Of a stretch of DNA of 64,000 nt, positions 1 through 64,000 are shown one piece after another. The position numbers and the translations under genes were made by a program. Positions within the stretch are counted from its first letter, which is position 1. Each line of letters begins with the position of its first letter. The notes under the pieces are model-generated. The model made no database searches, was not told the DNA's origin, and saw only the letters and a program-made list of their open reading frames with translations. The stretch lies in the IMG/VR virus record IMGVR_UViG_3300035208_002098, positions 96,001 through 160,000 of that record; one strand, given 5' to 3'. The stretch comes from a virus. Lineage: Duplodnaviria > Caudoviricetes.

Positions 1-4
1 TTTG

Positions 5-76
5 AGTCGATAATCAGAATCGAACTGACATCCTCAGTTTGGTAAACTGACGCACTAACCGTTGTGCTATATCGAC
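5..76 (-). tRNA. tRNA-Gly(ACC)
   Basis: Cloverleaf: GTCGATA/TATCGAC acceptor, TCAGT-TTACCAA-ACTGA anticodon arm, U73. Confidence 0.85.
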
Positions 77-78
77 AT

Positions 79-264
79 TTATTTTAAACCATCTTTTATT
101 AAAAATTTTAATTTTAATTTAGCTTTATCGTATTTAGCTTTAGTCTTTTCAAACTCTTCAGATGATACATTATCTTTAAAGTTTTTACTATCTAAACGTT
201 TCTTTAGAAATTCAACATATTTCTCTTCTTGACCTATTAAATCAATTTTTTTATTTTTACCCAT
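79..264 (-). CDS. small basic hypothetical protein
   Basis: 61 aa ORF between tRNAs. Confidence 0.6.
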   Translation of the reverse strand: MGKNKKIDLIGQEEKYVEFLKKRLDSKNFKDNVSSEEFEKTKAKYDKAKLKLKFLIKDGLK

Positions 265-281
265 AATTAAAAATTTTATTG

Positions 282-366
282 AGCCTTCTGTCAGATTCGA
301 ACTGACGTGTCATTTGCATGAACCGGGTTACAAATCCGGTATAATCGACCACTATATGAAGAAGGC
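282..366 (-). tRNA. tRNA-Thr(TGT), long variable arm
   Basis: GCCTTCT/AGAAGGC acceptor, loop TTTGTAA, V-arm TCAT-GCAA-ATGA. Confidence 0.85.
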
Positions 367-367
367 A

Positions 368-432
368 TGGTCGGAGGTAGCTTTTCCCATTCGTTCCGCT
401 TCAAAAGCTTACGGTTAACAATGGTACCCCCG
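368..432 (-). ncRNA. CCA-ended tRNA-like RNA with predicted pseudoknot
   Basis: CGGGGGTA/TACCTCCG stem followed by ACCA; inner hairpin CCATTGTT..CCG/CGGAAC.AATGG; loop GCTTTT pairs with downstream AAAAGC. Confidence 0.5.
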
Positions 433-434
433 TT

Positions 435-511
435 TGGAGCCACAAGAGGGACTCGAACCCCCAACACCCTGATTACAAGTCAGGTACTCTACCAATTAAA
501 GCTATTGTGGC
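435..511 (-). tRNA. tRNA-Thr(TGT)
   Basis: Canonical cloverleaf, loop CTTGTAA, encoded CCA. Confidence 0.93.
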
Positions 512-671
512 AATTATTTTACATCTATAAATTCAATAGATGTTATTTCAGAATTGTTTTGAATAGATTCAAAACTCTCATGTAATGTTTTATTTTTACA
601 CGATTCTAATATTTCACTTAACCAATGAAATGCTGATTTGTCTACTATTATTTTCATATTATGTTTTTTAG

Positions 672-743
672 TGCAGTAATTCGGACTTGAACCGAAAACC
701 CTCTCATTGGAAGTGAGACGCTCTTCATTGGAGCTATTACTGC
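672..743 (-). tRNA. tRNA-Gly(TCC)
   Basis: TCTCA-CTTCCAA-TGAGA anticodon arm. Confidence 0.9.
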
Positions 744-799
744 GTTATTTATTCTAAATCCTATGACATATATTCAATATCATGTTATTATTAATAATT

Positions 800-1063
800 A
801 AATAGATGACCGTAGCCAAGGTTCTGTTTTAATCTAACATTTATCTATATATCATATGATATATCCGGTTTTTCATTCCGGTGCCACTACCTGTCTATCA
901 TCGCAATCTGAGGACCCTTGCTAAGACTAATTTGTGTTGCATCCCATGTTGCAGTGGTATAACGTATAAATTAATATACTTCCACTTCTCAGAGAGATGC
1001 CTTGAACTTCCTCTTCACCACATTTAGTATTATGTGATAAAGCGTTAGAATGCCTGTCTATTT
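800..1063 (-). ncRNA. rnpB: RNase P RNA (compact, ~260 nt)
   Basis: GAGGAAGTTCAAGGC near the 5' end and AACAGAACCTTGGCTA near the 3' end form P4 with compensatory changes; AGATAAATG motif; terminal P1 AAATAGA/TCTATTT. Confidence 0.88.
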
Positions 1064-1064
1064 A

Positions 1065-1552
1065 TTATTTATTATTTTTTAATTGTTCTTTAATTTTATT
1101 ATCCCATAAATTAGTATCACGTAATTTAGTTAATCGTTTACAAAATTCTGATTCAGTTAATACTGTTTCACTTTGTTTATTTTTACCTATTGAATGTGTG
1201 AATACAGCATCATTAGTTGATAACAAATCTTTCTTAAAATTTTCATTAGTAAATAAAGCTTCGTATGCTCTATTTAATAATTCTTGGTATTCTTTAGATT
1301 TTCTCTGGAATGCTTCACCTTTCCACCATAATGTTTGTCCTGTTTTCCAAGCTTTATTACGACCACTACCTCGTTTCTTAGCACCAAACCCAACCAATTT
1401 ACAAACCTCAGCTTGAATAACTCATTCTCGAATTTAAAGGATTGTAATAACCCTTCCATTGATGCACATTCAACACCATCAAATATAAATTGTCTAGCCG
1501 TAAAATTACTTAGTCTACCAGCAACACCTTTATTATTTCCACCTATATCCAT
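1065..1552 (-). pseudogene. NADAR-family (T4 gp30.3-like) gene split by a 1-nt frameshift near 1415-1420
   Basis: ORF 1274-1552 (LSNF...SMEGLLQSFKF) continues in the other frame as IQAEVCKLVGFGAKKRG...TLWWKG...HSIG. Confidence 0.7.
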
Positions 1553-1618
1553 ATCATTATATTTTAATCAAAGTTACTACTTTTTATCTATTAAAACAAG
1601 TAATTAATACTATTTTTG

Positions 1619-1750
1619 TGACCCACGTTTGGAATCGAACCTAACACTTTTAATAAACTCATAAATGATATTTATTAAATTACCGAAGTCTTTTATTTGC
1701 TAGTAATACTCTTCCGAGCCCGTAACGATACCAACAGCAAGACGCAGACC
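1619..1750 (-). ncRNA. tRNA-like RNA with long insert
   Basis: T-loop GGTTCGATTCC, G-U-rich acceptor GGTCTGC/GTGGGTC, no canonical anticodon arm. Confidence 0.4.
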
Positions 1751-1760
1751 AATTTATTTG

Positions 1761-1857
1761 TGGGTCACAGGGGTATCGAACCCCACGTCATCTTATTCAC
1801 ATAAGATTTACCATGTATGTTATACTTTAACTCAACGTCAATCTCAATACGCAGCCC
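1761..1857 (-). ncRNA. tRNA-like RNA
   Basis: T-arm GGGG-TTCGATA-CCCC, acceptor GGGCTGC/GTGACCC, non-canonical core. Confidence 0.4.
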
Positions 1858-1863
1858 ATATTG

Positions 1864-1945
1864 TCCATCCGGTTGGATTCGAACCAACGCAACCCATATT
1901 AAAAGTATGGTGCCTCTCGCTTACGCTCCACTCGGCCACGGATGG
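1864..1945 (-). tRNA. tRNA-Lys(TTT), enlarged D-loop
   Basis: CCATA-CTTTTAA-TATGG; D-loop carries extra GCGTAAGC. Confidence 0.8.
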
Positions 1946-1954
1946 AAATTTTTG

Positions 1955-2039
1955 TGTATCCGGTGGGGCTCGAACCCACGTTGAACATACTGTTCCTACA
2001 TTAAAAGTGTAGAGCCTAAACCAACTCGGCCACAGATAC
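1955..2039 (-). tRNA. tRNA-Lys(TTT), long variable arm
   Basis: CTACA-CTTTTAA-TGTAG; V-arm GAACA-GTA-TGTTC. Confidence 0.85.
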
Positions 2040-2041
2040 AT

Positions 2042-2485
2042 TTATATTATGTCTTTATACCAATTAAATTGTTTAGCAGTTCTTCTCCTATGACAATTGG
2101 CACATCTAACATCACATTTTTTAATTTCTTCTAATATCACACCCCAAGAATACCCAGCATTAACCATATTACCAACACCATCTATTTTATCAACATTATC
2201 TTTATGGTCAAATTCTAATACAATAGGGTCTTTTTCACCACAATCAATACAATATGATTGTGATAGAACATCGAAATATTTTCTTTGGTTTTCTTTTCTA
2301 ATTCGTTTATTTCGTTCACCAATAATTATTTTATGTTTTTCTCTATTATCATTATAATATTCTTTAGATTTAAGATTACTACATTCACGACAAATATTAC
2401 TATGTCCATCTTTACGAGTTTTATTTTTATTAAAATCAGTTAATATCTTGATTTCTTTACATTTAGTACATATTTTAGTTTCCAT
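2042..2485 (-). CDS. HNH homing endonuclease with Zn fingers
   Basis: CxxC pairs, LEFDH...CANCHRRR. Confidence 0.85.
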   Translation of the reverse strand: METKICTKCKEIKILTDFNKNKTRKDGHSNICRECSNLKSKEYYNDNREKHKIIIGERNKRIRKENQRKYFDVLSQSYCIDCGEKDPIVLEFDHKDNVDKIDGVGNMVNAGYSWGVILEEIKKCDVRCANCHRRRTAKQFNWYKDII

Positions 2486-2544
2486 ATTTTTTCATTTAAT
2501 ATAATAAACTTTTAAACAAAAGTAAATGTTAAAAGCTATTGTTG

Positions 2545-2617
2545 TCACCCCAAAGAGACTTGAACTCTTGACTCCGATATTAAAAGTATCGTACTCTACC
2601 AACTGAGTTATGAGGTG
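2545..2617 (-). tRNA. tRNA-Lys(TTT)
   Basis: Canonical cloverleaf, CGATA-CTTTTAA-TATCG. Confidence 0.92.
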
Positions 2618-2705
2618 AAAAAGAAAGATGAATTTAAAGGAGGGATTAAGTTAGAAAAAATCCATCTCTCAAAGGATAACATTATCAGCACAATAATGTC
2701 AAGTG

Positions 2706-2791
2706 TATCGTATGTGGGATTCGAACCCACGAATCGATTACTCGAAGCCAGCTTGAAAAGCTGGTGACCTAGGCCGCTAGTCTAATACGAC
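2706..2791 (-). tRNA. tRNA-Glu(TTC), long variable arm
   Basis: CCAGC-TTTTCAA-GCTGG; V-arm TCGA-GTAA-TCGA. Confidence 0.85.
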
Positions 2792-2800
2792 ATAATATTG

Positions 2801-2872
2801 TAGCCCGTAGGGGAATCGAACCCCTGATTCTAGGTTGAAAACCTAACGACTTAACCGTTTGTCCAACGGGCC
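2801..2872 (-). tRNA. tRNA-Glu(TTC)
   Basis: Canonical cloverleaf. Confidence 0.92.
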
Positions 2873-2896
2873 ATTTAATAAAATTTATTTGATTTG

Positions 2897-2970
2897 TCAC
2901 ACATACCGGATTCGAACCGGTGATTTTTTGGTTGAAAACCAAACGTCCTAGGCCTCTAGACGAATGTGCG
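2897..2970 (-). tRNA. tRNA-Glu(TTC)
   Basis: Canonical cloverleaf. Confidence 0.92.
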
Positions 2971-3027
2971 AAATTGCGAGATAAACTCGCATTATTAAAG
3001 GGCAACCGGGTAGGTCGACATGTATAA

Positions 3028-3378
3028 TTACCCTTTAAAATAAGATGAATTAGCAAATTTAGCTTCTCTTGCAAAATCAGTATCATCGTGAACGTATTGA
3101 TTGAATTCTCTAGATTCTAATTGAACAATTGTTTCAACTTCCATAGTAAACATTAGAATTAATTTATCGTATTCTTCTGTTTTATCTACTGGTTGTATTA
3201 AATTTAAACGAATGTTTGTATCACCGTTATTAGCTTTTTTTAATAAGAATTTTAATTGTTTTAAAGCCTCTTCTTTATAATCGATTAATGCTTGTTGATA
3301 ATCAATTATATGTTGTTGTTTATTAGCTTTAATTTTTTCAATTAAGTCACTTTTGTTTACATTGATAATTCTACTCAT
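3028..3378 (-). CDS. hypothetical protein
   Basis: 116 aa ORF with plausible composition. Confidence 0.75.
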   Translation of the reverse strand: MSRIINVNKSDLIEKIKANKQQHIIDYQQALIDYKEEALKQLKFLLKKANNGDTNIRLNLIQPVDKTEEYDKLILMFTMEVETIVQLESREFNQYVHDDTDFAREAKFANSSYFKG

Positions 3379-3445
3379 AATTTTTATTTTTAATTTATGT
3401 TATTTTAAGAATAACAAAAATATATAATAAATTAAAAGATATCAA

Positions 3446-3844
3446 CTAAAAATTCACTTTTCTTTTATCAGTAACTAAAATATCATCATTTCTATCTAAT
3501 GTAATATATTCTAAATTTACTAATTCAAATTCTTTAAGATGTTCTATAACTTCATTAGCTGTAAATTCACTACAAGAATATATATCAAACTGAAATTTTT
3601 GTGGTGTTTCTGAGTCCCACACATGCATACTGGCATGTGATGTAGCTAAAGTAACAGTACCGGTTACACCTTCATTACCTAAATCATCAACATATACTGA
3701 TGTTGGTCCGGCCACAACTTTCATTCGTACTTTTTCAACTAATATACTTAACCATAAATTTAATTCTTTAACTGTTTTAGGTGCTTTTTTACATTCACCC
3801 TTACAAATAAAGTGTAGGTGATTTGGCTTGAAAATTTCATTCAT
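3446..3844 (-). CDS. S-adenosylmethionine decarboxylase proenzyme-like
   Basis: GVTGTVTLATSHASMHVW...DIYSC matches the SpeD/SpeH pyruvoyl cleavage motif. Confidence 0.8.
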   Translation of the reverse strand: MNEIFKPNHLHFICKGECKKAPKTVKELNLWLSILVEKVRMKVVAGPTSVYVDDLGNEGVTGTVTLATSHASMHVWDSETPQKFQFDIYSCSEFTANEVIEHLKEFELVNLEYITLDRNDDILVTDKRKVNF

Positions 3845-3906
3845 TTATTAAAATTATTACGATAATATTATTTAATAAATAAATATCAAGAAAACCATTA
3901 AAATTG

Positions 3907-3979
3907 TTGCGATAAAAGGATTCGAACCTTTGTTTGCGGTCTCCACGACCACCGTCCTGAACCACTAGACGATACCGCT
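3907..3979 (-). tRNA. atypical tRNA, anticodon TGG (Pro?)
   Basis: Cloverleaf with loop CGTGGAG (G33) and a 1-72 mismatch. Confidence 0.55.
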
Positions 3980-4076
3980 GAAACTCATTAAAATTTAGAC
4001 TGCATTCTTAACTTTTTTGAGATTGCTTAATATAATTCCGATATTTGCAGTTACGGTTTCATATCAAGTAATTTTG

Positions 4077-4157
4077 TGGGGCTGATGGGATTCGAACCCA
4101 CTAAGCGTAGCAGCGGTTTTACAGACCGCCTCAACTCTCCAACGTTGACGCATCCCC
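4077..4157 (-). tRNA. tRNA-Tyr(GTA)
   Basis: GCGGT-CTGTAAA-ACCGC. Confidence 0.88.
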
Positions 4158-4165
4158 AAATAGAG

Positions 4166-4247
4166 TGGGAGTAGTTGGACTCGAACCAACGAAGACCGAA
4201 GTCGAGGGATTTACAGTCCCTTGCAATTGCCGCTATGCGATACTCCC
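4166..4247 (-). tRNA. tRNA-Tyr(GTA)
   Basis: Canonical class II cloverleaf. Confidence 0.93.
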
Positions 4248-4253
4248 AAGTTA

Positions 4254-4392
4254 GAACAGGTTTGTCTTTTTGCGTTCTATTGCTCTACCAACTGAGCTAT
4301 ACCCCCAATATTAATATTTGTGGGGGCAATGGGATTCGAACCACATGACCCATAGATTTACCTAGCTTTTTATTTGCTGAATCAAACCTTTA
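4254..4392 (-). ncRNA. YrlA-like Y RNA (circularly permuted tRNA module)
   Basis: Order is T-arm, acceptor stem closed by a loop (TGCCCCCA..TGGGGGTA), then D-arm; ends pair AGGTTTG/CAAACCT; TTCAGCAA motif. Confidence 0.75.
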
Positions 4393-4397
4393 TCTAG

Positions 4398-4470
4398 TCG
4401 AGTATGCTGGCATCGAACCGACCAAGCGATGCCTCCAATGCACCGCTGCCTAAACCTTGGTCAATACTCG
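4398..4470 (-). tRNA. divergent tRNA-Pro(TGG)
   Basis: CGAGTAT/ATACTCG acceptor, GGTGC-ATTGGAG-GCATC. Confidence 0.7.
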
Positions 4471-4476
4471 TTAAAG

Positions 4477-4547
4477 TTGTCCTACTAAGATTCGAACTTA
4501 GAACAACGGTATCAAAAACCGTTGTGTTACCATTACACCATAGGACA
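4477..4547 (-). tRNA. tRNA-Gln(TTG)
   Basis: Canonical, ACGGT-TTTTGAT-ACCGT. Confidence 0.92.
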
Positions 4548-4562
4548 ATGTTTATTTTTTTG

Positions 4563-4647
4563 CAGACCCCGTAAGACTCGAACTTACAAACCAATTAAAG
4601 GCATTAGATTCAAAATCTAACGTGTTTACCAATTCCACCAGAGGTCT
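4563..4647 (-). tRNA. tRNA with Gln anticodon (TTG) on a Leu-like long-V-arm body
   Basis: D-arm GGTGGAATTGGTAAACAC, TTAGA-TTTTGAA-TCTAA, G73. Confidence 0.8.
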
Positions 4648-4694
4648 AAAATATTTTTTTTATTTTATAATTATATTAAATACCGTATTACTAA

Positions 4695-4895
4695 ATGATA
4701 TTTATTAGTATAATACTTAAAACAATGAAATTAAATTATTCTGATAAAGTTAAATTCCTTAGTGGTGAATACCAAGATAAAATTGGTACTTATGTTGACG
4801 AAAATTCTAGTGCTTTTTTAATTAAACTAGATACCCAATCTATTATTATAATAGTAAGTAAATATAATACTGAAACAATTATAGAAAAAATATAG
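4695..4895 (+). CDS. small hypothetical protein
   Basis: Plus-strand ORF after an ATATTTAT motif. Confidence 0.5.
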   Translation: MIFISIILKTMKLNYSDKVKFLSGEYQDKIGTYVDENSSAFLIKLDTQSIIIIVSKYNTETIIEKI

Positions 4896-4956
4896 AAACA
4901 GGATTGACGTTGTTTCAATTAAAATTTGATTTTGTTTATTGCTGAACCAATCCTTT
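4896..4956 (-). ncRNA. short Y-like RNA with Lys anticodon-loop mimic
   Basis: AGGATTG-GTTCAGCAA ... TCAA-ATTTTAA-TTGA ... CAATCCT-GT. Confidence 0.6.
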
Positions 4957-4965
4957 ATTCTATTG

Positions 4966-5050
4966 TCGAACTAGAGGGATTTGAACCCACAAACTAAGTT
5001 AATTACTCTTAGTACCACCTATGTACAGTATCACCGTAACAGTTAGCTCG
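4966..5050 (-). tRNA. atypical tRNA-Pro(AGG), long variable arm
   Basis: CGAGCTA/TAGTTCG, GTAC-ATAGGTG-GTAC, long variable region. Confidence 0.6.
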
Positions 5051-5056
5051 TTATTG

Positions 5057-5131
5057 TCGGGATGGTGAGATTCGAACTCACGAACCGAAGCTTCCAAGGC
5101 CCCGTTGTATAACCATCTGCATAACATCCCG
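5057..5131 (-). tRNA. tRNA-Pro(TGG)
   Basis: CGGGATG/CATCCCG, GGGGC-CTTGGAA-GCTTC. Confidence 0.88.
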
Positions 5132-5136
5132 TTTAG

Positions 5137-5207
5137 TCGAGTGATTTGGCATTCCACCAAATATACTAGGTCCCGATGACCACTGCACTATACTTGTGCT
5201 ACACTCG
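5137..5207 (-). tRNA. degenerate tRNA (Pro-like acceptor, anticodon uncertain)
   Basis: CGAGTG/CACTCG acceptor; non-canonical T and anticodon loops. Confidence 0.45.
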
Positions 5208-5236
5208 TTATTTTATTCCCAATATGTCAATGAAAA

Positions 5237-5965
5237 TTGGTTTTTGTAAAATATCTAGATATTTATAGATATATACAAATTATTATGATACCATTATACA
5301 CTGAAGAAGAATTTAAAACCGCCAAATCATTTGATGAATTATCATGCCAATGTTTAATTTGTGGTAAAACATTTAAACAAAAAAAATACATTGTAAAAAT
5401 GGCTTTAAGTCCAAAATATGAAAGGACTGGTGATTTTTGTTCACTTACATGTCAACAAAAATCTAATATAAAAAAAGATACATTTAAAATATTTAATTGT
5501 TGTAATTGCAATAAAGAAATTATAAAACAATCGTCAGCCAGTAAACGTCATAAAAATACTTTCTGTTCACATTCATGCTCTACAAAATATTTAAATTCAC
5601 ATAAAACTACCGGTACAAGACGTTCTAAATTAGAAATGTATGTTGAAGAACAACTTACATTACTTTACCCTAATCTAGATATTAAATATAATGATAAATC
5701 AGTTATTAATTCTGAATTAGATATCCACATACCATCACTTAACTTAGCATTCGAACTTAATGGTATATTCCATTATGAACCAATATTCGGTGTTAATAAA
5801 TTAGACCAAATACAAACTAATGATATATCTAAATCAAAAGCCTGTATAGATGCAAAGATTGATTTATGTATAATAGATACATCTGGTCATAAATATGTTA
5901 AACCTAAAACTAGTGAAAAATATCTTAATATTATAATTAAAATTATTAACACTAGATTAGCCTAA
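5237..5965 (+). CDS. Zn-finger + PD-(D/E)xK/Vsr-like putative homing endonuclease
   Basis: Repeated CxxC..FCS..C motifs; ELDIHIPSLNLAFELNGIFHY; paralog of 62643-63329. Confidence 0.8.
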   Translation: MVFVKYLDIYRYIQIIMIPLYTEEEFKTAKSFDELSCQCLICGKTFKQKKYIVKMALSPKYERTGDFCSLTCQQKSNIKKDTFKIFNCCNCNKEIIKQSSASKRHKNTFCSHSCSTKYLNSHKTTGTRRSKLEMYVEEQLTLLYPNLDIKYNDKSVINSELDIHIPSLNLAFELNGIFHYEPIFGVNKLDQIQTNDISKSKACIDAKIDLCIIDTSGHKYVKPKTSEKYLNIIIKIINTRLA

Positions 5966-5980
5966 CTTTTTAAAATTTAT

Positions 5981-5998
5981 CCAATATGTCAATGAACT
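5981..5998 (-). promoter_or_regulatory. boxA-like antitermination site (copies at 5219-5234, 14956-14968, 21342-21359, 54292-54310)
   Basis: AGTTCATTGACATATTGG recurs near the 5' end of each RNA operon. Confidence 0.7.
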
Positions 5999-6042
5999 TG
6001 TTTTTTTAATTCTATGTTTAGTCTATGAATTAATAACGGTCT

Positions 6043-6085
6043 AAAAACAAAAAACCCAATCTACATTTCTGAGGATTGGGTCTTT
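6043..6085 (-). terminator. attenuator terminator, tRNA operon 1
   Basis: AGACCCAATC/GATTGGGTTT hairpin followed by a T tract. Confidence 0.85.
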
Positions 6086-6114
6086 ATATTATTTTGAAAG
6101 AATACTCTAATTCT

Positions 6115-6201
6115 TTACATAAAATTATATAACATACCCAATCCGTTTTGGCCCTCGCCTTTCGGTTGTTTCGTTCCTTGATATGTTGTATACGTTTTCA
6201 T
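6115..6201 (-). CDS. leader peptide 1: MKTYTTYQGTKQPKGEGQNGLGMLYNFM
   Basis: 28 aa ORF between promoter repeat and terminator; codons 2-18 are only K,T,Y,Q,G,P,E. Confidence 0.88.
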   Translation of the reverse strand: MKTYTTYQGTKQPKGEGQNGLGMLYNFM

Positions 6202-6230
6202 TGTTTTAATTTTTATATTTTTAATATTCT

Positions 6231-6318
6231 ATTGTTTGTTTATAAATATACTGCAAAGATATGAAAAGTTTCAATACGAGTCAAGTATTTTCGCATTTAT
6301 TTTCAAATTATTTTTTAA
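6231..6318 (-). promoter_or_regulatory. tRNA-operon promoter repeat, copy 1
   Basis: ACTTGACTCGTATTGAAACTTTTCATATCTTTGCAGTATATTTATAA; TAnnTTTG element; near-identical at 21797-21880 and 54586-54678. Confidence 0.85.
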
Positions 6319-6333
6319 TGTGTTGATTTATAG

Positions 6334-6975
6334 CTATTTAATTTCTTTCATTTTATCTCTTAATATACAAGCTAATTCATATTCTTCATTTTTAACAGCG
6401 TCATCAAGTTGTTCTTGTAGAGATTTTTCTTTAATTGGTTCGATATCTGTTCTACTATCATTAAAATTAAGAATAAATTCTGTTGGGTTATCTAATATTA
6501 ATTCTTCAATAACTAAACCCTTATTTTCTTCTTCTTTCGTTAATTCTCTATGTCTAATTAAAACACCCTCACCAAGCACCCAAGTTTTTTCTTCAAATAA
6601 ACTTTCATCTTTTAAAACAATTTTAACACTTATTGGTTGACCTAATACATTACTTATTTTAGCATCTAATTCCCCATGTGTTATATTTTCTGTTGACCAA
6701 GCTTCAATTTGATTTTGTATTGATAATATCTCTGGTGGTGTCGTATTAAATTGCGACCCGTAGAATTCCATAAGTTTATTTATATATTCTTTATATTTAC
6801 TAGATATATGCTCATCGGTATCACCAGCATCACCACGAAATTTGTTTATATCATCTGGATTTTGGTTATTTGGTGTTTCACCTCGTTTACCAAAATCATG
6901 GAATAAAGGATTTGTATCATCATTACCTTTACCAAAAAACATATTACCAAATAAATCGAAAAAATTTTCATTCAT
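6334..6975 (-). CDS. hypothetical protein with C-terminal UVR motif
   Basis: LQEQLDDAVKNEEYELACILRDKM. Confidence 0.75.
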   Translation of the reverse strand: MNENFFDLFGNMFFGKGNDDTNPLFHDFGKRGETPNNQNPDDINKFRGDAGDTDEHISSKYKEYINKLMEFYGSQFNTTPPEILSIQNQIEAWSTENITHGELDAKISNVLGQPISVKIVLKDESLFEEKTWVLGEGVLIRHRELTKEEENKGLVIEELILDNPTEFILNFNDSRTDIEPIKEKSLQEQLDDAVKNEEYELACILRDKMKEIK

Positions 6976-7035
6976 AATCTATATTTTTAATTATACACAA
7001 ATTTAACACTTTTTTTTTAATTAAACAAGTAAAAC

Positions 7036-7175
7036 TATAGGTTTTTTATAATACCCTCAATAATTTTTTTTGCTTCATCATCAACATCAGACCCCTTTTT
7101 AATATTTTTTCTGTGTGGTATAAACCTCAAATTTTTAATATTCCCAATTGCTTCTGGTGGAATTTGATTCTTAAA
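7036..7175 (-). pseudogene. displaced 3' end of the HNH gene 8124-8612
   Basis: Translates NQIPPEAIGNIKNLRFIPHRKNIKKG...; paralogous to NQIPPEAIAHIDNLRFIYHTKNIKKG. Confidence 0.75.
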
Positions 7176-7932
7176 CTAAGTGTTTCCAACTTTTATATGT
7201 TACAATATTAAATACACTACTTTGTGAAATATTAAACATTTTAACTAACTCTTTTCTACTATAAGTCTTATCGATGTAATATTTTCTCATTAATATTACA
7301 TCACTATCAGTCAATTTTGACATTGAATGATTTTCACCGGTTGAGGCTTCCTTTATTTTATTAATAATATCGTCATTATGTTTTTTACCATACATACCAT
7401 TATTACTACCACTATTTTTATCGCTTATTTTTTCCTTAGTTATTGAATTATGATTCTTCCCTGACATACCAACATGATTAATTTTCATTAACTCAATAGT
7501 ATATTCACTTGCCTTTTTACCATAACATGGGTTTTTTGTACCTGAATATTTTAAACTTAAATCACGTTTGTATTCATCAGAATGAATATGATAACCACTA
7601 ATATATTTATTCCATGGTATAGAACCACATGAAAATCCATCGCCACCATGAGTCATATTTGTTAAATAAAAACCCCATGTTTTAAATTGAGATATCCAAT
7701 ATGTTTCCCAAAATTGCCATTCATTAATATCTACAACATCTATAACTTCTATTATTGGTTCTTTATTTTTATTTAATAATGAATTTACCCAAGCTTTTTT
7801 ATGTGATAAGGTAGAGTTTTTAGATTCGTTAATATGTCTTTCAAATCTAGTTTTAATATCACCGGTTTTACCAACATACCTAACCTGTTTTGTATTTGGG
7901 TCGGTTAAAGTATATATAAATATTTTATTCAT
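7171..7932 (-). CDS. GIY-YIG homing endonuclease with NUMOD3-like repeats
   Basis: FIYTL..RYVGKT..RFERH; GMYGKKH repeats. Confidence 0.88.
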   Translation of the reverse strand: MNKIFIYTLTDPNTKQVRYVGKTGDIKTRFERHINESKNSTLSHKKAWVNSLLNKNKEPIIEVIDVVDINEWQFWETYWISQFKTWGFYLTNMTHGGDGFSCGSIPWNKYISGYHIHSDEYKRDLSLKYSGTKNPCYGKKASEYTIELMKINHVGMSGKNHNSITKEKISDKNSGSNNGMYGKKHNDDIINKIKEASTGENHSMSKLTDSDVILMRKYYIDKTYSRKELVKMFNISQSSVFNIVTYKSWKHLV

Positions 7933-8074
7933 TTGTACTTAACATTTTTATTTCAGAATTTATAAAATTCCTTATTCTCTGACTCATATTAAAACCATTT
8001 TTATTACAAATGGTTTTATACGTTTTATGGGTTTCGTCATCTAACTTCACCAATATTCTTTTATCATTCCTCAT
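7925..8074 (-). CDS. ribbon-helix-helix-like small regulator
   Basis: MRNDKRILVKLDDETHKTYKTICNKNGFNMSQRIRNFI; overlaps the endonuclease start. Confidence 0.6.
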   Translation of the reverse strand: MRNDKRILVKLDDETHKTYKTICNKNGFNMSQRIRNFINSEIKMLSTNE

Positions 8075-8123
8075 CGTATATACGTTTATATATAAATATA
8101 TACTAAATAATAAAAAGGGATGG

Positions 8124-8612
8124 TTAAATTATTTTTTTGATTATATTATTTATCAGATTAATTGATTCTTCGGTTATTTCACCACCTTTCTTAATATTCT
8201 TTGTATGATATATGAATCTAAGATTATCGATATGTGCTATAGCTTCAGGTGGTATTTGATTCTTAAACCCGGAATGGATTGGGTATATATGGTCTAAATG
8301 ATATTTTCTAAAACCTCTTTTTTCATGATTCCTTAATATTGTTAAATCGTTTGCCTCTGTCAATAACCATACTTTAATATAATATATTTTTTTAGGTATA
8401 TTTTTAATTGATTTAACTCGATTCTTAATATAAGGGTTTTTCTTTAGTAATATCTGTAATTCCTTTTTTTGTTCTAATTCTTCGGGATTTACTATTATTA
8501 CACTAGCTTCTTTTACAAATTCATTATTACGTCTTACCCAAGTTCCTTTAGGGTCCCATACATATTCACGTTTCCCCTTATAATTTATTGCTCTATATTT
8601 AGTATTATCCAT
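8124..8612 (-). CDS. HNH-like protein
   Basis: YHLDHIYP...NLRFI...N. Confidence 0.7.
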   Translation of the reverse strand: MDNTKYRAINYKGKREYVWDPKGTWVRRNNEFVKEASVIIVNPEELEQKKELQILLKKNPYIKNRVKSIKNIPKKIYYIKVWLLTEANDLTILRNHEKRGFRKYHLDHIYPIHSGFKNQIPPEAIAHIDNLRFIYHTKNIKKGGEITEESINLINNIIKKII

Positions 8613-8814
8613 ACTTATAAATATAGTGTTATTAATTATAATATCAAGGTTTTATCTTATTAGGGTAATCCACTATTACAATATAATCATTTAATGGTTC
8701 AGACCATAGTTTAGTTGCTGGGCAACCATTTATATGACCAGCATTAATTGCTGGGTGCAAACTATTTTTATCTATAATTTTTTTAATTTCAGAAATAGTT
8801 AAATTTTTCATATT

Positions 8815-9507
8815 CTATTTGATTAAATTAGTGATAGCTTCAGCAATTTCAGGTTTACCAATTAATCTTTCAATTGGGTCAGTATCACCATATGTTCGAA
8901 ATAAGTTTAGATTTGTTTTTTCTAATAAATACCCAATGTGTTGATTTTCACGAACCATTTCAACATTATCATTAGCTATAACGGCATCGGAACCACTTTT
9001 ATCCATTGATTCAATAGCTATTGTAAATAATTCATTTAATGTTAAACCAACTTCATATTTAAAACTAACTAAATAAACATTGGGATTCCATTGCTTAATC
9101 ATAGGTAAAACCTTTGGGTTAACTTTAATAGTTTCTCTCATATATTCTATAAAACCTTCTGGGTCATTACTTTTAAGTTTAACCGGTTTAGTTCTATCAA
9201 AACCAAAATCACTAACGGCCATTGCGTGAATAACCACATCCATATTTGGTACTAACTCACTCATTATGGCTACTAGTGAGTTTACATCACTAATCTCATG
9301 ATATCTAATATTTCTATGATTACCATATAAGTTGTATAGTGTTGGTTTACGACTACCCGTTGCATAAACATAATATACTTCATAACCTAACTCATCAAAT
9401 TGTTGTGCTATTTCAGTACTTAAATTACCAGTACTAATATTAGTTAAAACACGAACATCATCAATATGTTCTTTAGTACCACCAGCTGTTATTAAAACTT
9501 TTTTCAT
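8815..9507 (-). CDS. coaB: phosphopantothenate-cysteine ligase
   Basis: VLITAGGTKEHIDDVRVLTNISTG, HAMAVSDF, SFKYE. Confidence 0.88.
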   Translation of the reverse strand: MKKVLITAGGTKEHIDDVRVLTNISTGNLSTEIAQQFDELGYEVYYVYATGSRKPTLYNLYGNHRNIRYHEISDVNSLVAIMSELVPNMDVVIHAMAVSDFGFDRTKPVKLKSNDPEGFIEYMRETIKVNPKVLPMIKQWNPNVYLVSFKYEVGLTLNELFTIAIESMDKSGSDAVIANDNVEMVRENQHIGYLLEKTNLNLFRTYGDTDPIERLIGKPEIAEAITNLIK

Positions 9508-9508
9508 A

Positions 9509-10597
9509 TTATATTTCTTTTGAATTAATTAAATATTGTGTTGGGTCTAATAACCCTTTAGGTTTTGATTCACCTATAAGCCAATCACCATTGTGTAGTG
9601 TATCTTTATCATGTAAAGCTAAATGTAACATACTCATTGGCCTACCTTTATCATGTTTTATTACTGTTCTAACTAAACCAATGGAATCACCAGCTTTAAT
9701 TATATTACCAACTTCTAAATCCTTAAATACCTCAATTTCACCATACACAACAATACCGGAATTACCTCTTGCATAAATAGCTTGTGTGTCATTCCACCAT
9801 GGATAACCAGCAGATGGACCGGTGAAAGCACATATTTCAAGTATTTCACCATCTTCAACTGCTTTAACGATAGCACCATCCGGAGCATATAAATCAACAC
9901 CTTTATGATGGTCGTGTCTTCTACGTACACCTAACGAACCAACGTGTGGGTATATTGGAATATCACATACTTTAGATAAATCAATTTGTCTATTTTCATC
10001 TAAATAATCCAAAAATGAATAAGAGTCATTTGTTGCTATTCGTTTTTTCGAATTTAATGGCCATACCCATTGTTTACTATTATTATATATTTCAAGTGAT
10101 TTACTAACAATATACTCTGGGTCGGGTAATTTACCAATCCCAATAACACCACAAGCTAATAAACCCTCTGTCGCACCAATTATATGATACCCATATGATA
10201 TTAACCCATTAATATTACTTTGAACTATGGGGTTATTATACATCTCAGTATTCATTGCCGGACAAATAATTTTAATTGTATTTTTTGGTATAGCTAAATT
10301 AATTGTTGATACTAAATCATCTGCAATACCATGATAATATTTACCAATAATATTTGCTGTAGCTGGTACAGTTAAAAATATATCACACGATTGAGCTTCT
10401 TCAATATGTGAAATATCGTGTACATTTTCAACAATAAATTTATTAGCTAGTACCCCTACTACAGTTGGTGTTATAAATTTAGTAGCGTTATCCGTCATAA
10501 CAACATGAACTGTGTGGTCACAACCTTTAAATATATTGATAATACTAGCTACTTTATATGCTGCTATACCGCCAGATATGGCAATTAAAACTTTCAT
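9509..10597 (-). CDS. CoaC-like HFCD flavoprotein fused to an M23 peptidase domain
   Basis: SGGIAAYK, PATANIIGK, PAMNTEM, LACG; then HKGVDL and LHLALH; start taken at MKVLIA. Confidence 0.82.
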   Translation of the reverse strand: MKVLIAISGGIAAYKVASIINIFKGCDHTVHVVMTDNATKFITPTVVGVLANKFIVENVHDISHIEEAQSCDIFLTVPATANIIGKYYHGIADDLVSTINLAIPKNTIKIICPAMNTEMYNNPIVQSNINGLISYGYHIIGATEGLLACGVIGIGKLPDPEYIVSKSLEIYNNSKQWVWPLNSKKRIATNDSYSFLDYLDENRQIDLSKVCDIPIYPHVGSLGVRRRHDHHKGVDLYAPDGAIVKAVEDGEILEICAFTGPSAGYPWWNDTQAIYARGNSGIVVYGEIEVFKDLEVGNIIKAGDSIGLVRTVIKHDKGRPMSMLHLALHDKDTLHNGDWLIGESKPKGLLDPTQYLINSKEI

Positions 10598-10602
10598 AAT
10601 TA

Positions 10603-11055
10603 TTACATTAAATAATTTAACACTGACTCCCAATCGGGAAATTTTTCTGTTCCAAAATGAATATGTTCCCATTCAGGGATAAAATGACCTGATTGTGGTA
10701 CATCATCAATAAGATAATTACCCCTAGCAATTGTTTTATCTGGGCATAATATAAGACTATGACACATTTCAAAACCTAAATGTTTCTCAATCCAAACCCG
10801 TTTTTCGGTGTATGATAATGGATTAAGAACTGATGGTTTAGTTAATATATAAACTCTATATTTTGTTTTAAGTTTATTTACACCATCTATGGCACCCGGA
10901 ATAGGTTCTAGATTTTCAAAAAATTTATATTGGCTCTGAGGCAATTTATTTCCGGGATTTTCGTGTAATGCTTTCCAAGCAGCATCTCTAAATTTACATA
11001 TGGTATCGTCCATATCTACATATACAACTTCCCGATTATCAACTTCTTCAATCAT
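10603..11055 (-). CDS. 5'(3')-deoxyribonucleotidase (NT5C, HAD)
   Basis: YVDMDDT, EKRVWIEKH, LIDD. Confidence 0.85.
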   Translation of the reverse strand: MIEEVDNREVVYVDMDDTICKFRDAAWKALHENPGNKLPQSQYKFFENLEPIPGAIDGVNKLKTKYRVYILTKPSVLNPLSYTEKRVWIEKHLGFEMCHSLILCPDKTIARGNYLIDDVPQSGHFIPEWEHIHFGTEKFPDWESVLNYLM

Positions 11056-11269
11056 ATTACGATTTTAATTTTGGAATACCTAATTTATCTCGTAGTTTAA
11101 TTAATTCTCTACGTTCTTTTGCACTAATAGCCATTGCTATTTTTTCTTCATTTGTAGGTTTATCTACGAAGCCTAGATAAGTAAGCATTACTTTATTCAT
11201 AGTTTTTAAATAATTATTTATTATTAAACAAAGATAATAAAAATATTTGAATAAAACAAATATTTACAC

Positions 11270-11500
11270 TTAATTTTTTGTGGAGTATGGTGTTTTATCA
11301 CCGTTTCGTTCTCTATTTAAAATAGCATATTGTCTTTCAGATGCCCAACCATTTTGTTTTTGCATAATTGTATTAAGTATATCTAGTGCATATTTACTAC
11401 TTAATACTTGCCTCCAATATTTTTCAGATTTAATCTCTTTAGAATAAATTGGATTATCAACTAAACCTTCTCTTAATCTATTTTTTATAAATTCTTTCAT
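11270..11500 (-). CDS. small protein with IKxxLRE N-terminal motif
   Basis: MKEFIKNRLREGL. Confidence 0.65.
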   Translation of the reverse strand: MKEFIKNRLREGLVDNPIYSKEIKSEKYWRQVLSSKYALDILNTIMQKQNGWASERQYAILNRERNGDKTPYSTKN

Positions 11501-11759
11501 ATACTATAAATATAATTTAATATAATAAAATAACCTAATAACTAGATTTAATTCCAATTATTAGGCATAATAAATAGATTTTTTTTATTTTTAATCTAAA
11601 TATAAATCAAAATTGTAGATACAAAATGAATCAAACCAAATTCCCCGGTTATACCAAAGATTTAAATCTTCTTTACTACATAATTCCATTTGATTTAAAA
11701 TGAAATCACCTACTTTTTGTAAAATTTTATTTCTTATTTTTATCATAATATTTTATTTA

Positions 11760-12815
11760 TTAATATCCGTAAGTTAATTGTTTTATTTGTGCTTTTTTAA
11801 GTTTAAATTCAACATCTTTAAATGTAAATTTAAAACCATTTTCGATTATACTAAAATTAGTGCATTCGTTATACATATAATATTCATCAAAGTCATCCAA
11901 AACGTCTTTATTATCTTCATTTTTAATTGTGCCACCCCAATAAAAATCTAAATTAAAACTACAATTAATATCTAAAGGGTTAAAGTCATTAAAAATACCA
12001 GAAGTTGTTTTATTTGTTATTAAATGTCTTGCTGTAAAATCAAATGATATAGCTTCACTTTCTAAATTTAAATAAAAGAATAACTCATTAACATTACTTG
12101 AATCATTAAAATTAATTTCTTCTATTATAGCATTTAATACGTCCATATTAACATTACCAAGTATAGTACAAGCTTTTATAGCATTATCGATATGTATTTT
12201 ATTTATTAATTTATCATTTAATATTAAACCAATTTCATCTAATGATAAATCTTTAAAATCTATTTTATAATAAATTCTAGATGGTCTATTTTTTAAAAAA
12301 TAATTAACTCGATTATCAGCATTTGAGGTCATTAAAACTAAAATTTTATTACGCCCCCACCCATCTAATAACGGTAATAAAACTTCCTGATGTTCATTAT
12401 CATAAACTTTCTCAAATTCATCAATAAATAATATAAATTTTTGGCTTATTTCACTAATGAAACCAACAAAATCACCTTCATCATATGCTTTATTCAATAT
12501 AATTATAGGTAATTTAGCTTCATTACATATTAATTTAGCTGTTAATGATTTACCAGAACCTTTTTTACCATTAAGTAAAACACCTAAGTTTTTATCTCTT
12601 TCATAATACCTTTTTAATACTTTATCACAAATTATTTGGCAATTACCATATATTTTAGTAGGCATTTCAAATGTACTAATATCATTCATCATAAGAGAAA
12701 ATTGTTTAGTTAATGGATTTTGTATTACAGTATATATACCTAATGGTAACCCTTTAATAAACTCAGCATCTGCTGAATGTAAACTATAATTTGTACCTTG
12801 TCTTAAAATCTTCAT
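11760..12815 (-). CDS. AAA+ ATPase
   Basis: GKKGSGKS, LFIDEFEK, NRPSR; start taken at MKILRQG because the longer ORF overlaps a tRNA. Confidence 0.85.
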   Translation of the reverse strand: MKILRQGTNYSLHSADAEFIKGLPLGIYTVIQNPLTKQFSLMMNDISTFEMPTKIYGNCQIICDKVLKRYYERDKNLGVLLNGKKGSGKSLTAKLICNEAKLPIIILNKAYDEGDFVGFISEISQKFILFIDEFEKVYDNEHQEVLLPLLDGWGRNKILVLMTSNADNRVNYFLKNRPSRIYYKIDFKDLSLDEIGLILNDKLINKIHIDNAIKACTILGNVNMDVLNAIIEEINFNDSSNVNELFFYLNLESEAISFDFTARHLITNKTTSGIFNDFNPLDINCSFNLDFYWGGTIKNEDNKDVLDDFDEYYMYNECTNFSIIENGFKFTFKDVEFKLKKAQIKQLTYGY

Positions 12816-12841
12816 ACATTTGTTTTTAAAATTAATAAAAG

Positions 12842-12925
12842 TGATGGTAATGGGATTCGAACCAACATACGTCATGACCTTCCGATTAAATGTCGGGTGC
12901 TCTAACCAGACTGAGCTATACCATC
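12842..12925 (-). tRNA. atypical tRNA-Lys(TTT)
   Basis: Loop CATTTAA (A33), extended variable region. Confidence 0.6.
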
Positions 12926-13062
12926 ATAAGTTTTTTAGTTGGTCAGGGCCAACATAGAACCGTATTTACCAAACTAAAAGCCCCACATGTGTCGGATGTG
13001 AACCGGTGGTTTATATTCTTGATTATCGAGCATTTAAAACAACCTAAAACTTTCGCTACGTG

Positions 13063-13189
13063 TGGTGATAATAGGATTTGAACCTATGCCATTATAAAGT
13101 TAATAGAAATCTCAATTAACCATTCAATTTCATCTTTATAACCTAACCTAACTATCGTTAGTGCTCTCACCGGACTGAGCTATACCATC
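13063..13189 (-). ncRNA. tRNA-scaffold RNA with ~50-nt variable-arm domain
   Basis: Normal D and T arms, no 7-nt anticodon loop, TTATAAAG/CTTTATAA stem. Confidence 0.55.
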
Positions 13190-13203
13190 ATTTTTGCCCT
13201 TAA

Positions 13204-13371
13204 GTTGAACACATGAGAGTTCAGTTATTGCCTTGGGACTTTTGGCTATTTAATACTAAATAAATACCCTCATGGACTTAACTACATTACCACTACTCTC
13301 TTTATCTCCTACTTATTTTTAGCTCTTTACCTTTGTAGTAGACTCAAGCCTTATTAAAGTGTACGTTCAAC
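13204..13371 (-). ncRNA. putative structured RNA
   Basis: Ends pair GTTGAAC/GTTCAAC; non-coding, inside the RNA array. Confidence 0.35.
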
Positions 13372-13381
13372 GAACAACCTG

Positions 13382-13476
13382 TGATACTAGATGGACTCGA
13401 ACCAACAACCCCTTGACCTACTTTACACATCATGTATTTCGTTGCAAGTCCTCTACCAATTAAGAGATATAGTACC
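13382..13476 (-). ncRNA. tRNA-scaffold RNA with expanded anticodon arm
   Basis: GGTACTA/TAGTATC acceptor; ~29 nt between CTTG and CAAG. Confidence 0.6.
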
Positions 13477-13518
13477 AAATTAATTTTTTATCTATTCAAT
13501 ATTCCATAATGTCTAAAG

Positions 13519-13590
13519 TGGTGATGGGTGGAATTGAACCACCGACACATGGATTTTCAGTCCATTGCTCTACCCCTGAGCTACATCACC
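13519..13590 (-). tRNA. tRNA-Phe(GAA)
   Basis: Canonical cloverleaf. Confidence 0.93.
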
Positions 13591-13672
13591 ATATTTACCT
13601 CGGTTACAAACCGAGGGTTTTTTCCACGACCAATTATATTATTAATTAACCTTAGAATTTTATTACATCCAG

Positions 13673-13834
13673 TAGAAATGATTGGATTCGAACCAATGAC
13701 CTTCTCACTTATGAGGTGAGTCGTTCTGATTAATATTTCTGACTTCCCTAGAAGTGTTTTACTCTATTAACCCCAAGTTGTGAATCCCATCCCTATTTTA
13801 CTAGAGCCAACTTAGCCACTCAACGTACATTTCT
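13673..13834 (-). tRNA. tRNA(CAT) with ~90-nt D-loop insertion
   Basis: AGAAATG/CATTTCT, D-stem CGTT/AACG enclosing the insert, CTCAC-CTCATAA-GTGAG, perfect T-arm. Confidence 0.75.
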
Positions 13835-13836
13835 AG

Positions 13837-13912
13837 TGGCGATTTACTGAATCGAACAGCAACGGGTATATCTACCAAAGGATTCATGAGGTCCTCGTTT
13901 CCACATATCGCC
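13837..13912 (-). tRNA. atypical tRNA(CAT), truncated D-arm
   Basis: GGCGAT/ATCGCC acceptor, loop CTCATGA. Confidence 0.5.
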
Positions 13913-14010
13913 AAATTTAACAATCTCTTACTTAAAGACAATCCACGAATTCCTAAACTCGCTTCTAAGCCCCTACTACTTCTTAAATTGTTTAATATTA
14001 AAAAATTAAT

Positions 14011-14136
14011 AACAATATTGATTTTTTTACGTGCTCTACCAACTGAGCTATATTATCAATTACTTGATAATAGGTGGGTTCGAACCACCGACCACGAGCT
14101 TAACAGGCTGATTTTAAATTGCTGAAACAATATTTT
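14011..14136 (-). ncRNA. YrlA-like Y RNA with Asn anticodon-loop mimic
   Basis: AATATTG-TTTCAGCAA..AGC-CTGTTAA-GCT, T-arm, loop-closed acceptor TATTATCAA/TTGATAATA, D-arm, CAATATT-GT. Confidence 0.75.
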
Positions 14137-14238
14137 ATATTAATTTAGTTCTATATTGAGGACTCGAACCCACATGTACTCCACTAATAGTAATATTAGT
14201 CAGTATTATAGTACCGTGAGATTTTACCCTCACAGCTT

Positions 14239-14378
14239 AATTAATTAAATGATAGGACTCGAACCTATACTAGACGGGAAACCGGGTTGGGACCTATTAG
14301 GCTGTTCTGATTACCGTGTACATACTATTTTAACCCTCGACCAGCGTGTATTCCAATTCCACCACACTTTAATTAATT
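14239..14378 (-). ncRNA. Leu-like tRNA scaffold with large anticodon-arm insert
   Basis: D-arm GGTGGAATTGGAATACAC, T-arm ATAGG-TTCGAGT-CCTAT, extended acceptor. Confidence 0.55.
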
Positions 14379-14391
14379 GTTTTTTTTTGAT

Positions 14392-14674
14392 TACAGATTC
14401 ATGACTAGTAGTAGACGAAACTACTGTATGTCTTTACGGCTGCCGTAAAACGTGCTTTCGGGCACAAGAGTCTATCCTTGCTAACCAACCCATTGTTTAC
14501 TAAACCCATGTGGTAAAACGAATATTTCTATTCTCCCACTGATTATTCAACCACATCGCCACCGGGCACTACATGCTTTTCTTTTACCGTACTAACATGA
14601 GTATATCGCTATCATATTTCTATGCTTCGCTACCTTAGAACCATTATTTTTTTATATTGCAGTAATGAATCTTT
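14392..14674 (-). ncRNA. long (~280 nt) Y-like RNA
   Basis: AGATTCAT-TACTGCAA ... ATGAATCT-GT terminal module; internal GAAA tetraloop hairpins. Confidence 0.55.
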
Positions 14675-14684
14675 AAATCATTTT

Positions 14685-14841
14685 AAGTAATTATTACGAG
14701 GTGAAGAAGCATATTCTCTTTGAACTATTACCATTCGAGAACCACACGGGTAGCGTGGTGACCAATATTAAACATCATCAGACATTTATTTATATATAGT
14801 CTATTCCTTAATTCTTTCTAAAGCGTGTACCTTAATTACTT
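14685..14841 (-). ncRNA. putative structured RNA
   Basis: Terminal AAGTAATTA/TAATTACTT; internal ACCACG/TGTGGT hairpin. Confidence 0.35.
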
Positions 14842-14850
14842 ATTTCTTTT

Positions 14851-14943
14851 AATTAATCACCAATGGATACTTCTTCTCGCTGCGGTCTTGTCTAAACAAA
14901 ACTAGTGGATACTGAAGATATTACACCATGGTATTGATTAATT
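14851..14943 (-). ncRNA. putative structured RNA
   Basis: Terminal AATTAATCA/TGATTAATT; first unit after boxA. Confidence 0.35.
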
Positions 14944-14980
14944 ATATTTTTATTCTGTCAATGAACTTTGTATTTTTAAT

Positions 14981-15025
14981 TACACTGCAAAGATAAATAT
15001 TATATTTGACATGTGCAAGTAAAAT
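14981..15025 (-). promoter_or_regulatory. Bacteroidota-type promoter of the ncRNA array
   Basis: CTTG...TATCTTTGCAG upstream of boxA; no leader or terminator seen. Confidence 0.65.
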
Positions 15026-15036
15026 CGTATTTATTT

Positions 15037-15894
15037 TTATAAAATGTTAAAATTATAATCAGATACTTTTTCAGGTAATGTTAATCTTTTACATTTTTCA
15101 CCACATCTAAATTTATTCCAAGCCATTACGATATAAGCGTTTACTGATGTTTGGGTTAAATCAAACTCTTTATCCATTTTTTTTCTTATCAATTTATTTC
15201 GTAAAATTGCTATTGGTGAATTAGCCTCTAACATTTCACCTGAAGATAATTTATGGATAAATATATCAGCATCTTCTTTATTAATAAGACTAAATAAATA
15301 ATGAAAACTACTTAAAGTTGTTGCATTACATATAGCATATTTTTTATAATAATGTAAACCAAATGTTATACTACCATCTATATTACCCTCTTCACCTAAT
15401 AAATCATAATATTCTAATATATCTGCATTTGATAAAGTTCTTATAGTACTTCTATTATGTGAGAATAAATTTTTTCGAAAACCAAATATAGTTTTAATTA
15501 CTGCAGCTGTTTGACAATAATTCTTAACACCAGCTATTGCTAACATATCAGCACCGTCACGTTTATCACCAGTATCCATTACTTTAAACGACTCATTATC
15601 TAAACCACGAATAACCGAAAATTTATAAGTTTTATTAGCTTTTACTAATGCAGTTAATCTATGTCGGCCATCAATTAATTCATTATTTTGATTAAATCTA
15701 ATTGGTGAACCATCAAATAACCAATTACCTATTTCCATTTCTTTCACCAAAAAATTAACATTAGTTTTTGATAACGGCCTATTATTATAAGTGTCCGCAT
15801 CTAATATTTCTTTAGCCATTTCTGGTGTTATATCTATTTCTTCATAAATACGCTTTTGGTCATTACTACCTTCTAAAATTTCATTTACTATCAT
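15037..15894 (-). CDS. ParB-like domain protein
   Basis: ITPEMAKEIL..NNRPL..LIDGRHRL. Confidence 0.75.
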   Translation of the reverse strand: MIVNEILEGSNDQKRIYEEIDITPEMAKEILDADTYNNRPLSKTNVNFLVKEMEIGNWLFDGSPIRFNQNNELIDGRHRLTALVKANKTYKFSVIRGLDNESFKVMDTGDKRDGADMLAIAGVKNYCQTAAVIKTIFGFRKNLFSHNRSTIRTLSNADILEYYDLLGEEGNIDGSITFGLHYYKKYAICNATTLSSFHYLFSLINKEDADIFIHKLSSGEMLEANSPIAILRNKLIRKKMDKEFDLTQTSVNAYIVMAWNKFRCGEKCKRLTLPEKVSDYNFNIL

Positions 15895-15960
15895 ATTACA
15901 TTATTTAATTATTTAATAATGCAAAGATAAAAAAAGAATTTGATATATTCAAGTTTTTTA

Positions 15961-16149
15961 CTAAAAATTAAAATAATTTTTAAATAAAATAAAAAGCATT
16001 ACTGTTGTAGCTAATGTTTCCAAAGCATTAACCCATTTCCAAAATAAACCCATATCAGTATTAAATGCTGACCGTACTCCTATTATTAATCTAATATTTA
16101 GGTAAATTAAATTAATAACACCTAGAAAAATTAAAACATTTATTATCAT
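15961..16149 (-). CDS. small membrane protein
   Basis: Two hydrophobic segments. Confidence 0.6.
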   Translation of the reverse strand: MIINVLIFLGVINLIYLNIRLIIGVRSAFNTDMGLFWKWVNALETLATTVMLFILFKNYFNF

Positions 16150-16218
16150 CTTATAAAATTTAAATTAATACTATGCAAATATAAATAAAATAATTAACAT
16201 TACCAAATAATTTAAGAA

Positions 16219-16861
16219 TTATTTCATAACACCTAAAAATTCCTTAGTTTTATTGAACCCTATTAAATTTGCTATATTTTTAAGGATACCAGTTCTACTG
16301 GCTACATTATGTGATTGATACTGACTTATTAAATTAACTATATCAGCTTCCTTATCTCTATTTAAAGCCATTTTATAATCTACTATATCACCAAGACTCA
16401 TAAATAATGACCATTTATAAATGTTGAATCTATTAATATTGAACTAGTTGGTCTAACTTTAACTGTGGCATAATCACCACCAGCCTTCGAAGGGTCCCAA
16501 ATATTAAAAGCTTCTATTATATTTGTTGGCCTGTATGGTACACCACTTTGATATTCTTTGGTTAATCCAGCATATTCCCAATACTTTTGTTCTGGTATTA
16601 CAATGTCTAAATCACCAATAGTAGAGTTTAAATTGAAGAATTCTCTTAATTTAGGGTATAAATATAATCTAGCTGAACCAGCTATAAAATAATTACGTTG
16701 TTTAGGGTCAATACCAAATTTATTGAATACTAATTCATCCGCTTGTTGTAATAACGAATTTAAATTTACATCACCAGATACTTCCTCTTCTAACGTGTTT
16801 AAAAAATCTTTTATTATTATATCTTTATTATATCTTTAGTGTATAACTCAAATAATCTCAT
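16219..16861 (-). pseudogene. frameshifted nucleotidyltransferase-fold gene
   Basis: YFIAGSARL...IGDLDIVI readable, but broken by a TAAAGATATAA duplication and two further frameshifts. Confidence 0.6.
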
Positions 16862-17144
16862 ATTTCCTAATTTTATCTACTTTATCTTTATTATAAATAT
16901 TATCAAAAGTTAATATCTTAAAAGATAACAAAATAAAAAATGGGTGTGGACCTTTTAAAAATAAAAAATTATATGCTGACCATTTAGCTTTTAAATAATA
17001 TTTTTCTTGTAACATATCAGGTAATAAATCTTCATTCTCATCAACATACTTCCAGTCATAGGTCATACATACATTATTAACCCTTTTCATGAAGAAGTAG
17101 AATTCGAATATTCTTACTAATATTATTATAACTAAAATTATCAT
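16848..17144 (-). CDS. hypothetical membrane-anchored protein
   Basis: N-terminal hydrophobic helix. Confidence 0.6.
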   Translation of the reverse strand: MIILVIIILVRIFEFYFFMKRVNNVCMTYDWKYVDENEDLLPDMLQEKYYLKAKWSAYNFLFLKGPHPFFILLSFKILTFDNIYNKDKVDKIRKYEII

Positions 17145-17276
17145 ATCTATAAATATTTAATACAAATATACAAATAATATTTTAATAAACAAAATAAATA
17201 CCATAAAAAAGCTCATTAGAGCTCATATTAAATCTTTTATGAGCTCTAATAGGTGAGAAAATGAGCTTAATTTGTG

Positions 17277-17351
17277 TGGAAGTCATGGGTATCGAACCCA
17301 CCTCACTCTGATTGCAAATCAAAATCGCCTTGCCTTGGTTCATGCACCCCC
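17277..17351 (-). tRNA. tRNA-Cys(GCA), divergent
   Basis: Loop TTGCAA, T-arm GTGGG-TTCGATA-CCCAT. Confidence 0.75.
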
Positions 17352-17354
17352 AGT

Positions 17355-17449
17355 TACAGGTTAGTTATTTTTTGACGGATTTGAACCGTCTAGCATTTGA
17401 GTTTGAATCAATTGTTTTAACCATTTAGTTTTTGCTGAAACTAACCTTT
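17355..17449 (-). ncRNA. Y-like RNA carrying a Leu(CAA) anticodon arm and T-arm
   Basis: AGGTTAGT-TTCAGCAA..TTGA-TTCAAAC-TCAA..GACGG-TTCAAAT-CCGTC..ACTAACCT-GT. Confidence 0.7.
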
Positions 17450-17520
17450 AGTTTAATTATTATTTTGTATACATATATGTTTACTTATTTACATTTTTGT
17501 AAACATATGTGATGACTTTG

Positions 17521-17594
17521 TGGAGCCAATGGGACTTGAACCCACAACCTCTTCCGTGCAAGGGAAGTATTCTAGCCAATTGAAATATGACCCC
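17521..17594 (-). tRNA. tRNA-Ala(TGC)
   Basis: G3:U70, CTTCC-CTTGCAC-GGAAG. Confidence 0.93.
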
Positions 17595-17599
17595 ATTAT

Positions 17600-18253
17600 T
17601 TATTTTCTACCTTTTACCCAACCTTCGTTTTCCCAATTAGGTAAATCGTCTTTTTTAATTTTTTTATTGTTATTATCTTTAGTAATCCAACAAGTACCAT
17701 ATTGTGAATTAGTTTCACCAACACCAGTACCACTTTTAATTTTAGACATTTTAACTTTAGTTTCATTTGAATGGATTTTACCTGTCCAATCAGGTATTAC
17801 TATTTTACCATCTTTATGCGTGTTTTTAGCTAAATTAGAAACCCTAAGACGATGTATTTCTCGATAATCACTATCGTTCTTTAATCTATTACCGTGTGCC
17901 TCACCACCTTTTTTACATTGATTCGCTTTATTATTTAAACCATTTTCATTTATAATGTAAAAACTACCACTACCACCGACAACTAAATTCATACATTCTT
18001 TCTTAGCTATTTCACTTAATGTAACTACTTCTTCCTCACGTTTCTTTAATTCATCTCTACTTTCACAGAATTCTAATATTTCTCTATTAAAATTAGTTTT
18101 ACCATGTTTCTTAATTGCTCTACTTAATCTAGTTCCACTACCTAGATAACCATCTTCTAGGTTATTGGTACTATGCATTCCTATATAATATCTACCACTT
18201 AATAGGTTAGTAGTTTTATAGATAAAATGATATTGTTTTTCTTTTCTCGCCAT
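17600..18253 (-). CDS. GIY-YIG (Seg-like) homing endonuclease
   Basis: FIYKTTN..YYIGMH..YLGSG. Confidence 0.88.
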   Translation of the reverse strand: MARKEKQYHFIYKTTNLLSGRYYIGMHSTNNLEDGYLGSGTRLSRAIKKHGKTNFNREILEFCESRDELKKREEEVVTLSEIAKKECMNLVVGGSGSFYIINENGLNNKANQCKKGGEAHGNRLKNDSDYREIHRLRVSNLAKNTHKDGKIVIPDWTGKIHSNETKVKMSKIKSGTGVGETNSQYGTCWITKDNNNKKIKKDDLPNWENEGWVKGRK

Positions 18254-18319
18254 AATATTCGTACTTTATTATATAAATATCATGTCATATTCAAAAAGTA
18301 CAAAAACATGACATTTGTG

Positions 18320-18391
18320 CGGCTTATCCGGGACTCGAACCCGGTTCTCCAGCGTGACAAGCTGGAAGGATAACCCATACCCTAATAAGCC
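18320..18391 (-). tRNA. tRNA-Asp(GTC)
   Basis: CCAGC-TTGTCAC-GCTGG, G73. Confidence 0.88.
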
Positions 18392-18396
18392 AAGTG

Positions 18397-18474
18397 CGGA
18401 CTAGAGGGAATTCGAATCCCTGTTTTAGAGGAGTGACAGTCCAATTCTCACACGCCAGTTGAGCACCCTAGTCC
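18397..18474 (-). tRNA. tRNA-Asp(GTC), divergent
   Basis: GGACTAG/CTAGTCC, loop CTGTCAC. Confidence 0.7.
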
Positions 18475-18475
18475 A

Positions 18476-19075
18476 TTATTTAATATTTTTACCACCATGT
18501 GTATCCAATGTTGCATTACAATTCGGACATACAATACGTAAATTTTCTATTCTATTATCATCATTAATACCATTTATATGGTCTAATATTAATGACATAT
18601 GTTTACCATCCCATTCTTCACCTTGACCACATAATTCACATTTACGTTCTTTTAAACCTTCTTTATATAATCTTTCTTTAAGGTTGGTAGTATAAATATA
18701 TGTAGAATTTTCAACTAATATTTCACTTAAATTTTTTTTAGCTGACGGTGTTTTCATACCATTCCTAAAATGAGAAATATCACATTTATATATTTTTATA
18801 TATTTTTTAATTGTTTGTCTATTACCCATTGTTGTAGATAGTTTTAAATTTCTACAAACATCTACATAATTAATAGAGTTTTTAATAATTTCAGTGAAAT
18901 ATAATTCTTCATATCTTTTATTAGGTAATCGTTTAATACCAAGTTTATCTATTTTTTGTTTAACATTTTTAATGTTTCTACCAGATAATAGTTCAAAGCA
19001 GTATTTACAACCATATTCTGGGTAATTGTTATATAAAATATCAATCTCATCCTTAGTCCATAATTTTCCAACCAT
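18476..19075 (-). CDS. HNH homing endonuclease
   Basis: LILDHINGINDDNRIENLRIVCPNCN. Confidence 0.9.
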   Translation of the reverse strand: MVGKLWTKDEIDILYNNYPEYGCKYCFELLSGRNIKNVKQKIDKLGIKRLPNKRYEELYFTEIIKNSINYVDVCRNLKLSTTMGNRQTIKKYIKIYKCDISHFRNGMKTPSAKKNLSEILVENSTYIYTTNLKERLYKEGLKERKCELCGQGEEWDGKHMSLILDHINGINDDNRIENLRIVCPNCNATLDTHGGKNIK

Positions 19076-19099
19076 ATATATTTATTTTTTAATTATTTG

Positions 19100-19171
19100 T
19101 GCCTAGAGTTGGAATTGAACCAACGACACCCGGCTCTTCAAACCGGTGCTCTACCCCTGAGCTACCTAGGC
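19100..19171 (-). tRNA. tRNA-Phe(GAA)
   Basis: Canonical cloverleaf. Confidence 0.9.
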
Positions 19172-19259
19172 TTTTTAAGGTTTTACCCTTATATTTTAAT
19201 TAATTTATAAGGTTATAAGCTTATAAACATACTTTATAAGCCTTTAAGCTTATATTTTG

Positions 19260-19290
19260 TGGAACCAATCGGAGTTGACCCGATGTCTAA
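19260..19290 (-). pseudogene. orphan tRNA 3' end (T-arm plus acceptor strand)
   Basis: ATCGG-GTCAACT-CCGAT-TGGTTCC-A directly after the HNH stop; no 5' half found. Confidence 0.55.
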
Positions 19291-19788
19291 CTAATGATTT
19301 CTTATATACTCTAATAACTTTTCATCATTATGTTTATTATGTTCCTCACTATGACAATTACCACATAATAATATACACTTATCTAATTCATTTTTTAACA
19401 CATCCCAACTTTTATTAGATGAACTAGAAATTGTGAATTCTTTTTCATTTTGTGATAAATGATGAAATTGTAGTCCTGATAAAGATTTATTATACCCACA
19501 TATTTGACAACAACCACCTTTATAGTCAATTGCTCTTACTTTAAATTTATATCTTCTCACCCTAATAGCACATGCACCACACGTTGACCGGTTTTTAAAA
19601 TTATTTTCAATTTCATGCCCACAAATAACACAATTATAATTTTTTACTTTTTCATTAGACTTAGTTAAACCTAATTTTTTTAATAATCTACCAACTGTTG
19701 TATCGTGACAATTTAAAATTGCACCTATTTTAACATTAGATAAACCACTTTCATACAGCCTTATTAACTCTTTTTCATCAACACCCAT
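19291..19788 (-). CDS. HTH + HNH homing endonuclease
   Basis: CQICGY...LQFHH...CGNCHSEEH. Confidence 0.85.
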   Translation of the reverse strand: MGVDEKELIRLYESGLSNVKIGAILNCHDTTVGRLLKKLGLTKSNEKVKNYNCVICGHEIENNFKNRSTCGACAIRVRRYKFKVRAIDYKGGCCQICGYNKSLSGLQFHHLSQNEKEFTISSSSNKSWDVLKNELDKCILLCGNCHSEEHNKHNDEKLLEYIRNH

Positions 19789-19820
19789 ATTTTTATATTT
19801 AATAATTTAATTATATTTTG

Positions 19821-19901
19821 TACTCTCGATGAGATTTGAACTCACACATCTTTCGATACCGGGTTTTGAATCCAGCTTGTCTACCGTTCCAGCACGAGAG
19901 C
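19821..19901 (-). tRNA. tRNA-Leu(CAA)
   Basis: Class II cloverleaf, loop TTCAAAA. Confidence 0.9.
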
Positions 19902-20003
19902 TTAATAAACCTATTTTTGCATGATAAACCAACCTAGTTTATTGTGCATAATAACATCGTTTTTACATAATATCATAATACATGTTATTATGCACGATTT
20001 ATG

Positions 20004-20660
20004 TTATTGTATAATATTTATTTTTCTACCTTTACACCACCCATTAGATTCATATTCAACTAATAATTCTACCTTAATCTTTTTATTACTATCTTCTTTG
20101 GTAATCCAACAAGTACCATAAGATGGGTTTTTATCACCATCATATTTACCTTTCATAGAATTAGATAAATTACTTTTAGTTTCATTAGTATGTTTTTTAT
20201 TTTTAAAGTTAGCGTGATTAAAATTAATCCGTTTATGACTATCACTTATTTTTTTACAATATTCTTTATACCAATCTTCATCATTTTCTCTCAACCATTT
20301 TATAATTTTATGTGATGCTTCATAATTAACCGTTTCAAAAAATTTTTTTCTATGTTCCTCACTACTAAAACCACCACCACCACCAACTTGTAAATTCATA
20401 CATTCTTTCTTAGCTATTTCACTTAATGTAACTATTTCAGATTCACGTTTCTTTAATTCTTCTCGTGAAGAACAGAATTCTAATATCACCCTACTAAAGT
20501 TCTCTTTACCGTGTTTCTTAATTGCTCTACTAATTAAATAACCACTACCTAGATAACCATCTTCTAAGTTATCTGTGCTATGCATTCCTATATAATATCT
20601 ACCACTTAATAAATTAGTAGTCTTATAGATGAAATGATATAATTTTTGTTTTCTTGCCAT
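20004..20660 (-). CDS. GIY-YIG (Seg-like) homing endonuclease
   Basis: Close paralog of 17600-18253. Confidence 0.88.
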   Translation of the reverse strand: MARKQKLYHFIYKTTNLLSGRYYIGMHSTDNLEDGYLGSGYLISRAIKKHGKENFSRVILEFCSSREELKKRESEIVTLSEIAKKECMNLQVGGGGGFSSEEHRKKFFETVNYEASHKIIKWLRENDEDWYKEYCKKISDSHKRINFNHANFKNKKHTNETKSNLSNSMKGKYDGDKNPSYGTCWITKEDSNKKIKVELLVEYESNGWCKGRKINIIQ

Positions 20661-20723
20661 GATATTTGTACTTTATTATAAATATCTAGTATTTACCAAA
20701 AAGTACAAAAACATGACATCGGG

Positions 20724-20806
20724 TGACCAAGGTGAGAGTCGAACTCACACGTCCTTTCAGACAGTAGCTTCTTAGACTACCGGGTCTGCCATTCCCCCAC
20801 TCGGCC
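20724..20806 (-). tRNA. tRNA-Leu(AAG)
   Basis: GTAGT-CTAAGAA-GCTAC. Confidence 0.88.
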
Positions 20807-20814
20807 AATAAAAG

Positions 20815-20886
20815 CGGTCCGGAAGGGACTCGAACCCTCAACCATCTCGCAGACAACGAGTTATACCACCATTGTACTACCGGACC
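20815..20886 (-). tRNA. tRNA-Asp(GTC)
   Basis: GGTCCGG/CCGGACC, loop TTGTCTG, G73. Confidence 0.8.
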
Positions 20887-20892
20887 ATTAAT

Positions 20893-21021
20893 AAAAGTTT
20901 CTTATATCATCACATTGGCCAGATGTGACCTTCCTATCAATATATGTTTGTCGACCAACATAAATAATAAGTGATTTATCTCCCTCACTCACGGAGGGCC
21001 TTACATCATAAAGATTCTTTT
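20893..21021 (-). ncRNA. three-hairpin RNA with palindromic loops
   Basis: CCCTC/GAGGG, TATGTT-GGTCGACA-AACATA, TCACAT-CTGGCCA-ATGTGA. Confidence 0.5.
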
Positions 21022-21024
21022 CTG

Positions 21025-21107
21025 TGACCTCAATGGGAGTCGAACCCATACGCTCTTAGAGCATTGCCTTTTAAGGACAACGTGTCTACCAATTCCACCA
21101 TGAGGCC
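21025..21107 (-). tRNA. tRNA-Leu(TAA)
   Basis: TTGTC-CTTAAAA-GGCAA. Confidence 0.92.
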
Positions 21108-21112
21108 ATTTG

Positions 21113-21187
21113 CAGTATAGGTAGGATTTGAACCTACAACCATAGGAAGGCCGTTCCCGTGCTCACCCATCTTCTCGCTTCTATACT
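21113..21187 (-). tRNA. atypical tRNA, anticodon GGC (Ala?)
   Basis: AGTATAG/CTATACT, loop ACGGCCT, lacks G3:U70. Confidence 0.5.
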
Positions 21188-21253
21188 AACACCTAAATCT
21201 TATTACGTAATTATATAAATAGGTGTGGTGATTACCTTCAAAGTAACCATTTG

Positions 21254-21335
21254 TCCCCCAAGAGAGATTCGAACTCTCACGCATTTTCAGCCACGGCTTC
21301 TAAGACCGCTGTGTCTACCGTTCCACCATCGGGGG
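21254..21335 (-). tRNA. tRNA-Leu(TAG)
   Basis: GCGGT-CTTAGAA-GCCGT. Confidence 0.92.
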
Positions 21336-21367
21336 ATATTACCAATATTTCAATGAACTAAATCCAG

Positions 21368-21452
21368 TACGACCTGTAGGATTCGAACCTACGTTATACT
21401 ATTCGCCTCTACTGTGTAAAAGTAGTGCTCTTACCAACTGAGCTAAGGTCGC
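21368..21452 (-). tRNA. tRNA-Val(TAC), long variable region
   Basis: CTACT-TTTACAC-AGTAG. Confidence 0.85.
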
Positions 21453-21459
21453 ATTTTTG

Positions 21460-21547
21460 AGTACCCGGTCAGATTTGAACTGACGATGAAGCTTTCGCTT
21501 TGGTGGTTTTGCAGACCACCCCCTTCGACCACTCGGAGCACAGATAC
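21460..21547 (-). tRNA. tRNA-Cys(GCA), long variable arm
   Basis: GTGGT-CTGCAAA-ACCAC, V-arm AAGC-GAAA-GCTT, U73. Confidence 0.85.
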
Positions 21548-21591
21548 ATTTTTATTTCAATTTTTAAACTTTAACTCTTTAAAGTATATGC

Positions 21592-21627
21592 AAAAAAAAA
21601 GTCCAATTCTTTTGTAGAACCGGACTT
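21592..21627 (-). terminator. attenuator terminator, tRNA operon 2
   Basis: AAGTCCGGTTCT/AGAATTGGACTT hairpin plus T tract. Confidence 0.85.
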
Positions 21628-21662
21628 AGTTTTTTATGTTTTTAAAAATTTGTTTTACCAAA

Positions 21663-21770
21663 TTATTTATATAACTTATTAACGTAGTCCGACCTCTTTA
21701 ACGCATCAAATGCATCAAATAAGACTGCTGTACAATCTAGAAGGGCTAATATGTTAAAAGTTGTTATCAT
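21663..21770 (-). CDS. leader peptide 2: MITTFNILALLDCTAVLFDAFDALKRSDYVNKLYK
   Basis: 35 aa ORF; 16 of codons 8-24 are L,A,D,C,V,F. Confidence 0.88.
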   Translation of the reverse strand: MITTFNILALLDCTAVLFDAFDALKRSDYVNKLYK

Positions 21771-21796
21771 TTTTATATTTTTTGTTTTATTACTAC

Positions 21797-21880
21797 TTGT
21801 TTGTTTATAAATATACTGCAAATATACGAAAAGTTTCAATACGAGTCAAGTATTTTCGCATTTATTTTTAAATTATTTTA
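21797..21880 (-). promoter_or_regulatory. tRNA-operon promoter repeat, copy 2
   Basis: Near-identical to 6231-6318. Confidence 0.85.
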
Positions 21881-21913
21881 CATTTATTTTTTAAAATGTT
21901 GATTACTAATACG

Positions 21914-22300
21914 TTAATTTACTCTAATAACCTTATAAAAAATATTATTACTACCGTATGGAATACAGTTTACTGATTTACCAACTTCAAGATTTGACAT
22001 TTCCACTATTTTTTTATCTCTAGTATACGACAGAACTCTTTTTTCATCTAATATATTTATGATATTATCTAATGTTTGATTTTCAGCTAATGTTTTATGA
22101 TTTGGTTTTGGTTCTTTATTATTAATAGGATTAAATATCGGATTACCCATATTACTACCCATTGATGTATCTATTAATATTAAATTATATAATTTATTAC
22201 CATCTATATCTTCTTTAACTATACTTCTATTAGAATTTTGTCTTTGTTCGGTTAACAGATTAACCTTTTTAATATTTTTTATTTTATCCGATTTTCTCAT
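21914..22300 (-). CDS. hypothetical protein
   Basis: 128 aa ORF after ATATTTATAA motif. Confidence 0.65.
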   Translation of the reverse strand: MRKSDKIKNIKKVNLLTEQRQNSNRSIVKEDIDGNKLYNLILIDTSMGSNMGNPIFNPINNKEPKPNHKTLAENQTLDNIINILDEKRVLSYTRDKKIVEMSNLEVGKSVNCIPYGSNNIFYKVIRVN

Positions 22301-22358
22301 AATATAAATGTTTATTATAAATATTTGACTTTTAATAAAAATTAGGTATATTATATGT

Positions 22359-22682
22359 ATGGGGTATGTTTATTTATTACATAATTGGGATTCAGAATGT
22401 GACTTATATAAGATAGGTGTAAGTAAACATGAAGATATAATTAAAAAACGTATTAATGGTTTGCAGACCGGTAACCCACATGAGATATTATTAGTTAATA
22501 AATATGAATGTGAAAATTACTATAGAGTTGAAACCATGTTACATAATTATTATTTTGGTAATCATAAACGTGGTGAATGGTTTACGTTAGAATTTGAACA
22601 AGTGAAAGAGTTTACGGATAAATGTAAATACTTTGACGATATGATTATATTATTGAAGAAAGAAAACCCATTTTATAAATAG
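22359..22682 (+). CDS. GIY-YIG / T5orf172-like protein
   Basis: GYVYLL..YKIGVS..RINGLQTGNP..GEWF. Confidence 0.82.
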   Translation: MGYVYLLHNWDSECDLYKIGVSKHEDIIKKRINGLQTGNPHEILLVNKYECENYYRVETMLHNYYFGNHKRGEWFTLEFEQVKEFTDKCKYFDDMIILLKKENPFYK

Positions 22683-22925
22683 TTACATAACAATAAAACA
22701 AGCAATATAACTTAATGTAGCTAATATTATAAATAATATAAACCCAGATTTACAAGTATAATACAAACAACCATATTTTGAATTTTTCAACCAAAAATTG
22801 TAATTCCAGATAGTATCTTCTTTTTTATATGCTGTTTTTAATCCTAATTTAAGTATAATGATAACTACCAACCAAACACCGAAAAAGCTGTATATTTTAA
22901 TACCCATTTCTATTTTTTCATTCAT
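22683..22925 (-). CDS. small membrane protein
   Basis: Two hydrophobic segments. Confidence 0.6.
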   Translation of the reverse strand: MNEKIEMGIKIYSFFGVWLVVIIILKLGLKTAYKKEDTIWNYNFWLKNSKYGCLYYTCKSGFILFIILATLSYIACFIVM

Positions 22926-22952
22926 AATAAAATCATTTATATTAAATAAGTT

Positions 22953-23234
22953 TTACTTTTTTGTAATTACAATTCTATGAACTTCTTCTATCCCATCACG
23001 TTCTAACTCACGCTTAACTTCTATATCAAACAGTTCTTCAATAGTTTTTACCTTTTTATAAATTTCGGGGCACATATATTTCTTTCCTAAAGAATAACCG
23101 TGTGTCCAAACCCAATTAAATCTATCTTCAAGATACCATTGGTACCACTTATTTATATTACTTAACTTGTATACCTTGAGTTCGTAACAATTACTTATTT
23201 GATTATCTATTATTTCTATTTTATATTTATCCAT
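22953..23234 (-). CDS. hypothetical protein
   Basis: 93 aa ORF. Confidence 0.6.
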   Translation of the reverse strand: MDKYKIEIIDNQISNCYELKVYKLSNINKWYQWYLEDRFNWVWTHGYSLGKKYMCPEIYKKVKTIEELFDIEVKRELERDGIEEVHRIVITKK

Positions 23235-23432
23235 TATGATTTAAGTTTTAAAACATCATTAATATAATTATCTACAATCACCCCAATACCAATGACCTTT
23301 ACTAACCCAAGTTACGGTTCCATCATAATAAGGATATTTCATACCATTATTAGAAACACTTATTTTTAATTTAGTATTTTCTTTTTCTAATTTATTAATC
23401 CTTTCTTCGAGTTTTTTTAAATCGTCCATAAC

Positions 23433-24440
23433 TTATAGTTTATTATTTAACATTTCTTCAAAATCATTATAAATAATCTGTTTTGGTGCACCTAATATAT
23501 ATTCTTCGAATGTATCATAAGTTAAGGCGTATTTATAAGTTATTTGTTCTTTAAAATCATTTAATGAATCACCAAGTTCTTTGCCTTGTAAACCAAATCT
23601 TCTCATAACTTCCCCACCATTGAATTTAGATTTAATATAAAGCCCTTTACAATATTCATATTCTAATCGTCTAATATTCTCTATTAGGTTAGCTTCCGGA
23701 AATGCTTTATCAATAACGTCAACATAATTTTCAACAGTATCAAATGTATATTCTTTTTTAGGTTGTTTATCCATCCATTCTAGGAATGACATATATGATT
23801 TGCGTTTAGCATTTCTGTCTCGGTTAATTTTATTAAGTTGACTTAATTGAAAGTTATCTTGATTGAAAAACTTTGATTGGTAGATAAATTCAAATATTTC
23901 TTCTAAACTATCAAAACCTTTTTCCCATTTAGAGAAATCTAAATCAAAAAAATTATAGATTCTATCATAATCTTTAGATATTGAGATTGAACCTATGTAT
24001 GACCCCTTAAATTTATGTTTATACCATAAACCTTCTTGACCATATTTAAGTCCAAATGATTGTGCTAATCTGCCAATAAAATTACCTAAATCATTATATG
24101 AAAGATACATTTGGTTTGTGTAGAAATCGTCTGGTGATGTTTTAATAAAATCAACTTGTATTTCTTTATAATCGAATGACCAACAATTTCCGTTATGAAA
24201 TATTTCATTAGGTGAAAATAATTTAGTTATTAAATCACCAATATTTGTGTTTGAATCTTTGTCTACACAACAAATAAGGTCAATATCACCAAAAGAATCC
24301 TTACTTTTGAAGAATAATGGTATTGCAGTGTCCATTACATGACCAACTAATTTACTACGAATTTCACTAGAAAATAAATCAAATTCTTCTCTAGTACAAC
24401 GTCTCGTATGCGTATTTTTTAATGCTAATCCTCCTAACAT
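23433..24440 (-). CDS. nucleotidyltransferase-fold protein
   Basis: KDSFGDIDL and QVDFI; C-terminal FNGGEVM..GKELG. Confidence 0.7.
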   Translation of the reverse strand: MLGGLALKNTHTRRCTREEFDLFSSEIRSKLVGHVMDTAIPLFFKSKDSFGDIDLICCVDKDSNTNIGDLITKLFSPNEIFHNGNCWSFDYKEIQVDFIKTSPDDFYTNQMYLSYNDLGNFIGRLAQSFGLKYGQEGLWYKHKFKGSYIGSISISKDYDRIYNFFDLDFSKWEKGFDSLEEIFEFIYQSKFFNQDNFQLSQLNKINRDRNAKRKSYMSFLEWMDKQPKKEYTFDTVENYVDVIDKAFPEANLIENIRRLEYEYCKGLYIKSKFNGGEVMRRFGLQGKELGDSLNDFKEQITYKYALTYDTFEEYILGAPKQIIYNDFEEMLNNKL

Positions 24441-24454
24441 GATATTTCAATTTT

Positions 24455-24667
24455 TTATTTATTATTTTCCAATATATCTAAACCAGATAATAGAATATCC
24501 AATTTAGCACCACAGTCAAAATCAACGGCTACAAACCTATCTTGACTACCCCATATTGACAATTTAGTGTGAGGTATTGTCTTACCTTCTTGACCAACAG
24601 TTAATCTACTGTCATATTTAGTTAAATCACACGTTAATTTAACTCTTCTTGAATTACCATATTCCAT
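24455..24667 (-). CDS. hypothetical protein
   Basis: 70 aa ORF after a TATCTTTG promoter. Confidence 0.65.
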   Translation of the reverse strand: MEYGNSRRVKLTCDLTKYDSRLTVGQEGKTIPHTKLSIWGSQDRFVAVDFDCGAKLDILLSGLDILENNK

Positions 24668-24744
24668 GTTATATTATTTTTTATTTATTATAACGCAAAG
24701 ATAAAACAAAAAAACGAGACTTACAAATAAATCTCGTTTTAATT

Positions 24745-25056
24745 TTATTTTTTTAATATTTCCCTAGTATATGGATTAAAATGTTCTGTTACATGACAAG
24801 GTAAAATATCGTCTTTAGTTAATGGATGTCCCAACCTATCTTCAATACAATTCATACATAACATCCCTTCACCGACACCATATTTAGCCCATAAATCATG
24901 TTGTAACATATAAAAATCACGGTCATCAATAAAACAATCAGTACCACAATCACAACAAATCCATTTACTTACCGGTGTAAGACGATTAGTTTTAGTGTAT
25001 AACGGTTTACCATTCTTTATCGTTCTAAGAGTTTTTTTAAACATTATTGGTTCCAT
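24745..25056 (-). CDS. Zn-finger hypothetical protein
   Basis: CCDC...LCMNCIEDRLG. Confidence 0.65.
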   Translation of the reverse strand: MEPIMFKKTLRTIKNGKPLYTKTNRLTPVSKWICCDCGTDCFIDDRDFYMLQHDLWAKYGVGEGMLCMNCIEDRLGHPLTKDDILPCHVTEHFNPYTREILKK

Positions 25057-25058
25057 AT

Positions 25059-25964
25059 TTAAACCAATTCAACTTTATTTAATGAAAAACTGCTATTATG
25101 TAATTCCATTTTATCTAATGAAAGGAATTTAGACATGATTTCAGGCTCATATAAGCTAACCTTAATATTATGCTTACCTTCTAATAGATAAGGGTAGAAA
25201 TTAGCTCCAAACGCTAATTTTGATTGGTCTTCCGGTAGTTTTGATACTAAATATTCCCAATCAATAGTTTTGTTAGCACCTTCTGCTCTACCTTGGTTAC
25301 CATGTGGTAATAATACGAAATAATCTACTTTATCTTCCCACGTATCGTATATCTCAATAAATGTATCAATTGATTTTCTATCTGAGATTATATTATGGAA
25401 ATTTAATTTGATACCGGCATTGTAAAAGAAATCCGCTGCATCACCCCAAGAGTCATTTAAATGTGGGTGACAACTTACTGCTACACCACCACAAAATTCT
25501 TGTGTTGCACTTAAAATTTTCTTAATTCTTGGTAATGCATCACTGATTGTCTCATTTGGTAAAGTTTGTGAGAACATACCATTTGTTGTATAATTAGGTA
25601 CAATACCTAAATCATGGAATGCTTTTAATATGTTATACCAATCAGGGTGTTCAAACAACTCACCAGAGCCGGGTATTGCAACTTGAAATGGTCTTTGATT
25701 TTCAGTCATTTGACCAAAATAATTAGTTATTCTTTGTGCAGCATCTTCAACACATTTACCATTAACATTACCTTTTAAATAACACCATGGGCAGTTAGCA
25801 CGACATAAACCATTCATTGTTTCAAATATATCCACATCGTAAAATTCAGGATATTTTAGTTCAGTAATAGGTTTTGTTGGGTCTAACGCAATTCTTAACG
25901 TTTTGTGATTATGGTATATACCCTTATAATTTGATTCAGGAAATACTCTAGTTTTAATATTCAT
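25059..25964 (-). CDS. radical SAM protein
   Basis: CRANCPWC (CxxxCxxC), NYTTNG. Confidence 0.85.
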   Translation of the reverse strand: MNIKTRVFPESNYKGIYHNHKTLRIALDPTKPITELKYPEFYDVDIFETMNGLCRANCPWCYLKGNVNGKCVEDAAQRITNYFGQMTENQRPFQVAIPGSGELFEHPDWYNILKAFHDLGIVPNYTTNGMFSQTLPNETISDALPRIKKILSATQEFCGGVAVSCHPHLNDSWGDAADFFYNAGIKLNFHNIISDRKSIDTFIEIYDTWEDKVDYFVLLPHGNQGRAEGANKTIDWEYLVSKLPEDQSKLAFGANFYPYLLEGKHNIKVSLYEPEIMSKFLSLDKMELHNSSFSLNKVELV

Positions 25965-26054
25965 ATTATTTTTTTATTGATTAAACATTTAATTATAACG
26001 CAAAGATAAAACAAAAAAACGAGACTACCAAATATAATCTCGTTTTTTTATTAA

Positions 26055-26549
26055 TTAGTTACTACCTTCTTCTGAGTGAAATAAACTATTTAAATTACTT
26101 AATAGTTCTGCAGCTATTTTAGTGTTTTCATTATCTAGTTTACTAGTAACCTTAATTTCCGTTGTACACTCATGACCACCATAATTACTACCGTAACCAT
26201 AAGCCCACCATTCAGGTTTTGGGTATTCACCGGATTGTATTTTATCAAAAAGTTCTTGTATCTTTTCGTTATAATCATTATCTCGATAAGATATTTCACG
26301 GCCAAGATATTCACTCAAAATACCTTCATCTCCCAATTTTTCCGTTCTTTGTTCATCTAATTGTTCCGATGTAATTTCGAATGTAAATAAATCATCGGCT
26401 GTTAATTCTGACCCACCAATTTTTAAGATACTATTGATAATACCTTTAACCGTTTCTATACCACCTTCAGAAACTTGTGTGTAAATAGTTGTTGAACTAT
26501 TAGTTATAACGTCAACTTCACTGTGTAATGTAATTTTTAAACTTTCCAT
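26055..26549 (-). CDS. DVITNSS-motif protein (paralog 4)
   Basis: HSEVDVITNSSTTIY. Confidence 0.75.
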   Translation of the reverse strand: MESLKITLHSEVDVITNSSTTIYTQVSEGGIETVKGIINSILKIGGSELTADDLFTFEITSEQLDEQRTEKLGDEGILSEYLGREISYRDNDYNEKIQELFDKIQSGEYPKPEWWAYGYGSNYGGHECTTEIKVTSKLDNENTKIAAELLSNLNSLFHSEEGSN

Positions 26550-26571
26550 TTTTTATATTTAATTTAATTTA

Positions 26572-26898
26572 TTATGAATCATATTGTGCGTCATGGTTAA
26601 ATAAATCATTTAATCCGTTTAGAATTCTACTTGCTACAATAGCATGTTCATTATCTGATATACAAGTAACAACCAAATCTACATCTGTGTAGCCGTAATC
26701 ACTTTCATCGTCACCACCCACTAAACTGAATGTAAATAAATCATCAGCTGTTAATTCTGAACCACCAATTTTTAATAAGGCATTAACCATATCTTTCACT
26801 GATGATATAGTACCCTCGTCAGCTTGTGTATAAATAGTCGTTGAACTATTGGTTATAACATCCACTACACTATGGATTTTAATTTTTAATGTTTTCAT
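26572..26898 (-). CDS. DVITNSS-motif protein (paralog 3)
   Basis: HSVVDVITNSSTTIY. Confidence 0.75.
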   Translation of the reverse strand: MKTLKIKIHSVVDVITNSSTTIYTQADEGTISSVKDMVNALLKIGGSELTADDLFTFSLVGGDDESDYGYTDVDLVVTCISDNEHAIVASRILNGLNDLFNHDAQYDS

Positions 26899-26921
26899 TC
26901 TTTTTTAATTATATTATGTTA

Positions 26922-27215
26922 TTAATTATCTGTTTTATAATTGAATATATCAGACACTGCATTACATGTGTTTTCCATTGACCAATCTATCATAAGAATA
27001 ACTCTATCATCATCATCCTCTGGTCCGTAAACTTCAACACACCCACCATTACCGGAAGAGTTACCTTCTTCTCTATCCATTTGTATAAATGGTTCTAAGA
27101 TTTCTAATATTTCTTTTTCTGTTTTACCATCATCAACAACATAAATCATTTCTGAACTATTTGTTATCACAGATGATACACTATGTATATTTAATACAAA
27201 TTTTCTTTTTTCCAT
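26922..27215 (-). CDS. DVITNSS-motif protein (paralog 2)
   Basis: HSVSSVITNSSEMIY. Confidence 0.75.
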   Translation of the reverse strand: MEKRKFVLNIHSVSSVITNSSEMIYVVDDGKTEKEILEILEPFIQMDREEGNSSGNGGCVEVYGPEDDDDRVILMIDWSMENTCNAVSDIFNYKTDN

Positions 27216-27227
27216 AACTATTATTTT

Positions 27228-27710
27228 TTAACCCATATGTATTCTATGTGAATTTTTTTCAAAAAGACTTTCGATAGCATCAAATAGTTCGTAAGGTATA
27301 CTATTATCACCAGTACCGATAATAACAACCATACCTAAAACACCTTCTTTGATTACATCAAAGTTTCTACGAACCCATTCTTTATCGGCTTTGTCGTATA
27401 AATCCCAATCTTTAAAGTCATTATATTCCGGTTATTCTGAATCAGTATTAATCCAATAAGGTAAATCCCAACCAGTTAAAGTATCAACCCACTCATCTAT
27501 ATTAGTTTCATTTATAACTTCAACTTTACAAATAGATTCTAATGAATCAATTGATGTGTTATTACTTTTATTATAAACTTCTAAATAATTTAATAAAAGT
27601 TCCTCAATAAATGAGATATTTTTATCTGTATTTCCAACAAATAATTCAGTTGAAGAATTAGTTATAACATCAACAAATGAATGCGGTTTTATTAATACAA
27701 TTTTTTTCAT
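27228..27710 (-). pseudogene. DVITNSS-motif protein (paralog 1) with in-frame TAA at 27432-27434
   Basis: HSFVDVITNSSTELF; the same frame continues PEYNDF...DNSIPYELFDAIE...HMG*. Confidence 0.65.
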
Positions 27711-27713
27711 TTT

Positions 27714-28205
27714 TTATAATTTAAATTCAGTTAACATTGAATCAGCTCGGCTAAATATAACTAATTTATCCCACATAGTCAATGCTTTCATAGCATCAAC
27801 CTTTGATTTATTCATATCATCTAATTGTTTCATACGCATATGGTTTGAAACAATAATTTCAACATTATCAACATTAGCACCAACACTTTTAATAAATTCA
27901 GCATCTTTAATAACCCATTTAGCACCAATATGTTCATGACCAAAGGCCCTAAATTTACCTTCTTTCTCTAATGTCTTTTCAGCAGCCAATAATTTACCAA
28001 TATCATGGTATAATCCAGCCATAATCAAATCAATATCACCAGTTGTAATTAATCTATTAACTACAATTTTAATATGTTCAAAAACGTTAGCTTCTGGATG
28101 CCATTTACTTTCTTCCTCATAAGTTTTAAGACGTTCTAATTCATCTTTAACATGTTGAGGTGCTAAAGCTACTAATTCTTCAAATATTTTAAATTCTTTT
28201 TCCAT
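27714..28205 (-). CDS. HD-domain phosphohydrolase
   Basis: WHPEANVFEH, YHDIGK, FGHE, NHM. Confidence 0.85.
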   Translation of the reverse strand: MEKEFKIFEELVALAPQHVKDELERLKTYEEESKWHPEANVFEHIKIVVNRLITTGDIDLIMAGLYHDIGKLLAAEKTLEKEGKFRAFGHEHIGAKWVIKDAEFIKSVGANVDNVEIIVSNHMRMKQLDDMNKSKVDAMKALTMWDKLVIFSRADSMLTEFKL

Positions 28206-28247
28206 TTTGCAAAGATATAAAATTTTTATTTAATAAACCAATTTAAA

Positions 28248-28685
28248 TTAAAGTATTTTACGAATAATTAATAATTCCTCAACTTTAACCCAATCAACAT
28301 ATGTATGACGGCCATCACTTGTAAGTGGAATACCTAACCCAATATCATCAATTATTAACTGACCATATGCTTTAGGGCTAGTTGTCCATGTTCTTTGTTC
28401 TGGATTTGTATTTATACCAAATAATGGTATATTATTACTTTTAAACCAATTAACAGCATCAGTTAAATAGTTACACGTTTCTTCGATAATTTCTTTACCA
28501 TTAGTTTTTTTAATAATAACATCACTACGCATTGTAAATAATATTAATCTATGACCTTTGTCAACTAATTTTCTCAAAACAGGTTGAGCACCTATATCAC
28601 TACCAACTATTGGGAATTCATGTCTCACACAAGTCCCGTCAAAATCTACAAGTATCGTAATACTTACATTGTTTTTCTTTTCCAT
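28248..28685 (-). CDS. HAD phosphatase (BT0820-like)
   Basis: VDFDGT, LFTMR, SPK..LIIDD. Confidence 0.8.
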   Translation of the reverse strand: MEKKNNVSITILVDFDGTCVRHEFPIVGSDIGAQPVLRKLVDKGHRLILFTMRSDVIIKKTNGKEIIEETCNYLTDAVNWFKSNNIPLFGINTNPEQRTWTTSPKAYGQLIIDDIGLGIPLTSDGRHTYVDWVKVEELLIIRKIL

Positions 28686-29374
28686 ATAAATTTTTTATGT
28701 GTTTTACGTTTATTTAAACAACATTGTACAATATGTGATGGGTTAAAACCACATAATGAAGCTTCGGTAGCACTTTTCCATTCTTTAACAAATACCTCAT
28801 CTAATGTATATTGAATTACTACCTTACTGATTTTATTAATTAAATTTTCAATTTGTTCTTTATTTTTTTTACACCCCTTATTTGGATTTGTATAACCATT
28901 TTCATACAATTTTTTATGTGTTTCACTCATTTTAGTCTTACTTTCAATACTAAAATTTTTAGTTTTAGTCCAATGATTTTCACCTGATTGTGATTCACCC
29001 TTTATTTTATTTCTCCATTCTGGATGTTTCAAACCTAAATTAGCCTGTCTTATTCTTTCTTTGGTTTCATCGCTACGTTTAGTACCTAATGATGAATTTG
29101 CTATCTTACATATATTAAAATACGGGTTTAATTTATCTATATAATATTGTTCTCTAGTAATTAAATTATTTAAATCCCCAACCTCTTCTAAAACATAAAA
29201 TATAAAAATGTCCTTACCATATTTATCATAAGACTTTTGTAATTTTATATTACCATGGTTTTTACGTTCCAATTCGTAAAAATGGGTACGTTTACGTTTT
29301 TCAATATTATTAGATGAACCAATATATTTTTTATTATTTAGTAAATTTTCTATACAATAAATACCACTTAACAT
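28664..29374 (-). CDS. GIY-YIG homing endonuclease (NUMOD)
   Basis: SGIYCI..KYIGSS. Confidence 0.9.
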   Translation of the reverse strand: MLSGIYCIENLLNNKKYIGSSNNIEKRKRTHFYELERKNHGNIKLQKSYDKYGKDIFIFYVLEEVGDLNNLITREQYYIDKLNPYFNICKIANSSLGTKRSDETKERIRQANLGLKHPEWRNKIKGESQSGENHWTKTKNFSIESKTKMSETHKKLYENGYTNPNKGCKKNKEQIENLINKISKVVIQYTLDEVFVKEWKSATEASLCGFNPSHIVQCCLNKRKTHKKFIWKRKTM

Positions 29375-29456
29375 TTCTTTATTTGATTAATATAACGTTA
29401 TATTAATAAATATATTAATAAATATTTTTACCCATCAAAATCTATTAATATATCCA

Positions 29457-29969
29457 TTATTCTGTTATTAACCCTTTTTTTATTAATCTATGTATGTATT
29501 TACTATGTTCCATATTTTTCTCATTTGCATACCCAATAGTTAAATGTAACCCCCAATGTGGTCTACCAAGTCCTAATTCAGCTCTAATAGCATGTAATTC
29601 ATCTCTATTTTCTTCTGGTATATTTAACCACCAATGACCTGAACTATATTTATCGTCAGAATCAGTTCTTGGTGATACATATAATATTATATCAATTTCT
29701 TTACCATCCCATTTAGATTTAACCTCATTCCAATTATCACTCATATCAGATGTTTTATCGTTGATGAAAGTAACGTGGGCATTTCTTAATGGTTTATTTA
29801 ATACTAAACCATAACGTTTTTCAATAAACCAACCATAGTAATATGTTATATCACCATCAATTTGAATCATAGCAGTTCTTTTCCAAGTGGATTGTGATTT
29901 ATGTTTATTAGTCACATCCACCGGGTCAAATACTATCTTACCTCTTTGTTTTATTATATTTGCTTCCAT
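29457..29969 (-). CDS. 2H phosphoesterase-family protein
   Basis: Two HxT motifs: AHVTF and LHLTIG. Confidence 0.7.
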   Translation of the reverse strand: MEANIIKQRGKIVFDPVDVTNKHKSQSTWKRTAMIQIDGDITYYYGWFIEKRYGLVLNKPLRNAHVTFINDKTSDMSDNWNEVKSKWDGKEIDIILYVSPRTDSDDKYSSGHWWLNIPEENRDELHAIRAELGLGRPHWGLHLTIGYANEKNMEHSKYIHRLIKKGLITE

Positions 29970-30058
29970 TATCTAGTAATTCAGTAATAATTTCATGTAT
30001 TATTTCATCATATTGTCTTTTTGACATATAAACTATAAATTTATTTTTATTTTTCATA

Positions 30059-30421
30059 TTATCTAAGTCTATTCATTAATCCAGCTAAAATATTTTGTCT
30101 TCTACGAGTATCCGCATCATCTTGGTCTTCTTCTCCTTCATCTTCTTCCACCTCACCATACCAACCATCATCATATCCAAGACCATCGTCATCGTAACAT
30201 TCGAGTGGGTTTGGGTTTAGTTTAACTTTAGTTTCGAACCAATCATCTTCAAGTTTATGACACTTACTAAACCATTGTCTAATAACATATTTTGATAATT
30301 GCTCATTATAACCAAAAACAGTCATAATATCTTCAAGCATTTTATAACCGATTAATTCGTGTAATGGTTTGGTCCAATGCCTTGAAAGATATCTAAATTC
30401 TAATTTATTCGAGTTCTTCAT
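30059..30421 (-). CDS. paralog family protein, acidic tail
   Basis: YLSRHW..GYKMLEDI..VFG..WF domain. Confidence 0.7.
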   Translation of the reverse strand: MKNSNKLEFRYLSRHWTKPLHELIGYKMLEDIMTVFGYNEQLSKYVIRQWFSKCHKLEDDWFETKVKLNPNPLECYDDDGLGYDDGWYGEVEEDEGEEDQDDADTRRRQNILAGLMNRLR

Positions 30422-30843
30422 AATTGCCCATAGCTATAATATCAGTACTTACCATTCTTATACCTACATTTCTTATAATAGGAAATGTAATACTTTCAAA
30501 CACATTTGGTTCTTTAAACCACTCATCATTTAGTATTTGGTTATAGTTGATTTCAAATAAAGTAGAAATATTGTTAGTACGTCCTCGTAACCCATCTAAA
30601 AAACCCGTTGCACTCCATTTTTCGGTTAATTCATCACGTAAATCTTCTTTTGTTGGAACAAAAGATATTTCACTTAAATGTTTCCCCCTTAAACCATTCA
30701 ATTATAACATGTTTAGCTATCTTATCATCATAGCCAAATACATTTTTGATATCATTTAATATTTTATAACCACTTATCTCATCAAATGGTTTATCCCAAT
30801 ATCTAGATATGTATTTATTAACTAATTTATGTTCGTGTTTCAT
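30405..30843 (-). CDS. paralog family domain plus capsid-like fragment, frameshift at G5 run (~30684-30688)
   Basis: MKHEHKLVNKYISRYW..VFG..EWF, then EKWSATGFLDGL...FESITFPIIRNV. Confidence 0.55.
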
Positions 30844-30865
30844 ATTATAATTTTTAATTACTTAA

Positions 30866-31399
30866 TTATACATCGAAATTACTTCTTGGTACACCTGACA
30901 TGGTAAACACATAATCCCTTAAATTATCTATATTAGTCATAGTATCTAAATAACCAACATCATCCTCAACAGGTAAATCTATAACGTTAAAATTACCATT
31001 ATGATTCATTTCACCAATCACATAATTATTTCTATCAGGTCCATTTGCAACATCAACACTAATGAACATTTGATTAATAATATTTCTATTTATGTTATTA
31101 GATAACTCAATAGCTAACATTGTTGTAAGTTGAGCCTCAACATCAATACCATGGAATGCTTGTAAATCCTGTAGCATTTCTGTTGACCAAACAAACTTAT
31201 ATGTTATTACTTCATCAAACCATTTGTCTTCAATTTCAAATTCAAAAAACCATTCTCTAATGATATCTTTTGCAACATCACAATTAACCCCAAAAACTAA
31301 TGTTATATCATATAGAATTTCATACCCTTCGATATCAATAAATTCTTTATCCCAATGTTTTGTTAGGTATTTCGATATAATATAAAAATCGTCATTCAT
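30866..31399 (-). CDS. paralog family domain plus major-capsid-like peptide
   Basis: WSTEMLQDLQAFHGIDVEAQLTTMLAIELSNNINRNII resembles the T4 gp23-type motif. Confidence 0.7.
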   Translation of the reverse strand: MNDDFYIISKYLTKHWDKEFIDIEGYEILYDITLVFGVNCDVAKDIIREWFFEFEIEDKWFDEVITYKFVWSTEMLQDLQAFHGIDVEAQLTTMLAIELSNNINRNIINQMFISVDVANGPDRNNYVIGEMNHNGNFNVIDLPVEDDVGYLDTMTNIDNLRDYVFTMSGVPRSNFDV

Positions 31400-31451
31400 A
31401 CCACAAAGATATATAATGACGATTAATATTTCAAGTATTTTATTAGATTAT

Positions 31452-31874
31452 TTATCTAAGTTCTATCGAACCACGTAATCTACTAGCCATAGCTTCTAAC
31501 GAATCTTCTGGTACATTGTGAGCATCTTTACCACCATGACGATTTTCAACAACTAGATAAAAAACTGTATAACCATAAAAGTTGGCCATTTCGGCATATG
31601 GTTTCATTTCTTTATTAGTTGTGTTTGTATTAGCAATTATAATTCTAGGACTATTAGCTTTCATCAAAAACTCACATTTATTTTGACATGCTTTATGAGC
31701 ATATCCTTGGTTTTCAGCTTTCCATTTGTATTCACCATCAACCATATGGTAATCATCGGCACAACAGATAACATCACCAGTTGCGGTGAAATGTTTTTTA
31801 GCTATTTCTTGTGCAACTGTTGATTTACCGCATCCCGGTACACCTCTTAATATGAATAATACTTTTTCTTCCAT
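31452..31874 (-). CDS. P-loop kinase, polynucleotide-kinase-like (AAA_33)
   Basis: LRGVPGCGKST, ADDY, NTN, HNVP. Confidence 0.8.
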   Translation of the reverse strand: MEEKVLFILRGVPGCGKSTVAQEIAKKHFTATGDVICCADDYHMVDGEYKWKAENQGYAHKACQNKCEFLMKANSPRIIIANTNTTNKEMKPYAEMANFYGYTVFYLVVENRHGGKDAHNVPEDSLEAMASRLRGSIELR

Positions 31875-32317
31875 TATTTCACTACGTTTAAATATGTATT
31901 TGTATAATATTCGCTAATTAAATGTCGACCATTTTTTTCGTAAAATATTAAAATTTTATCTTTAGAATATTGTAAATTTGAAGGATTATAAATGTCTCCA
32001 ATAATATAAACTGGGTAAGATTCAAACTCAACGCTAATTGGTTCTTTTATACAATCTAACAGTCTATTTTTAGTTTCGTTATCAATTGATATTGATTGAA
32101 TATCAACTAATACCTTATAATATTCAAACTTATTATGTTTAACATCGAAAAATGTTATAGTATCGGTGCCTTTACTTACAGATAAATTAATTATTTCAGT
32201 GCATAAGTAAGTATAAACACTATCATTATTTTCGTATGTTTTTTTTCTATTATATGTTTGAGAATAACAAGAAAATGACAATATTACAATTATTAATATA
32301 TTAAATACTTTTTTCAT
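31874..32317 (-). CDS. secreted hypothetical protein
   Basis: Signal peptide MKKVFNILIIVILSFSCYSQ. Confidence 0.65.
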   Translation of the reverse strand: MKKVFNILIIVILSFSCYSQTYNRKKTYENNDSVYTYLCTEIINLSVSKGTDTITFFDVKHNKFEYYKVLVDIQSISIDNETKNRLLDCIKEPISVEFESYPVYIIGDIYNPSNLQYSKDKILIFYEKNGRHLISEYYTNTYLNVVK

Positions 32318-32378
32318 ATTATTTTGTTTTTTTATTAAAAATTAAATGGTAGGTTTTTAGGCCTACCATTTAAAAATA

Positions 32379-32639
32379 TTATTCAGATACTTTTTTTGGC
32401 TTCCATACTAAGTAGATGAAATATAATCCTAATATTCCAATACCCGTTTTAATTAACCATAAATATTGTAAAATAAATGGTTTAGTTTTTAAAGCGTAAT
32501 ATGCACTATCATCATTTACTTGGTCTGCAGCAACTTGTGTATAGTTTTGAGTAATTGCGTAATGTCCAAAGCTAAAAAACATGTTAATAGCTATTAGGGC
32601 TACGACTATAACTAAGGTTAGAATTATATTCTTTTTCAT
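32379..32639 (-). CDS. membrane protein
   Basis: Two TM helices. Confidence 0.7.
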   Translation of the reverse strand: MKKNIILTLVIVVALIAINMFFSFGHYAITQNYTQVAADQVNDDSAYYALKTKPFILQYLWLIKTGIGILGLYFIYLVWKPKKVSE

Positions 32640-32641
32640 AC

Positions 32642-33606
32642 TTATTTTATTGTTGATAAACCTTTAAGACCATACAAATCTAACAACGATACTGAACCAC
32701 CAGCAGTTGTAAACGAACTTGGTACTGGTAATTTTCCTGTTCTAATACCTTCAGCTAAAGCTTGTTTAATTTCTATATCAGCATCTAAGTTCTTTTGAGC
32801 TGCGATAGCTTCTTTAGCTTGCATAAATTTATTAGCTGCTTTAACCTCATTTTCAGCGGTAGTAAATTTCATTTCAGATGCGAATTTCTCATTAATAGAT
32901 GTTTGGATAGATTTGTCTATATAATTAAATCCACCGGCAGCACCAATATTCATTATTTTGATACCAAATTCAGCAAAATGTTCAGTTGTTTTCTTACGCA
33001 TAATTTCAAATACTTCTTTACGTTGAGCTTGGCAAGTAGATAAATTTAATACACCAAATTCGGCAGTTAAGATATTTTGAATAAAACCACGTACATCATT
33101 ATCCATAACAGCTTCTAACGTTCTACCATTATACATATATAAAAACTTTGATGCCCATTCTTCTGGGATGGATGATGTGGCTGTTATACCAATACCAAAA
33201 CCAATAGATTCTTTAGACTCAACTTCAATATCTTCTTTTTTATTACCGGATGTACCACTACCATTAGCAACAGTCCATTCACGAGTAATTGGTGTTCTAT
33301 CAACTTTAATTACACGAACTGAAGGAATCCATTGACCTGTTGAACCTATACGACCAGTTTGATGCCATTGAGTTGGTGTCATTGAGTTGGTGTATAAATA
33401 CGTTTCGCAACAACTTTGTTTTTCTCAAGATAATCTTCAGATTTTAATTTTGTTTGACCATCTTTAGTTCCTTCTTCTAATGGAATTACATAGGCTGTTT
33501 CATTTGGAGCCACTTCCACGTAAATTTCCTCTTGATAAGGTTTCATACATGATGTCATTGATACTGCTAGAGCGATAACGCTCAAAATTAATGTTACTTT
33601 TTTCAT
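32642..33606 (-). pseudogene. SPFH/band-7-like lipoprotein split by a 14-bp tandem duplication
   Basis: Lipobox MTSC; CATTGAGTTGGTGT duplicated at ~33366-33393 shifts the frame. Confidence 0.7.
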
Positions 33607-33717
33607 TGTTTTTTAAATTTAAATTAATACTATTTGTTAAAATTGTTTATTATTGAGTCGCAAAGATAAATATAATTTTTGATATACGCAAATTTTTTCG
33701 TATATATTCTTAAAAAA

Positions 33718-33933
33718 TTATTTAAATCTTCTCATATCTTCTTTAAATAACTTGATATTCTTCATGTTAGCTACTAACCAATCATAAATTATTTTTTGTA
33801 AATTTTGTGATACTGGGTATCCACCCATATATATAACATCGGCTACTATTTCAAACTCAGTACCTTTTGGGAACTTTAAACCATGAGTTAATTCTGCATC
33901 CTGTAATAGGATTAAAATTTTTTGTGTAATCAT
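33718..33933 (-). CDS. hypothetical protein
   Basis: 71 aa ORF. Confidence 0.65.
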   Translation of the reverse strand: MITQKILILLQDAELTHGLKFPKGTEFEIVADVIYMGGYPVSQNLQKIIYDWLVANMKNIKLFKEDMRRFK

Positions 33934-33944
33934 TTTTAATTTAT

Positions 33945-34580
33945 TTATAATTTATTATTTATTTCTTTACCACAAAGATGAATTACCATCGATGATTCAT
34001 ATTGCATTTTTTTACCTAGTATATAATCAAAACCCTCTCTACGTGATGGTGCCGAGTATATAAACACATCAAAATTGTTATGGTTAATTTTTAGACCGTT
34101 TTTAGTCTTTTTTAAACCTTTTTTACAATGTGGTAAATCTATATCTTGGTAAAAATATTCTGTTGGTCTCCAATAACCTTCAGCTTTTAATTGTTTAGCG
34201 AAATCTAAATCAACTGGTGATTCAGAACCATTTAATGGTGGTGTTATTAATATACGTTCAACTAATTTAGCACTATCTTGTTTAATAACCCAATGGTTTT
34301 CATATACCTTATAATCATTTGATTCAAATATTGATATGTAATAACCATATTCTTCTAATTTAATTATATCATCTTTAGTAAACCAATTGAATAAATCTTC
34401 AAGTTTATCAGTCGTTGATAGATAACCAATAATATTTTCATCGTAAGGTATAGGTAATTTAGTATTAAGACAAAATGTAAATTTATCATGTATTAACCCC
34501 GTAAAATTACCATTAATATCATACCACAAACCTTGATTTGTTTCAGTATTAGCAACTCTATAAAATCTTTTTGTTTCCAT
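33945..34580 (-). CDS. hypothetical protein
   Basis: 211 aa ORF. Confidence 0.7.
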   Translation of the reverse strand: METKRFYRVANTETNQGLWYDINGNFTGLIHDKFTFCLNTKLPIPYDENIIGYLSTTDKLEDLFNWFTKDDIIKLEEYGYYISIFESNDYKVYENHWVIKQDSAKLVERILITPPLNGSESPVDLDFAKQLKAEGYWRPTEYFYQDIDLPHCKKGLKKTKNGLKINHNNFDVFIYSAPSRREGFDYILGKKMQYESSMVIHLCGKEINNKL

Positions 34581-34582
34581 TG

Positions 34583-34765
34583 TTAAAATCTTGTAACTAA
34601 TTTATCAATATCTTTATTTAATACGTTTTTAATCATAGCGTGAGCTTGTATAATATCTCTATCAACGCTGGTTTCCTTTTTTTGTGAATCAAGAATTCTA
34701 GATACCAAGCGAAGAGTGTCTTCTATATGTTTCGCTTGGTATTCGTAAATTGTTAGTTCTTCCAT
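34583..34765 (-). CDS. hypothetical protein
   Basis: 60 aa ORF coupled to the upstream gene. Confidence 0.6.
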   Translation of the reverse strand: MEELTIYEYQAKHIEDTLRLVSRILDSQKKETSVDRDIIQAHAMIKNVLNKDIDKLVTRF

Positions 34766-35328
34766 TATATACCAGCTTGTTCGTTTAACTTATCCATAAA
34801 CCATTTTCTAGCTTTATTTGAAATATTACCACTAATATCTTTAGGTTCAAATCCATTTTTAACGATAGTATCCAATTCTTCTTTTATTACGTCATTGTAC
34901 ACCCATTTTATATAAGTACCAAGACTTTTAATATCGAATGGTATGTTTTCTTGTCTTAAATAATCTAGTCCTTGCACTAACCTACCTTCTGCGACAATGG
35001 TATTAACTAATTCATTAATTGAATTAACTCGTTCAACATCAACTGGTACTTTTTCTTTAGTTGAACTACCTTTATGTTCTTCACCTTTAGCTTTGAATGC
35101 AAATCTATAGTTTTCCCATCCGGGTGTAATACAATTAAATACAATACCTTCACCGATACCTTCTATATCAAATGATTTTGATACTGGACATTCTTTTTCA
35201 ACTTCGCTAACCATAGAACCAATCTTATCCGCAGCTTCTTGTGGGTTATTAAAATCGATTATTATTTCGAACATTTTATAATCTTCAATATTGAAGATAC
35301 CATTTTCATGTGAACTTAAATTTTTCAT
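34765..35328 (-). CDS. Rnl2-like RNA ligase, C-terminal part
   Basis: GIGEGIVF (motif IV), FKAKGEEH (motif V). Confidence 0.8.
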   Translation of the reverse strand: MKNLSSHENGIFNIEDYKMFEIIIDFNNPQEAADKIGSMVSEVEKECPVSKSFDIEGIGEGIVFNCITPGWENYRFAFKAKGEEHKGSSTKEKVPVDVERVNSINELVNTIVAEGRLVQGLDYLRQENIPFDIKSLGTYIKWVYNDVIKEELDTIVKNGFEPKDISGNISNKARKWFMDKLNEQAGI

Positions 35329-35335
35329 AATTTAT

Positions 35336-36232
35336 TTATTTTATTTTTATACAATACCAATTAACATATTTTATTAAATCATTTTTTTCTAATCTACTTC
35401 TATTAGACCCAACATTTTGATATATTTTACGACCATTATTACTATAAGATTTTTTTAATGCCCCATAAGGTAACTTATTTTTCTTACAAAACTCGATAAA
35501 ATTTTCGTTTATTATATTATAAATCAAGTTATCGTTACAATCGTATATATAATATTCAGATTTTAAATTATTATCTCCTTTTGTTATACCTACCAACTCA
35601 CCAGATAATAATCGTTCATCAAAAATAGATACTCTCATAGTATTACCTAAACAGTCTTTAACTGTGGTAGTATTTTTATATATCGACACTAAATTACTAT
35701 TTTCATTAAACTCATCTTTAGTAACCCTAATTTTTTCACCATTTAGTGGATTTATAACACTAACTAAACCATTTTTTTCAAACGTCCTTTTTAATTCACC
35801 AGTTGTAAGTCTTATATCGTCACTATTCACTTGAAATGTCTCACCATTTTTATCGTATACAGGTACTTTATTTTTACAAACACCAAATAGAGAATCATTG
35901 TTATTGAAAACTTCTTTTGGTATTTGACAACCATTTAATGAAACATACCCACTTCTAAATCCACCAAACCCACCAACCTTAAGATTATAAACATCTGCTC
36001 GTTTAATAAAATCACTATTAACAAGTTTAGCCTCCATTTCTCTCATTTCAACTTCATTTTCGCATAAATGTAAAATTCTTTTCTCGAAATTTTCAATACC
36101 ATATTTTTTAATGACCCGTTTTATACGTAAACCAGAACCCATATACCCATCATCTAAATTTTTAGTTTTGTGGTACCCAATGTAAATTTTATTATTTATC
36201 TTATTTTTAATTTCGTAAATGGTGTAATACAT
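35336..36232 (-). CDS. GIY-YIG homing endonuclease splitting the RNA ligase
   Basis: TIYEI..IYIGYH..YMGSG. Confidence 0.88.
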
Positions 36233-36292
36233 AATAATAGTTTATTATAAAAATATAACAATATTAGAATAACACAACCACACCATTAAATA

Positions 36293-36799
36293 TTACGATA
36301 TTTTAGTTTTAACCCAATATGGTGACATATTCTCATCAAATGGAACTACTTTAGCGTTAGAAAATATAAAAACACTTTTATCCATTTTTGATATACCAAC
36401 CTTTGATTGTATACCTTTACCAACCCACTCACAAAATACTATAATCGTATTAGAATCTAAATCAACATCGTATTCTTTAGCTAATTGTTTTATTAAATCA
36501 ACCCAAACCATTCTTTTACTATAAACAAAGGTTGCAAATCCAGCGTTATCCTTTTGAGGTGTGATAATATTTTCTCTAGATTGAACATTTAACCCACGTA
36601 TATTATCATATGACACACCACCATTTGTACCATGTAATTTAACAGTACCACGATAATTTAATATCGGTAATGGTAACGTTTCATCTTGGATTGGGTCACC
36701 ATTTTCGTCTTTACCAGCATATTGTGCTCTATATTTAACGTTATAAATTGCGTTCCTGAATTGTTCAATGTCTGGGAACTTATGCATTTTAATTTCCAT
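36293..36799 (-). CDS. Rnl2-like RNA ligase, N-terminal part
   Basis: TVKLHGTN (motif I), QSR, FCEWVG (motif III). Confidence 0.8.
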   Translation of the reverse strand: MEIKMHKFPDIEQFRNAIYNVKYRAQYAGKDENGDPIQDETLPLPILNYRGTVKLHGTNGGVSYDNIRGLNVQSRENIITPQKDNAGFATFVYSKRMVWVDLIKQLAKEYDVDLDSNTIIVFCEWVGKGIQSKVGISKMDKSVFIFSNAKVVPFDENMSPYWVKTKIS

Positions 36800-36894
36800 A
36801 TTTATTTTAGTTTTAATTATTAATATACAAAAATAGGTATTATTTATCAGAAAAACAAATAATACCTATTAAATTTTTATAAAAAATCGAAAAA

Positions 36895-37374
36895 TTATAT
36901 TTTAACCATAATATAATCACTTTTATTTTCAATAACATCAAACTTTTTAATCTGAGTTATTGAAGTAACCGTTATTTCATCAGGTAAATTACATCTAAGT
37001 GACCAATCACCACACCATTCAGCCGAACAATGCACTTTAAGTTTAAATAATTTATCACCAACCATTACAAAATCATCAACACTTACCCCTTCATCTGGTA
37101 AGTCATCACCATAAAATCCGTCTTTGTAACCACTTTCTTCTTTAAAATATCTTTCAATCCTTGTTCTAATATCTTCACCGTCAACTAAATTCTCTAAAAC
37201 TATCTCAACGCATATTTTTGAGTCTTCTTCGTCTTGAATCCTTTTAGCTTCTAATTTTTCTATTTCAAGTTCTTTATTCATTGCTTCAATGAATTCATCA
37301 ACGTTTACAATTAGACCAATATCACTTAATACTTTTCTAATGATTGATTCTTTGTATTTATTTTCTTTACCCAT
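36895..37374 (-). CDS. hypothetical protein
   Basis: 159 aa ORF. Confidence 0.7.
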   Translation of the reverse strand: MGKENKYKESIIRKVLSDIGLIVNVDEFIEAMNKELEIEKLEAKRIQDEEDSKICVEIVLENLVDGEDIRTRIERYFKEESGYKDGFYGDDLPDEGVSVDDFVMVGDKLFKLKVHCSAEWCGDWSLRCNLPDEITVTSITQIKKFDVIENKSDYIMVKI

Positions 37375-37377
37375 AAT

Positions 37378-37809
37378 TTATGAATTTAACATCTTTTCAA
37401 TTTCTTCAAGTTCAAGTTGTCTTTTCATTTCAGGACTAACTAGTTGGTCAAGACGTTTCTCTAAATTAGCCAATTCTGATTGTTTAGATTTAATTTGAAG
37501 TTTATCAAATCTAGTCTTTAAGTCACTTTTCCATTCTTCAACTGTATAACCAGCAATTTTGAAATTGTAATTACACCCTAAATCTTTTGATGCTTCAGCA
37601 AAAGCTTTATCATCTGATATAATTGAAGCGTAAACTTCAACTATTTTCTCAAGGTCAGTAATAGTATGAAGATTCATATTACCACCACTTTTAAGAGGGA
37701 AAGAACAATTTGTTATCCAACTTGGTTTATCAAGTTTTTCTATTTCAGCTTTTTTCACCTGAATTACGTTAAACAATTTTTTTATTGTTTCATCTGCTTT
37801 ATCTGCCAT
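37378..37809 (-). CDS. coiled-coil hypothetical protein
   Basis: 143 aa ORF. Confidence 0.7.
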   Translation of the reverse strand: MADKADETIKKLFNVIQVKKAEIEKLDKPSWITNCSFPLKSGGNMNLHTITDLEKIVEVYASIISDDKAFAEASKDLGCNYNFKIAGYTVEEWKSDLKTRFDKLQIKSKQSELANLEKRLDQLVSPEMKRQLELEEIEKMLNS

Positions 37810-37843
37810 AATCTATTATTTGTTTATTTATTATTTACTTATT

Positions 37844-39022
37844 TTAATTAAAATACTCATCTATATTCATTTCAACACCATTACTTAATATAGCGTATAA
37901 ATCGATAAAAATCAAGTTTTTAAGTTCAGAAAATAAATATATTTTATCATCACTAACTCTAGAATATGAACGATAGTCGTATCTTGATATGTAATTAATT
38001 TTATTACCGTCAATATCAACTCTATATCGTTTTTCAACTTTAAAACCTTTAAGTTTTGGCGGATTTTGATGGTTATACCCATTATATTCATATTCTGGGC
38101 AAATAGTAACTTGATAATATGTATTATCTTCAACTAAATAAGCGTATGTTGAATTCCAACTTCTCTTACCTATAAGTTTATCTTCATCTAAATTAAATGG
38201 TTTAGTTGTATAACCACTCAAAGTTGAGAAATTTTTACTTTTTTGAAATTCTTCTAGAATATCTGAATAATTTTCAGCTACATCAAGTGTTAATCTTTCA
38301 CCTAAACTAGTAAAACCCTTTTCTGGATAACATTCTTTATCTTCAATATTATAAAAAATGTGAGCTGGATATATATCAATTTTTTTACTATATGGTGAAA
38401 TTTCAACCCAATTAAATCTACCCAAATACATTACCTCAACCTGTTTTTTTGTTTTATATAAACAACCCGGCAACATATCAGTTTTAGTAATTTTTTTACT
38501 TTGTAATTCGGTAAAATTAGTCGAAGTTTTATATTCATTACAACCCACAGGTAATAATATTAATTCTGGCCCACTCCAACCATATACAAATTCACCTTCT
38601 AACCCCTTACCTTTAATAGCTGAAGTTTCTTGTAAAATAAAGAGTAAATTAGGTATACTAATTTCAAATTCGAAATTTCTTGGGTCATAAACTCGAACTT
38701 TTTCAATCCTAGTATCCCAACCATAACTACGTCTAGCACCACCAACATCTTTATTTAATACAAAACCTTCTGTTGGTACATTTTCAAACGCTTGTGGGGC
38801 ATATTCTGGTCCACATATTGTATCTTCCCATTCTTCAGTTTGTTCGTTATAAATTCGCTCTTTTTGACCTTCTTTCCATCGCCAACTTTCCCATGAACCT
38901 TCTTTACGCAATTTACCCTTGTTATCCCAATAGATAACATAACCTAACTTACCTGTGTAAGTATCGTCTCTCCCTTGTAACCCAACATTTATTTTAGTTG
39001 GTATAAATAATTGATTTTCCAT
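37844..39022 (-). CDS. hypothetical phage protein
   Basis: 392 aa ORF. Confidence 0.8.
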   Translation of the reverse strand: MENQLFIPTKINVGLQGRDDTYTGKLGYVIYWDNKGKLRKEGSWESWRWKEGQKERIYNEQTEEWEDTICGPEYAPQAFENVPTEGFVLNKDVGGARRSYGWDTRIEKVRVYDPRNFEFEISIPNLLFILQETSAIKGKGLEGEFVYGWSGPELILLPVGCNEYKTSTNFTELQSKKITKTDMLPGCLYKTKKQVEVMYLGRFNWVEISPYSKKIDIYPAHIFYNIEDKECYPEKGFTSLGERLTLDVAENYSDILEEFQKSKNFSTLSGYTTKPFNLDEDKLIGKRSWNSTYAYLVEDNTYYQVTICPEYEYNGYNHQNPPKLKGFKVEKRYRVDIDGNKINYISRYDYRSYSRVSDDKIYLFSELKNLIFIDLYAILSNGVEMNIDEYFN

Positions 39023-39024
39023 AT

Positions 39025-39279
39025 TTAATTTATTTTTATTATATTATTTGCACTCACCTCATGTAAAGTAATGTTCGTATTTCTAGCTATTAAACCTTTG
39101 ATTCTAGGTTCTATTGGGTGGATACATTTCCCATCAATATATTCTGATTTTACATTAAACCCATTATCTGTTAACGCCTTATCTATTATTTCTTGAATAG
39201 TTGTTTTACCCGATGCTGAACGTCCAATGATACGAATTACAATATCATTAGCCTCTAAATTAATACTTTCTGTTCTCAT
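39025..39279 (-). CDS. small P-loop protein
   Basis: GRSASGKTT. Confidence 0.6.
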   Translation of the reverse strand: MRTESINLEANDIVIRIIGRSASGKTTIQEIIDKALTDNGFNVKSEYIDGKCIHPIEPRIKGLIARNTNITLHEVSANNIIKIN

Positions 39280-39280
39280 A

Positions 39281-40681
39281 TTATTTTGTTAAACCTTTAG
39301 CCATATTTTCAATATCCAAAATTTCTTGATATGAGTCAGCAACCTTTTTATCAGTTCTAAATTTGTTTTTACCAACTCTTGGGTGCATTAGAGAATGTTT
39401 ACCCTTACTATGTGTGATACCACAAGATTTAGTATCAACAATACTATGTAATAAGGTATCCATATTATCAGTAACATATCTCATAGTTTCTTCATCCATT
39501 CCACCGGGGTCTGCAGTTAATAATCCATCACTAGATTGACATTGTAATGATGAAATTACAAATTCATTTTTAGTGCCTTTATTTCCGTAATTAAACCCAA
39601 TTATTTCCAAATCAACATCCATATCTAATTTCATCTTAATTTGATACGATGGTTTGCTATCAACCCACTTACCATTAACCGATTTTATAATACAACCCTC
39701 TAATCCACGGTCTAAACATTCTTGGAAGAATTTTAATGCTTCTTCAAATGAATTTAAATATACCGTTTCAACTATTTTAACCATTGTTAAACCGTATTCT
39801 TTAATTAAATCAGCTGCTCTAGATAAACGTTCATTATATGGTGTATCTGATGCCTTATTATAATATTCGTAAGGTGTTATAGTATCCCATACTGTAAAAA
39901 TAATACGATTTAATGCTTCATCATATGTGCACCCATGTTTCTTTTGGAACTCAACTTTTTTCTTAGCTGTTTCTTCATCAGTTCTTTCATCAATTTTTTT
40001 AGCAATATCAATTAATGAACTCATAATACCATTAGCCGTTAAACGATTTGGTTCACCATCAATAGTAAACTCACCATTTAAAACACAATCAGGTAATTTA
40101 CCTAATTCATCTAAAAATATAGCACCGGTTAATATAGTTGGTTCACCTTGACGTGATTCACAATCAACATCACCACCACGAATAATAGCATTACCGTATT
40201 GCCCATCCATTTTAACTTGGCCATAACAAGTCTGACCACCCTTAAATAAATCTTGTACACTTTTAGCTTTATAAGGTTTACAACCCATATAAGGGGTTTC
40301 TTCGAATAAATCAGGTATTACTTTATTAATATTACCACCCATTTTTATTTTAAGGTCTTTAGCTATAATTCGCTCAATAACATATGCATCATCGGCTGAT
40401 AACCCAGATAATATTGTCTGTAAATGATTTGAAGCTGCTTGACCAGTATACACACGAGATGATAAGTCCTCTAACATTACAAATGCATTTTCTAATGTTA
40501 AATGTGGTACATCAGTTTTGTATTGTGGTATTTGTTTAATGAAAAACTTAATTCGACCCGAATTAGCTAGATATAAAACTCGTTGTAATGTTTTATTATC
40601 TTTATATTTTCTAAGAATTTCCATTTTATTCTTAGTACCACCCTCATTTGAGATTTCTGTTAAAATTGATTTTATATTCAT
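39281..40681 (-). CDS. ATP-dependent DNA ligase
   Basis: KMDG, LNGEF, WDTI, EGCIIK, KMK, HPR. Confidence 0.9.
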   Translation of the reverse strand: MNIKSILTEISNEGGTKNKMEILRKYKDNKTLQRVLYLANSGRIKFFIKQIPQYKTDVPHLTLENAFVMLEDLSSRVYTGQAASNHLQTILSGLSADDAYVIERIIAKDLKIKMGGNINKVIPDLFEETPYMGCKPYKAKSVQDLFKGGQTCYGQVKMDGQYGNAIIRGGDVDCESRQGEPTILTGAIFLDELGKLPDCVLNGEFTIDGEPNRLTANGIMSSLIDIAKKIDERTDEETAKKKVEFQKKHGCTYDEALNRIIFTVWDTITPYEYYNKASDTPYNERLSRAADLIKEYGLTMVKIVETVYLNSFEEALKFFQECLDRGLEGCIIKSVNGKWVDSKPSYQIKMKLDMDVDLEIIGFNYGNKGTKNEFVISSLQCQSSDGLLTADPGGMDEETMRYVTDNMDTLLHSIVDTKSCGITHSKGKHSLMHPRVGKNKFRTDKKVADSYQEILDIENMAKGLTK

Positions 40682-40968
40682 AATTTTACTTCTTTTTGAA
40701 TTTCTTCTATATATTGTTTAATTTTATCATTAACTTCATCAATGGAATTCATTTTTGAAAACTCATCTAAGAATGCTACTAGTTGAATAGCTGTTAAATT
40801 AACAGCGTTATCTATAAAGTCACCGATTTTAAACCCTTGTTCTGGTCTAGCCATTTCATCAAAGGTTTCCCAATGTTTATTTGCTATTTCAGCTAATACA
40901 TCACTATCATATATTGTTTGAACACCAAACTTAAGTGGTTTTTTATAAAATTTACTTCTATCTGTCAT
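40678..40968 (-). CDS. hypothetical protein
   Basis: 96 aa ORF. Confidence 0.65.
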   Translation of the reverse strand: MTDRSKFYKKPLKFGVQTIYDSDVLAEIANKHWETFDEMARPEQGFKIGDFIDNAVNLTAIQLVAFLDEFSKMNSIDEVNDKIKQYIEEIQKEVKL

Positions 40969-40972
40969 ATTT

Positions 40973-41875
40973 TTATTTATTATTATTTTTCATCCATTCT
41001 TGTACGTACCAAAGCTGCCCACATCCACCGCCAATATCATCTTGACCAGCTGGGTCAAATACTCTTACATTATACCCATCTCCCATAAATGTATTTGTTA
41101 CGTTATTTATGATATCGTGATTACGAAATCCAGCTGTTTTCATCGTTTCATCAGCCGAACATATAACACTAAAAGTAAAATGGAAAACCAATGGGTTAAA
41201 TAGGTCTTTTAAGCGATTTATTTCACCATCTGATATGTTTGTACCATCTATACAATAATTAAGGTATACGGGTCTTTTAGTTGCGTTATTCCAAAGAATA
41301 CCATAATCTCTTATTTCTCTAAGAGTTAATTTATTTTTAAATGGTATTAATTCATTACGTTTTTCATCATAAGCTTGGTGAATACTAAATTGCAAACCAA
41401 CTTGACGTATTGATTTACTTAAATTTAATAAATGATTTAAAGATATTTCATTATTAATACCAACAGTTGATATTAATAACTGTGCTTTAGGATATTTTAA
41501 ATGTAATTTAGTAATAGCCGTATCAAGTTCATTAAGATTAAGCATAGGTTCACCCATTGACATAAACATTATTTGAAATTTATCACAATCAAACATGCTT
41601 CTCATATCATCAGATTCATTTAAAACATTATCAATTATAGTATTTACTTGATAGAATATTTCTTCTGATGTTAAATTTCTTATAAATTTTTTACCGGTAC
41701 CACAAAACTTACACCCAACTGGGCAACCACTTTGTACAGAACAACAAATCACTGTTCGTTTACTAAATTTATCGTACTTGTATAGGACAGCTTCAGCTAT
41801 AGCATTTTCAAATTCATATACGTATTTCCATACGTTACCCTCTGAACTAGGGAATATTTTAACACTATTAATCAT
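40973..41875 (-). CDS. RlmN/Cfr-family radical SAM RNA methyltransferase
   Basis: SVQSGCPVGCKFCGTG, MSMGEP, ISTVG, DIGGGCGQL. Confidence 0.85.
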   Translation of the reverse strand: MINSVKIFPSSEGNVWKYVYEFENAIAEAVLYKYDKFSKRTVICCSVQSGCPVGCKFCGTGKKFIRNLTSEEIFYQVNTIIDNVLNESDDMRSMFDCDKFQIMFMSMGEPMLNLNELDTAITKLHLKYPKAQLLISTVGINNEISLNHLLNLSKSIRQVGLQFSIHQAYDEKRNELIPFKNKLTLREIRDYGILWNNATKRPVYLNYCIDGTNISDGEINRLKDLFNPLVFHFTFSVICSADETMKTAGFRNHDIINNVTNTFMGDGYNVRVFDPAGQDDIGGGCGQLWYVQEWMKNNNK

Positions 41876-41876
41876 A

Positions 41877-42254
41877 TTATTCTTTTATTAAATTAGAGTA
41901 TACCCACTTAAAATTACCTTGTATAACACCATTGATTATTGTATTTTCATTAACAATTTTTAAGAAATTTTGTAAATATATCTCAACTGTAAAACCTAGT
42001 GGGTGCATCAATTTAGCCCAATTCATGCTCATCCCAAATCTCCAACTAACTAATTTCCAACCAAACATATAGGTTTCTTCAATAACGTATGTAGGTAATT
42101 CATCTTTACTACCATACGATACACCAAAACTTTTAAAATCTTTGGGGATTGTACCATTTTTATTAAGTTTAGTCATAAACCCAGTTGAATCATCTCTAAT
42201 TTTTAAAAGATATTCATCATCTTTTAATTCATAACCATCAATATATTCTTTCAT
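41877..42254 (-). CDS. hypothetical protein
   Basis: 125 aa ORF. Confidence 0.7.
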   Translation of the reverse strand: MKEYIDGYELKDDEYLLKIRDDSTGFMTKLNKNGTIPKDFKSFGVSYGSKDELPTYVIEETYMFGWKLVSWRFGMSMNWAKLMHPLGFTVEIYLQNFLKIVNENTIINGVIQGNFKWVYSNLIKE

Positions 42255-42260
42255 ATTTAA

Positions 42261-43190
42261 TTATTTTAAATTTCTAAACCAAGTATATAGATTTTTTCTG
42301 GTTGATTCATTACCACACATACCTTGTAATTTTTTAAAAAACTTTTTATCTTCTTTTAATAGTGATATATATGTATCAAATTTATGTTCATTTTCATCTT
42401 TTAAGTTAGTTCTACGATAAGAAAGGTACATAATATAACTTGATAAAAACATATCGAAATTTTTGAATGGTGGTTCTTTATATTTATTTGATTGTATAAT
42501 ATCTTTAATATCATTTATAAAATTAACATGTGTTAATATTAACTTAATACCATAATAAGTATAATAAAAATCACCACTGAAATCTGACTCATTTTTAAAG
42601 TAAAAATCAATTACATTAATATCATCTTTATCATATTTTCTATTATAATAATCACGTTTATAATCTTTTTTTTCCTTATCAGCTTCTTTTTCGTTATAAT
42701 AAAATTCAATACCGAATTTTACATATAAGAAAAGTTTAAAACCCCTATCAAGAAAGGAGTCAAGAAAATGATAACGATAACCAGTGGTGTCACTACTATA
42801 TAATTTCCAATTATTTAATTTAAACATGACACCCATTAACTTATCATCTGGTAATTTATCGATTATAATTTTAATATAAACATTTAGATTAATATCTACC
42901 ATACAATAGTTAGTTAATAACCTATTAAAACCGTCTAACAAATAAAATTTATCATCTTCTTTATACGCAAAAAATAGATTACAAACTAAACCAGATTGTT
43001 TAGATTCTAATATTGAATTCTCATCCCTTATATATTTTTCATCAAATTCCCTAAAATTAATATTTGGGTACCAAGATTTAACCATTTCTTGTAAATCCTT
43101 ATATTTAACACTATATAGCTCATAATTAGAGCTAAGTAATTCATCATATCCAGTATCAATTAATTTCATATAAATTATATTAGTTTGCAA
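42261..43190 (-). CDS. ParB/DUF262-like protein
   Basis: FYLLDGFNRL. Confidence 0.55.
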   Translation of the reverse strand: MQTNIIYMKLIDTGYDELLSSNYELYSVKYKDLQEMVKSWYPNINFREFDEKYIRDENSILESKQSGLVCNLFFAYKEDDKFYLLDGFNRLLTNYCMVDINLNVYIKIIIDKLPDDKLMGVMFKLNNWKLYSSDTTGYRYHFLDSFLDRGFKLFLYVKFGIEFYYNEKEADKEKKDYKRDYYNRKYDKDDINVIDFYFKNESDFSGDFYYTYYGIKLILTHVNFINDIKDIIQSNKYKEPPFKNFDMFLSSYIMYLSYRRTNLKDENEHKFDTYISLLKEDKKFFKKLQGMCGNESTRKNLYTWFRNLK

Positions 43191-43256
43191 ATATACATAT
43201 AATATTCAACATATGCAAATATTTATATAGAAATAATACTAATTAAATTAAAAAAT

Positions 43257-43715
43257 ATGAGTAAGATAGATACATTACACCCAAAAATTAGAGCTGAGGT
43301 TCAAGAGTTAGTTAATACTATTAATAATACTATTTTAACATCAAATGTTAAAATGATTGTAACACAAGGTTTACGAACATTTGCCGAACAAGATGCTTTA
43401 TATAAACAAGTACCTAAAGTAACAAATGCTAAAGGTGGTCAAAGTATACATAATTATGGTTTAGCATTTGATTTTTGTTTAAAAAAAGATAAAACCGCAA
43501 TCTGGGATACAATGAAAGATTTTGATGGTGATAAACACTCTGATTGGATGGAAATAGTTGATTTATTTAAATCTAAAGGTTATGTTTGGGGTGGTGATTT
43601 TAAATCAATTAAAGATGCACCCCATTTTGAAAAATCATTTGGTAATACATGGAAACAATTATTAGCTATGAAGAATGCTGGTAAAGTGGATAAAGATGGT
43701 TATATAACTTTATAA
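43257..43715 (+). CDS. M15 peptidase endolysin (L-Ala-D-Glu peptidase-like)
   Basis: GLRTFAEQDALY, SIHNYGLAFD, WGGDF..DAPHFE. Confidence 0.9.
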   Translation: MSKIDTLHPKIRAEVQELVNTINNTILTSNVKMIVTQGLRTFAEQDALYKQVPKVTNAKGGQSIHNYGLAFDFCLKKDKTAIWDTMKDFDGDKHSDWMEIVDLFKSKGYVWGGDFKSIKDAPHFEKSFGNTWKQLLAMKNAGKVDKDGYITL

Positions 43716-43897
43716 TGGAAGTTAAAATTATTAGTATTATAAATGATATAGAAAAAAATATTATTTATGTTAAAAAAAGTGATGGTTCATTAAATCAAAT
43801 AATAAAAGATGAATTATTATATAATGAAAAAAAACTATTAGAAAAGTATATTAGTTTAATAACTAAAGTAGATAAAATAGAAAATGATACTGAATAA
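43715..43897 (+). CDS. hypothetical protein
   Basis: Coupled to the endolysin; terminator follows at ~43897-43925. Confidence 0.55.
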   Translation: MEVKIISIINDIEKNIIYVKKSDGSLNQIIKDELLYNEKKLLEKYISLITKVDKIENDTE

Positions 43898-44014
43898 AAA
43901 AGGGGCTTTTAGCCCATTTTTTTATAACATTTTGTAAAAAATAATTTATTTATTTATCCGGTAAAGGTAAAATACCGTTTATTTTCATAAAATTTATTTT
44001 ATATTTATAATCAT

Positions 44015-44146
44015 ATGAAAGATACTACCAAAATTAATATCACGTTACCAACAAACCTATTAACCAAAATAGAAACCGGTAATTACAATCGTAATAAACT
44101 TATTGTTGACTTATTTAAAAAATATATCGATAATAAACAAAAATAA
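44015..44146 (+). CDS. ribbon-helix-helix-like protein
   Basis: MKDTTKINITLPTNLLTKI...NRNKLIVDLF. Confidence 0.55.
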   Translation: MKDTTKINITLPTNLLTKIETGNYNRNKLIVDLFKKYIDNKQK

Positions 44147-44207
44147 TTACGGTTTTTTGACCGTTTTTATATTTTCTAGATATTTATAATAAAGAAACAA
44201 ATTTATT

Positions 44208-44351
44208 ATGGGAAGAAAGAAATTAATAGAAAAGAAACAAACGGTAAGTATCCGTATACCAAATGACTTATTACATCACCTAGATGGTATAGAAAATAAG
44301 TCAAAATTCTTCGAATGGTTATTACAAGAACATTTTAACACAGTTAAGTAA
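44208..44351 (+). CDS. ribbon-helix-helix-like protein
   Basis: MGRKK..TVSIRIPNDLL...NKSKFFEWLL; coupled to the HNH gene. Confidence 0.6.
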   Translation: MGRKKLIEKKQTVSIRIPNDLLHHLDGIENKSKFFEWLLQEHFNTVK

Positions 44352-44962
44352 TGGGTATGACACCAGAAGAATTAAAACGTAAGCGAAAAGAACGTTATGA
44401 CGCTAACGCTGAAGAATTAAGACGTAAAAGACGTGAATATTACTATAATAACAAAGAGAAATCAGCTGAATATAGTAAACAGTACCACGAAGTTAATCGT
44501 GATAAAAATCTAGAAGTTAAGAAAAAATATCGTGAAGCTAATAAAGAAAAAATAGCTGAAAGTAAAAAGATATGGGACACTAATAATCGTGATAGGATTA
44601 ATGAATACGTTACAAATAGGAAAAAATACGATAAATTATTTAAACTATCTGAAAACTATAGATGTGCTATAAATAAAGCTATTAATAGATTTGGTTACAC
44701 CAAAAAATCTAAAACCACTGAAATACTTGGTTGTACATTTGAGGAATTTAAAGCTTATATCGAATCTAAATTTGAATCATGGATGAATTGGTCCAACCAC
44801 GGATTGTATAATGGTGATTTTAATTATGGTTGGGATATTGACCATATAATACCACTTGCAACTGCAAAGACCGAAGATGATATAATAATGTTGAATCACT
44901 ATACCAATCTTCAGCCTTTATGTAGTCATATTAATAGAGATATTAAGAAAGATAATCTATAA
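44351..44962 (+). CDS. HNH homing endonuclease
   Basis: WDIDHIIPL...NHYTNLQPL. Confidence 0.85.
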   Translation: MGMTPEELKRKRKERYDANAEELRRKRREYYYNNKEKSAEYSKQYHEVNRDKNLEVKKKYREANKEKIAESKKIWDTNNRDRINEYVTNRKKYDKLFKLSENYRCAINKAINRFGYTKKSKTTEILGCTFEEFKAYIESKFESWMNWSNHGLYNGDFNYGWDIDHIIPLATAKTEDDIIMLNHYTNLQPLCSHINRDIKKDNL

Positions 44963-46088
44963 CTCGTTTATATAATTGTTTGTTATTGTATGTAACCATA
45001 TACTCTTTAATAGAATTATGTTTACCGTCATATAACCCAAAAAATAAACCGGTAAAATCACTAAACCCATTTTGTTTTGATATAGATAATACTATATTAG
45101 CTATTACTTTACGTTCAACAATAGTAGTAGATTGTGGTATATAATTAACTATATCTACCCAAGTATTTTCTAAATCATTAATGAAAACATCGTATTTACC
45201 TTTCAGTTCTAGCATTTCATCTTTTCTCTCAGGTACATAAACAAGGTATTCCTCAATTTCATTGGTTTTAATAACTTGCATTATTTCATATTGAGAAGAT
45301 TTAGATTTTAAATGATGTAAAGCGACATATGATGGAGTCTTCATTTTAACTCTATTAAAATTATCATCAACAATAACATAACCTTCAAAAAATGGGTCTG
45401 GCATATTCTCAAATGTTCTTCTAATAGCACCAATATCCATTGCATTTATATCAAATTGTTTAACCACTGGTACACGTAACGCCCAAATAATTTCATGTAA
45501 GTCATCGTATGACAACTCTTCTAAAGTTTCAAGGTTCCTAACACCTAATAATGTAAGTGAAGAAGTTTCATGTGGTTTAACAACTATATTATATGGGGTA
45601 GTTAACTCAAACGCATATGTAAAACCTTTTGTTAATACAGCTTCATGAAAATTAGGTACCATATTTTTAAGTGTAGTCCAAAATAATTTAGCGAATGTTG
45701 TACCAAATTTATTGTTTACTTCGCCATCAGCTTCTGGTGTACCTGTTGTACCAACTAACCATTGATTTTTATGCCAATCCCAATATAATTGAATTAAACT
45801 ACCATCAACTTTTTCTAAAATCTTCGCTGTATTCCAGTCTATTTTAGCTGCATGACCTTCTTCATGATTGAAGAATTTACGGAATGCCAATGACATAACT
45901 TTCCAAGTATCTCTTTCAAGGATAAGACCTCTACAGTCTTGAGTTTCTTCAAAAGCCATTGGTGATTCTAGTTGATTATATTTCAACAGAATCTTATTTT
46001 CACATACATTAGTTTTAAGCTTAAAAGTTTCAATTGCTTTCGCTAAACCATGTAATTTTATATATTTTACTATTGCTAATTCTTTCAT
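44943..46088 (-). CDS. Rnl1-like RNA ligase
   Basis: CRGLIL, FRKFFN, EKVDGSL, FEL, EGYVI, KMK. Confidence 0.88.
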   Translation of the reverse strand: MKELAIVKYIKLHGLAKAIETFKLKTNVCENKILLKYNQLESPMAFEETQDCRGLILERDTWKVMSLAFRKFFNHEEGHAAKIDWNTAKILEKVDGSLIQLYWDWHKNQWLVGTTGTPEADGEVNNKFGTTFAKLFWTTLKNMVPNFHEAVLTKGFTYAFELTTPYNIVVKPHETSSLTLLGVRNLETLEELSYDDLHEIIWALRVPVVKQFDINAMDIGAIRRTFENMPDPFFEGYVIVDDNFNRVKMKTPSYVALHHLKSKSSQYEIMQVIKTNEIEEYLVYVPERKDEMLELKGKYDVFINDLENTWVDIVNYIPQSTTIVERKVIANIVLSISKQNGFSDFTGLFFGLYDGKHNSIKEYMVTYNNKQLYKRVIDYLS

Positions 46089-46091
46089 TTT

Positions 46092-46424
46092 TTATAATTC
46101 TATATTATTTAAATTTCCAATTTTTTCGTCTACACCTAAAATAGCTTTTTTATATTCAATCTCTATTTTGCTCTTATAATGGATAAGTTCTGCTTTTCGA
46201 TAAGCTATATATTCTTCAACAGCTTGTTTAGTACTTAATACCATCTCATTGGTAACAGAGTCACCATCACGACTTACTGTTGTTTCTTTAAAATCATCAT
46301 ATGTAACAATTGTTACCTGACCTTTAGATATTTTAAGAACTTTACCATAAGTATTCCAAGCTTTAAACATTCTATCAGCGTCCCATTTAACGTAACACCC
46401 AGCTTTTAATTTTTTACCATCCAT
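46092..46424 (-). CDS. hypothetical protein
   Basis: 110 aa ORF. Confidence 0.65.
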   Translation of the reverse strand: MDGKKLKAGCYVKWDADRMFKAWNTYGKVLKISKGQVTIVTYDDFKETTVSRDGDSVTNEMVLSTKQAVEEYIAYRKAELIHYKSKIEIEYKKAILGVDEKIGNLNNIEL

Positions 46425-46493
46425 AATTAATAATCTTTAATTAAATTTATGCAAATATACAATATTATTTTGTAACCACCAAATAATTTATTA

Positions 46494-47528
46494 TTATTTT
46501 ATATATTCGTTAAGAATATCTTCATTATCAACCCAACTACCATTTAAATTACCATTTGGATGTAATACCATTTCATACACCGTATCAGGGTGTTTTTCCT
46601 TTTCATCATATAATTTAACTAGGTTAGCACCTTCCGAACACATATCAATATTTTGAAATTTATATACTTCAACATAATAATAGTATCCTAATAAATTTCT
46701 AATTGGTGTAAATCTATTATCATTATCAACTTTCGACCAAATATCATTTAATAAGATTTTATTATCTATATTATAATCCATTTTTTCTTGGTTAATCATT
46801 TTTGTTGTATCAAAATCCATTAATTCACGAAATATGATATTATCCATACCTAAATTTTGATAAAATTCCATATATTTAACCATTTCTTCTAATGAGTCGA
46901 TACCATCTTGTAACAATATACAACTCATACGTGGTCTTAACCCATTTGCTAATGATATTGTAGCTATTGTCTCAAGCATTTCGTTAGAACAATATCCAAT
47001 ATCATAACGCATAATATCTTTATTAATGGTTTCATCGTAATGTGATTTGCTTATATTCAAATGGTCAAATTTATTATCTATAATATGTTGTAATACTGTT
47101 TTACCTTCCATTATATCAAATAACCCACTACCATTAGTAGTTAAAGTCCTTTTACGATACCCATGTTTATTTATAATACGTAATATTTCCGGTAATCTTT
47201 TACTTTTAGTTGGTTCACCACCAGTAATTGAAATACTTGGGTTAATAGGTTTTAAGTATTCTAAAATAGCGTCAATTCTTTGAAAATATTCTTCATCATT
47301 TGTTATTTTTCCCTTTTTAAATGTTTGACTTCTATTTTCAAATCTTAATTGTGCTACACAAAACTTACAATCAGCATTACAATAATCATCAACAAAAATG
47401 GATAAATTTACATTACTATATACCTTTTTTTCCACACCATTAAAATTAAATGGGTATAAATTAAAATCTTCTACGTTGTAAAGTTCTTGTCTTTTTTCTC
47501 TAATCGGAGCAAATTTCATACATTTCAT
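46494..47528 (-). CDS. radical SAM protein
   Basis: CNADCKFC, ITGGEP, TTNG. Confidence 0.88.
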   Translation of the reverse strand: MKCMKFAPIREKRQELYNVEDFNLYPFNFNGVEKKVYSNVNLSIFVDDYCNADCKFCVAQLRFENRSQTFKKGKITNDEEYFQRIDAILEYLKPINPSISITGGEPTKSKRLPEILRIINKHGYRKRTLTTNGSGLFDIMEGKTVLQHIIDNKFDHLNISKSHYDETINKDIMRYDIGYCSNEMLETIATISLANGLRPRMSCILLQDGIDSLEEMVKYMEFYQNLGMDNIIFRELMDFDTTKMINQEKMDYNIDNKILLNDIWSKVDNDNRFTPIRNLLGYYYYVEVYKFQNIDMCSEGANLVKLYDEKEKHPDTVYEMVLHPNGNLNGSWVDNEDILNEYIK

Positions 47529-48202
47529 TATTTTAAATTTTTTTCGTATTCACTTCTACTAATCAAATCGATTCCAAAACATGTTCCATCTGAAGCATAT
47601 AGATTAAATTCTTCAATGTTTTGCACTATAAATGGTTTAACATACGTATTATCATCCATTCTCCCATAGTTCTGTAATTCATACACTATTGATTGTTCAA
47701 TTATCTTATATTCAGTTAGTTTATCAACTAACCAATCATCATCTTTACGTATTCTAACATTAAATTCAACCTTAAAATTAGGTATAAATTCGGTTGCTAA
47801 ATATAAATCACGACATTTCTTGAATATATCGTTATCCAAAATATAAAGATAATAATTTATACTTCTTTTAATAACCATAAAGATATTTGAACTATCACAA
47901 AAATCAGTTAAACGTTGAAGGTGTTTTGTCAAAATAATACCATTCGTTGAAATTGTTATCTTCTTACATCTACCAGAATATCTAGCATATTCTAAGAATA
48001 AATAAAAATCATCATGTAAAAATGGTTCCCCACCTTCTAATTGTAATTCAAAAAATTCATCAGACCCATCAATAATTTCTTTAAATTTTTCAAATTGAAG
48101 AAATGTAGTTTTATTAGGTTCACTAAACATACAACAGAAATCACATTTAACATTGCATTTATTAGTTAAATTCAAATATATTCGTCTTTTAGCAATACAC
48201 AT
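47528..48202 (-). CDS. radical SAM protein
   Basis: CNVKCDFC, EGGEPFL, STNG. Confidence 0.88.
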   Translation of the reverse strand: MCIAKRRIYLNLTNKCNVKCDFCCMFSEPNKTTFLQFEKFKEIIDGSDEFFELQLEGGEPFLHDDFYLFLEYARYSGRCKKITISTNGIILTKHLQRLTDFCDSSNIFMVIKRSINYYLYILDNDIFKKCRDLYLATEFIPNFKVEFNVRIRKDDDWLVDKLTEYKIIEQSIVYELQNYGRMDDNTYVKPFIVQNIEEFNLYASDGTCFGIDLISRSEYEKNLK

Positions 48203-48328
48203 AATTAATATTTTAAATTAAACATATGCAAATATACAACATTAATTCGTAACCACAAAATATTTTCAAAAAAAAGTGTTAACTTATTAAAATTAACACC
48301 CATTTTTAATTATTTATATTAAAAAATC

Positions 48329-49072
48329 TTAATATACACCTCTTTCAACTAAAATATTAGTTATTATCATTCTATGAATGTGACCAATGTGTTTAACATT
48401 AGCTAGTATATTTTGTAAGTGCTCAGTTTCACACTCGATTAATTTAACATACTTTAACGGGTCATTACCATCTTTACCATAAGTACCCCAAATAAGTTTA
48501 TTTTTAATTACTTCTAAATCATCAGTATCCATTAATTGTAATGATTCCGATGTGTTATTTTCACCAAAACTACATCTAAAATACTCACCACCTCCATCAA
48601 CCATTACATGATTATCACAACCACATTCTTTATAGTCATGTACATCCCTAGATGTTATAATATTACCACATTTTTTACAAAGCATGGCGTTTTGTATGAT
48701 TTTACCATTTTCTTTATAATCTGATTCTTGTTCAACCTCATTATCAGTTGTAGTTGGTAATAAACCCTTAGTTTGTAAGACTTTCTCCCAATCATTTAAT
48801 TTTTCAGACATCTTAGCGGTTATTTGTTCTTCAGTATAACCTTGTTTGAATAAATTATCATAAACCATAATTAAACTATCAGCACCTTCTTCTAATACAT
48901 GGTCATCTAATTCTTCCGGGGTTTTAGGTGTCTTAGCAACCTTAAATTCAATTTTTTCTAAGTAAGCTGCTGACCACTCACCTATTTCTTCAATAAGTTT
49001 CATAAAACGTGTTGGAACTTCAGCAATTTCTTTATCACTAAATGATTTTATCCTTTCAATAACTTCTTTCAT
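48329..49072 (-). CDS. MazG-like NTP pyrophosphohydrolase fused to a Zn-binding domain
   Basis: KLIEEIGE...EEGAD; CKKC..HDY..CGC..VDGG. Confidence 0.75.
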   Translation of the reverse strand: MKEVIERIKSFSDKEIAEVPTRFMKLIEEIGEWSAAYLEKIEFKVAKTPKTPEELDDHVLEEGADSLIMVYDNLFKQGYTEEQITAKMSEKLNDWEKVLQTKGLLPTTTDNEVEQESDYKENGKIIQNAMLCKKCGNIITSRDVHDYKECGCDNHVMVDGGGEYFRCSFGENNTSESLQLMDTDDLEVIKNKLIWGTYGKDGNDPLKYVKLIECETEHLQNILANVKHIGHIHRMIITNILVERGVY

Positions 49073-49191
49073 ATTAAATATTTTTAATTATGAGACAAAG
49101 ATACAAATAAATTTTGATATATGCAACAATATTGGTAAATTAATTTGTGACCCATGAGGAATTCGAATCCCCAACCTCTTGGTTATTATTG

Positions 49192-49271
49192 AACGAGTGG
49201 AGGGATTCGAACCCACATTTACAACTCCGTTTACGTTTATATAGTTCGTAGCTATACTCGGTTACACTCGC
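49192..49271 (-). tRNA. tRNA-Arg(ACG), D-arm absent or relocated
   Basis: GCGAGTG/CACTCGT, 8-nt linker, TATAG-CTACGAA-CTATA. Confidence 0.75.
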
Positions 49272-49917
49272 TTATGATATTATATCTTTTAACCCATTTT
49301 CTGACCGTATTATCACTAACACCATATTTTCTACCTATTGCACAATACGACATATTTTTAATCATATCATTAAGTTCTAATTCTGTTGGCCATTCAACTT
49401 TCCTAAGGTCTAATCTAATTTTATTTACTGTTCTACCATCTATTTTTTTTACTTTATTTTCCGGTAAACCTTTACTTCCAAGACAATGTGTTGGTAAAGT
49501 TGAATTACAATTTGGGCATAAAAACCTTAAATTTTCTAATCTGTTATCATTATTAACACCATTAATGTGGTCTAATATTAAAGTTATTTTTTCACCTAAC
49601 CATTCACCTTTATTACCACATTTAACACATTTATACTCTAATAAATTATCATTAATAATTCTTTTTTTTATACAAGCCCGACTTATAATCGAATCCTTAG
49701 TAAAAAGCACATCATTTTCATACTTTGTTCGAACTCCAATATTTTCACGTTTTATTGTAAAATGACTAACATCTATCTCATATCGAACCAATAATTTCTT
49801 TAATATTTTATACGAACCACCAGACTCATTCCTATTTAGTTTTACCAACACTTCTCTATAACTATTACAACCAGCAACTATTATAACCAGCTCACTCTTT
49901 TCATATCTTTTATACAT
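49252..49917 (-). CDS. HNH homing endonuclease with C-terminal HTH
   Basis: LILDHINGVNNDNRLENLRFLCPNCN. Confidence 0.9.
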   Translation of the reverse strand: MYKRYEKSELVIIVAGCNSYREVLVKLNRNESGGSYKILKKLLVRYEIDVSHFTIKRENIGVRTKYENDVLFTKDSIISRACIKKRIINDNLLEYKCVKCGNKGEWLGEKITLILDHINGVNNDNRLENLRFLCPNCNSTLPTHCLGSKGLPENKVKKIDGRTVNKIRLDLRKVEWPTELELNDMIKNMSYCAIGRKYGVSDNTVRKWVKRYNIISECNRV

Positions 49918-50059
49918 ATATCGAACCTTTATATATAAATATATCGAATAATATGAAAGTTCGAATTATTTTAAATATTATTAGGTATTCAAAATCATAA
50001 AAATATAATATTTAGTGCTCTAATCCGATTGAGCTAATGAGCCAAATATATAACGTTTG

Positions 50060-50143
50060 CGGAAGAAGTAGAGTCCGAGTCCAATGCCTTACGGCACACA
50101 TTGTTTAGCAAACAAGTCCACCAGCCCCAGTGGTTCATCTTCC
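50060..50143 (-). tRNA. tRNA-Ser(GCT)
   Basis: Loop TTGCTAA, long V-arm, G73. Confidence 0.78.
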
Positions 50144-50165
50144 ATTTAATAAGTATTTGTTTATG

Positions 50166-50237
50166 TGACCTCACTGGAATTCGAATCCAGATTTAAAGTT
50201 TAGGAAACTCCCGTTCTATCCATTAAACTATGTGGCC
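50166..50237 (-). tRNA. tRNA-Arg(CCT)
   Basis: Loop TTCCTAA. Confidence 0.85.
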
Positions 50238-50238
50238 A

Positions 50239-50481
50239 TTAAGGATTAATTTGTTGTTGAATATCTTTAATATGTGTTACAATATTTTGAACATTAACAT
50301 GTTTAACTGCTTTAGTTAAAAAATCTATTGTGGTCTCATCATTTTGATACATATCAATAGCACCTAGAATATTATTTAATTCGTTACGTAATCGTTCAAT
50401 TGGTGTTTCATTTTCTTCATATTCACCATTTGAAAATTCCATTAAATTTTCTCTAATTTTAATTTTAGTATCTCGTTTCAT
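50239..50481 (-). CDS. hypothetical protein (KIRE N-terminal motif)
   Basis: 80 aa ORF. Confidence 0.6.
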   Translation of the reverse strand: MKRDTKIKIRENLMEFSNGEYEENETPIERLRNELNNILGAIDMYQNDETTIDFLTKAVKHVNVQNIVTHIKDIQQQINP

Positions 50482-50511
50482 TGTATTAATATTATATACA
50501 ATAAATATCTA

Positions 50512-51114
50512 TCAATTCTTATAGTTCTTAACATACCTATCTTTTCTAGCAGAATTTTTATTCTTAGATTTATATGTTCCTAATTGCGAATCACAATTAG
50601 GGCATACACACCTTAAATTACTTCTAGTATTATTACTAGCATCACCATCAATATGGTCTAATATAAATACTATAGGTTTATTATTCCAAATATCTAACAT
50701 CCTACATATATCACATAAATTATTTTGTTCTTTTAAAATATGTGGTTTTATAGCTTTAGTATCATATAATATACCACGATATTGCTCTTGATTAATTAAA
50801 TAATTTTCATACGTTGAATTCATCTTATATTCACTAGAACATCTTATACTACAAAATTTTTGTTTATCATAACTAGTTGTAATACATTTACCACAATTTA
50901 AACAAATAATTTTTTTTATTGTACCAGTATTATATGGTTTAAAACCTTCAGGAAAAGTCTTCCTTGTAATCAATTGTATACCTAAACGTTTACATACTTT
51001 TTTTATGTAAGTATCACTAACACCATATATCTCACCTATTTTAGTATAGGGTAATTTTTCTTCAAAAATTAATTTTTCTAAATCACCCTTTTTGTATTTA
51101 TCTTCAAAATTCAT
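50512..51114 (-). CDS. HNH homing endonuclease
   Basis: FILDHIDGDASNNTRSNLRCVCPNC. Confidence 0.9.
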   Translation of the reverse strand: MNFEDKYKKGDLEKLIFEEKLPYTKIGEIYGVSDTYIKKVCKRLGIQLITRKTFPEGFKPYNTGTIKKIICLNCGKCITTSYDKQKFCSIRCSSEYKMNSTYENYLINQEQYRGILYDTKAIKPHILKEQNNLCDICRMLDIWNNKPIVFILDHIDGDASNNTRSNLRCVCPNCDSQLGTYKSKNKNSARKDRYVKNYKN

Positions 51115-51196
51115 AATATGTTTTATTATAAATATCTAGATAAATAATAAACGAACCAAAAGTAAATATTTTTTTAAGTTTACTTTTGGTTCGTTG

Positions 51197-51282
51197 TGAA
51201 CGAGGGGGGAGTCGAACCCACAAGTACTTTACAGTAAACGATTTAGAAGACCGTGACGCTTCCAATTACGTGCTACTCGTCC
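51197..51282 (-). tRNA. tRNA-Arg(TCT), long variable arm
   Basis: ACGGT-CTTCTAA-ATCGT. Confidence 0.8.
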
Positions 51283-51532
51283 ATTACACCATGAAGGCAT
51301 TTTTTAATGTTTATATAATTTGAATATAGTTTCTTCTATTTCATCACGAATATCTTCATCCGTTAATTTAATATCCTTCATCTCATCTTCTATCATAATA
51401 TCCTCATTAATAATAGTCATTTCTATTTTATCATCTATGTTTTTCATATGTTTATCCTTTTACTATAATTATCACAAATATACTAAATAGTTAAGATAAA
51501 TTCAATATTTTCTTAACCAATTTATTAAAAAG

Positions 51533-51612
51533 AGGTCTAGGTGGGGGTCGAACCCACATTTACAATATCCATTACCCGTAACAGTTTCGAAGACTGAGGG
51601 GATTACAAGACC
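51533..51612 (-). tRNA. tRNA-Arg(TCG), D-arm absent or relocated
   Basis: GGTCTTG/CTAGACC, 8-nt linker, CAGT-CTTCGAA-ACTG. Confidence 0.72.
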
Positions 51613-51613
51613 A

Positions 51614-52039
51614 TTACCCTATTGGTGCAACATATCTAGGGTTTTCGTTTCTTAATATAGCTATTAACTTTCTAATTTCTTTAGGTTGTTCACTATACCA
51701 ATTATTGGCTTCAATAACTAAATCATTATATTCTTCCTCACTATAACAGAATATTTTACCATCAATTTCGATATCAGTACTAGCGAGTGATAATTCCGGA
51801 TAGTCAATAATAGGTTCTAAAACAATACCAGCAACGTTAACCCAAAAATTATAATCCTCATCAGATAATTCAATTCTACCGTTACTAAATAAACTATCAA
51901 TCATAATTTTAGCATCAAATATAGTACAATTAAAATATTTTTTAGCTTCACTTATAGCATTATGTCTACCAAATTTAAATATACCGTTATACGATATTAC
52001 ATAATATTTTTTCATAATTAAATTGTTATTAGAATACAA
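51614..52039 (-). CDS. hypothetical protein
   Basis: 141 aa ORF; true start probably MKKYY. Confidence 0.65.
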   Translation of the reverse strand: MYSNNNLIMKKYYVISYNGIFKFGRHNAISEAKKYFNCTIFDAKIMIDSLFSNGRIELSDEDYNFWVNVAGIVLEPIIDYPELSLASTDIEIDGKIFCYSEEEYNDLVIEANNWYSEQPKEIRKLIAILRNENPRYVAPIG

Positions 52040-52083
52040 AGATAATACAATTAATTTAATTTACCAAATATTTTATTTTTTAG

Positions 52084-52168
52084 TACACCCGGAGGGATTC
52101 GAACCCCCAAGAACATAAAGTCACCTCTTTAGAAGAGAGGGACGCTTCCAATTACGTGCTACGGATGC
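52084..52168 (-). tRNA. tRNA-Arg(TCT), long variable arm
   Basis: CCTCT-CTTCTAA-AGAGG. Confidence 0.82.
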
Positions 52169-52178
52169 ATTTTTAAGA

Positions 52179-52264
52179 GGGAAGGGTGGGAGTCGAACCC
52201 ACGATGGAACTTACGTTCACCAGATTAACAGTCTGGACTTTTCGACCACTAAAGCAACCGACCC
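52179..52264 (-). tRNA. tRNA-Asn(GTT), long variable arm
   Basis: CCAGA-CTGTTAA-TCTGG, V-arm GAAC-GTAA-GTTC. Confidence 0.78.
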
Positions 52265-52351
52265 ATGGCGTGATTATTTGAACTAGCGTTCTGGAACTAC
52301 TAAACCTCGTCATACTCTAATCACAATAACCAATAAGTATGCAGAACCTCG

Positions 52352-52432
52352 TATTGATGGTGGGATTCGAACCCACGTTTTCAATTTACCACTACGAATA
52401 TCCAAGATATAAGCTTGGCTCGGTACATCAAT
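52352..52432 (-). tRNA. tRNA-Ile(TAT), D-arm absent or relocated
   Basis: ATTGATG/CATCAAT, 7-nt linker, CCAAG-CTTATAT-CTTGG. Confidence 0.75.
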
Positions 52433-52442
52433 ATATTTAAAG

Positions 52443-52515
52443 TGGGCCTACACAGACTTGAACTGTGAATCTTCTCCTTATGAGGGAGGTGCCTTCACCA
52501 TTTGGCTATAGGCCC
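52443..52515 (-). tRNA. tRNA(CAT), probably Ile2
   Basis: GGGCCTA acceptor typical of Ile2, loop CTCATAA, sits among Ile tRNAs. Confidence 0.8.
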
Positions 52516-52521
52516 AAACTT

Positions 52522-52818
52522 TTATACAATTTTAATAAATTCACCATTATCAATTGCTTTACCAATCCACCTATTTAAGAAAGATGCTTTAATTTGATTT
52601 TCAAAAGATGTTGTACCTAAATCAGCTGATAATTTAATGAATGGTAATTCAACTTCAGGTTTACCAATTACTTTAACAGTCTCAATAGTTTCGATTGGAA
52701 ATTGAAAAATACCTTCTTCTATTTCTACTGTATAATATAAATTACCAGAACAATAATGTGAAAATTTAGCACTTACTTTAGATTTTAATAATTGTTTTTG
52801 AACATTTAATTTTTCCAT
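52522..52818 (-). CDS. hypothetical protein
   Basis: Start taken at MEKLNV because the longer ORF overlaps a tRNA. Confidence 0.65.
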   Translation of the reverse strand: MEKLNVQKQLLKSKVSAKFSHYCSGNLYYTVEIEEGIFQFPIETIETVKVIGKPEVELPFIKLSADLGTTSFENQIKASFLNRWIGKAIDNGEFIKIV

Positions 52819-52844
52819 TTTAATAATTGTTTTTAATTTATTTG

Positions 52845-52918
52845 TCCGCTTGATAGGACTTGAACCTATAACCTCTTCCGTATCAGGGAAGTAATCTAAC
52901 CAATTGATATACAAGCGG
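52845..52918 (-). tRNA. tRNA-Ile(GAT)
   Basis: CTTCC-CTGATAC-GGAAG. Confidence 0.88.
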
Positions 52919-52934
52919 ATTTATTATTTCTTAG

Positions 52935-53010
52935 GTACCTAAATTGGACTCGAACCAAAAACTAACTAGTATAAGGCTCCACAAGCCTCAGTGCCATCCC
53001 GGCTAGGTAC
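52935..53010 (-). tRNA. atypical tRNA-His(GTG)
   Basis: 8-bp acceptor GTACCTAG/TTAGGTAC, GAGGC-TTGTGGA-GCCTT. Confidence 0.65.
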
Positions 53011-53015
53011 ATTTG

Positions 53016-53100
53016 TCGTCTGGGTGAGATTTGAACTCACGTTGAGAATTAATCTCACAGCTTATCAGGCTGTTTTCTGCCACCACTCGAATACCAGACA
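53016..53100 (-). tRNA. tRNA-Ile(GAT), long variable arm
   Basis: ACAGC-CTGATAA-GCTGT, V-arm GAGA..TCTC. Confidence 0.82.
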
Positions 53101-53146
53101 ATGTTAGACTCCGATTTTTTTCTAGGCAGAACGTTGTCTAAGTAAA

Positions 53147-53803
53147 CTACACAAGATATCGACCTTTTATCCAACCTTCATTTTCCCAGTTAGATAAGTC
53201 TTCGTTTTTAATCTTCTTATTAATATTATCTTTAGTAATCCAACAGGTACCATATTGTGAATTAGTTTCACCAACACCAGTACCACTTTTAATTTCAGAC
53301 ATTTTTAGTTTAGTTTCATTTGAATGGTTTTTATCTGTCCAATTATAAAAATATTTTCGTTCTAAAACTTCATCATCATATAATTTCTTAATAGTCTTAA
53401 CAAATTTTCCACTTCTTTTTTTAACCCAATCTGGGTTTGTTTCTCTAAGTTCTTTTTGTCTCTCATTAGATTTAAACGCATTTAATCTTTGTTCTTCTGA
53501 AGTAAAACCTCTTCCACCTTCACCACCAATCATTAGATTCATACATAAATCTTCCTTTAATAATTGTTTATTTACAAGCTCTTTTTCACGCTCTTTTAAT
53601 GATTCTCTATCTGGTAAAAATTCTAATATCTCTTTAATGAAATTTTCTTTACCATAATAATTAATTGAAAACCATAATCGTTTACCTGAACCTAGATAAC
53701 CATCTTCTAGGTTATTAGTACTATGCATTCCTATATAGTACTTATTGTTTATTACATTTGTTGTTTTATAAATGTAATGATATTGTTTTTGTCTTCTACC
53801 CAT
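53147..53803 (-). CDS. GIY-YIG (Seg-like) homing endonuclease
   Basis: Paralog of 17600 and 20004. Confidence 0.88.
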   Translation of the reverse strand: MGRRQKQYHYIYKTTNVINNKYYIGMHSTNNLEDGYLGSGKRLWFSINYYGKENFIKEILEFLPDRESLKEREKELVNKQLLKEDLCMNLMIGGEGGRGFTSEEQRLNAFKSNERQKELRETNPDWVKKRSGKFVKTIKKLYDDEVLERKYFYNWTDKNHSNETKLKMSEIKSGTGVGETNSQYGTCWITKDNINKKIKNEDLSNWENEGWIKGRYLV

Positions 53804-53854
53804 ATTTATATCGTTTATTATATAAATATAAGGTAAAGTACAAAAATGTCAAGT

Positions 53855-53928
53855 GGGTGTAAGCACGGTATCGAACCGAGTTCTCGTGATTCACAGTCAC
53901 GCACATCACCTTAATGCTTCAAACACCA
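53855..53928 (-). tRNA. tRNA-His(GTG)
   Basis: CGTGA-CTGTGAA-TCACG, C73. Confidence 0.85.
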
Positions 53929-53936
53929 TATATTTG

Positions 53937-54018
53937 AGGAAGATAGAAGAATCGAACTCCATACCTACAGGTATCCCTAGGGTTCAAGCCTAGTTTGCCA
54001 CCGATGGCGGTACCTTCC
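53937..54018 (-). tRNA. tRNA-Ser(TGA)
   Basis: CTAGG-CTTGAAC-CCTAG, V-arm. Confidence 0.8.
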
Positions 54019-54027
54019 ATAAATTTG

Positions 54028-54112
54028 CGGAGGTAGTAGGGCTCGAACCCACACGGGTGTTACCCCGACCACGGTTTTCAAGACCGGTACAATACCATTC
54101 TGTCACACCTCC
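54028..54112 (-). tRNA. tRNA-Ser(TGA)
   Basis: Loop CTTGAAA, V-arm, G73. Confidence 0.9.
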
Positions 54113-54116
54113 ATTG

Positions 54117-54187
54117 CACAGGTAGAAAGGGTCGAACTCTCACGGAAGGTTTTGGAGACCTTAATGCTACCATTACATTATACCTGT
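54117..54187 (-). tRNA. tRNA-Trp(CCA)
   Basis: AAGGT-CTCCAAA-ACCTT. Confidence 0.88.
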
Positions 54188-54195
54188 ATATTTTG

Positions 54196-54284
54196 CACAT
54201 CGGTAGGGATTCGAACCCTCATCTAATCTTACGACCCTTAAGGACTGGGTTGGAGCCAGCTAGTCACGCCTAATGAGCCGATGT
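54196..54284 (-). tRNA. atypical tRNA-Trp(CCA), long variable region
   Basis: GCTGG-CTCCAAC-CCAGT. Confidence 0.65.
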
Positions 54285-54315
54285 GTATTTACCAATATGT
54301 CAAAGAACTTTGTTG

Positions 54316-54387
54316 CGGACAAGGAGAATTTCGAAATCCCGACCCTCTGGTTAACGGCCAGACGCTCTGCCTCTGAGCTACGTGTCC
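54316..54387 (-). tRNA. tRNA-Asn(GTT)
   Basis: TCTGG-CCGTTAA-CCAGA, G73. Confidence 0.85.
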
Positions 54388-54401
54388 AATTATTTTAAAA
54401 T

Positions 54402-54437
54402 AAAAAAGCCTGAAACGTTTTTACGAATCAGGCTTTT
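54402..54437 (-). terminator. attenuator terminator, tRNA operon 3
   Basis: AAAAGCCTGA/TCAGGCTTTT hairpin plus T tract. Confidence 0.85.
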
Positions 54438-54469
54438 AAGCTTTTAATATTTTTAATATCTTATCTTGT

Positions 54470-54562
54470 TTACAAGAAATTAAACATACCTGATTCGGAA
54501 TGGATAGAACGTCTAATGTTCGACCAATTACTATGAATACTATGTATATTATTATTTCTCAT
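54470..54562 (-). CDS. leader peptide 3: MRNNNIHSIHSNWSNIRRSIHSESGMFNFL
   Basis: 30 aa ORF; codons 2-22 are only R,N,I,H,S,W. Confidence 0.9.
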   Translation of the reverse strand: MRNNNIHSIHSNWSNIRRSIHSESGMFNFL

Positions 54563-54585
54563 TTTTTCTATTTGTTTATTGTTTA

Positions 54586-54678
54586 ATTCTATTGTTTGTT
54601 TATAAATATACTGCAAAGATATGAAAAGTTTCAATACAAGTCAAGTATTTTCGCAATTATTTTCAATTTATTTTTTAA
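54586..54678 (-). promoter_or_regulatory. tRNA-operon promoter repeat, copy 3
   Basis: Near-identical to 6231-6318. Confidence 0.85.
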
Positions 54679-54700
54679 TTTGTTGATTATCAGACAATTA

Positions 54701-55228
54701 TTATTTTAAAAATTTAGCTGGTACGTGGTCAGTTAACCAGACACCGTTAGTTGATTGATAGAAAATAAACCCTTCGTTATACATTTCACCGGCTAATACT
54801 TCAAATATAATTGGTTTACCATGTCTACTACCGACATTTGTGGCCGTTTCAATATCATTACTTAAATGAACATAGTCTCTTTTTAATTTTAGTAATCCAT
54901 TTTCATTAATCGATTTAACACTATCAATACTAGTACCATGATATAATATATTAGGTGGTGTTTTACTTTCATATTGTAGGTCAATACCTAATGAATGGCC
55001 TTGACTAGCTCTGATTTTTGATTTATCATTATTAAACTCAAATCTTTTTTTATTATTAGTTCTAACAATAAACTCAAGTTCTTCAATGTCTATTTTTCTA
55101 CCATTTTTATTCATTTGTAATAGTAATTGGGTAACTTCTACCCAACCACTATTATCTAATTTTAAACCTATTGTTTCTGGTTTATGTCTTAATATAAGAC
55201 TTAAAAACCTACTATTATCGTTACTCAT
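54701..55228 (-). CDS. kptA: RNA 2'-phosphotransferase Tpt1/KptA
   Basis: SLILRH, KKRF, IRASQGHS, YHGT, VHLS. Confidence 0.93.
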   Translation of the reverse strand: MSNDNSRFLSLILRHKPETIGLKLDNSGWVEVTQLLLQMNKNGRKIDIEELEFIVRTNNKKRFEFNNDKSKIRASQGHSLGIDLQYESKTPPNILYHGTSIDSVKSINENGLLKLKRDYVHLSNDIETATNVGSRHGKPIIFEVLAGEMYNEGFIFYQSTNGVWLTDHVPAKFLK

Positions 55229-56390
55229 TTAACATTTTATTAAAGTTTTCTAATTCAAGTTCATGTATTTTTTTACCCATTTCAGGTCCGGGTTTAATAC
55301 CTAATTTTTCTATATCTTCACCGGTAACTGTAAATTTAAAATCTAAGAATTTATCAATTAATTCGATGTCCATATTGTTTAATTCAGCGAATCTAATAAC
55401 TTCATCATTAGAAATTTTAGATAAAATTTGTGATTTTTTCGCATTATAAACTAAATTTGGTTCAAAATATAAGAATGACATTAAGAAGTATATTTTACCT
55501 ATTTCATCACTAGTATATTTTAACTCAGCTAACACTTTTTTTACGAGTGCTGGTGAATTACCTTCAAATATTATGGCCATTAAAACAATTGGACTTTTAA
55601 CTTCAATTAAATTAAAATGTCTAATGTTTAAACCGGGAAAAATAAGTTTAAACATATCATAAACAAATAAACTATTTAAAAATTGTCTAACTGATTTTGC
55701 TGTTTTAACACCTTTAATAAATTCATCTCGAATTCTTTCTGGTGACACACCAATTAAGTTATTATCTTTAGTTATAGCACCAGCTGTTTTGGAGTTCATA
55801 TTAAAACCAAATCTAGCTGAAAATCTAATAGCTCTTAATTTTCTAAGTTTATCTTCATTAAATCTATCAATTGGTTCACCAACAGTTCTAATTTCGCTAA
55901 AACGTAAATCGTAAATACCATCAACTAAGTCAACTATTTGACTTTTTTCTATATCATAGAATAAAGCATTGATTGTTAAATCTCTTCTAAGTACATCCTT
56001 TTCTATAGTTGAGAATATAACTTCATCAGGTCTTCTTGAGTCGGTATAATCACCATCTTCTCTGAATGTCGCAATTTCATATTCGTCATTACCAGTAATA
56101 ACATTAATAACACCAAATGCTTTACCGGTTTCCAAGATATTAGTAACAAATGGTTGACCTTTAAGAATTTCAATTATTTTATCTGGTATTGCATTTGTAG
56201 CTAAATCCCAATCTTTTGGTTTTAACCCTAAATATGCATCACGAACTGAACCACCGACTAGGAATAAGTCAAACCCAAATGTTTTAAAAACTTTATTGAT
56301 TTTTATAACATCTTCTGGTAAATCTATTTTAAAATCTAATCTTGTTTCCATTTTATTGTTCTTTTTAATTAGGATACAAAGATAACACAA
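55221..56390 (-). CDS. cca: CCA-adding tRNA nucleotidyltransferase
   Basis: VGGSVRD, KDWDLAT, RRDLTINA, EDKLR.LRAIRF; most tRNAs here lack an encoded CCA. Confidence 0.88.
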   Translation of the reverse strand: MCYLCILIKKNNKMETRLDFKIDLPEDVIKINKVFKTFGFDLFLVGGSVRDAYLGLKPKDWDLATNAIPDKIIEILKGQPFVTNILETGKAFGVINVITGNDEYEIATFREDGDYTDSRRPDEVIFSTIEKDVLRRDLTINALFYDIEKSQIVDLVDGIYDLRFSEIRTVGEPIDRFNEDKLRKLRAIRFSARFGFNMNSKTAGAITKDNNLIGVSPERIRDEFIKGVKTAKSVRQFLNSLFVYDMFKLIFPGLNIRHFNLIEVKSPIVLMAIIFEGNSPALVKKVLAELKYTSDEIGKIYFLMSFLYFEPNLVYNAKKSQILSKISNDEVIRFAELNNMDIELIDKFLDFKFTVTGEDIEKLGIKPGPEMGKKIHELELENFNKMLNE

Positions 56391-56408
56391 TAAAATGAGA
56401 AAAACAAA

Positions 56409-57110
56409 TTATTTGTTAGAAATATCTGATAAAGATGATGAACCACCCTCAATGAATAACTCTGCTAAGTCACTACGTTGATGTGCAACATCTAATATTT
56501 TATTTATCACGACAATAATTTCTTCTGGGGTAGTCTTATCATCTAATTCATGGGCTAATTTTAATAAAGGTTCTAAACCATAGTCTGACATCATATATTG
56601 ACCATTACTAAAGGTAGGTATAACATCATCAACATTTTTAACATCATGTAAAAATTCTGAAGCTGCGTAAAAATCACGATTATTAATATAATCTTTATTT
56701 TCTGGTTCTTCTTCATGTCTTTGTCTTAACCAAGCAGAAAATTCACCATTATGTTCTTCACCGGTTTCTTGATTGTAATCAAAAACATCTAAGAATTCAT
56801 CAATAGGGAAATGTGTTGTATGACCAAATATTTCAGTTGTTGCATTTAACTTAAAAATATTTGTTAAACATCTATACTTCCAAGCTTCTATATATTTAAC
56901 CGGAAAATGTTGGAATTTACCGTTACCTCTTGTAAAATCTTGTAAGGCCTTATGGTATTGTGTTTTAGGAATTAATTTAAATTCTAGTTTTTCACCAACT
57001 TTAATCATACTTAACACTTCTCTAGTCATGTTATAATATAAATCTTCTAAATCATCAGACATTTCTCTGATTAAACTTTCCCTTAATAATGTTTTAATTA
57101 ACTGTTTCAT
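56409..57110 (-). CDS. hypothetical protein with IKxLLRE N-terminus
   Basis: MKQLIKTLLRESLIRE. Confidence 0.75.
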   Translation of the reverse strand: MKQLIKTLLRESLIREMSDDLEDLYYNMTREVLSMIKVGEKLEFKLIPKTQYHKALQDFTRGNGKFQHFPVKYIEAWKYRCLTNIFKLNATTEIFGHTTHFPIDEFLDVFDYNQETGEEHNGEFSAWLRQRHEEEPENKDYINNRDFYAASEFLHDVKNVDDVIPTFSNGQYMMSDYGLEPLLKLAHELDDKTTPEEIIVVINKILDVAHQRSDLAELFIEGGSSSLSDISNK

Positions 57111-57444
57111 CTACTATTTGAGTGGTTTCTTGCGTTACATCATTATTTTTTGGTTCAACACCAGCAACCTTTTGTTTTGTTTCATGGTATTTATTAATAC
57201 CCAATAAAGTTAATTGATGTGTTAATAACATACCTAAAATAATAACGATTTCATTAGGAATTACTTTAGTTGATATTGCAATATATATACCAGCACCTAA
57301 AGATAATATTGTTATTATTATAACTAATACTGTTATTATATAAGCTATTATTCTAGTTGAACTAACACTATTATTTTTTTCACATGATATTTTAATTATA
57401 TTTAATATTTTATTAAGATAATTAAATTTTATAAAATTTAACAT
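57094..57444 (-). CDS. membrane protein (holin-like topology)
   Basis: SSTR followed by two TM helices. Confidence 0.55.
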   Translation of the reverse strand: MLNFIKFNYLNKILNIIKISCEKNNSVSSTRIIAYIITVLVIIITILSLGAGIYIAISTKVIPNEIVIILGMLLTHQLTLLGINKYHETKQKVAGVEPKNNDVTQETTQIVDETVN

Positions 57445-57465
57445 TTTTTTTATTTTTTAAATTTG

Positions 57466-58182
57466 TTATTTACGTCTATAATATGTTGTTAAAACATCAT
57501 CTGTGGCACCAAAATCAATTACAACGACTGTTGGTTCGCCATTTCTTAATACTTCACCATAAGTAGATATTTTGGCAAAATCACCCGGTACTGGGTAATT
57601 AAAATCATTAACAAAATCAGATAAACTCCTAGGCCACCCATCTTCATTGTTAATATAATAATCAAACCTTTCTTGTGTTAATAAATAAAATATTGGTTTT
57701 AAACTTCTACTCATACGTAAAAAATCGGTTAATTCTTTAAACCACATACCAGATAATTGTTCAAATCTTTTAGGTGATATTTTTTTAGCTAATTCCATTT
57801 CAACCCACATGTAATCATCATCAACATCAAATACTTTAGCGATAACATCATAATTTTGTTTATAACCCTGAGCTTCAGCTTCATTTTGTGCTATACCTTT
57901 ATTATTTAACGCTACTTTAAGTACTTTTTCATCATCTATTTTAAATACAGCTCTTGATGAACCAGACCCAAGTTTACCTAGCAATTTATCTTTAGCATAT
58001 TTAATTTTACTAGAATATGATGTTAAATTCTTAAATTCTTCAGGGTTAAATTCTGATGGGTACGCCATTTCATCAATCAATTCTTCATCAATTTTCAAAT
58101 GATAACCTTCATTTAATAACCCATTCCTTAATAACCCTTTATCATTTTTATTCAACACTTTGTAATTTAAATACCATATCAA
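57466..58182 (-). CDS. protein-kinase-like fold protein
   Basis: LGSGSSRAVF..VLKVA..QNEAE..VIDFG. Confidence 0.65.
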   Translation of the reverse strand: MIWYLNYKVLNKNDKGLLRNGLLNEGYHLKIDEELIDEMAYPSEFNPEEFKNLTSYSSKIKYAKDKLLGKLGSGSSRAVFKIDDEKVLKVALNNKGIAQNEAEAQGYKQNYDVIAKVFDVDDDYMWVEMELAKKISPKRFEQLSGMWFKELTDFLRMSRSLKPIFYLLTQERFDYYINNEDGWPRSLSDFVNDFNYPVPGDFAKISTYGEVLRNGEPTVVVIDFGATDDVLTTYYRRK

Positions 58183-58555
58183 TTACATGTAATAGTTTAT
58201 TCTTTTCTATTGGTTTTAATATATACGCTATGGCACCAGCCGAATATACTTTATCTTTGAATTCGGTATTACCAGTACACATAATAACATCAATGTTGGA
58301 ATTTATTTCTTTTAATTTAACTAACGTTTCAAAACCATTCATATTTGGCATATTAACATCTAAAATAATTAAATCTATCTTATTAGTTATGAATTTTGTA
58401 ATACCATCACAACCACTTTTAGCTGAAATTAAATTACTTTTAGACCCTTCTAAATAAAGTTTTAATAATGTATGAACATTATCATCATCATCAATTAGTA
58501 ATATATTTTTTTTATTAAAATTTTTTATCATTTTCTTCAGTATTAAATTCGACAT
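58148..58555 (-). CDS. response regulator receiver domain
   Basis: LLIDDD, LDVNMPNMNG, YILKP. Confidence 0.85.
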   Translation of the reverse strand: MSNLILKKMIKNFNKKNILLIDDDDNVHTLLKLYLEGSKSNLISAKSGCDGITKFITNKIDLIILDVNMPNMNGFETLVKLKEINSNIDVIMCTGNTEFKDKVYSAGAIAYILKPIEKNKLLHVIDMVFKLQSVE

Positions 58556-59138
58556 CTCTTACCTCAATAATTGATGGGTTATATATTATAATATGTTTAC
58601 AATTTTTAAAACCTTCAAATCTTTCAAAATCCTTCTTATCCACCAAAACACCATCAATACCTAACGTTACCATATCTCTAATATATGATATACCGTTTGA
58701 ATACCCGTAAAAATCAACCCAAACTTGTAGAAAGACATCTTTTTCATTATCATTATATTCAATAAATGATTTAATCGCCATATCTAAACCAATGTTAGGG
58801 TTCATATGCCAATTTTGTGCAGTTAATTCCCACCCATCTATCATCTTAATAAGTTTTTTTAATACAGATGATATATTATATGTTAATTTATTGATTGGAG
58901 CTTCAGTTAGTAATTTTCTTGGGGATAATTTTAAGGTATATATATTATTACCATATTGTCTGGCATCATTATATATATTTGTTGTGTAGATGCCCGGACC
59001 TTCAGCATCATTAGATTTTTCACCACTAACAAATTCATCACTAAATTTAGCAATTTTTGTTGGTGAACCATGATAAACCAAAAAACCTTGATTTTCAATA
59101 TATTCTTTTAAATATTTTCTTAGTAAACCATTAATCAT
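58515..59138 (-). CDS. ADP-ribosyltransferase-like protein
   Basis: VYHGS...GPGIYTT...ARQYG. Confidence 0.55.
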   Translation of the reverse strand: MINGLLRKYLKEYIENQGFLVYHGSPTKIAKFSDEFVSGEKSNDAEGPGIYTTNIYNDARQYGNNIYTLKLSPRKLLTEAPINKLTYNISSVLKKLIKMIDGWELTAQNWHMNPNIGLDMAIKSFIEYNDNEKDVFLQVWVDFYGYSNGISYIRDMVTLGIDGVLVDKKDFERFEGFKNCKHIIIYNPSIIEVRDVEFNTEENDKKF

Positions 59139-59208
59139 TATAAATAACTATTTACTATAAATATATTTAAAAATCAAAAAAAAAGCCCTAAAATTTAGGG
59201 CTTTATAT

Positions 59209-59715
59209 TTATTTTAATATAATTTTACCAATTCGCTTAACTTTTTCTTCTAAGTCAGATAATGTACCATTATTATCTATTATAATATCAGCACATGATA
59301 TATCTATATTAAACGAATCCGGACTTTCTGGTGGTAATCTTTTTGAAGAATCAACCCATATTATCAAATCAAATAAATTTTGTTTAATACATTCATTAAT
59401 TTCATCACGGTCTCGCATACCAACATAACAATCAGAATTTTCAAGAATACTTTTAGCTAATCTAGCTCTATCGTATTTATTATATTCACAAATCATATTA
59501 TACCATTCAGCTCTATGATTCATTCTATCTTCAAAACATTCTTCAGGTGTTTTATAGCCATATTTACCTTTAAGTTCATCATAAATAAAAATATTTGATG
59601 CTTCTAATGATGATGATTTAAATTTTAAACTGTAATGTTTTTCTAGTAACTCAGCAAACGTGTCTTTTCCCCATCTCTTATGGGAAATAATTAATAATTT
59701 AGGTGATTTTTTCAT
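59209..59715 (-). CDS. dNMP-kinase-like P-loop protein
   Basis: HKRWGKDT, GMRDRDE, IIDNNGT. Confidence 0.7.
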   Translation of the reverse strand: MKKSPKLLIISHKRWGKDTFAELLEKHYSLKFKSSSLEASNIFIYDELKGKYGYKTPEECFEDRMNHRAEWYNMICEYNKYDRARLAKSILENSDCYVGMRDRDEINECIKQNLFDLIIWVDSSKRLPPESPDSFNIDISCADIIIDNNGTLSDLEEKVKRIGKIILK

Positions 59716-59716
59716 T

Positions 59717-60514
59717 TTATTTATATTTAAATTTATTATTTCTACATTTATTATTTATAGATTTTGTACAAGCATACTGAATAGCACCACCTGTAACACC
59801 TATATAGTTAGCAGCTTCCTTAGCTGATTTAAATTCCGTTATAAAATTCCAATTATCATCATACATTAAAACTTGTTTACTTCTAATACCAACACAATTT
59901 TTAGTGAATGACCCACTATTAGGTTTATATGTTATTTTAAAACGTTCAGATATCTTATTATTTATTTCAATTTTATCTAATTTAGAAATATCATCATAAT
60001 AAAACCAAGCAAACCCAAAACTTGTTTTACGTTTACCTAAAGCACAATTTGGTATTGTACTTCTATGTAATTTAAAAAATTTTGTTGCATCATCAGCACA
60101 TTCAAAGTCATGTACTAAATTATATTCTTTATCGTAACCAATAACTCGTTTACATTTATGACCTTTTTTAAAACTGGTTTGATTTCCAAATGTAGCACCA
60201 TCACCACCATTTGTATAATTAATAAGGTTAAAACCCCATGTTTTCATTTGACTAATCCAATATGTTTCCCAAAATTGCCAATCATTTATCAATACTATAT
60301 CAACTATACTTATTATAGGTTTTAAACCTTTTTTTCTTAACGATTCAATCCAATTTTTTTTATGTATTTGATGTTTCCTAGCTCTATTTAGATGAGCCTT
60401 ATATCGTTCATCAATTCTATTTGCCTTACCAACATATCTAATCTCATTTGTTATTGGGTCAGTTAATGTGTAAATATTTGTTGTTTTCATATTATTCTTT
60501 ATTATAAATATCAC
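59717..60514 (-). CDS. GIY-YIG homing endonuclease (NUMOD1-like)
   Basis: NIYTL..RYVGK; paralog of 7171-7932. Confidence 0.88.
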   Translation of the reverse strand: MIFIIKNNMKTTNIYTLTDPITNEIRYVGKANRIDERYKAHLNRARKHQIHKKNWIESLRKKGLKPIISIVDIVLINDWQFWETYWISQMKTWGFNLINYTNGGDGATFGNQTSFKKGHKCKRVIGYDKEYNLVHDFECADDATKFFKLHRSTIPNCALGKRKTSFGFAWFYYDDISKLDKIEINNKISERFKITYKPNSGSFTKNCVGIRSKQVLMYDDNWNFITEFKSAKEAANYIGVTGGAIQYACTKSINNKCRNNKFKYK

Positions 60515-60641
60515 AAGTATTTAAAAAATTACAACCCCATGTCTACCGTGCCCTAATAATAAAATTCTTTTTTTCATAATATTTATATTTTTACAAAGAT
60601 ATATCAAGAAACTTTAGATTTCAAGTTAATATTTATATAAT

Positions 60642-61685
60642 ATGAAAAAAGACATTAAAAACCTATTAAATGAAGGTATAATTAACCTTTATGAAACCAA
60701 ACTTACCAAATCAGTTGGTGAAGGTCCTAATACCCTAGTAAAATTATTTAGAGAATATAATAAATTAACGTTAGATTTAATCGAGGATACATTATATATT
60801 GAAGAATTCTACAATCTATTAAAGGAAGATGATTTTGACCCATTTAGTCATTTACAAGGTACTGGTAAAATAGATGATGAAAATGATTGTGTTTTAAGTA
60901 TATCAAAACCTAATGATAAATTAGGTCAAATAAATGCTGCATCATTAGCATTACCGGCTGGTTATACATGCCCTTTTGCTGATAAATGTAAATCATTAGT
61001 TAATAGAAGTGGTGAAAAATTTAAACATGGAACTAATATTAAAGATTTTGGTGATACTAGGTGTTTTGCAGCTAGTGGTGAAAGTAGATTACCAAATGTA
61101 AGAAATAGTCGTTGGAGGAATTTTGATTTATTAAAAGACACCTATACCGACAAAGGTATTAATGGTATGACAGATTTATTAGTTAAATCAATTAGATATT
61201 ATGAATCAAATGAAGGTAAACTAAGATTATTTCGAATTCATGATTCTGGTGACTTTTATTCTCAAGAATATTTTGATGCTTGGATTTCTGCAGCTAAAGC
61301 AATGCCAGATATATTATTTTATGCTTACACAAAATCATTACCTTTTTGGGGTGATAGAAAAAATGAAATTCCTAGAAATTTAAGGTTAATCGCATCTGAA
61401 GGTGGTAAAGCAGATGAAATGATTAGTAAAGAAGGTTTTAGGAAAGCTGTGATAGTTAAAGATACTGGTGAGGCTATAAAACGTAAATTAAATATTGATG
61501 TTAACGATTTCTTAGCAGCATTTGGTGAAAATGATTTTGCTTTATTATTACATGGTATCCAATCTAAATCAGGTGGTAATAATTCACAAGCTATTAAAAA
61601 TAGTAAAATAATAAAATTTGTGGCTAGTAAATTTAATACTACACCACAAGAAATTGATAGATTATTATCTTATTATACTAACTAA
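60642..61685 (+). CDS. Gp88-like protein
   Basis: LPAGYTCP, FRIHDSGDFYS, FYAYTKS. Confidence 0.7.
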   Translation: MKKDIKNLLNEGIINLYETKLTKSVGEGPNTLVKLFREYNKLTLDLIEDTLYIEEFYNLLKEDDFDPFSHLQGTGKIDDENDCVLSISKPNDKLGQINAASLALPAGYTCPFADKCKSLVNRSGEKFKHGTNIKDFGDTRCFAASGESRLPNVRNSRWRNFDLLKDTYTDKGINGMTDLLVKSIRYYESNEGKLRLFRIHDSGDFYSQEYFDAWISAAKAMPDILFYAYTKSLPFWGDRKNEIPRNLRLIASEGGKADEMISKEGFRKAVIVKDTGEAIKRKLNIDVNDFLAAFGENDFALLLHGIQSKSGGNNSQAIKNSKIIKFVASKFNTTPQEIDRLLSYYTN

Positions 61686-62140
61686 TGAAAAACTCAATTA
61701 AAATATTATTACGAGAAGGTTTAATGCGAGAAGACATTGAAACTTTAATAGTTGATGACATAGATGATGATGATACATATAATAGTTTGATAAAACAATC
61801 TAAAGAATTATTAAAATCTGGTGAAATAAGCTTTGGGCAAGCAGATTTATTTGGTGCGTTAGTTGATGGTTCTATATTAATTGGTGCTACTTGGGCCGAT
61901 GTTTCAGGTACATTTAGTTTCCATATTCAAATTAAACCAGAATACCGAAACAAAGGGTATAGTAAATTGTTATTAGACGATTTATTTACTAAATATAAAC
62001 AAATGTTATCGTATCGTGGTGAAGATTTTAAAATGAGAGTTAATGTTGTTAATGATAATCTAGCTAAATCACTATCTAAACATTATGGACTTAAAGTAAT
62101 TGAAGATAATGGTTCTCATGGTGTTATAATGGGTAATTAA
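61685..62140 (+). CDS. GNAT acetyltransferase-like protein
   Basis: IKPEYRNKGYSKLL. Confidence 0.7.
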   Translation: MKNSIKILLREGLMREDIETLIVDDIDDDDTYNSLIKQSKELLKSGEISFGQADLFGALVDGSILIGATWADVSGTFSFHIQIKPEYRNKGYSKLLLDDLFTKYKQMLSYRGEDFKMRVNVVNDNLAKSLSKHYGLKVIEDNGSHGVIMGN

Positions 62141-62141
62141 T

Positions 62142-62576
62142 ATGAGAAAGATTATAAAACAGTTATTACGTGAAGGTTATGAAGATATTGGTATTGAATA
62201 TACTAAGACTAAAACACCTAAATTAGATTCATACCCAAATAATTTAGAAAAAGTTGAATTTGGTAATTTTATCATGATAAACGTACCGTATGATGAAAAG
62301 ACAATAAAATTATATGATTTATTAGGTTCTGTTAAAGTATTTGATAAATATGATGGTACTGAAGTTGGTAATTCATCATATACCGTAGTACATGGATTAC
62401 TTAAAGCTAGTGTTGATGTTAGACCAGATATGCGTAGAAATGGTATTGCCAGTGCTATGTATAAATTTATTGAACAACTTAATAAACAAACTATATACCC
62501 CGATTATCCACATACTGATAAAGCTGAAAAATTTTGGAGACAACCTAATAGAAATTTCGGCCCAAAAGAAATATAG
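62142..62576 (+). CDS. GNAT acetyltransferase-like protein
   Basis: VRPDMRRNGIASAMY...AEKFW. Confidence 0.7.
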   Translation: MRKIIKQLLREGYEDIGIEYTKTKTPKLDSYPNNLEKVEFGNFIMINVPYDEKTIKLYDLLGSVKVFDKYDGTEVGNSSYTVVHGLLKASVDVRPDMRRNGIASAMYKFIEQLNKQTIYPDYPHTDKAEKFWRQPNRNFGPKEI

Positions 62577-62642
62577 TGTCCGGCCAACTGGATTCGAAAA
62601 TGGGTTTTTAATATTTTAAGATATTTACATATAAATAATATC

Positions 62643-63329
62643 ATGAAACCATTATATACTGAAGAAGAATTTAATAATAGTAAATCTATGGATTTATTAC
62701 CATTAGAGTGTTATACTTGCGGTAATACTTTTTATAAATATAAAAAGAAAATAACTTTTGTATATAAACATAATATTGGTGAAAATAGATTTTGTTCACA
62801 TAAATGTCATAATGATTTTAGAGTTAAAACTAATAATATTATATTAAACTGTACTAATTGTAATAAAGAATTTAGTAAAATAATTTCCGTAGTTAATAAA
62901 TCTAATACAGGTAATCATTTCTATTCTAAATCTTGTTCAGCTTCTTATAATAATAAACATAAAACTACTGGTAATAGACGCTCTAAACTTGAAATATACT
63001 TAGAGCAACAACTTGCTTTATTATACCCTAATTTAACTATTATTTATAATGATAAATTTATAATAGGTTCTGAATTAGATATCTATATACCATCCTTAAA
63101 CCTAGCATTTGAACTTAATGGTATCTTTCATTATGAACCAATATTTGGTATTGATAAGTTAGGGCAGATACAAAACAATGATATAAGTAAATCAAAAGCT
63201 TGTATAGATAATAAGATTGATTTATGTATAATAGATACATCTAATCAAACTTATGTAAAGGAAAGTACATCTAAGAAGTATCTTGATATAATAATCAAGA
63301 TACTAGATGGGCGTTTGTTAATTTCTTAG
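62643..63329 (+). CDS. Zn-finger + PD-(D/E)xK/Vsr-like putative homing endonuclease
   Basis: Paralog of 5237-5965. Confidence 0.8.
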   Translation: MKPLYTEEEFNNSKSMDLLPLECYTCGNTFYKYKKKITFVYKHNIGENRFCSHKCHNDFRVKTNNIILNCTNCNKEFSKIISVVNKSNTGNHFYSKSCSASYNNKHKTTGNRRSKLEIYLEQQLALLYPNLTIIYNDKFIIGSELDIYIPSLNLAFELNGIFHYEPIFGIDKLGQIQNNDISKSKACIDNKIDLCIIDTSNQTYVKESTSKKYLDIIIKILDGRLLIS

Positions 63330-63387
63330 TCACCAATAAATTTGTGTGCAGTAACCACTACGTGCAAGTGAATTAACTTTGGTTACC

Positions 63388-63470
63388 TCCGGCTAGTAGG
63401 ATTCGAACCTACGGGTTCCTAAGAACGTGGGATATGAGCCCAGTGCGATTGTCCACTCTGCCATAGCCGG
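63388..63470 (-). tRNA. tRNA-Met(CAT), long variable arm
   Basis: CCGGCTA/TAGCCGG, TGGG-CTCATAT-CCCA, V-arm GTTC..GAAC. Confidence 0.78.
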
Positions 63471-63477
63471 TGATATT

Positions 63478-63999
63478 TTAGTGTAATAATTGAATATTAC
63501 CTCTTAGTATATCTTTTAATTTAGCTCTTTTATTAGTAATATGGTCGATAACTAAATCATCTTTAACTCTATATGTTCTTCTTTTGTCAGAACGAGCACC
63601 ATTACCAATTTGTTGTTTTCTAAATTCTATTTCTTCGTCATTTATCTTATTAAAATAAATATCTCTAATTCTTTTTTCTATTTCTTCCCAAGCTAATTCT
63701 TCATTTCTATGTCTTTCTCGATTATTACCAATTCTAACCATGATACCTGTAGGTATATGAGTTAATACAACACAAGTTTCAACCTTATTTCTATGTTGAC
63801 CACCTTTACCACTACTACGAGTGTATTTGCGATTAACCTCATCACGGTTTAATTTAAAATTATATTCTTCTTCTGGAATTAAAGCAACGGTTATACAACT
63901 AGTTTGAATCCTACCCCTCTTTTCAGTTGGTGGTATTCTTTGCCATCTATGTGACCCGATTTCTTCTTGGAAATACTTTTCTACATCTTTACCGCTAAA
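63478..63999 (-). CDS. class I peptide chain release factor (RF1-like), 5' end outside window
   Basis: HRWQRIPPTEKRGRIQTS, RSSGKGGQHRNKVET, RSDKRRTY. Confidence 0.88.
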   Translation of the reverse strand, partial: FSGKDVEKYFQEEIGSHRWQRIPPTEKRGRIQTSCITVALIPEEEYNFKLNRDEVNRKYTRSSGKGGQHRNKVETCVVLTHIPTGIMVRIGNNRERHRNEELAWEEIEKRIRDIYFNKINDEEIEFRKQQIGNGARSDKRRTYRVKDDLVIDHITNKRAKLKDILRGNIQLLH

Positions 64000-64000
64000 G

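Follow-up and report, generated by a model that had tools for sequence, protein, structure and literature searches.

The sequence preceding a phage tRNA operon (operon 2) most probably forms a classical four-region ribosome-mediated attenuator, here termed att2, which acts on tRNA genes and would give a demand-driven tRNA supply. Under such control, the phage would probably make the tRNAs of operon 2 only when ribosomes decode the sensor codons of a short leader open reading frame (ORF) slowly. We base this reading on sequence anatomy, statistics, and co-variation across genomes. The initial annotation had proposed that the leader senses the amino acids of its own operon, a view that is strongly supported by the anatomy of the unit, by two sister units, and by co-variation of leaders with tRNA genes across related and unrelated phages. 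The mechanism class is known; the novelty lies in its application to tRNA genes, in a sensor that covers several tRNAs, and in the way paralogous units partition the genetic code among themselves.

tRNA Operon 2 and Its Genome Setting

The window analyzed here (64,000 nt) comprises bases 96001–160000 of a single 248,412-bp contig with 27.7% G+C. The contig looks like a jumbo phage, whose host is presumed to belong to the Bacteroidota, and it carries 48 tRNA genes and a tmRNA, every one on the minus strand. Coordinates below are those of the window, and the features of att2 and operon 2 all lie on the minus strand. Operon 2 (17520–21547), delineated with ARAGORN and Rfam, contains 11 tRNA genes in the order Cys, Val, Leu(TAG), Leu(TAA), Asp, Leu(AAG), Leu(CAA), Phe, Asp, Asp, and Ala(TGC). 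The totals (one Cys, one Val, four Leu, three Asp, one Phe, and one Ala(TGC)) correspond exactly to the amino acid set {L,A,D,C,V,F}. The operon ends in a terminator (17209–17224), and the next promoter-like site is found at 17192.

The tRNA genes themselves display several unusual features. GIY-YIG/NUMOD3 and other endonuclease-like ORFs are interspersed among them (17600–20660 and 5237–5965), while the orthologous tRNA block in a related contig, L056, is compact and free of such ORFs. About one third of the tRNA genes (∼16 genes) are 79–90 nt long though not Leu, Ser, or Tyr, such as Val (86 nt, 21367–21452) and Cys (89 nt, 21459–21547) as well as Thr, Lys, Glu, Gln, Trp, Ile, Arg, and Asn genes; these over-long genes often adjoin a normal-length copy with the same anticodon, and the versions in L056 are of ordinary size (72–75 nt). 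The best match of the tRNA-Cys gene is the tRNA-Sec model, at 32 bits and below threshold. Odd or degenerate tRNA-like genes occur on the minus strand at 12930–14200 and 17277–17350, including a 127-nt Rfam tRNA match, a relaxed ARAGORN call with a 15-nt intron, and a gene with an 8-nt anticodon loop (ttgg). A further tRNA-like element, which ARAGORN does not call, directly precedes the operon 2 terminator.

Sensor Codons of the att2 Leader

The att2 leader ORF (21663–21770, ATG at 21770) consists of 35 codons followed by TAA and is kept in the orthologue found in L056/L055. Codons 8–24 (21699–21749) constitute the sensor run, in which, as the initial annotation had noted, 16 of 17 codons fall within {L,A,D,C,V,F}; Thr14 (ACA) is the sole exception. 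Given the amino acid frequencies of the genome, where the set has a frequency of 0.294, this composition has a binomial P of 3.8e-8. When the 1718 short ATG ORFs of the genome (248 kb) were ranked for this set, the att2 leader came second, behind an off-frame ORF rich in L/F/V; that att2 by itself reaches only the second place is due to the largely hydrophobic nature of set 2. The weight of att2 derives from its context and its relatives, which we count among the limits of the attenuator reading.

The Leu codons of the sensor run (TTA three times, CTT, and CTA) do correspond to the Leu(TAA), Leu(AAG), and Leu(TAG) tRNAs of the operon, as had been pointed out, and Leu(CAA) is encoded there as well. 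The broader claim of a codon-to-anticodon match did not survive scrutiny. The tRNA-Ala(GGC) on which it drew does not exist: searches of the window and of the whole genome (ARAGORN with default and relaxed settings, Rfam at E≤1) detected no such gene, and Ala(TGC) (17520–17594) is the only tRNA-Ala found by ARAGORN and Rfam in either. Judged by standard wobble, 14 of the 17 sensor codons are readable by operon 2 tRNAs, compared to 12.9 expected from synonymous resampling (P = 0.29), which is not above chance. Operon 2 supplies no standard reader for the sensor codons GCC and GTC, a point that counts against the attenuator reading, and the synonymous codon diversity of the sensor is likewise not above chance by synonymous resampling. 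Rare synonymous codons are enriched among the sensor codons of att2 (P = 0.045) and of the sister unit att3 (P = 6.5e-4; pooled P = 2e-4). High sensitivity has been derived for leaders that combine a large share of regulatory codons with rare codons (PMC1183508), and att2-type sensors match both conditions.

Promoter and 5′ Untranslated Region

A 69-nt repeat (21797–21865) encompassing promoter and 5′UTR is common to att2 and the two sister units. A whole-genome blastn search returned three copies only, at window positions 21865, 6300, and 54660 and sharing 94–100% identity, and behind each of them come a short ORF, a terminator, and a tRNA block. The att2 promoter (21819–21849) reads TTGACT, 17 nt, TATATTTG; it is of the Bacteroidota −33/−7 type and also resembles a σ70 promoter. 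We infer a transcription start near 21813. Bacteroidota-type sites (TTG-N17-21-TAnnTTTG) number 27 on the minus strand of the window versus 4.7 expected, and none of the 27 lies inside operon 2 (21547–17209), so that no further promoter of the usual phage type was found there. An A-rich 5′UTR separates the att2 promoter from the leader ORF.

Two additional motifs accompany the units. The 5′UTR motif ATATTTATAAACAAA (21814–21797) has equivalents in att1, att3, and the related contigs G006 and G008, and its spacing is kept relative to the leader ATG (20–35 nt) but not relative to the promoter; a translation enhancer and a binding site are both conceivable functions. The 16-nt motif TTCWTTGACATATTGG has four matches in the window (54307–54292, 21357–21342, 5996–5981, and 5234–5219), all on the minus strand, compared to 0.28 expected. 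It stands once or twice near the start of each tRNA operon, downstream of the attenuator, and its likeness to boxA was judged by eye only. The operon 2 copy occupies 21342–21357, and in operon 3 two copies flank an inserted plus-strand ORF (5237–5965). The motif may represent a target duplication or serve in antitermination in the manner of boxA.

Predicted Terminator, Antiterminator, and Protector Pairings

The att2 terminator hairpin (21599–21627) is predicted to form 12 pairs (−13.9 kcal/mol) and begins 35 nt after the stop codon. Its 5′ arm (region 3, 21627–21616) and, after the loop, its 3′ side (region 4, 21610–21599) lead into a T9 tract (21592–21600), which lies 44 nt from tRNA-Cys (21547). 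The 5′ strand of the putative antiterminator (region 2, 21685–21698) lies in codons 25–29 and has its core, GGTCGGACT, at 21694–21686. The pairing suggested earlier between this core and the terminator holds, in that GGTCGGACT can face AGTCCGGTT (21626–21618) of the 5′ arm through six Watson-Crick and three G-U pairs. The best duplex between the att2 ORF and the terminator arm reaches −11.8 kcal/mol, an energy attained by 1.6% of shuffles, and region 2 occupies the position that corresponds to the own-terminator complement in the sister units.

A comparison across units supports this assignment. The terminators of the units differ, and the complement to a unit's own 5′ arm is located at codons 20–29, directly after the sensor. 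Duplexes with the own arm average −12.0 kcal/mol versus −7.7±2.5 kcal/mol for the arms of unrelated units, and the own arm ranks first in 9 of 13 units. This matrix of own- and foreign-arm duplexes was used in place of a count of pairs in aligned sequences (MAFFT, 12 units), which was dropped because regions 2 and 3 are at least one column out of register between families.

When transcripts were cut just before region 4, all three units of the window had the 2:3 helix as their minimum-energy fold. The complementary early pairing involves region 1 (codons 4–11, 21738–21761), whose predicted partner is region 2 together with its 3′ flank. Leader-only minimum-energy folds place region 2 and its 3′ flank against early codons (6–13) in each of the 13 units examined; a 1:2 protector hairpin is thus predicted by folding in all of them, and such pairing would explain why the out-of-set N-terminus of the leader is conserved. 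When a ribosome was represented by a mask in full-length equilibrium folds, att3 alone switched to the antiterminator, while att1 and att2 kept the terminator. Since att2 retains its terminator at equilibrium despite the stalled-ribosome mask, the switch would have to be kinetic, as in trpL.

The geometry of the leader end bears on how termination would occur. In att2, 19 nt separate the end of region 2 from the downstream stop codon (8–32 nt across units), so that, unlike in trpL, a ribosome at the stop codon does not cover region 2. As a result, termination would need either re-pairing of regions 1 and 2 or steric exclusion of the 2:3 loop that encloses the ribosome. Conversely, stalls at the last three to four sensor codons would cover region 2 and should give no read-through. 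The terminator starts 17–35 nt after the stop codon across units, and a terminating ribosome no longer represses a terminator located ∼30 nt or more beyond the stop codon (PMC4824070); at 35 nt, the att2 terminator lies outside this repression.

A Proposed Model for Demand-Driven tRNA Supply

In the proposed mechanism, transcription would proceed from the promoter at 21849–21819 and ribosomes would load onto the 35-codon leader. With Leu, Ala, Asp, Cys, Val, and Phe aminoacyl-tRNAs abundant, the ribosome would cross the sensor and region 2 to reach the stop codon, regions 3 and 4 would pair, and RNA polymerase would halt at the T9 tract (21600–21592) before tRNA-Cys. If any in-set tRNA were scarce or uncharged, the ribosome would stall within codons 8 to ∼20 and disrupt the 1:2 pairing, leaving region 2 free for the emerging region 3; the 2:3 pairing would then block the terminator, and the 11 tRNA genes down to 17520 would be transcribed. 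The expected outcome is a negative feedback in which the supply of the tRNA set tracks demand. The mechanism assumes close coupling of transcription and translation in the presumed Bacteroidota host.

Sister Units Partition the Genetic Code within the Window

Two further units share the design of att2, both on the minus strand. Att1 (54398–54660, leader ORF 54562–54470) precedes tRNAs for N,W,S,H,I,M,R, and att3 (6044–6300, leader ORF 6201–6115) precedes tRNAs for P,Q,Y,E,K,W,G,T. The att1 sensor lies within its own set at 21 of 21 codons and the att3 sensor at 17 of 17, and each of the two leaders ranks first genome-wide for its own set. In a 3×3 matrix of leaders against tRNA sets, the diagonal scores are 21, 14, and 17 versus 1–2 off the diagonal; that is, each leader matches its own tRNA block only, and the three sets jointly cover all 20 amino acids. 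Each unit also has a terminator of its own sequence together with a matching antiterminator segment just past the sensor. The T tract of att1 ends 12 nt before the first tRNA, which leaves read-through as the only visible route to expression.

Genes for a Tpt1/KptA RNA 2′-phosphotransferase and a CCA-adding enzyme are located immediately upstream of att1 (54701–56390, minus strand), and together they look like a module for tRNA repair and maturation adjoining the regulated tRNA blocks. In the closest relative (L001, 7840–8380), a second promoter and a structured-looking non-coding stretch of ∼450 nt lie between Tpt1 and the att1-type unit.

Leaders and tRNA Blocks Co-Vary across Phages

We identified related IMG/VR contigs through the proteins encoded near the units and through the promoter pattern. 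The promoter motif occurs 24 times in IMG/VR with a short leader ORF behind 23 of the 24 occurrences, and a composition-matched tRNA block follows wherever the downstream sequence is long enough. No match to the exact 43-nt 5′UTR pattern was found in IMG/VR, the looser promoter pattern being the one that gave matches, and a blastn search of the att2 region against cultured phages matched tRNAs only. Among the flanking genes used as queries for related loci, the ORF upstream of att3 gave no matches, and the ORF upstream of att2 gave weak N-terminal matches only, which yet led to tRNA-rich relatives; the loci retrieved through the neighboring Tpt1 gene (L002–L007) were mostly without nearby tRNAs. 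The 35-residue att2 leader is too short for a protein search, and its orthologue was found with a 58-residue extended frame.

This direct orthologue (L056/L055) has a leader with one in-set change, Leu8 to Val, and precedes C,V,L,L,F,D,A,F tRNAs. It shares 84% identity with att2 overall and 100% nucleotide identity over the sensor and region 2. More generally, the leader is kept as an in-frame ORF in over 20 units of other genomes, and variable sensor positions within leader families remain in-set although the changes are not chemically conservative.

Where the tRNA blocks are rearranged, the leaders follow. In G006 and G008, block 2 is divided between two operons. The C,V,L operon (C,V,L,L,V,L) is headed by a leader whose sensor run uses L, V, and C alone, and the F,E,D,A operon (F,(tca),E,D,A) by a leader whose run keeps to F, D, A, and E. 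The third block of these genomes has no tRNA-Glu and its leader no Glu, whereas in the window genome tRNA-Glu belongs to block 3 and Glu is present in leader 3. Matching leaders also accompany other partitions in two more distant contigs, G001 (S,F,Y,L) and G010 (S,Y,L,C). We tested the match across 15 units by permutation: the matched pairing scored 182 versus 48±14, and none of 100,000 permutations reached 182.

Units of the same design also occur in phages that are already published or in culture. In LR745206.1, a published phage of 634 kb, we count at least six units (H,F,W,K; R,S; E,Y; I,G,M,A; N,R,L,V,I,T,M; and P,D,Q), with an ORF-internal complement and a terminator 17–33 nt after the stop codon in six of six. 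The cultured Caulobacter phage CcrColossus has two: one, at around 68148–68243 of JX100810.1, precedes V,I,I,V,Q,Q,N,R,R tRNAs and has a terminator of −29.6 kcal/mol and an ORF-internal complement of −27.5 kcal/mol, and the other (L058) has a matching leader with out-of-set Thr residues and lacks a T-tract terminator. Experiments are therefore already possible. No leader was found for the second tRNA group of G001 or for the group in G005, and the G010 unit has a matching leader while a clear terminator is absent.

Over its first 33 nt, the leader of att2 (21770–21593) closely matches the C,V,L-type leader of G006 and G008 (L021 and L016 compared), and the F,E,D,A-type unit of the same two genomes has a terminator arm with which att2 region 2 can form a duplex of −16.5 kcal/mol. 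The single att2 leader may be a fusion of two ancestral units.

Alternative Explanations

Four other explanations, namely direct tRNA binding, a small protein gene, reversed logic, and a pure starvation signal, explain less of the data than the attenuator reading. Uncharged tRNAs might, in the manner of a T-box, pair with the codon run without a ribosome and stabilize the antiterminator. The run does list the amino acids of the operon, and an antiterminator/terminator pair is present, but this arrangement seems very improbable: 6–8 different tRNAs would need to bind a single short stretch, in every unit of every genome the codons form an unbroken run that shares the frame of an ATG and a stop codon, and the leaders are preceded by A-rich 5′UTRs typical of translated genes. 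Moreover, neither a T-box (stem I specifier loop, antiterminator) nor another cis-regulatory Rfam family matches here, the T-box search covering 12700–21900 at the gathering score or at E≤1. The ORF could also be an unrelated small-protein gene that has a promoter and terminator of its own and lies upstream by chance, with the tRNAs expressed by leaky, unregulated read-through or from an unrecognized promoter. The att2 peptide is rich in hydrophobic residues and could pass for a small membrane peptide, and the off-frame ORF mentioned above scores equally high for set 2. Such a gene would, however, leave unexplained the diagonal match of three paralogues, the co-variation through split, fusion, and Glu content, the 0 of 100,000 permutations, and the unit-specific complement to each terminator arm, and its sensor substitutions would not be expected to preserve set membership rather than chemistry; we regard this explanation as highly unlikely.

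With reversed, feed-forward logic, smooth translation of the leader would let the polymerase pass, for instance through ribosome–polymerase coupling or blocking of Rho, and healthy translation would be the condition under which the tRNAs are made. Terminators near a stop codon can indeed be suppressed by a ribosome that closely trails the polymerase (PMC4824070), but the att2 terminator, 35 nt after the stop, lies beyond the ∼30 nt at which this repression fades, and the conserved complement to the terminator arm downstream of the sensor would be freed by stalling, not by passage, which makes the reversed logic improbable. It also appears unlikely that the same attenuator responds to host amino acid starvation, i.e., to the charging level, and times the infection program rather than balancing tRNA supply. 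Leader-peptide attenuators read aminoacyl-tRNA, as in trp and his, and so cannot tell a missing tRNA from a missing amino acid (PMC1183508), which leaves room for such a signal; extra tRNA, however, does not relieve amino acid starvation, and the exact correspondence of leaders and tRNA genes, kept through rearrangements, points to tRNA supply.

A further proposal concerns the purpose of the attenuators. They might act as sentinels against tRNA-directed host immunity, with each tRNA block near-silent until decoding of its own codon set slows, a role that we find conceivable but rather doubtful. The triggers would be an anticodon nuclease, another tRNA-depleting defense, or the phage's own host shut-off; only the replacement tRNAs that are needed would be induced, alongside the Tpt1 and CCA-adding repair genes, and the partition of 20 amino acids into blocks would mirror the target ranges of defenses.

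Implications

If attenuation of operon 2 operates as proposed, tRNA-rich phages would adjust tRNA supply to demand block by block, and the leaders would directly report which tRNAs a phage handles as one unit, such that leader composition could predict unannotated or odd tRNA operons. The purpose of the tRNA arrays of large phages, codon-usage compensation versus counter-defense, would become testable, and the leaders would offer synthetic biology compact sensors for the availability of chosen tRNAs. Control of tRNA genes is generally placed at promoters (growth rate, stringent response). Our full-text literature searches turned up no report of tRNA genes being controlled by a leader peptide, and in the literature we found no described case of decoding speed feeding back on tRNA transcription through a leader peptide.

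Comparison with Known Systems

Phage tRNA arrays have been described either as compensating for codon usage or as an answer to tRNA-cleaving host defenses such as PARIS AriB (PMC12409363), and the tRNA counts of phiCbK-like phages have been treated in PMC3556154. The main text of the latter paper, which reports the CcrColossus genome, contains neither “leader” nor “attenuat.” The present phage resembles these in its large tRNA set, here adjoining the tRNA-repair genes for Tpt1 and the CCA-adding enzyme, whereas these accounts treat the arrays as simply expressed, unlike the control proposed for the att units.

T-box riboswitches (Rfam RF00230) likewise place a tRNA-responsive terminator/antiterminator switch in a 5′ leader. 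They differ in that a T-box needs no ribosome, its specifier codon and T-box bulge directly contacting a single uncharged tRNA, and in that T-boxes control synthetase and amino acid genes.

Closer parallels come from leader peptides. To our knowledge, known leader-peptide attenuators all regulate amino acid biosynthesis enzymes or synthetases, whereas the downstream genes of operon 2 are 11 tRNA genes and endonuclease-like ORFs. The pheM leader/attenuator of E. coli pheST, which encodes phenylalanyl-tRNA synthetase, is read out via tRNA-Phe charging and, as proposed for the phage units, is a case of leader-peptide attenuation of a translation-apparatus gene; unlike them, it belongs to a host gene, controls a synthetase, senses one amino acid, and controls no tRNA gene. 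Multivalent attenuators are known in enterobacteria from the ilvGMEDA leader (Leu/Val/Ile codons) and the thr leader (Thr/Ile), besides trpL, hisL, leuL, and pheL. The phage units share with them a short leader ORF whose dense regulatory codons stand for more than one amino acid and include rare synonymous ones, the pairings 1:2, 2:3, and 3:4 (predicted for the phage units), and an intrinsic terminator before the structural genes; the general mechanism of leader-peptide attenuation is described in PMC1183508. Unlike the enterobacterial attenuators, the phage units would regulate tRNA genes instead of biosynthetic enzymes, so that the sensed molecule would be of the same class as the product; their leaders would sense 6–8 amino acids each, region 2 and 3–10 further codons precede the stop codon, and the units are phage-borne, with several paralogues partitioning the genetic code among them.

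What the first reader, a model, noticed from the sequence alone, without database searches (positions are those of the whole stretch)
49192..52432. Three tRNAs with the D-arm missing and a D-like hairpin 3' of the anticodon arm
Arg(ACG) 49192, Arg(TCG) 51533 and Ile(TAT) 52352 each join acceptor to anticodon arm with only 7-8 nt. Each then has a ~23-25 nt variable region with a GG-containing D-loop-like sequence (TAAACGGAG, TAATGGATA, TAGTGGTAA) in a short stem. The same plan in three diverged genes with near-intact acceptor, anticodon and T stems suggests a functional rearranged cloverleaf rather than decay.
Basis: partly seen in the sequence, partly recalled or inferred. Interest (0 to 1): 0.78.

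Follow-up and report, generated by a model that had tools for sequence, protein, structure and literature searches.

The report
Phage tRNAs with a rewired D-arm
Three genes in this giant phage encode two arginine tRNAs and one isoleucine tRNA whose D-arm is not lost but rebuilt from pieces on both sides of the anticodon arm; more than a hundred phage contigs share this non-cloverleaf layout, one tRNA finder misses it, and I found no paper that describes it.

Summary
The three elements are real, on the minus strand: tRNA-Arg(ACG) 49192-49271, tRNA-Arg(UCG) 51533-51612 and tRNA-Ile(UAU) 52352-52432. ARAGORN misses all three. Rfam's tRNA model hits them only by deleting the D-arm.

In 29 Arg-type and 31 Ile-type relatives the local hairpin fails. 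Instead, the 7-8 nt 5' linker pairs with two segments 3' of the anticodon arm (helices H1 and H2). These segments flank the GG loop, and the pairs show many compensatory changes.

The loop still behaves like a D-loop:
- Its third base covaries with the last base before the T stem, like the R15-Y48 Levitt pair.
- The base after GG is A in 35 of 35 Arg-type genes, matching the ArgRS determinant A20. It is mostly U in Ile-type genes.

I found 86 distinct members in 49 of the first 100 sources, 54 more loci in a capped second scan, and unannotated copies in two cultured phages. Bacterial genome hits lie only on phage-like MAG contigs.

In this phage the three genes are the only genes found with these anticodons; AUA makes up 38 per 1000 codons.

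They are most likely working tRNAs with a transposed D-arm half.

This scan noted the same family earlier on other DNA.

The parts
52352..52432 (-). tRNA-Ile(UAU) gene, 81 nt with discriminator A; no encoded CCA
   Evidence: RF00005 39.5 bits with the D-arm deleted. Family model R1 55.7 bits. Parsed and checked. Not called by ARAGORN.
52419..52425 (-). Ile: 7-nt 5' linker UACCGAG. It comprises U8, A9, C10 (H2 5' side), CGA (H1 5' strand) and a G spacer.
   Evidence: Family covariation at alignment A4 columns 10-14.
52395..52397 (-). Ile: H1 3' strand UCG, pairing with linker CGA around the anticodon arm
   Evidence: A4 pairs 11-38 CG30/AU1, 12-37 GC24/AU7, 13-36 AU11/GC8/UA8/CG1.
52386..52394 (-). 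Ile: D-loop-like bulge UAGUGGUAA (A14-like A, R15-like G, G18G19-like GG, U20-like U)
   Evidence: Its third base G covaries with the last pre-T-stem base C at 52377: GC25/AU6, 0 exceptions in A4.
52382..52385 (-). Ile: H2 3' strand AUUG. In this copy the covarying pair C10-A is a mismatch.
   Evidence: A4 pair 10-50 CG24/UA3/GC2/UG1. The one unpaired row is this window's gene.
51533..51612 (-). tRNA-Arg(UCG) gene, 80 nt with discriminator U; one U-U mismatch in the acceptor stem
   Evidence: RF00005 26.8 bits, below the gathering score of 29. R1 84.4 bits, E 1.2e-16. Parsed.
51598..51605 (-). Arg(UCG): 8-nt linker UAAUCCCC = H2 5' strand UAAU, H1 5' strand CCC and spacer C
   Evidence: Covariation in alignments A2 and A5.
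51575..51577 (-). Arg(UCG): H1 3' strand GGG (pairs with CCC)
   Evidence: A5 pairs 12-40 CG29, 13-39 GC18/CG7/AU4, 14-38 GC9/AU5/CG5/UA2. RNAalifold predicts this helix unprompted.
51567..51574 (-). Arg(UCG): D-loop-like bulge UAAUGGAU with the A20-like A after GG
   Evidence: The base after GG is A in 35/35 Arg-type members. The Levitt-like partner is U at 51558.
51563..51566 (-). Arg(UCG): H2 3' strand AUUG (pairs with UAAU, 4/4)
   Evidence: A5 pairs 10-51 AU18/GC9/CG1/UA1 and 11-50 CG18/UA6/AU2/UG2.
49192..49271 (-). tRNA-Arg(ACG) gene, 80 nt with discriminator U. Its first 20 nt overlap the stop-proximal end of the HNH ORF 49252-49917.
   Evidence: RF00005 29.9 bits. R1 88.1 bits, E 1.7e-17. 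Parsed. ORF positions.
49257..49264 (-). Arg(ACG): 8-nt linker UAACCGAG = H2 5' strand UAAC, H1 5' strand CGA and spacer G
49234..49236 (-). Arg(ACG): H1 3' strand ACG (C-G, G-C, then an A-A mismatch in this copy)
49226..49233 (-). Arg(ACG): D-loop-like bulge UAAACGGA
49222..49225 (-). Arg(ACG): H2 3' strand GUUG (pairs with UAAC, 4/4)

Best explanation
The three genes encode elongator tRNAs (Arg-ACG, Arg-UCG, Ile-UAU) of a phage-specific structural class. In this class the 5' half of the D-arm (the 5' strand of the D-stem plus the D-loop) lies after the anticodon arm instead of before it.

Shown by covariation:
- The 7-8 nt linker between the acceptor and anticodon stems acts as the 3' strand of a rebuilt D-stem.
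- Its 3' part pairs with three bases about 3-4 nt beyond the anticodon stem (H1), so H1 encloses the anticodon arm.
- Its 5' part pairs with the bases that follow the GG loop (H2).
- The GG loop is therefore a bulge held between two strands that both pair with the linker. The fold is nested: a three-way junction, not a cloverleaf and not a pseudoknot.

Inferred:
- The canonical tertiary core survives (U8-A14, R15-Y48, G18G19 to the T-loop), so the molecule still forms an L.
- Host ArgRS and IleRS charge these tRNAs. No such enzyme was found in the phage record.
- The phage CCA-adding enzyme supplies the missing CCA.
- The tRNAs then read CGN and the very frequent AUA codons.

Why the rewired form is kept is open. 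It could be a neutral topological isomer that spread by duplication and anticodon switching, or a way to escape nucleases that recognise ordinary tRNAs or tRNA genes.
For: Structure, Arg type:
- 29 sequences, MAFFT alignment made without structure (A5). H1 pairs: 13-39 GC18/CG7/AU4 with 0 unpaired; 14-38 four pair types. H2 pairs: 10-51 AU18/GC9/CG1/UA1 with 0 unpaired; 11-50 CG18/UA6/AU2/UG2.
- 94% of cells are paired against 68% in shuffles and 38-47% when partners are slid.

Structure, Ile type:
- 31 sequences (A4). 12-37 GC24/AU7; 13-36 AU11/GC8/UA8/CG1; 10-50 CG24/UA3/GC2/UG1.
- RNAalifold finds H1 unprompted and no local hairpin.
- Family-wide, H1 has 3/3 pairs in 60 and 2/3 in 24 of 86 distinct members.

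D-loop equivalence:
- The Levitt-like pair is GC25/AU6 with no exception in A4, and A-U 52 plus G-C 28 of 86 family-wide.
- U8, the A14-like A, GG and the T-loop are invariant or nearly so.

Identity elements:
- The base after GG is A in 35/35 Arg-type members and U34/G8/A2/C1 in Ile-type members.
- The discriminator is A in 45/45 Ile-type members and U/A/G in Arg-type members.
- This matches the bacterial sets listed in PMC9976931: Arg A20, C35, A/G/U73; Ile A73, U20.
- All ACG members carry the loop CUACGAA.

Need:
- In this phage AUA is 38.4, CGU 6.8 and CGA 3.2 per 1000 codons.
- No other gene with these anticodons was found.
- In cultured Maribacter phage Panino the rewired Arg(UCU) sits in the tRNA array beside an ordinary Arg(ACG). 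In Vibrio phage D419 the rewired Arg(ACG) is the only Arg gene in the 8 kb of array I examined.

Feasibility: E. coli HisRS, EF-Tu and the ribosome accept a D-armless tRNA without adaptation (PMC11551756).
Against: - There is no RNA, charging or decoding evidence of any kind.
- The outer H2 pairs (U8-G, A9-U) never vary, so they are unproven. They would conflict with a U8-A14 tertiary pair.
- With H2 stacked on H1, the Arg type leaves only one base (A20) between GG and H2. That looks tight if GG must reach the T-loop. No 3D model was made.
- Two of the window's three copies have a mismatch at a covarying pair: Ile C10-A and Arg(ACG) A-A in H1. Arg(UCG) has a U-U in its acceptor stem.
- The Ile identity pairs known from E. 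coli (U12-A23, C29-G41, A38) are not kept in the window's Ile gene (PMC9976931).
- The host is unknown.
Confidence: 0.7

Rival explanations
1. These are tRNA-like RNAs that fold as shown but do not serve translation. They could be decoys or sponges for tRNA-cleaving defence nucleases or other tRNA-binding host factors, or regulators of the phage's own tRNA operons.
For:
- The core is non-canonical.
- Phage tRNAs are known to counter tRNA-targeting defences (Azam 2024, as cited in PMC12475279).
- Some window copies carry mismatches.
Against: - A decoy needs no isotype-specific A20-like base, A73 or exact anticodon loops, yet these are kept.
- The members fill anticodon slots that are otherwise empty in the arrays.
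- AUA is very frequent here, and this gene is the only one found with the UAU anticodon.
Confidence: 0.15
2. One reading: the D-arm is simply lost, and a self-contained D-like hairpin in the variable region supplies the GG loop.
For: In the window's Ile gene a UUCG/UGAA stem can be drawn around the GG motif. Minimum-energy folds draw various local stems.
Against: - The hairpin pairs are broken in most relatives: 13/17 and 10/17, 21/31 and 23/31.
- The same bases covary with the 5' linker instead.
- RNAalifold predicts no such hairpin.
Confidence: 0.03
3. These are decaying tRNA pseudogenes that lost the D-arm by deletion in a homing-endonuclease-rich region.
For: - Homing endonuclease genes lie nearby: HNH ORFs at 49252-49917 and 50512-51114, and a GIY-YIG ORF at 53147-53803.
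- tRNA half-remnants flank Arg(ACG).
- ARAGORN does not call the genes.
Against: - The same plan is found in 86 distinct sequences from 49 of the first 100 sources, plus 54 more loci and two cultured phages.
- Compensatory changes occur in all helices.
- Decay does not preserve pairing or identity bases.
Confidence: 0.03
4. The gene order is rearranged only in the DNA. The transcript is cut and religated into an ordinary cloverleaf, as with permuted tRNA genes of red algae, perhaps using the neighbouring Tpt1/KptA.
For: A 2'-phosphotransferase of the Tpt1 family (the last step of one tRNA ligation pathway; my own knowledge) and a CCA-adding enzyme lie beside the array.
Against: - The order is not a circular permutation. 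Restoring the cloverleaf would need excision and reinsertion of an internal piece.
- The H1/H2 and Levitt-like covariation show selection on the fold of the RNA as encoded.
- No bulge-helix-bulge or intron signal was seen.
Confidence: 0.02

Closest known systems
Ordinary bacterial and phage tRNA-Arg and tRNA-Ile (Rfam RF00005)
   Same: - 7-bp acceptor stem with a discriminator base.
- 5-bp anticodon stem with a 7-nt loop.
- 5-bp T stem with the UUCGAAU loop.
- U8, GG, an A20-like base in Arg, A73 in Ile, and R15-Y48-like covariation.
- Location in phage tRNA arrays.
   Different: - There is no D hairpin between positions 9 and 26.
- The 5' D-stem strand and D-loop lie after the anticodon arm.
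- The D-stem forms between the 5' linker and two separated 3' segments.
- The junction is three-way rather than four-way.
D-arm-lacking mitochondrial tRNAs (metazoan mt-tRNA-Ser(AGY), nematode and mite armless tRNAs; PMC9427863, PMC12221289)
   Same: No hairpin at the D-arm position, and a short connector between the acceptor and anticodon stems.
   Different: - The mitochondrial forms have lost the D-loop and the D-loop/T-loop contact, and they need adapted partner proteins.
- Here the D-loop motif, the T-loop and the Levitt-like pair are all kept, and the D-stem is rebuilt.
Engineered 'mini HisT' D-armless tRNA accepted by E. coli (PMC11551756)
   Same: It shows that a bacterial synthetase, EF-Tu and the ribosome tolerate a tRNA without a normal D-arm.
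   Different: - It is man-made, truly armless, and limited by PNPase degradation.
- The phage family is natural and keeps D-arm functions in a new connectivity.
- That paper states that all known bacterial tRNAs are cloverleaves.
Circularly permuted tRNA genes of Cyanidioschyzon merolae (from my own knowledge; not read here)
   Same: The gene order of tRNA parts differs from the mature cloverleaf order.
   Different: - Those are circular permutations repaired by RNA processing into normal tRNAs.
- Here the order is an internal transposition, and covariation supports the fold of the unrearranged RNA.
allo-tRNAs and 8/4 or 9/3 tRNAs (Mukai 2017; reviewed in PMC7609411)
   Same: Natural non-canonical tRNAs from bacteria and phages that standard finders mishandle.
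   Different: These vary acceptor and T stem lengths and carry long variable arms. Their D-arm is in the normal place.

Membership tests
tRNA (Rfam RF00005, canonical cloverleaf) | Score at or above the Rfam gathering threshold (29 bits) | tested here: inconclusive
   39.5 bits (Ile) and 29.9 (Arg ACG) pass; 26.8 (Arg UCG) fails. All three align with the D-arm deleted.
tRNA (Rfam RF00005, canonical cloverleaf) | Acceptor stem, anticodon arm (U33, purine 37) and T arm with a TPsiC-type loop | tested here: met
   These helices covary across relatives.
tRNA (Rfam RF00005, canonical cloverleaf) | D hairpin (stem 10-13/22-25 with loop) between position 9 and the anticodon stem | tested here: not met
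   Only 7-8 nt lie there. Rfam deletes 15 model positions. ARAGORN does not call the genes.
tRNA (Rfam RF00005, canonical cloverleaf) | Tertiary core: U8, A14, R15-Y48 pair, G18G19 facing the T-loop | tested here: inconclusive
   The sequence signs are present and the R15-Y48-like pair covaries (31/31; 80/86). The 3D contacts themselves cannot be tested here.
tRNA (functional definition) | Aminoacylation and use on the ribosome | not testable with these tools
Only indirect signs exist: identity bases, and codon need with otherwise empty anticodon slots.
Rewired-D-arm phage tRNAs (Arg/Ile class; unpublished, noted earlier in this scan) | H1: linker 3' part pairs with bases just 3' of the anticodon arm, with covariation | tested here: met
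   Window copies pair 3/3, 3/3 and 2/3.
Rewired-D-arm phage tRNAs (Arg/Ile class; unpublished, noted earlier in this scan) | H2: linker 5' part pairs with bases after the GG loop, with covariation | tested here: met
   A5 pairs 10-51 and 11-50 and A4 pair 10-50. Window copies: Arg 4/4 and 4/4; Ile has C-A at the covarying pair.
Rewired-D-arm phage tRNAs (Arg/Ile class; unpublished, noted earlier in this scan) | UAR..GG bulge between H1 and H2, and a match to the family covariance model | tested here: met
   R1 scores of 88.1, 84.4 and 55.7 bits. Motifs.
Mitochondrial-type D-armless tRNA | D-replacement loop without a GG/T-loop interaction; degenerate T-loop | tested here: not met
   The GG loop, the canonical T-loop and the Levitt-like pair are retained.

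The most novel reading that the evidence does not exclude
These are fully working tRNAs, charged by ordinary bacterial ArgRS/IleRS and read by the ribosome, although they are not cloverleaves. That would make them a natural topological isomer of the tRNA core.

In addition, the rewiring is adaptive:
- It keeps the L-shape that the translation machinery needs.
- It removes the contiguous D-arm that tRNA-cleaving defence or shut-off nucleases recognise in the RNA.
- It also removes the sequence that the homing endonucleases crowding these arrays recognise in the DNA.
Probability: 0.15. Interest if true: 0.92.

Novelty: new variant of a known kind. Interest (0 to 1): 0.8.

Why it matters
- A 2024 paper still states that all known bacterial tRNAs are cloverleaves (PMC11551756). 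A large natural family that rebuilds the D-arm with a different strand order would show that the L-shape, not the cloverleaf, is what bacterial translation requires.
- ARAGORN misses these genes, and GenBank records leave them blank or call them 'hypothetical protein'. Phage tRNA repertoires and codon-compensation analyses are therefore undercounted. Here the only gene found that could read the abundant AUA codon was invisible.
- The design offers natural scaffolds for orthogonal tRNAs.
- It is a testable case for the arms race around tRNA-targeting defences.

Tried and rejected
- **Local D-like hairpin.** I tested it on A2 and A4 in the register given by the window's own sequences. It was rejected.
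- **GG pairing with the linker CC.** This was my first idea. The linker C positions covary with, or are fixed opposite, other G's (H1 top and H2 bottom), not the GG.
- **Single-sequence MFE folding.** No signal.
- **MAFFT of all 57 first members together.** It misaligned the 7-nt and 8-nt linker types, so I analysed the types separately.
- **blastn of the Ile gene against cultured phages.** One uncultured hit only. The Arg query did reach cultured phages.
- **Bacterial genome scan.** 120 loci (capped), mostly chance matches. Only 7 are members, all on MAG contigs, five of them with dense tRNA arrays nearby.
- **Second viral scan.** 118 matches (capped): 54 members and 64 chance matches in coding DNA.
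- **Phage-encoded ArgRS or IleRS.** None in the record, which is about 70% complete.
- **Literature.** Seven searches found no description of this layout. The 2020 review of non-canonical tRNAs has no phage case.
- **3D modelling.** No tool was available for RNA.
Full report
**Setting.** The window is bases 96001-160000 of a 248,412-bp IMG/VR phage record with 28% G+C, estimated at about 70% complete. All its tRNA genes are on the minus strand. ARAGORN finds 43 in the window and 48 in the record; Rfam's tRNA model matches 54 places. The array is interspersed with HNH and GIY-YIG homing endonuclease genes. Beside it lie a Tpt1/KptA 2'-phosphotransferase, a CCA-adding enzyme and a radical SAM protein.

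**The observation.**
- ARAGORN calls none of them. Rfam's tRNA model hits all three (29.9, 26.8, 39.5 bits) by deleting its 15 D-arm positions and inserting about 20 nt in the variable region.
- Acceptor, anticodon and T arms are intact or nearly so. The linkers are 8, 8 and 7 nt. The stretch between the anticodon and T arms is 23, 23 and 25 nt and contains UAAACGGA, UAAUGGAU and UAGUGGUAA.
- Folding each sequence alone says nothing.

**Relatives.**
- An exact-pattern scan of IMG/VR with the shared 3' motif returned 114 loci. 76 matches parsed as the same plan, giving 63 distinct sequences.
- I built a covariance model from 17 Arg-type members and searched the window plus the first 99 loci. 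It recovered many more members that do not fit the seed pattern.
- The total was 86 distinct members in 49 of those 100 sources. Anticodons: GAU 23, UAU 22, UCU 15, UCG 13, ACG 6, CAU 5, CCU 1, CUU 1. 23 of the sources carry two to six members, as this window does.
54 were members, with T stems changed in a compensatory way.
- Only these three members occur in the present record.

**Which fold.** All alignments were made by MAFFT without structural input.
- Arg type, 17 sequences: the hairpin pairs are broken in 13/17 and 10/17 rows.
- Arg type, extended to 29 sequences including two cultured phages:
  - H1 pairs the linker's 3' part with three bases just beyond the anticodon stem. Pair 12-40 is invariant C-G; 13-39 is GC18/CG7/AU4 with none unpaired; 14-38 shows four pair types, and six of its eight exceptions are A-C.
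  - H2 pairs the linker's 5' part with the bases after the GG loop. Pair 10-51 is AU18/GC9/CG1/UA1 with none unpaired; 11-50 is CG18/UA6/AU2/UG2.
  - 94% of cells pair, against 68% after shuffling and 38-47% when partners are slid.
- Ile type, 31 sequences: the hairpin fails (21/31 and 23/31 broken). H1 and the inner H2 pair covary: 12-37 GC24/AU7; 13-36 AU11/GC8/UA8/CG1; 10-50 CG24/UA3/GC2/UG1.
- RNAalifold, given only the alignment, predicts H1 around the anticodon arm and no hairpin.
- The outermost H2 pairs (U8-G, A9-U) never vary and remain unproven.

The fold is nested: acceptor stem, then H2, H1 and the anticodon stem on one continuous 5' strand, with the GG loop bulging between the H1 and H2 partner strands, then a 5-nt tail and the T arm.

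**Is the GG loop a D-loop?**
- After H1's 3' strand the family reads U-A-R, then 0-3 bases, then GG. The R covaries with the last base before the T stem: G-C 25 and A-U 6 with no exception in the Ile type, and A-U 52 plus G-C 28 of 86 over the family. Canonical tRNAs show exactly this pattern and position in the R15-Y48 Levitt pair.
- The base after GG is A in all 35 Arg-type members and mostly U in Ile-type members. The discriminator is A in all 45 Ile-type members.
- The bacterial identity sets in PMC9976931 list A20, C35 and A/G/U73 for Arg, and A73 and U20 for Ile.
- Read against the canonical numbering, the linker corresponds to U8, an A21-like base, 22-25 and 26. The segment after the anticodon arm corresponds to 10-12(13), the D-loop 14-20, and then a tail ending in 48. 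In other words, the 5' half of the D-arm has been transposed to the far side of the anticodon arm. This mapping is my inference; no 3D test was possible.

**Function.**
- The phage uses AUA at 38.4 per 1000 codons, CGU at 6.8 and CGA at 3.2. No other gene with the anticodons UAU, ACG or UCG was found in the record.
- No ArgRS or IleRS gene is present, so host enzymes would have to charge these tRNAs.
- None of the three genes encodes CCA. The phage has a CCA-adding enzyme.
This is consistent but weak.
- In cultured Maribacter phage Panino, a member with anticodon UCU sits in the tRNA array beside an ordinary Arg(ACG), under a CDS annotated 'hypothetical protein'. In Vibrio phage D419, a member with anticodon ACG lies in an unannotated gap and is the only Arg gene in the 8 kb of array I examined.
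- Of 120 pattern hits in bacterial and archaeal genomes, only seven are members. All are on MAG contigs, and five of them have dense tRNA arrays nearby. The class is effectively viral.
- E. coli HisRS, EF-Tu and the ribosome accept an engineered D-armless tRNA without adaptation (PMC11551756), so acceptance of a better-preserved core is plausible.

**What is missing.**
- There is no RNA, charging or decoding evidence.
- The window's copies are not perfect: Ile has C-A at the covarying H2 pair, Arg(ACG) has A-A in H1, and Arg(UCG) has U-U in the acceptor stem.
- Geometry is a concern for the Arg type. Only one base separates GG from H2, so GG may not reach the T-loop if H2 stacks on H1.

**Novelty.** Seven literature searches, the 2020 review of non-canonical tRNAs and the 2024 NAR paper turned up no description. 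The NAR paper states that all known bacterial tRNAs are cloverleaves. Notes of this same scan on other genomes describe the same Arg and Ile design and related Tyr and Trp designs. I reached the same fold independently here and tested it, so I treat those notes as agreeing leads, not as evidence.

**Verdict.** The elements are members of a large, conserved, phage-borne class of Arg/Ile tRNAs with a transposed D-arm half. I put the structure at about 0.9 and service in translation at about 0.7. Why the layout is kept is unknown.

Noticed in passing
window 50058-50143 (-): A tRNA-Ser(GCU)-like RNA of about 86 nt. It has an acceptor stem, a D-arm, the loop UUGCUAA and a long variable hairpin, but no recognisable T arm. 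Neither ARAGORN nor Rfam calls it. AGU is 22.3 per 1000 codons and no other Ser(GCU) gene was found in the record.
   Followed up: partly
window 50010-50045 (-) and 49148-49190 (-): A tRNA 5' half (acceptor strand, U8 A9, D-arm) and a tRNA 3' half (T arm, acceptor strand) whose acceptor strands pair 7/7. They flank the HNH ORF 49252-49917 plus the rewired Arg(ACG). It looks like a tRNA gene split by an endonuclease-plus-tRNA cassette. The HNH ORF's end overlaps the first 20 nt of Arg(ACG).
   Followed up: partly
window, e.g. 281-366, 1954-2039, 2705-2791, 4562-4647, 21367-21547, 51196-51282, 52083-52264, 53015-53100, 54195-54284 (all -): About fifteen tRNAs of isotypes that normally have short variable loops (Thr, Lys, Glu, Gln, Val, Cys, Arg UCU, Asn, Ile, Trp, Met) are 82-90 nt long. 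The ones inspected have a normal D-arm plus a hairpin variable arm. They often sit beside a 72-77 nt copy with the same anticodon.
   Followed up: no
window 54470-54562 (-): A 30-codon ORF (MRNNNIHSIHSNWSNIRRSIHSESGMFNFL) upstream of the Asn-Trp-Ser-His-Ile-Met-Arg tRNA block, followed by a terminator-like hairpin. It uses mostly the amino acids of the tRNAs behind it and includes AUA and CGU codons.
   Followed up: partly
window 54701-55228 (-), 55221-56390 (-), 47528-48202 (-): A Tpt1/KptA RNA 2'-phosphotransferase, a CCA-adding enzyme and a radical SAM protein flank the tRNA array.
   Followed up: no
L002, L005, L009 and about 30 other small IMG/VR contigs (e.g. L069:7038-7132): A conserved 95-nt RNA with a normal D-arm, an odd middle part, and the same 3' portion (CGUAAAC..GAAGUUGUAAAY plus T arm) as the rewired family. 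It could be a relative or an intermediate; unexplained.
   Followed up: no
G000:C1:93270-93343 (-), 2.7 kb before the window: A tRNA with anticodon CUA (amber suppressor type), called by ARAGORN as Pyl.
   Followed up: no

Follow-up and report, generated by a model that had tools for sequence, protein, structure and literature searches.

The virus record that holds the locus belongs to an uncultured phage and is a single contig of 248,412 bp with a GC content of 27.7%; it contains a tmRNA and 48 genes for tRNAs. The window, that is, the whole stretch of 64,000 nucleotides analysed here, accounts for 43 of the tRNAs, each of them carried on the minus strand. Along this strand, the locus reads as a gene of the CCA-adding/poly(A)-polymerase family (55221-56390; PF01743, E 4e-35), a KptA/Tpt1 gene (54701-55228; PF01885, E 4e-48), a promoter, a leader open reading frame (ORF), a terminator hairpin and tRNA-Asn, the first gene of a tRNA operon. 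The two Pfam hits bear out an earlier note on this DNA, which had placed kptA and cca directly upstream of an attenuator. In what follows, G000 stands for the present 248-kb phage, and the other L and G numbers for the related contigs and genomes compared with it.

The promoter, found by motif scan at 54614-54645 (minus strand), is of the Bacteroidota type, CTTG-N20-TATCTTTG, and its -7 box TATCTTTG occupies 54614-54621 on the same strand; the consensus described for Bacteroidota promoters is TTTG/TANNTTTG (TAHHTTTG) (PMC6847099). Motif scanning detects no second promoter motif between 49000 and 55000. The 5' untranslated region (5'UTR) of the leader is A-rich and contains neither a Shine-Dalgarno (SD) sequence nor an AUG, and an SD-less, A-rich start context corresponds to the initiation pattern of Bacteroidota (PMC6847099). 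The promoter and the start of the 5'UTR are part of a repeat of about 97 nt (54592-54688, minus strand) that a three-copy alignment finds near-identical ahead of two further leaders of the genome (21797-21895 and 6232-6330). The shared stretch extends about 45 nt upstream of the promoter CTTG, and from the ORF onward the three attenuators have diverged. Exact 25-mer and 32-mer motifs of the repeat are present at 6232-6294, 21797-21859 and 54592-54654 and nowhere else in the 248-kb genome. Such near identity suggests gene conversion or a shared regulator binding site upstream of the promoter.

The leader ORF (54470-54562, minus strand; ATG 54562-54560, TAA 54472-54470) begins at the first AUG of the transcript, about 45 nt past the predicted start site, and runs for 30 codons, MRNNNIHSIHSNWSNIRRSIHSESGMFNFL. 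Its product can be written as M RNNNIHSIHSNWSNIRRSIHS ESGMFNFL, in which codons 2-22 (54497-54559, minus strand; ORF translation) form a candidate sensor run made solely of R, N, I, H, S and W. The leader is followed by a predicted intrinsic terminator (54402-54437, minus strand), a hairpin AAAAGCCUGAUUCG..CGUUUCAGGCUUUU with U6 whose fold reaches -17.1 kcal/mol. Its GC stem pairs 54433-54428 with 54413-54408, the U6 tract lies at 54407-54402, and the fold of the terminator region has a z score of -3.96.

The tRNA operon

The operon downstream (50165-54387, minus strand; ARAGORN, Rfam, Pfam) comprises 13 tRNAs and endonuclease ORFs, and its first gene, tRNA-Asn, begins 14 nt past the U-tract of the terminator. 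The order is Asn, Trp(long), Trp, Ser, Ser, His, Ile(long), Ile, a tRNA with anticodon CAT, Asn(long), Arg-UCU(long) twice and Arg-CCU, with 10 of the 13 tRNAs reaching the Rfam tRNA threshold. ORFs of the GIY-YIG/NUMOD3 (segB-like) and HNH types lie between the tRNAs on the same strand (53147-53803, 51614-52039, 50512-51114 and 49252-49917), in the same way as endonuclease ORFs are interspersed among the tRNAs of phage T4.

About one third of the tRNAs of this phage measure 80-90 nt and have a long, class II-like variable arm, with anticodons for amino acids that are normally served by short tRNAs (Trp, Ile, Asn, Arg-UCU, Thr, Lys, Glu, Gln, Val, Cys and Met). In the operon, these long-armed tRNAs are found at 54195-54284, 53015-53100, 52177-52264, 52083-52168 and 51196-51282, and 3 of them reach the Rfam tRNA score; those elsewhere include 281-366, 1954-2039, 2705-2791, 4562-4647 and 21367-21547. 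Most adjoin a normal-length tRNA with the same anticodon, a pairing that recurs in the genomes G006-G009. Rfam also reports tRNA-like elements that are absent from the ARAGORN calls (49192-49271, 13063-13189 and 13673-13740), one of which measures 127 nt and contains a large insert; the element at 49192, which overlaps the 3' end of an HNH ORF, may extend the present operon. As for suppressors, an amber-suppressor tRNA (anticodon CTA) is located at 93270-93343 of the genome, 2.7 kb before the window. Several relatives have such tRNAs (CTA) too (L009:8032-8188; L215 and L223), and G009 carries an ochre-type tRNA (TTA) inside a putatively attenuated operon.

After the first tRNA, the motif scan identifies a boxA-like motif, TTCTTTGACATATTGG (54292-54307, minus strand). 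The boxA-like sequence TTCWTTGAMATATTGG has four copies in 248 kb, all on the minus strand within three tRNA operons and shortly past their attenuators (54292-54307, 21342-21357, 5981-5996 and 5219-5234), and a boxA-like motif also lies downstream of terminators in L001, L103 and L139. The motif could be a processive-antitermination or processing site. At 5219-5996, the motif and its flank (ttcattgacatattgg) are present in two copies on both sides of an opposite-strand ORF of 242 codons (5237-5965), which sits between attenuator 1 and its first tRNA and looks like a mobile insertion with a duplicated target.

The leader ORF and its amino-acid composition

Reading of the ORF agrees with the earlier note that all codons from 2 to 22 (21/21) fall within R/N/I/H/S/W, and this is the amino-acid set of the 13 downstream tRNAs; for the residues that precede the antiterminator strand (region 2), the match between sensor and operon is 20/20. 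The codons that the note had listed are likewise all present, namely ATA, ATT and ATC for Ile, AGT, TCG, TCT and TCC for Ser, and both AGA and CGT for Arg. In comparison, in-set residues have a background frequency of 0.32 when long ORFs are counted and of 0.35 when all six frames are. Indeed, over six frames and 248 kb, the leader run (22 residues including the start Met) is the longest in-set run of the genome, bar an (INNN)n tandem repeat, and the next-longest measures 12 residues.

The variety of synonymous codons, which the earlier note had stressed, is within expectation, as 13 distinct codons compare with a mean of 10.9 simulated from the codon usage of the genome (P=0.11). A deliberate sampling of many synonymous codons found no support in the codon-usage simulation, with P values of 0.11, 0.84 and 0.31 for attenuators 3 (the present one), 1 and 2, respectively. 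In addition, AGT (present twice) and CGT are found in the sensor with no cognate tRNA anywhere in the present phage, so that the match is cleaner here at the level of the amino acid than at that of the codon. Since the operons of G006 and G008 contain Ser(GCU) and Arg(ACG) tRNAs, G000 seems to have lost these two tRNAs while keeping their codons in the leader.

The leader also bears on the identity of the CAT-anticodon tRNA (52442-52515, minus strand; ARAGORN), which may be read as Met or Ile2 and which the earlier note took, on the strength of the leader match, for Ile2. Among the tRNAs compared, the CAT tRNA indeed comes closest to tRNA-Ile(GAT) of G006, which it matches at 71% and with which it has the D arm in common, but Thr at 70% and Asp at 69% follow with hardly any gap. 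The argument from the leader is weak because ATA is common (42% of the Ile codons in the present genome), because the orthologous leaders of G006 and G008 carry ATA with no Ile2-like tRNA called in their operons, and because the sensors of G006, G007 and G008 include an internal ATG (Met) codon, a CAT tRNA being present in the operons of G006 and G007. The CAT tRNA does not resemble the Met/initiator-like CAT tRNAs of TGCG.. type that these phages carry, and the labels returned by BLAST against phage records are solely 'tRNA-Met' or 'tRNA-Lys' and thus uninformative.

Terminator, antiterminator and ribosome occupancy

The antiterminator strand, or region 2, CGAAUCAGGU (54488-54497, minus strand), was located by duplex energy and covers codons 22-25, corresponding to nucleotides 66-75 of the ORF. 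Region 3, GCCUGAUUCG (54424-54433, minus strand), is common to the antiterminator and the terminator according to folding. The earlier note had described a pairing over 10 bp between CGAATCAGGT (54497-54488) and GCCTGATTCG (54433-54424); the pairing stands, with nine Watson-Crick pairs and one terminal G.U. The duplex of region 2 with the 5' arm of the terminator is predicted at -16.6 kcal/mol, a value that 0/500 shuffles match, and 54 nt separate region 2 from the terminator. The same holds beyond this cassette. Among 18 cassettes from the present and related phages, the native duplexes between leader and terminator arm average -12.3 kcal/mol as compared to -7.5 kcal/mol for non-native ones (0/20,000 permutations as good, P<5e-5), and the antiterminator strand keeps a constant position directly past the sensor run. 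In particular, regions 2, 3 and 4 change together in orthologues, the strand being AAUCAGG in G000 and L001, GGUCAAG in G006 and CGGGU in G008. In the distant relative L008, an antiterminator was not detected, despite a matching leader and terminator.

A 1:2 protector/pause helix of the trp type was rejected on the shuffle test, as duplexes between the sensor and region 2 are no better than those of shuffles (mean -5.4 vs -6.1 kcal/mol) and no such helix was found. This absence results in a three-strand design, in which an untranslated leader is predicted to read through, making ON the default state.

The full-length RNA at equilibrium always adopts the terminator fold, a ribosome mask notwithstanding, and switching must therefore be kinetic, as in the trp attenuator. 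Full-length equilibrium folding, which cannot show switching, was replaced by an occupancy model in which the RNA is cut before the 3' arm of the terminator. In this model, the antiterminator forms with a probability of about 0.97 on ribosome-free RNA and for A-site positions from codon 2 to codon 18, and A-site positions from codon 20 to codon 29 block it. Once the ribosome has reached the stop codon, which lies 16 nt past region 2, this region becomes available again; among the cassettes, the distance between the stop codon and region 2 ranges from 7 to 37 nt. The stop-codon state is the weak point of the model; what could keep region 2 unavailable in it is steric exclusion, timing or a second ribosome waiting in the queue.

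Sister cassettes and related phages

A cassette finder that requires the promoter motif, an ORF of 15-55 codons and a hairpin with a T-run, and that does not require tRNAs, returns exactly 3 cassettes in 248 kb, all of them ahead of tRNA arrays. Besides the present one, these are the sister cassettes at 6049-6285 and 21592-21850. The leader of attenuator 1, MKTYTTYQGTKQPKGEGQ.., has the sensor set KTYQGPE and precedes tRNAs for Pro, Gln, Tyr, Glu, Lys, Trp, Gly and Thr, while that of attenuator 2, ..LALLDCTAVLFDAFDAL.., has the set LADCVF and precedes tRNAs for Cys, Val, Leu, Asp, Phe and Ala. The three sets KTYQGPE, LADCVF and RNIHSW, together with the start Met, add up to all 20 amino acids.

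Relatives were obtained along two lines. A KptA search led to L001 (70% identity) and G001/L008, and a promoter-pattern scan led to G006 (360 kb), G007 (an 83-kb fragment), G008 (187 kb) and G009 (372 kb), each of which has 33-53 tRNA matches. The same promoter motif lies ahead of the leaders in L001, G006, G007, G008 and G009. Other searches were less productive: an exact 25-mer of the promoter/UTR had no match in IMG/VR; the pattern GAATCAGGTATG..CCTGATTC retrieved L001 along with three chance hits that lack tRNAs; scanning metagenome contigs with a KptA profile yielded, for the most part, cellular KptA loci with no tRNA array; and in the relatives L002-L007, tRNAs adjacent to KptA are absent. 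In total, seven phage contigs contain 20 cassettes, 17 of them outside the present genome, but same-type cassettes are homologous between phages, so that the independent events are the re-sortings of amino-acid sets and not the 20 cassettes.

The leaders of these cassettes follow the tRNAs that come after them. The L001 leader, MKTINIHIHNSNSWNIRRS.., precedes Trp, Trp, Ser, an unassigned tRNA and His, after which the contig ends. The leader ..ISIHINSIMNWRRNSS.. of G006 is followed by His, Trp, Ser, Asn, Arg, Ile and Met, the leader ..INIHMNSINWRRNSHSNR.. of G007 by Trp, Ser, His, Ile, Met, Asn and Arg, and the leader ..INIHMISSSNWRRNSS.. of G008 by His, Trp, Ser, Asn, Ile and Arg. In G009, the set of attenuator 3 is split, with tRNA groups and leaders both divided: ..NWSSRRRSSSR.. 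precedes Ser/Arg/Trp tRNAs, and ..NIHINTNTHKHNTT.. (NTNTHKHNTT) precedes Asn/His/Thr/Lys. Two other leaders of the same genome, QSRFQVVFFVQQVQ and GGYPCAADADYGCG, are followed by Gln/Phe/Arg/Val and by Asp/Gly/Tyr/Met/Pro/Ala, respectively. Even in L008, a more distant and GC-richer phage, the leader ..FYFSLSLLSSSLLLS.. stands before Ser, Phe, Tyr and Leu tRNAs. Glu provides a further case of re-sorting. In the present phage, the Glu tRNA is grouped with those for K/T/Y/Q/G/P and E is found in that leader; in G006 and G008, the Glu tRNA is with Asp/Phe/Ala and E has moved to the corresponding leader.

These matches were evaluated on the 16 cassettes with complete operons. Sensor residues are in-set in 220/298 cases, as compared to 74.5 when operons are permuted, with a maximum of 167 in 100,000 permutations (P<1e-5), and when G000, G006, G008 and G009 are taken one genome at a time, no other assignment of leaders to operons scores as well as the native one. 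By codon, 210/298 can be read by the tRNAs of the cassette's own operon. Out-of-set residues are concentrated at codons 2-5 (K, N, I and T, with A-rich codons), which probably serve initiation.

The cassettes of the present genome, G006-G009 and L001 are alike in promoter type, ORF length, position of region 2, terminator and boxA-like motif, and they differ in their amino-acid sets and terminator sequences, each matched to its own operon. The orthologues of attenuator 3 have the common core ..INIH..S..NW..RR..S..GM(F/L). In L001, the closest relative, an additional promoter and some 500 nt of structured RNA (L001:7836-8380) separate kptA from the attenuator, and G000 has nothing comparable there; the 3' part of this RNA (8178-8372) gives a sub-threshold hit to the Rfam manA RNA motif (27.8 bits vs 55.2, E 3e-5).

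Proposed mechanism and alternative explanations

All in all, the element is probably a ribosome-mediated transcription attenuator that gates the phage tRNA operon, being ON by default and turned OFF by fast decoding. The core of the earlier note, a leader-peptide attenuator whose sensor corresponds to the downstream tRNA set, is in this way strongly supported by the statistics, by the complementarity and by the related phages. The anatomy, the statistics, the covariation and the logic of ribosome occupancy can all be read directly from sequence and computation. In particular, the parts come in the right order, with a promoter, an SD-less A-rich start, the ORF, the hairpin with U6 and a tRNA after 14 nt, leaving no space for another promoter.

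In the mechanism that we propose, a host-type (Bacteroidota-like) promoter would give rise to a transcript that begins with the 30-codon ORF. If scarce, damaged or uncharged aminoacyl-tRNAs for R, N, I, H, S or W delayed the leading ribosome at any point of the sensor run, region 2 would remain free. Free region 2 would then capture the 5' arm of the terminator as it emerges, and RNA polymerase would continue into the 13 tRNA genes. Upon fast decoding, the ribosome would instead be on or just past region 2 during synthesis of the terminator, the hairpin would form and transcription would stop 14 nt before the first tRNA. The switch would thus amount to a race, in which the OFF state requires that the ribosome cross about 20 sensor codons in time to occupy region 2 during synthesis of the terminator, and in which cumulative delay at any in-set codon would open the operon. 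The newly made phage tRNAs would speed up decoding and shut the operon again, resulting in negative feedback.

Translation of the leader, regulated termination and the identity of the signal are what we infer from these features. To a ribosome, a tRNA that is rare, one that is damaged and one that is poorly charged all look alike; for a phage, the more plausible signal would be that host tRNAs are depleted or cleaved, and the flanking KptA/Tpt1 and CCA-adding enzyme would fit a context of tRNA maintenance. A more ambitious scheme can be put forward tentatively, as possible rather than probable. During infection, the three leaders might work as dipsticks that jointly audit the decoding of all 20 amino acids, with each leader in charge of one third of a near-complete phage tRNA set. 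A leader would turn on its own third only, once the host tRNAs of that group ran low or were cleaved, as by anticodon nucleases or another defence aimed at tRNAs, and KptA/Tpt1 and the CCA-adding enzyme would perform repair. The whole would represent a sense-and-replace counter-defence circuit and a natural, modular sensor of codon-specific decoding speed.

Among the alternatives, the one that survives best, while still improbable, is a generic switch for translation status or infection timing, which would read through upon collapse of translation late in infection or under any stress, with no role for the composition of the ORF. Indeed, without a 1:2 protector helix any failure of translation would yield read-through, and three cassettes with almost identical promoter and upstream regions would be co-regulated at initiation. 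Nevertheless, such a switch leaves unexplained that each sensor corresponds to its own operon only, that the 20 amino acids are partitioned among the three leaders and that the sensors are re-sorted with the tRNAs in other phages.

Slightly less probable again is a plain terminator or insulator next to a small protein gene, that is, a constitutive, leaky end of the kptA-cca or leader transcript combined with a functional micropeptide and no switching. The terminator is strong and represents the equilibrium fold, and the sister leaders of the Cys/Leu/Val type resemble signal peptides, both of which agree with this possibility. On the other hand, a plain terminator accounts neither for a dedicated promoter between kptA and the ORF, nor for tRNAs that begin within 14 nt and have no promoter of their own, nor for the complementarity between region 2 and the terminator arm that covaries over 18 cassettes. 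The orthologous sensors, moreover, conserve composition more than the order of the sequence, and the RNA strand GGUAUGUU at region 2 accounts for the C-terminal 'G-M-F/L' that they conserve. Finally, a chance low-complexity ORF in AT-rich DNA beside a tRNA array, for which one may quote that Asn and Ile codons are common at 28% GC and that codon variety is not above expectation, has a negligible probability and is refuted by a run length that is extreme genome-wide, by the lack in the 21 codons of all the commonest residues of the genome's frames (K, L, F, Y and E), by the leader-operon match with its permutation tests (P<1e-5), by the covariation of the antiterminator and by recurrence of the pattern in seven phage contigs.

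Significance and comparison with known systems

Over decades, the genes for tRNAs in phages have been debated in terms of codon usage and, lately, of escape from tRNA-cleaving defences (PMC10264068, PMC11555353). The control of their expression is essentially unaddressed in the phage-tRNA literature, and a full-text search of the literature available without subscription found no description of leader-peptide control of tRNA genes. If the cassettes work as proposed, giant phages would gauge how fast each defined group of codons is decoded and make the corresponding tRNAs when they are needed, with feedback. Classical attenuation would thereby gain a new class of target genes, and the grouping of tRNA genes in phage arrays a testable rationale. 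The leader would moreover serve as an independent table of contents against which odd phage tRNA identities can be checked, and the cassettes would provide compact natural parts for sensing codon-specific translation speed.

As regards known systems, the T-box riboswitch binds uncharged tRNA directly and needs no translation. It is alike in purpose, as it senses tRNA status and switches between terminator and antiterminator ahead of translation-related genes, whereas the present element has no specifier/T-box structure and would sense through the translating ribosome. Consistently, the attenuator has no match to the Rfam T-box at E<=10. Of the Rfam leader families (Phe_leader, Trp_leader, His_leader, Thr_leader and Leu_leader), none reaches its gathering score, the best being Phe_leader with 18.2 bits vs 55 (E=1.2).

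Among the enterobacterial leaders, thrL senses Thr/Ile and ilvL of ilvGMEDA senses Leu/Val/Ile, while trpL, hisL, pheL and leuL are single-amino-acid leaders. The likeness to leaders of the thr/ilv/trp type lies in a short translated leader rich in regulatory codons, in the position of the ribosome that selects the fold and in a terminator 5' arm that can alternatively pair with a strand in or beside the leader ORF. In particular, thrL and ilvL have several amino acids in one leader, as is the case here. The present element differs from the enterobacterial leaders in that its targets are tRNAs and not biosynthetic enzymes, its sensor comprises six amino acids over 21 consecutive codons and its stop codon is downstream of region 2. 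It also has no 1:2 protector/pause helix, so that the untranslated leader is predicted to be ON, and its setting is viral and Bacteroidota-like (no SD, TAnnTTTG promoter). The pheM leader, in turn, attenuates the phenylalanyl-tRNA synthetase operon pheST of E. coli. Here the likeness is in the attenuation of a decoding component for the amino acid that is sensed, with feedback on aminoacyl-tRNA supply; the target of pheM is a synthetase, for one amino acid and in a cellular genome, whereas the present targets are tRNAs, for six amino acids and in a virus. By analogy, the multivalent leader peptides of thr/ilv and pheM of pheST thus appear to be the closest in logic to the phage element.
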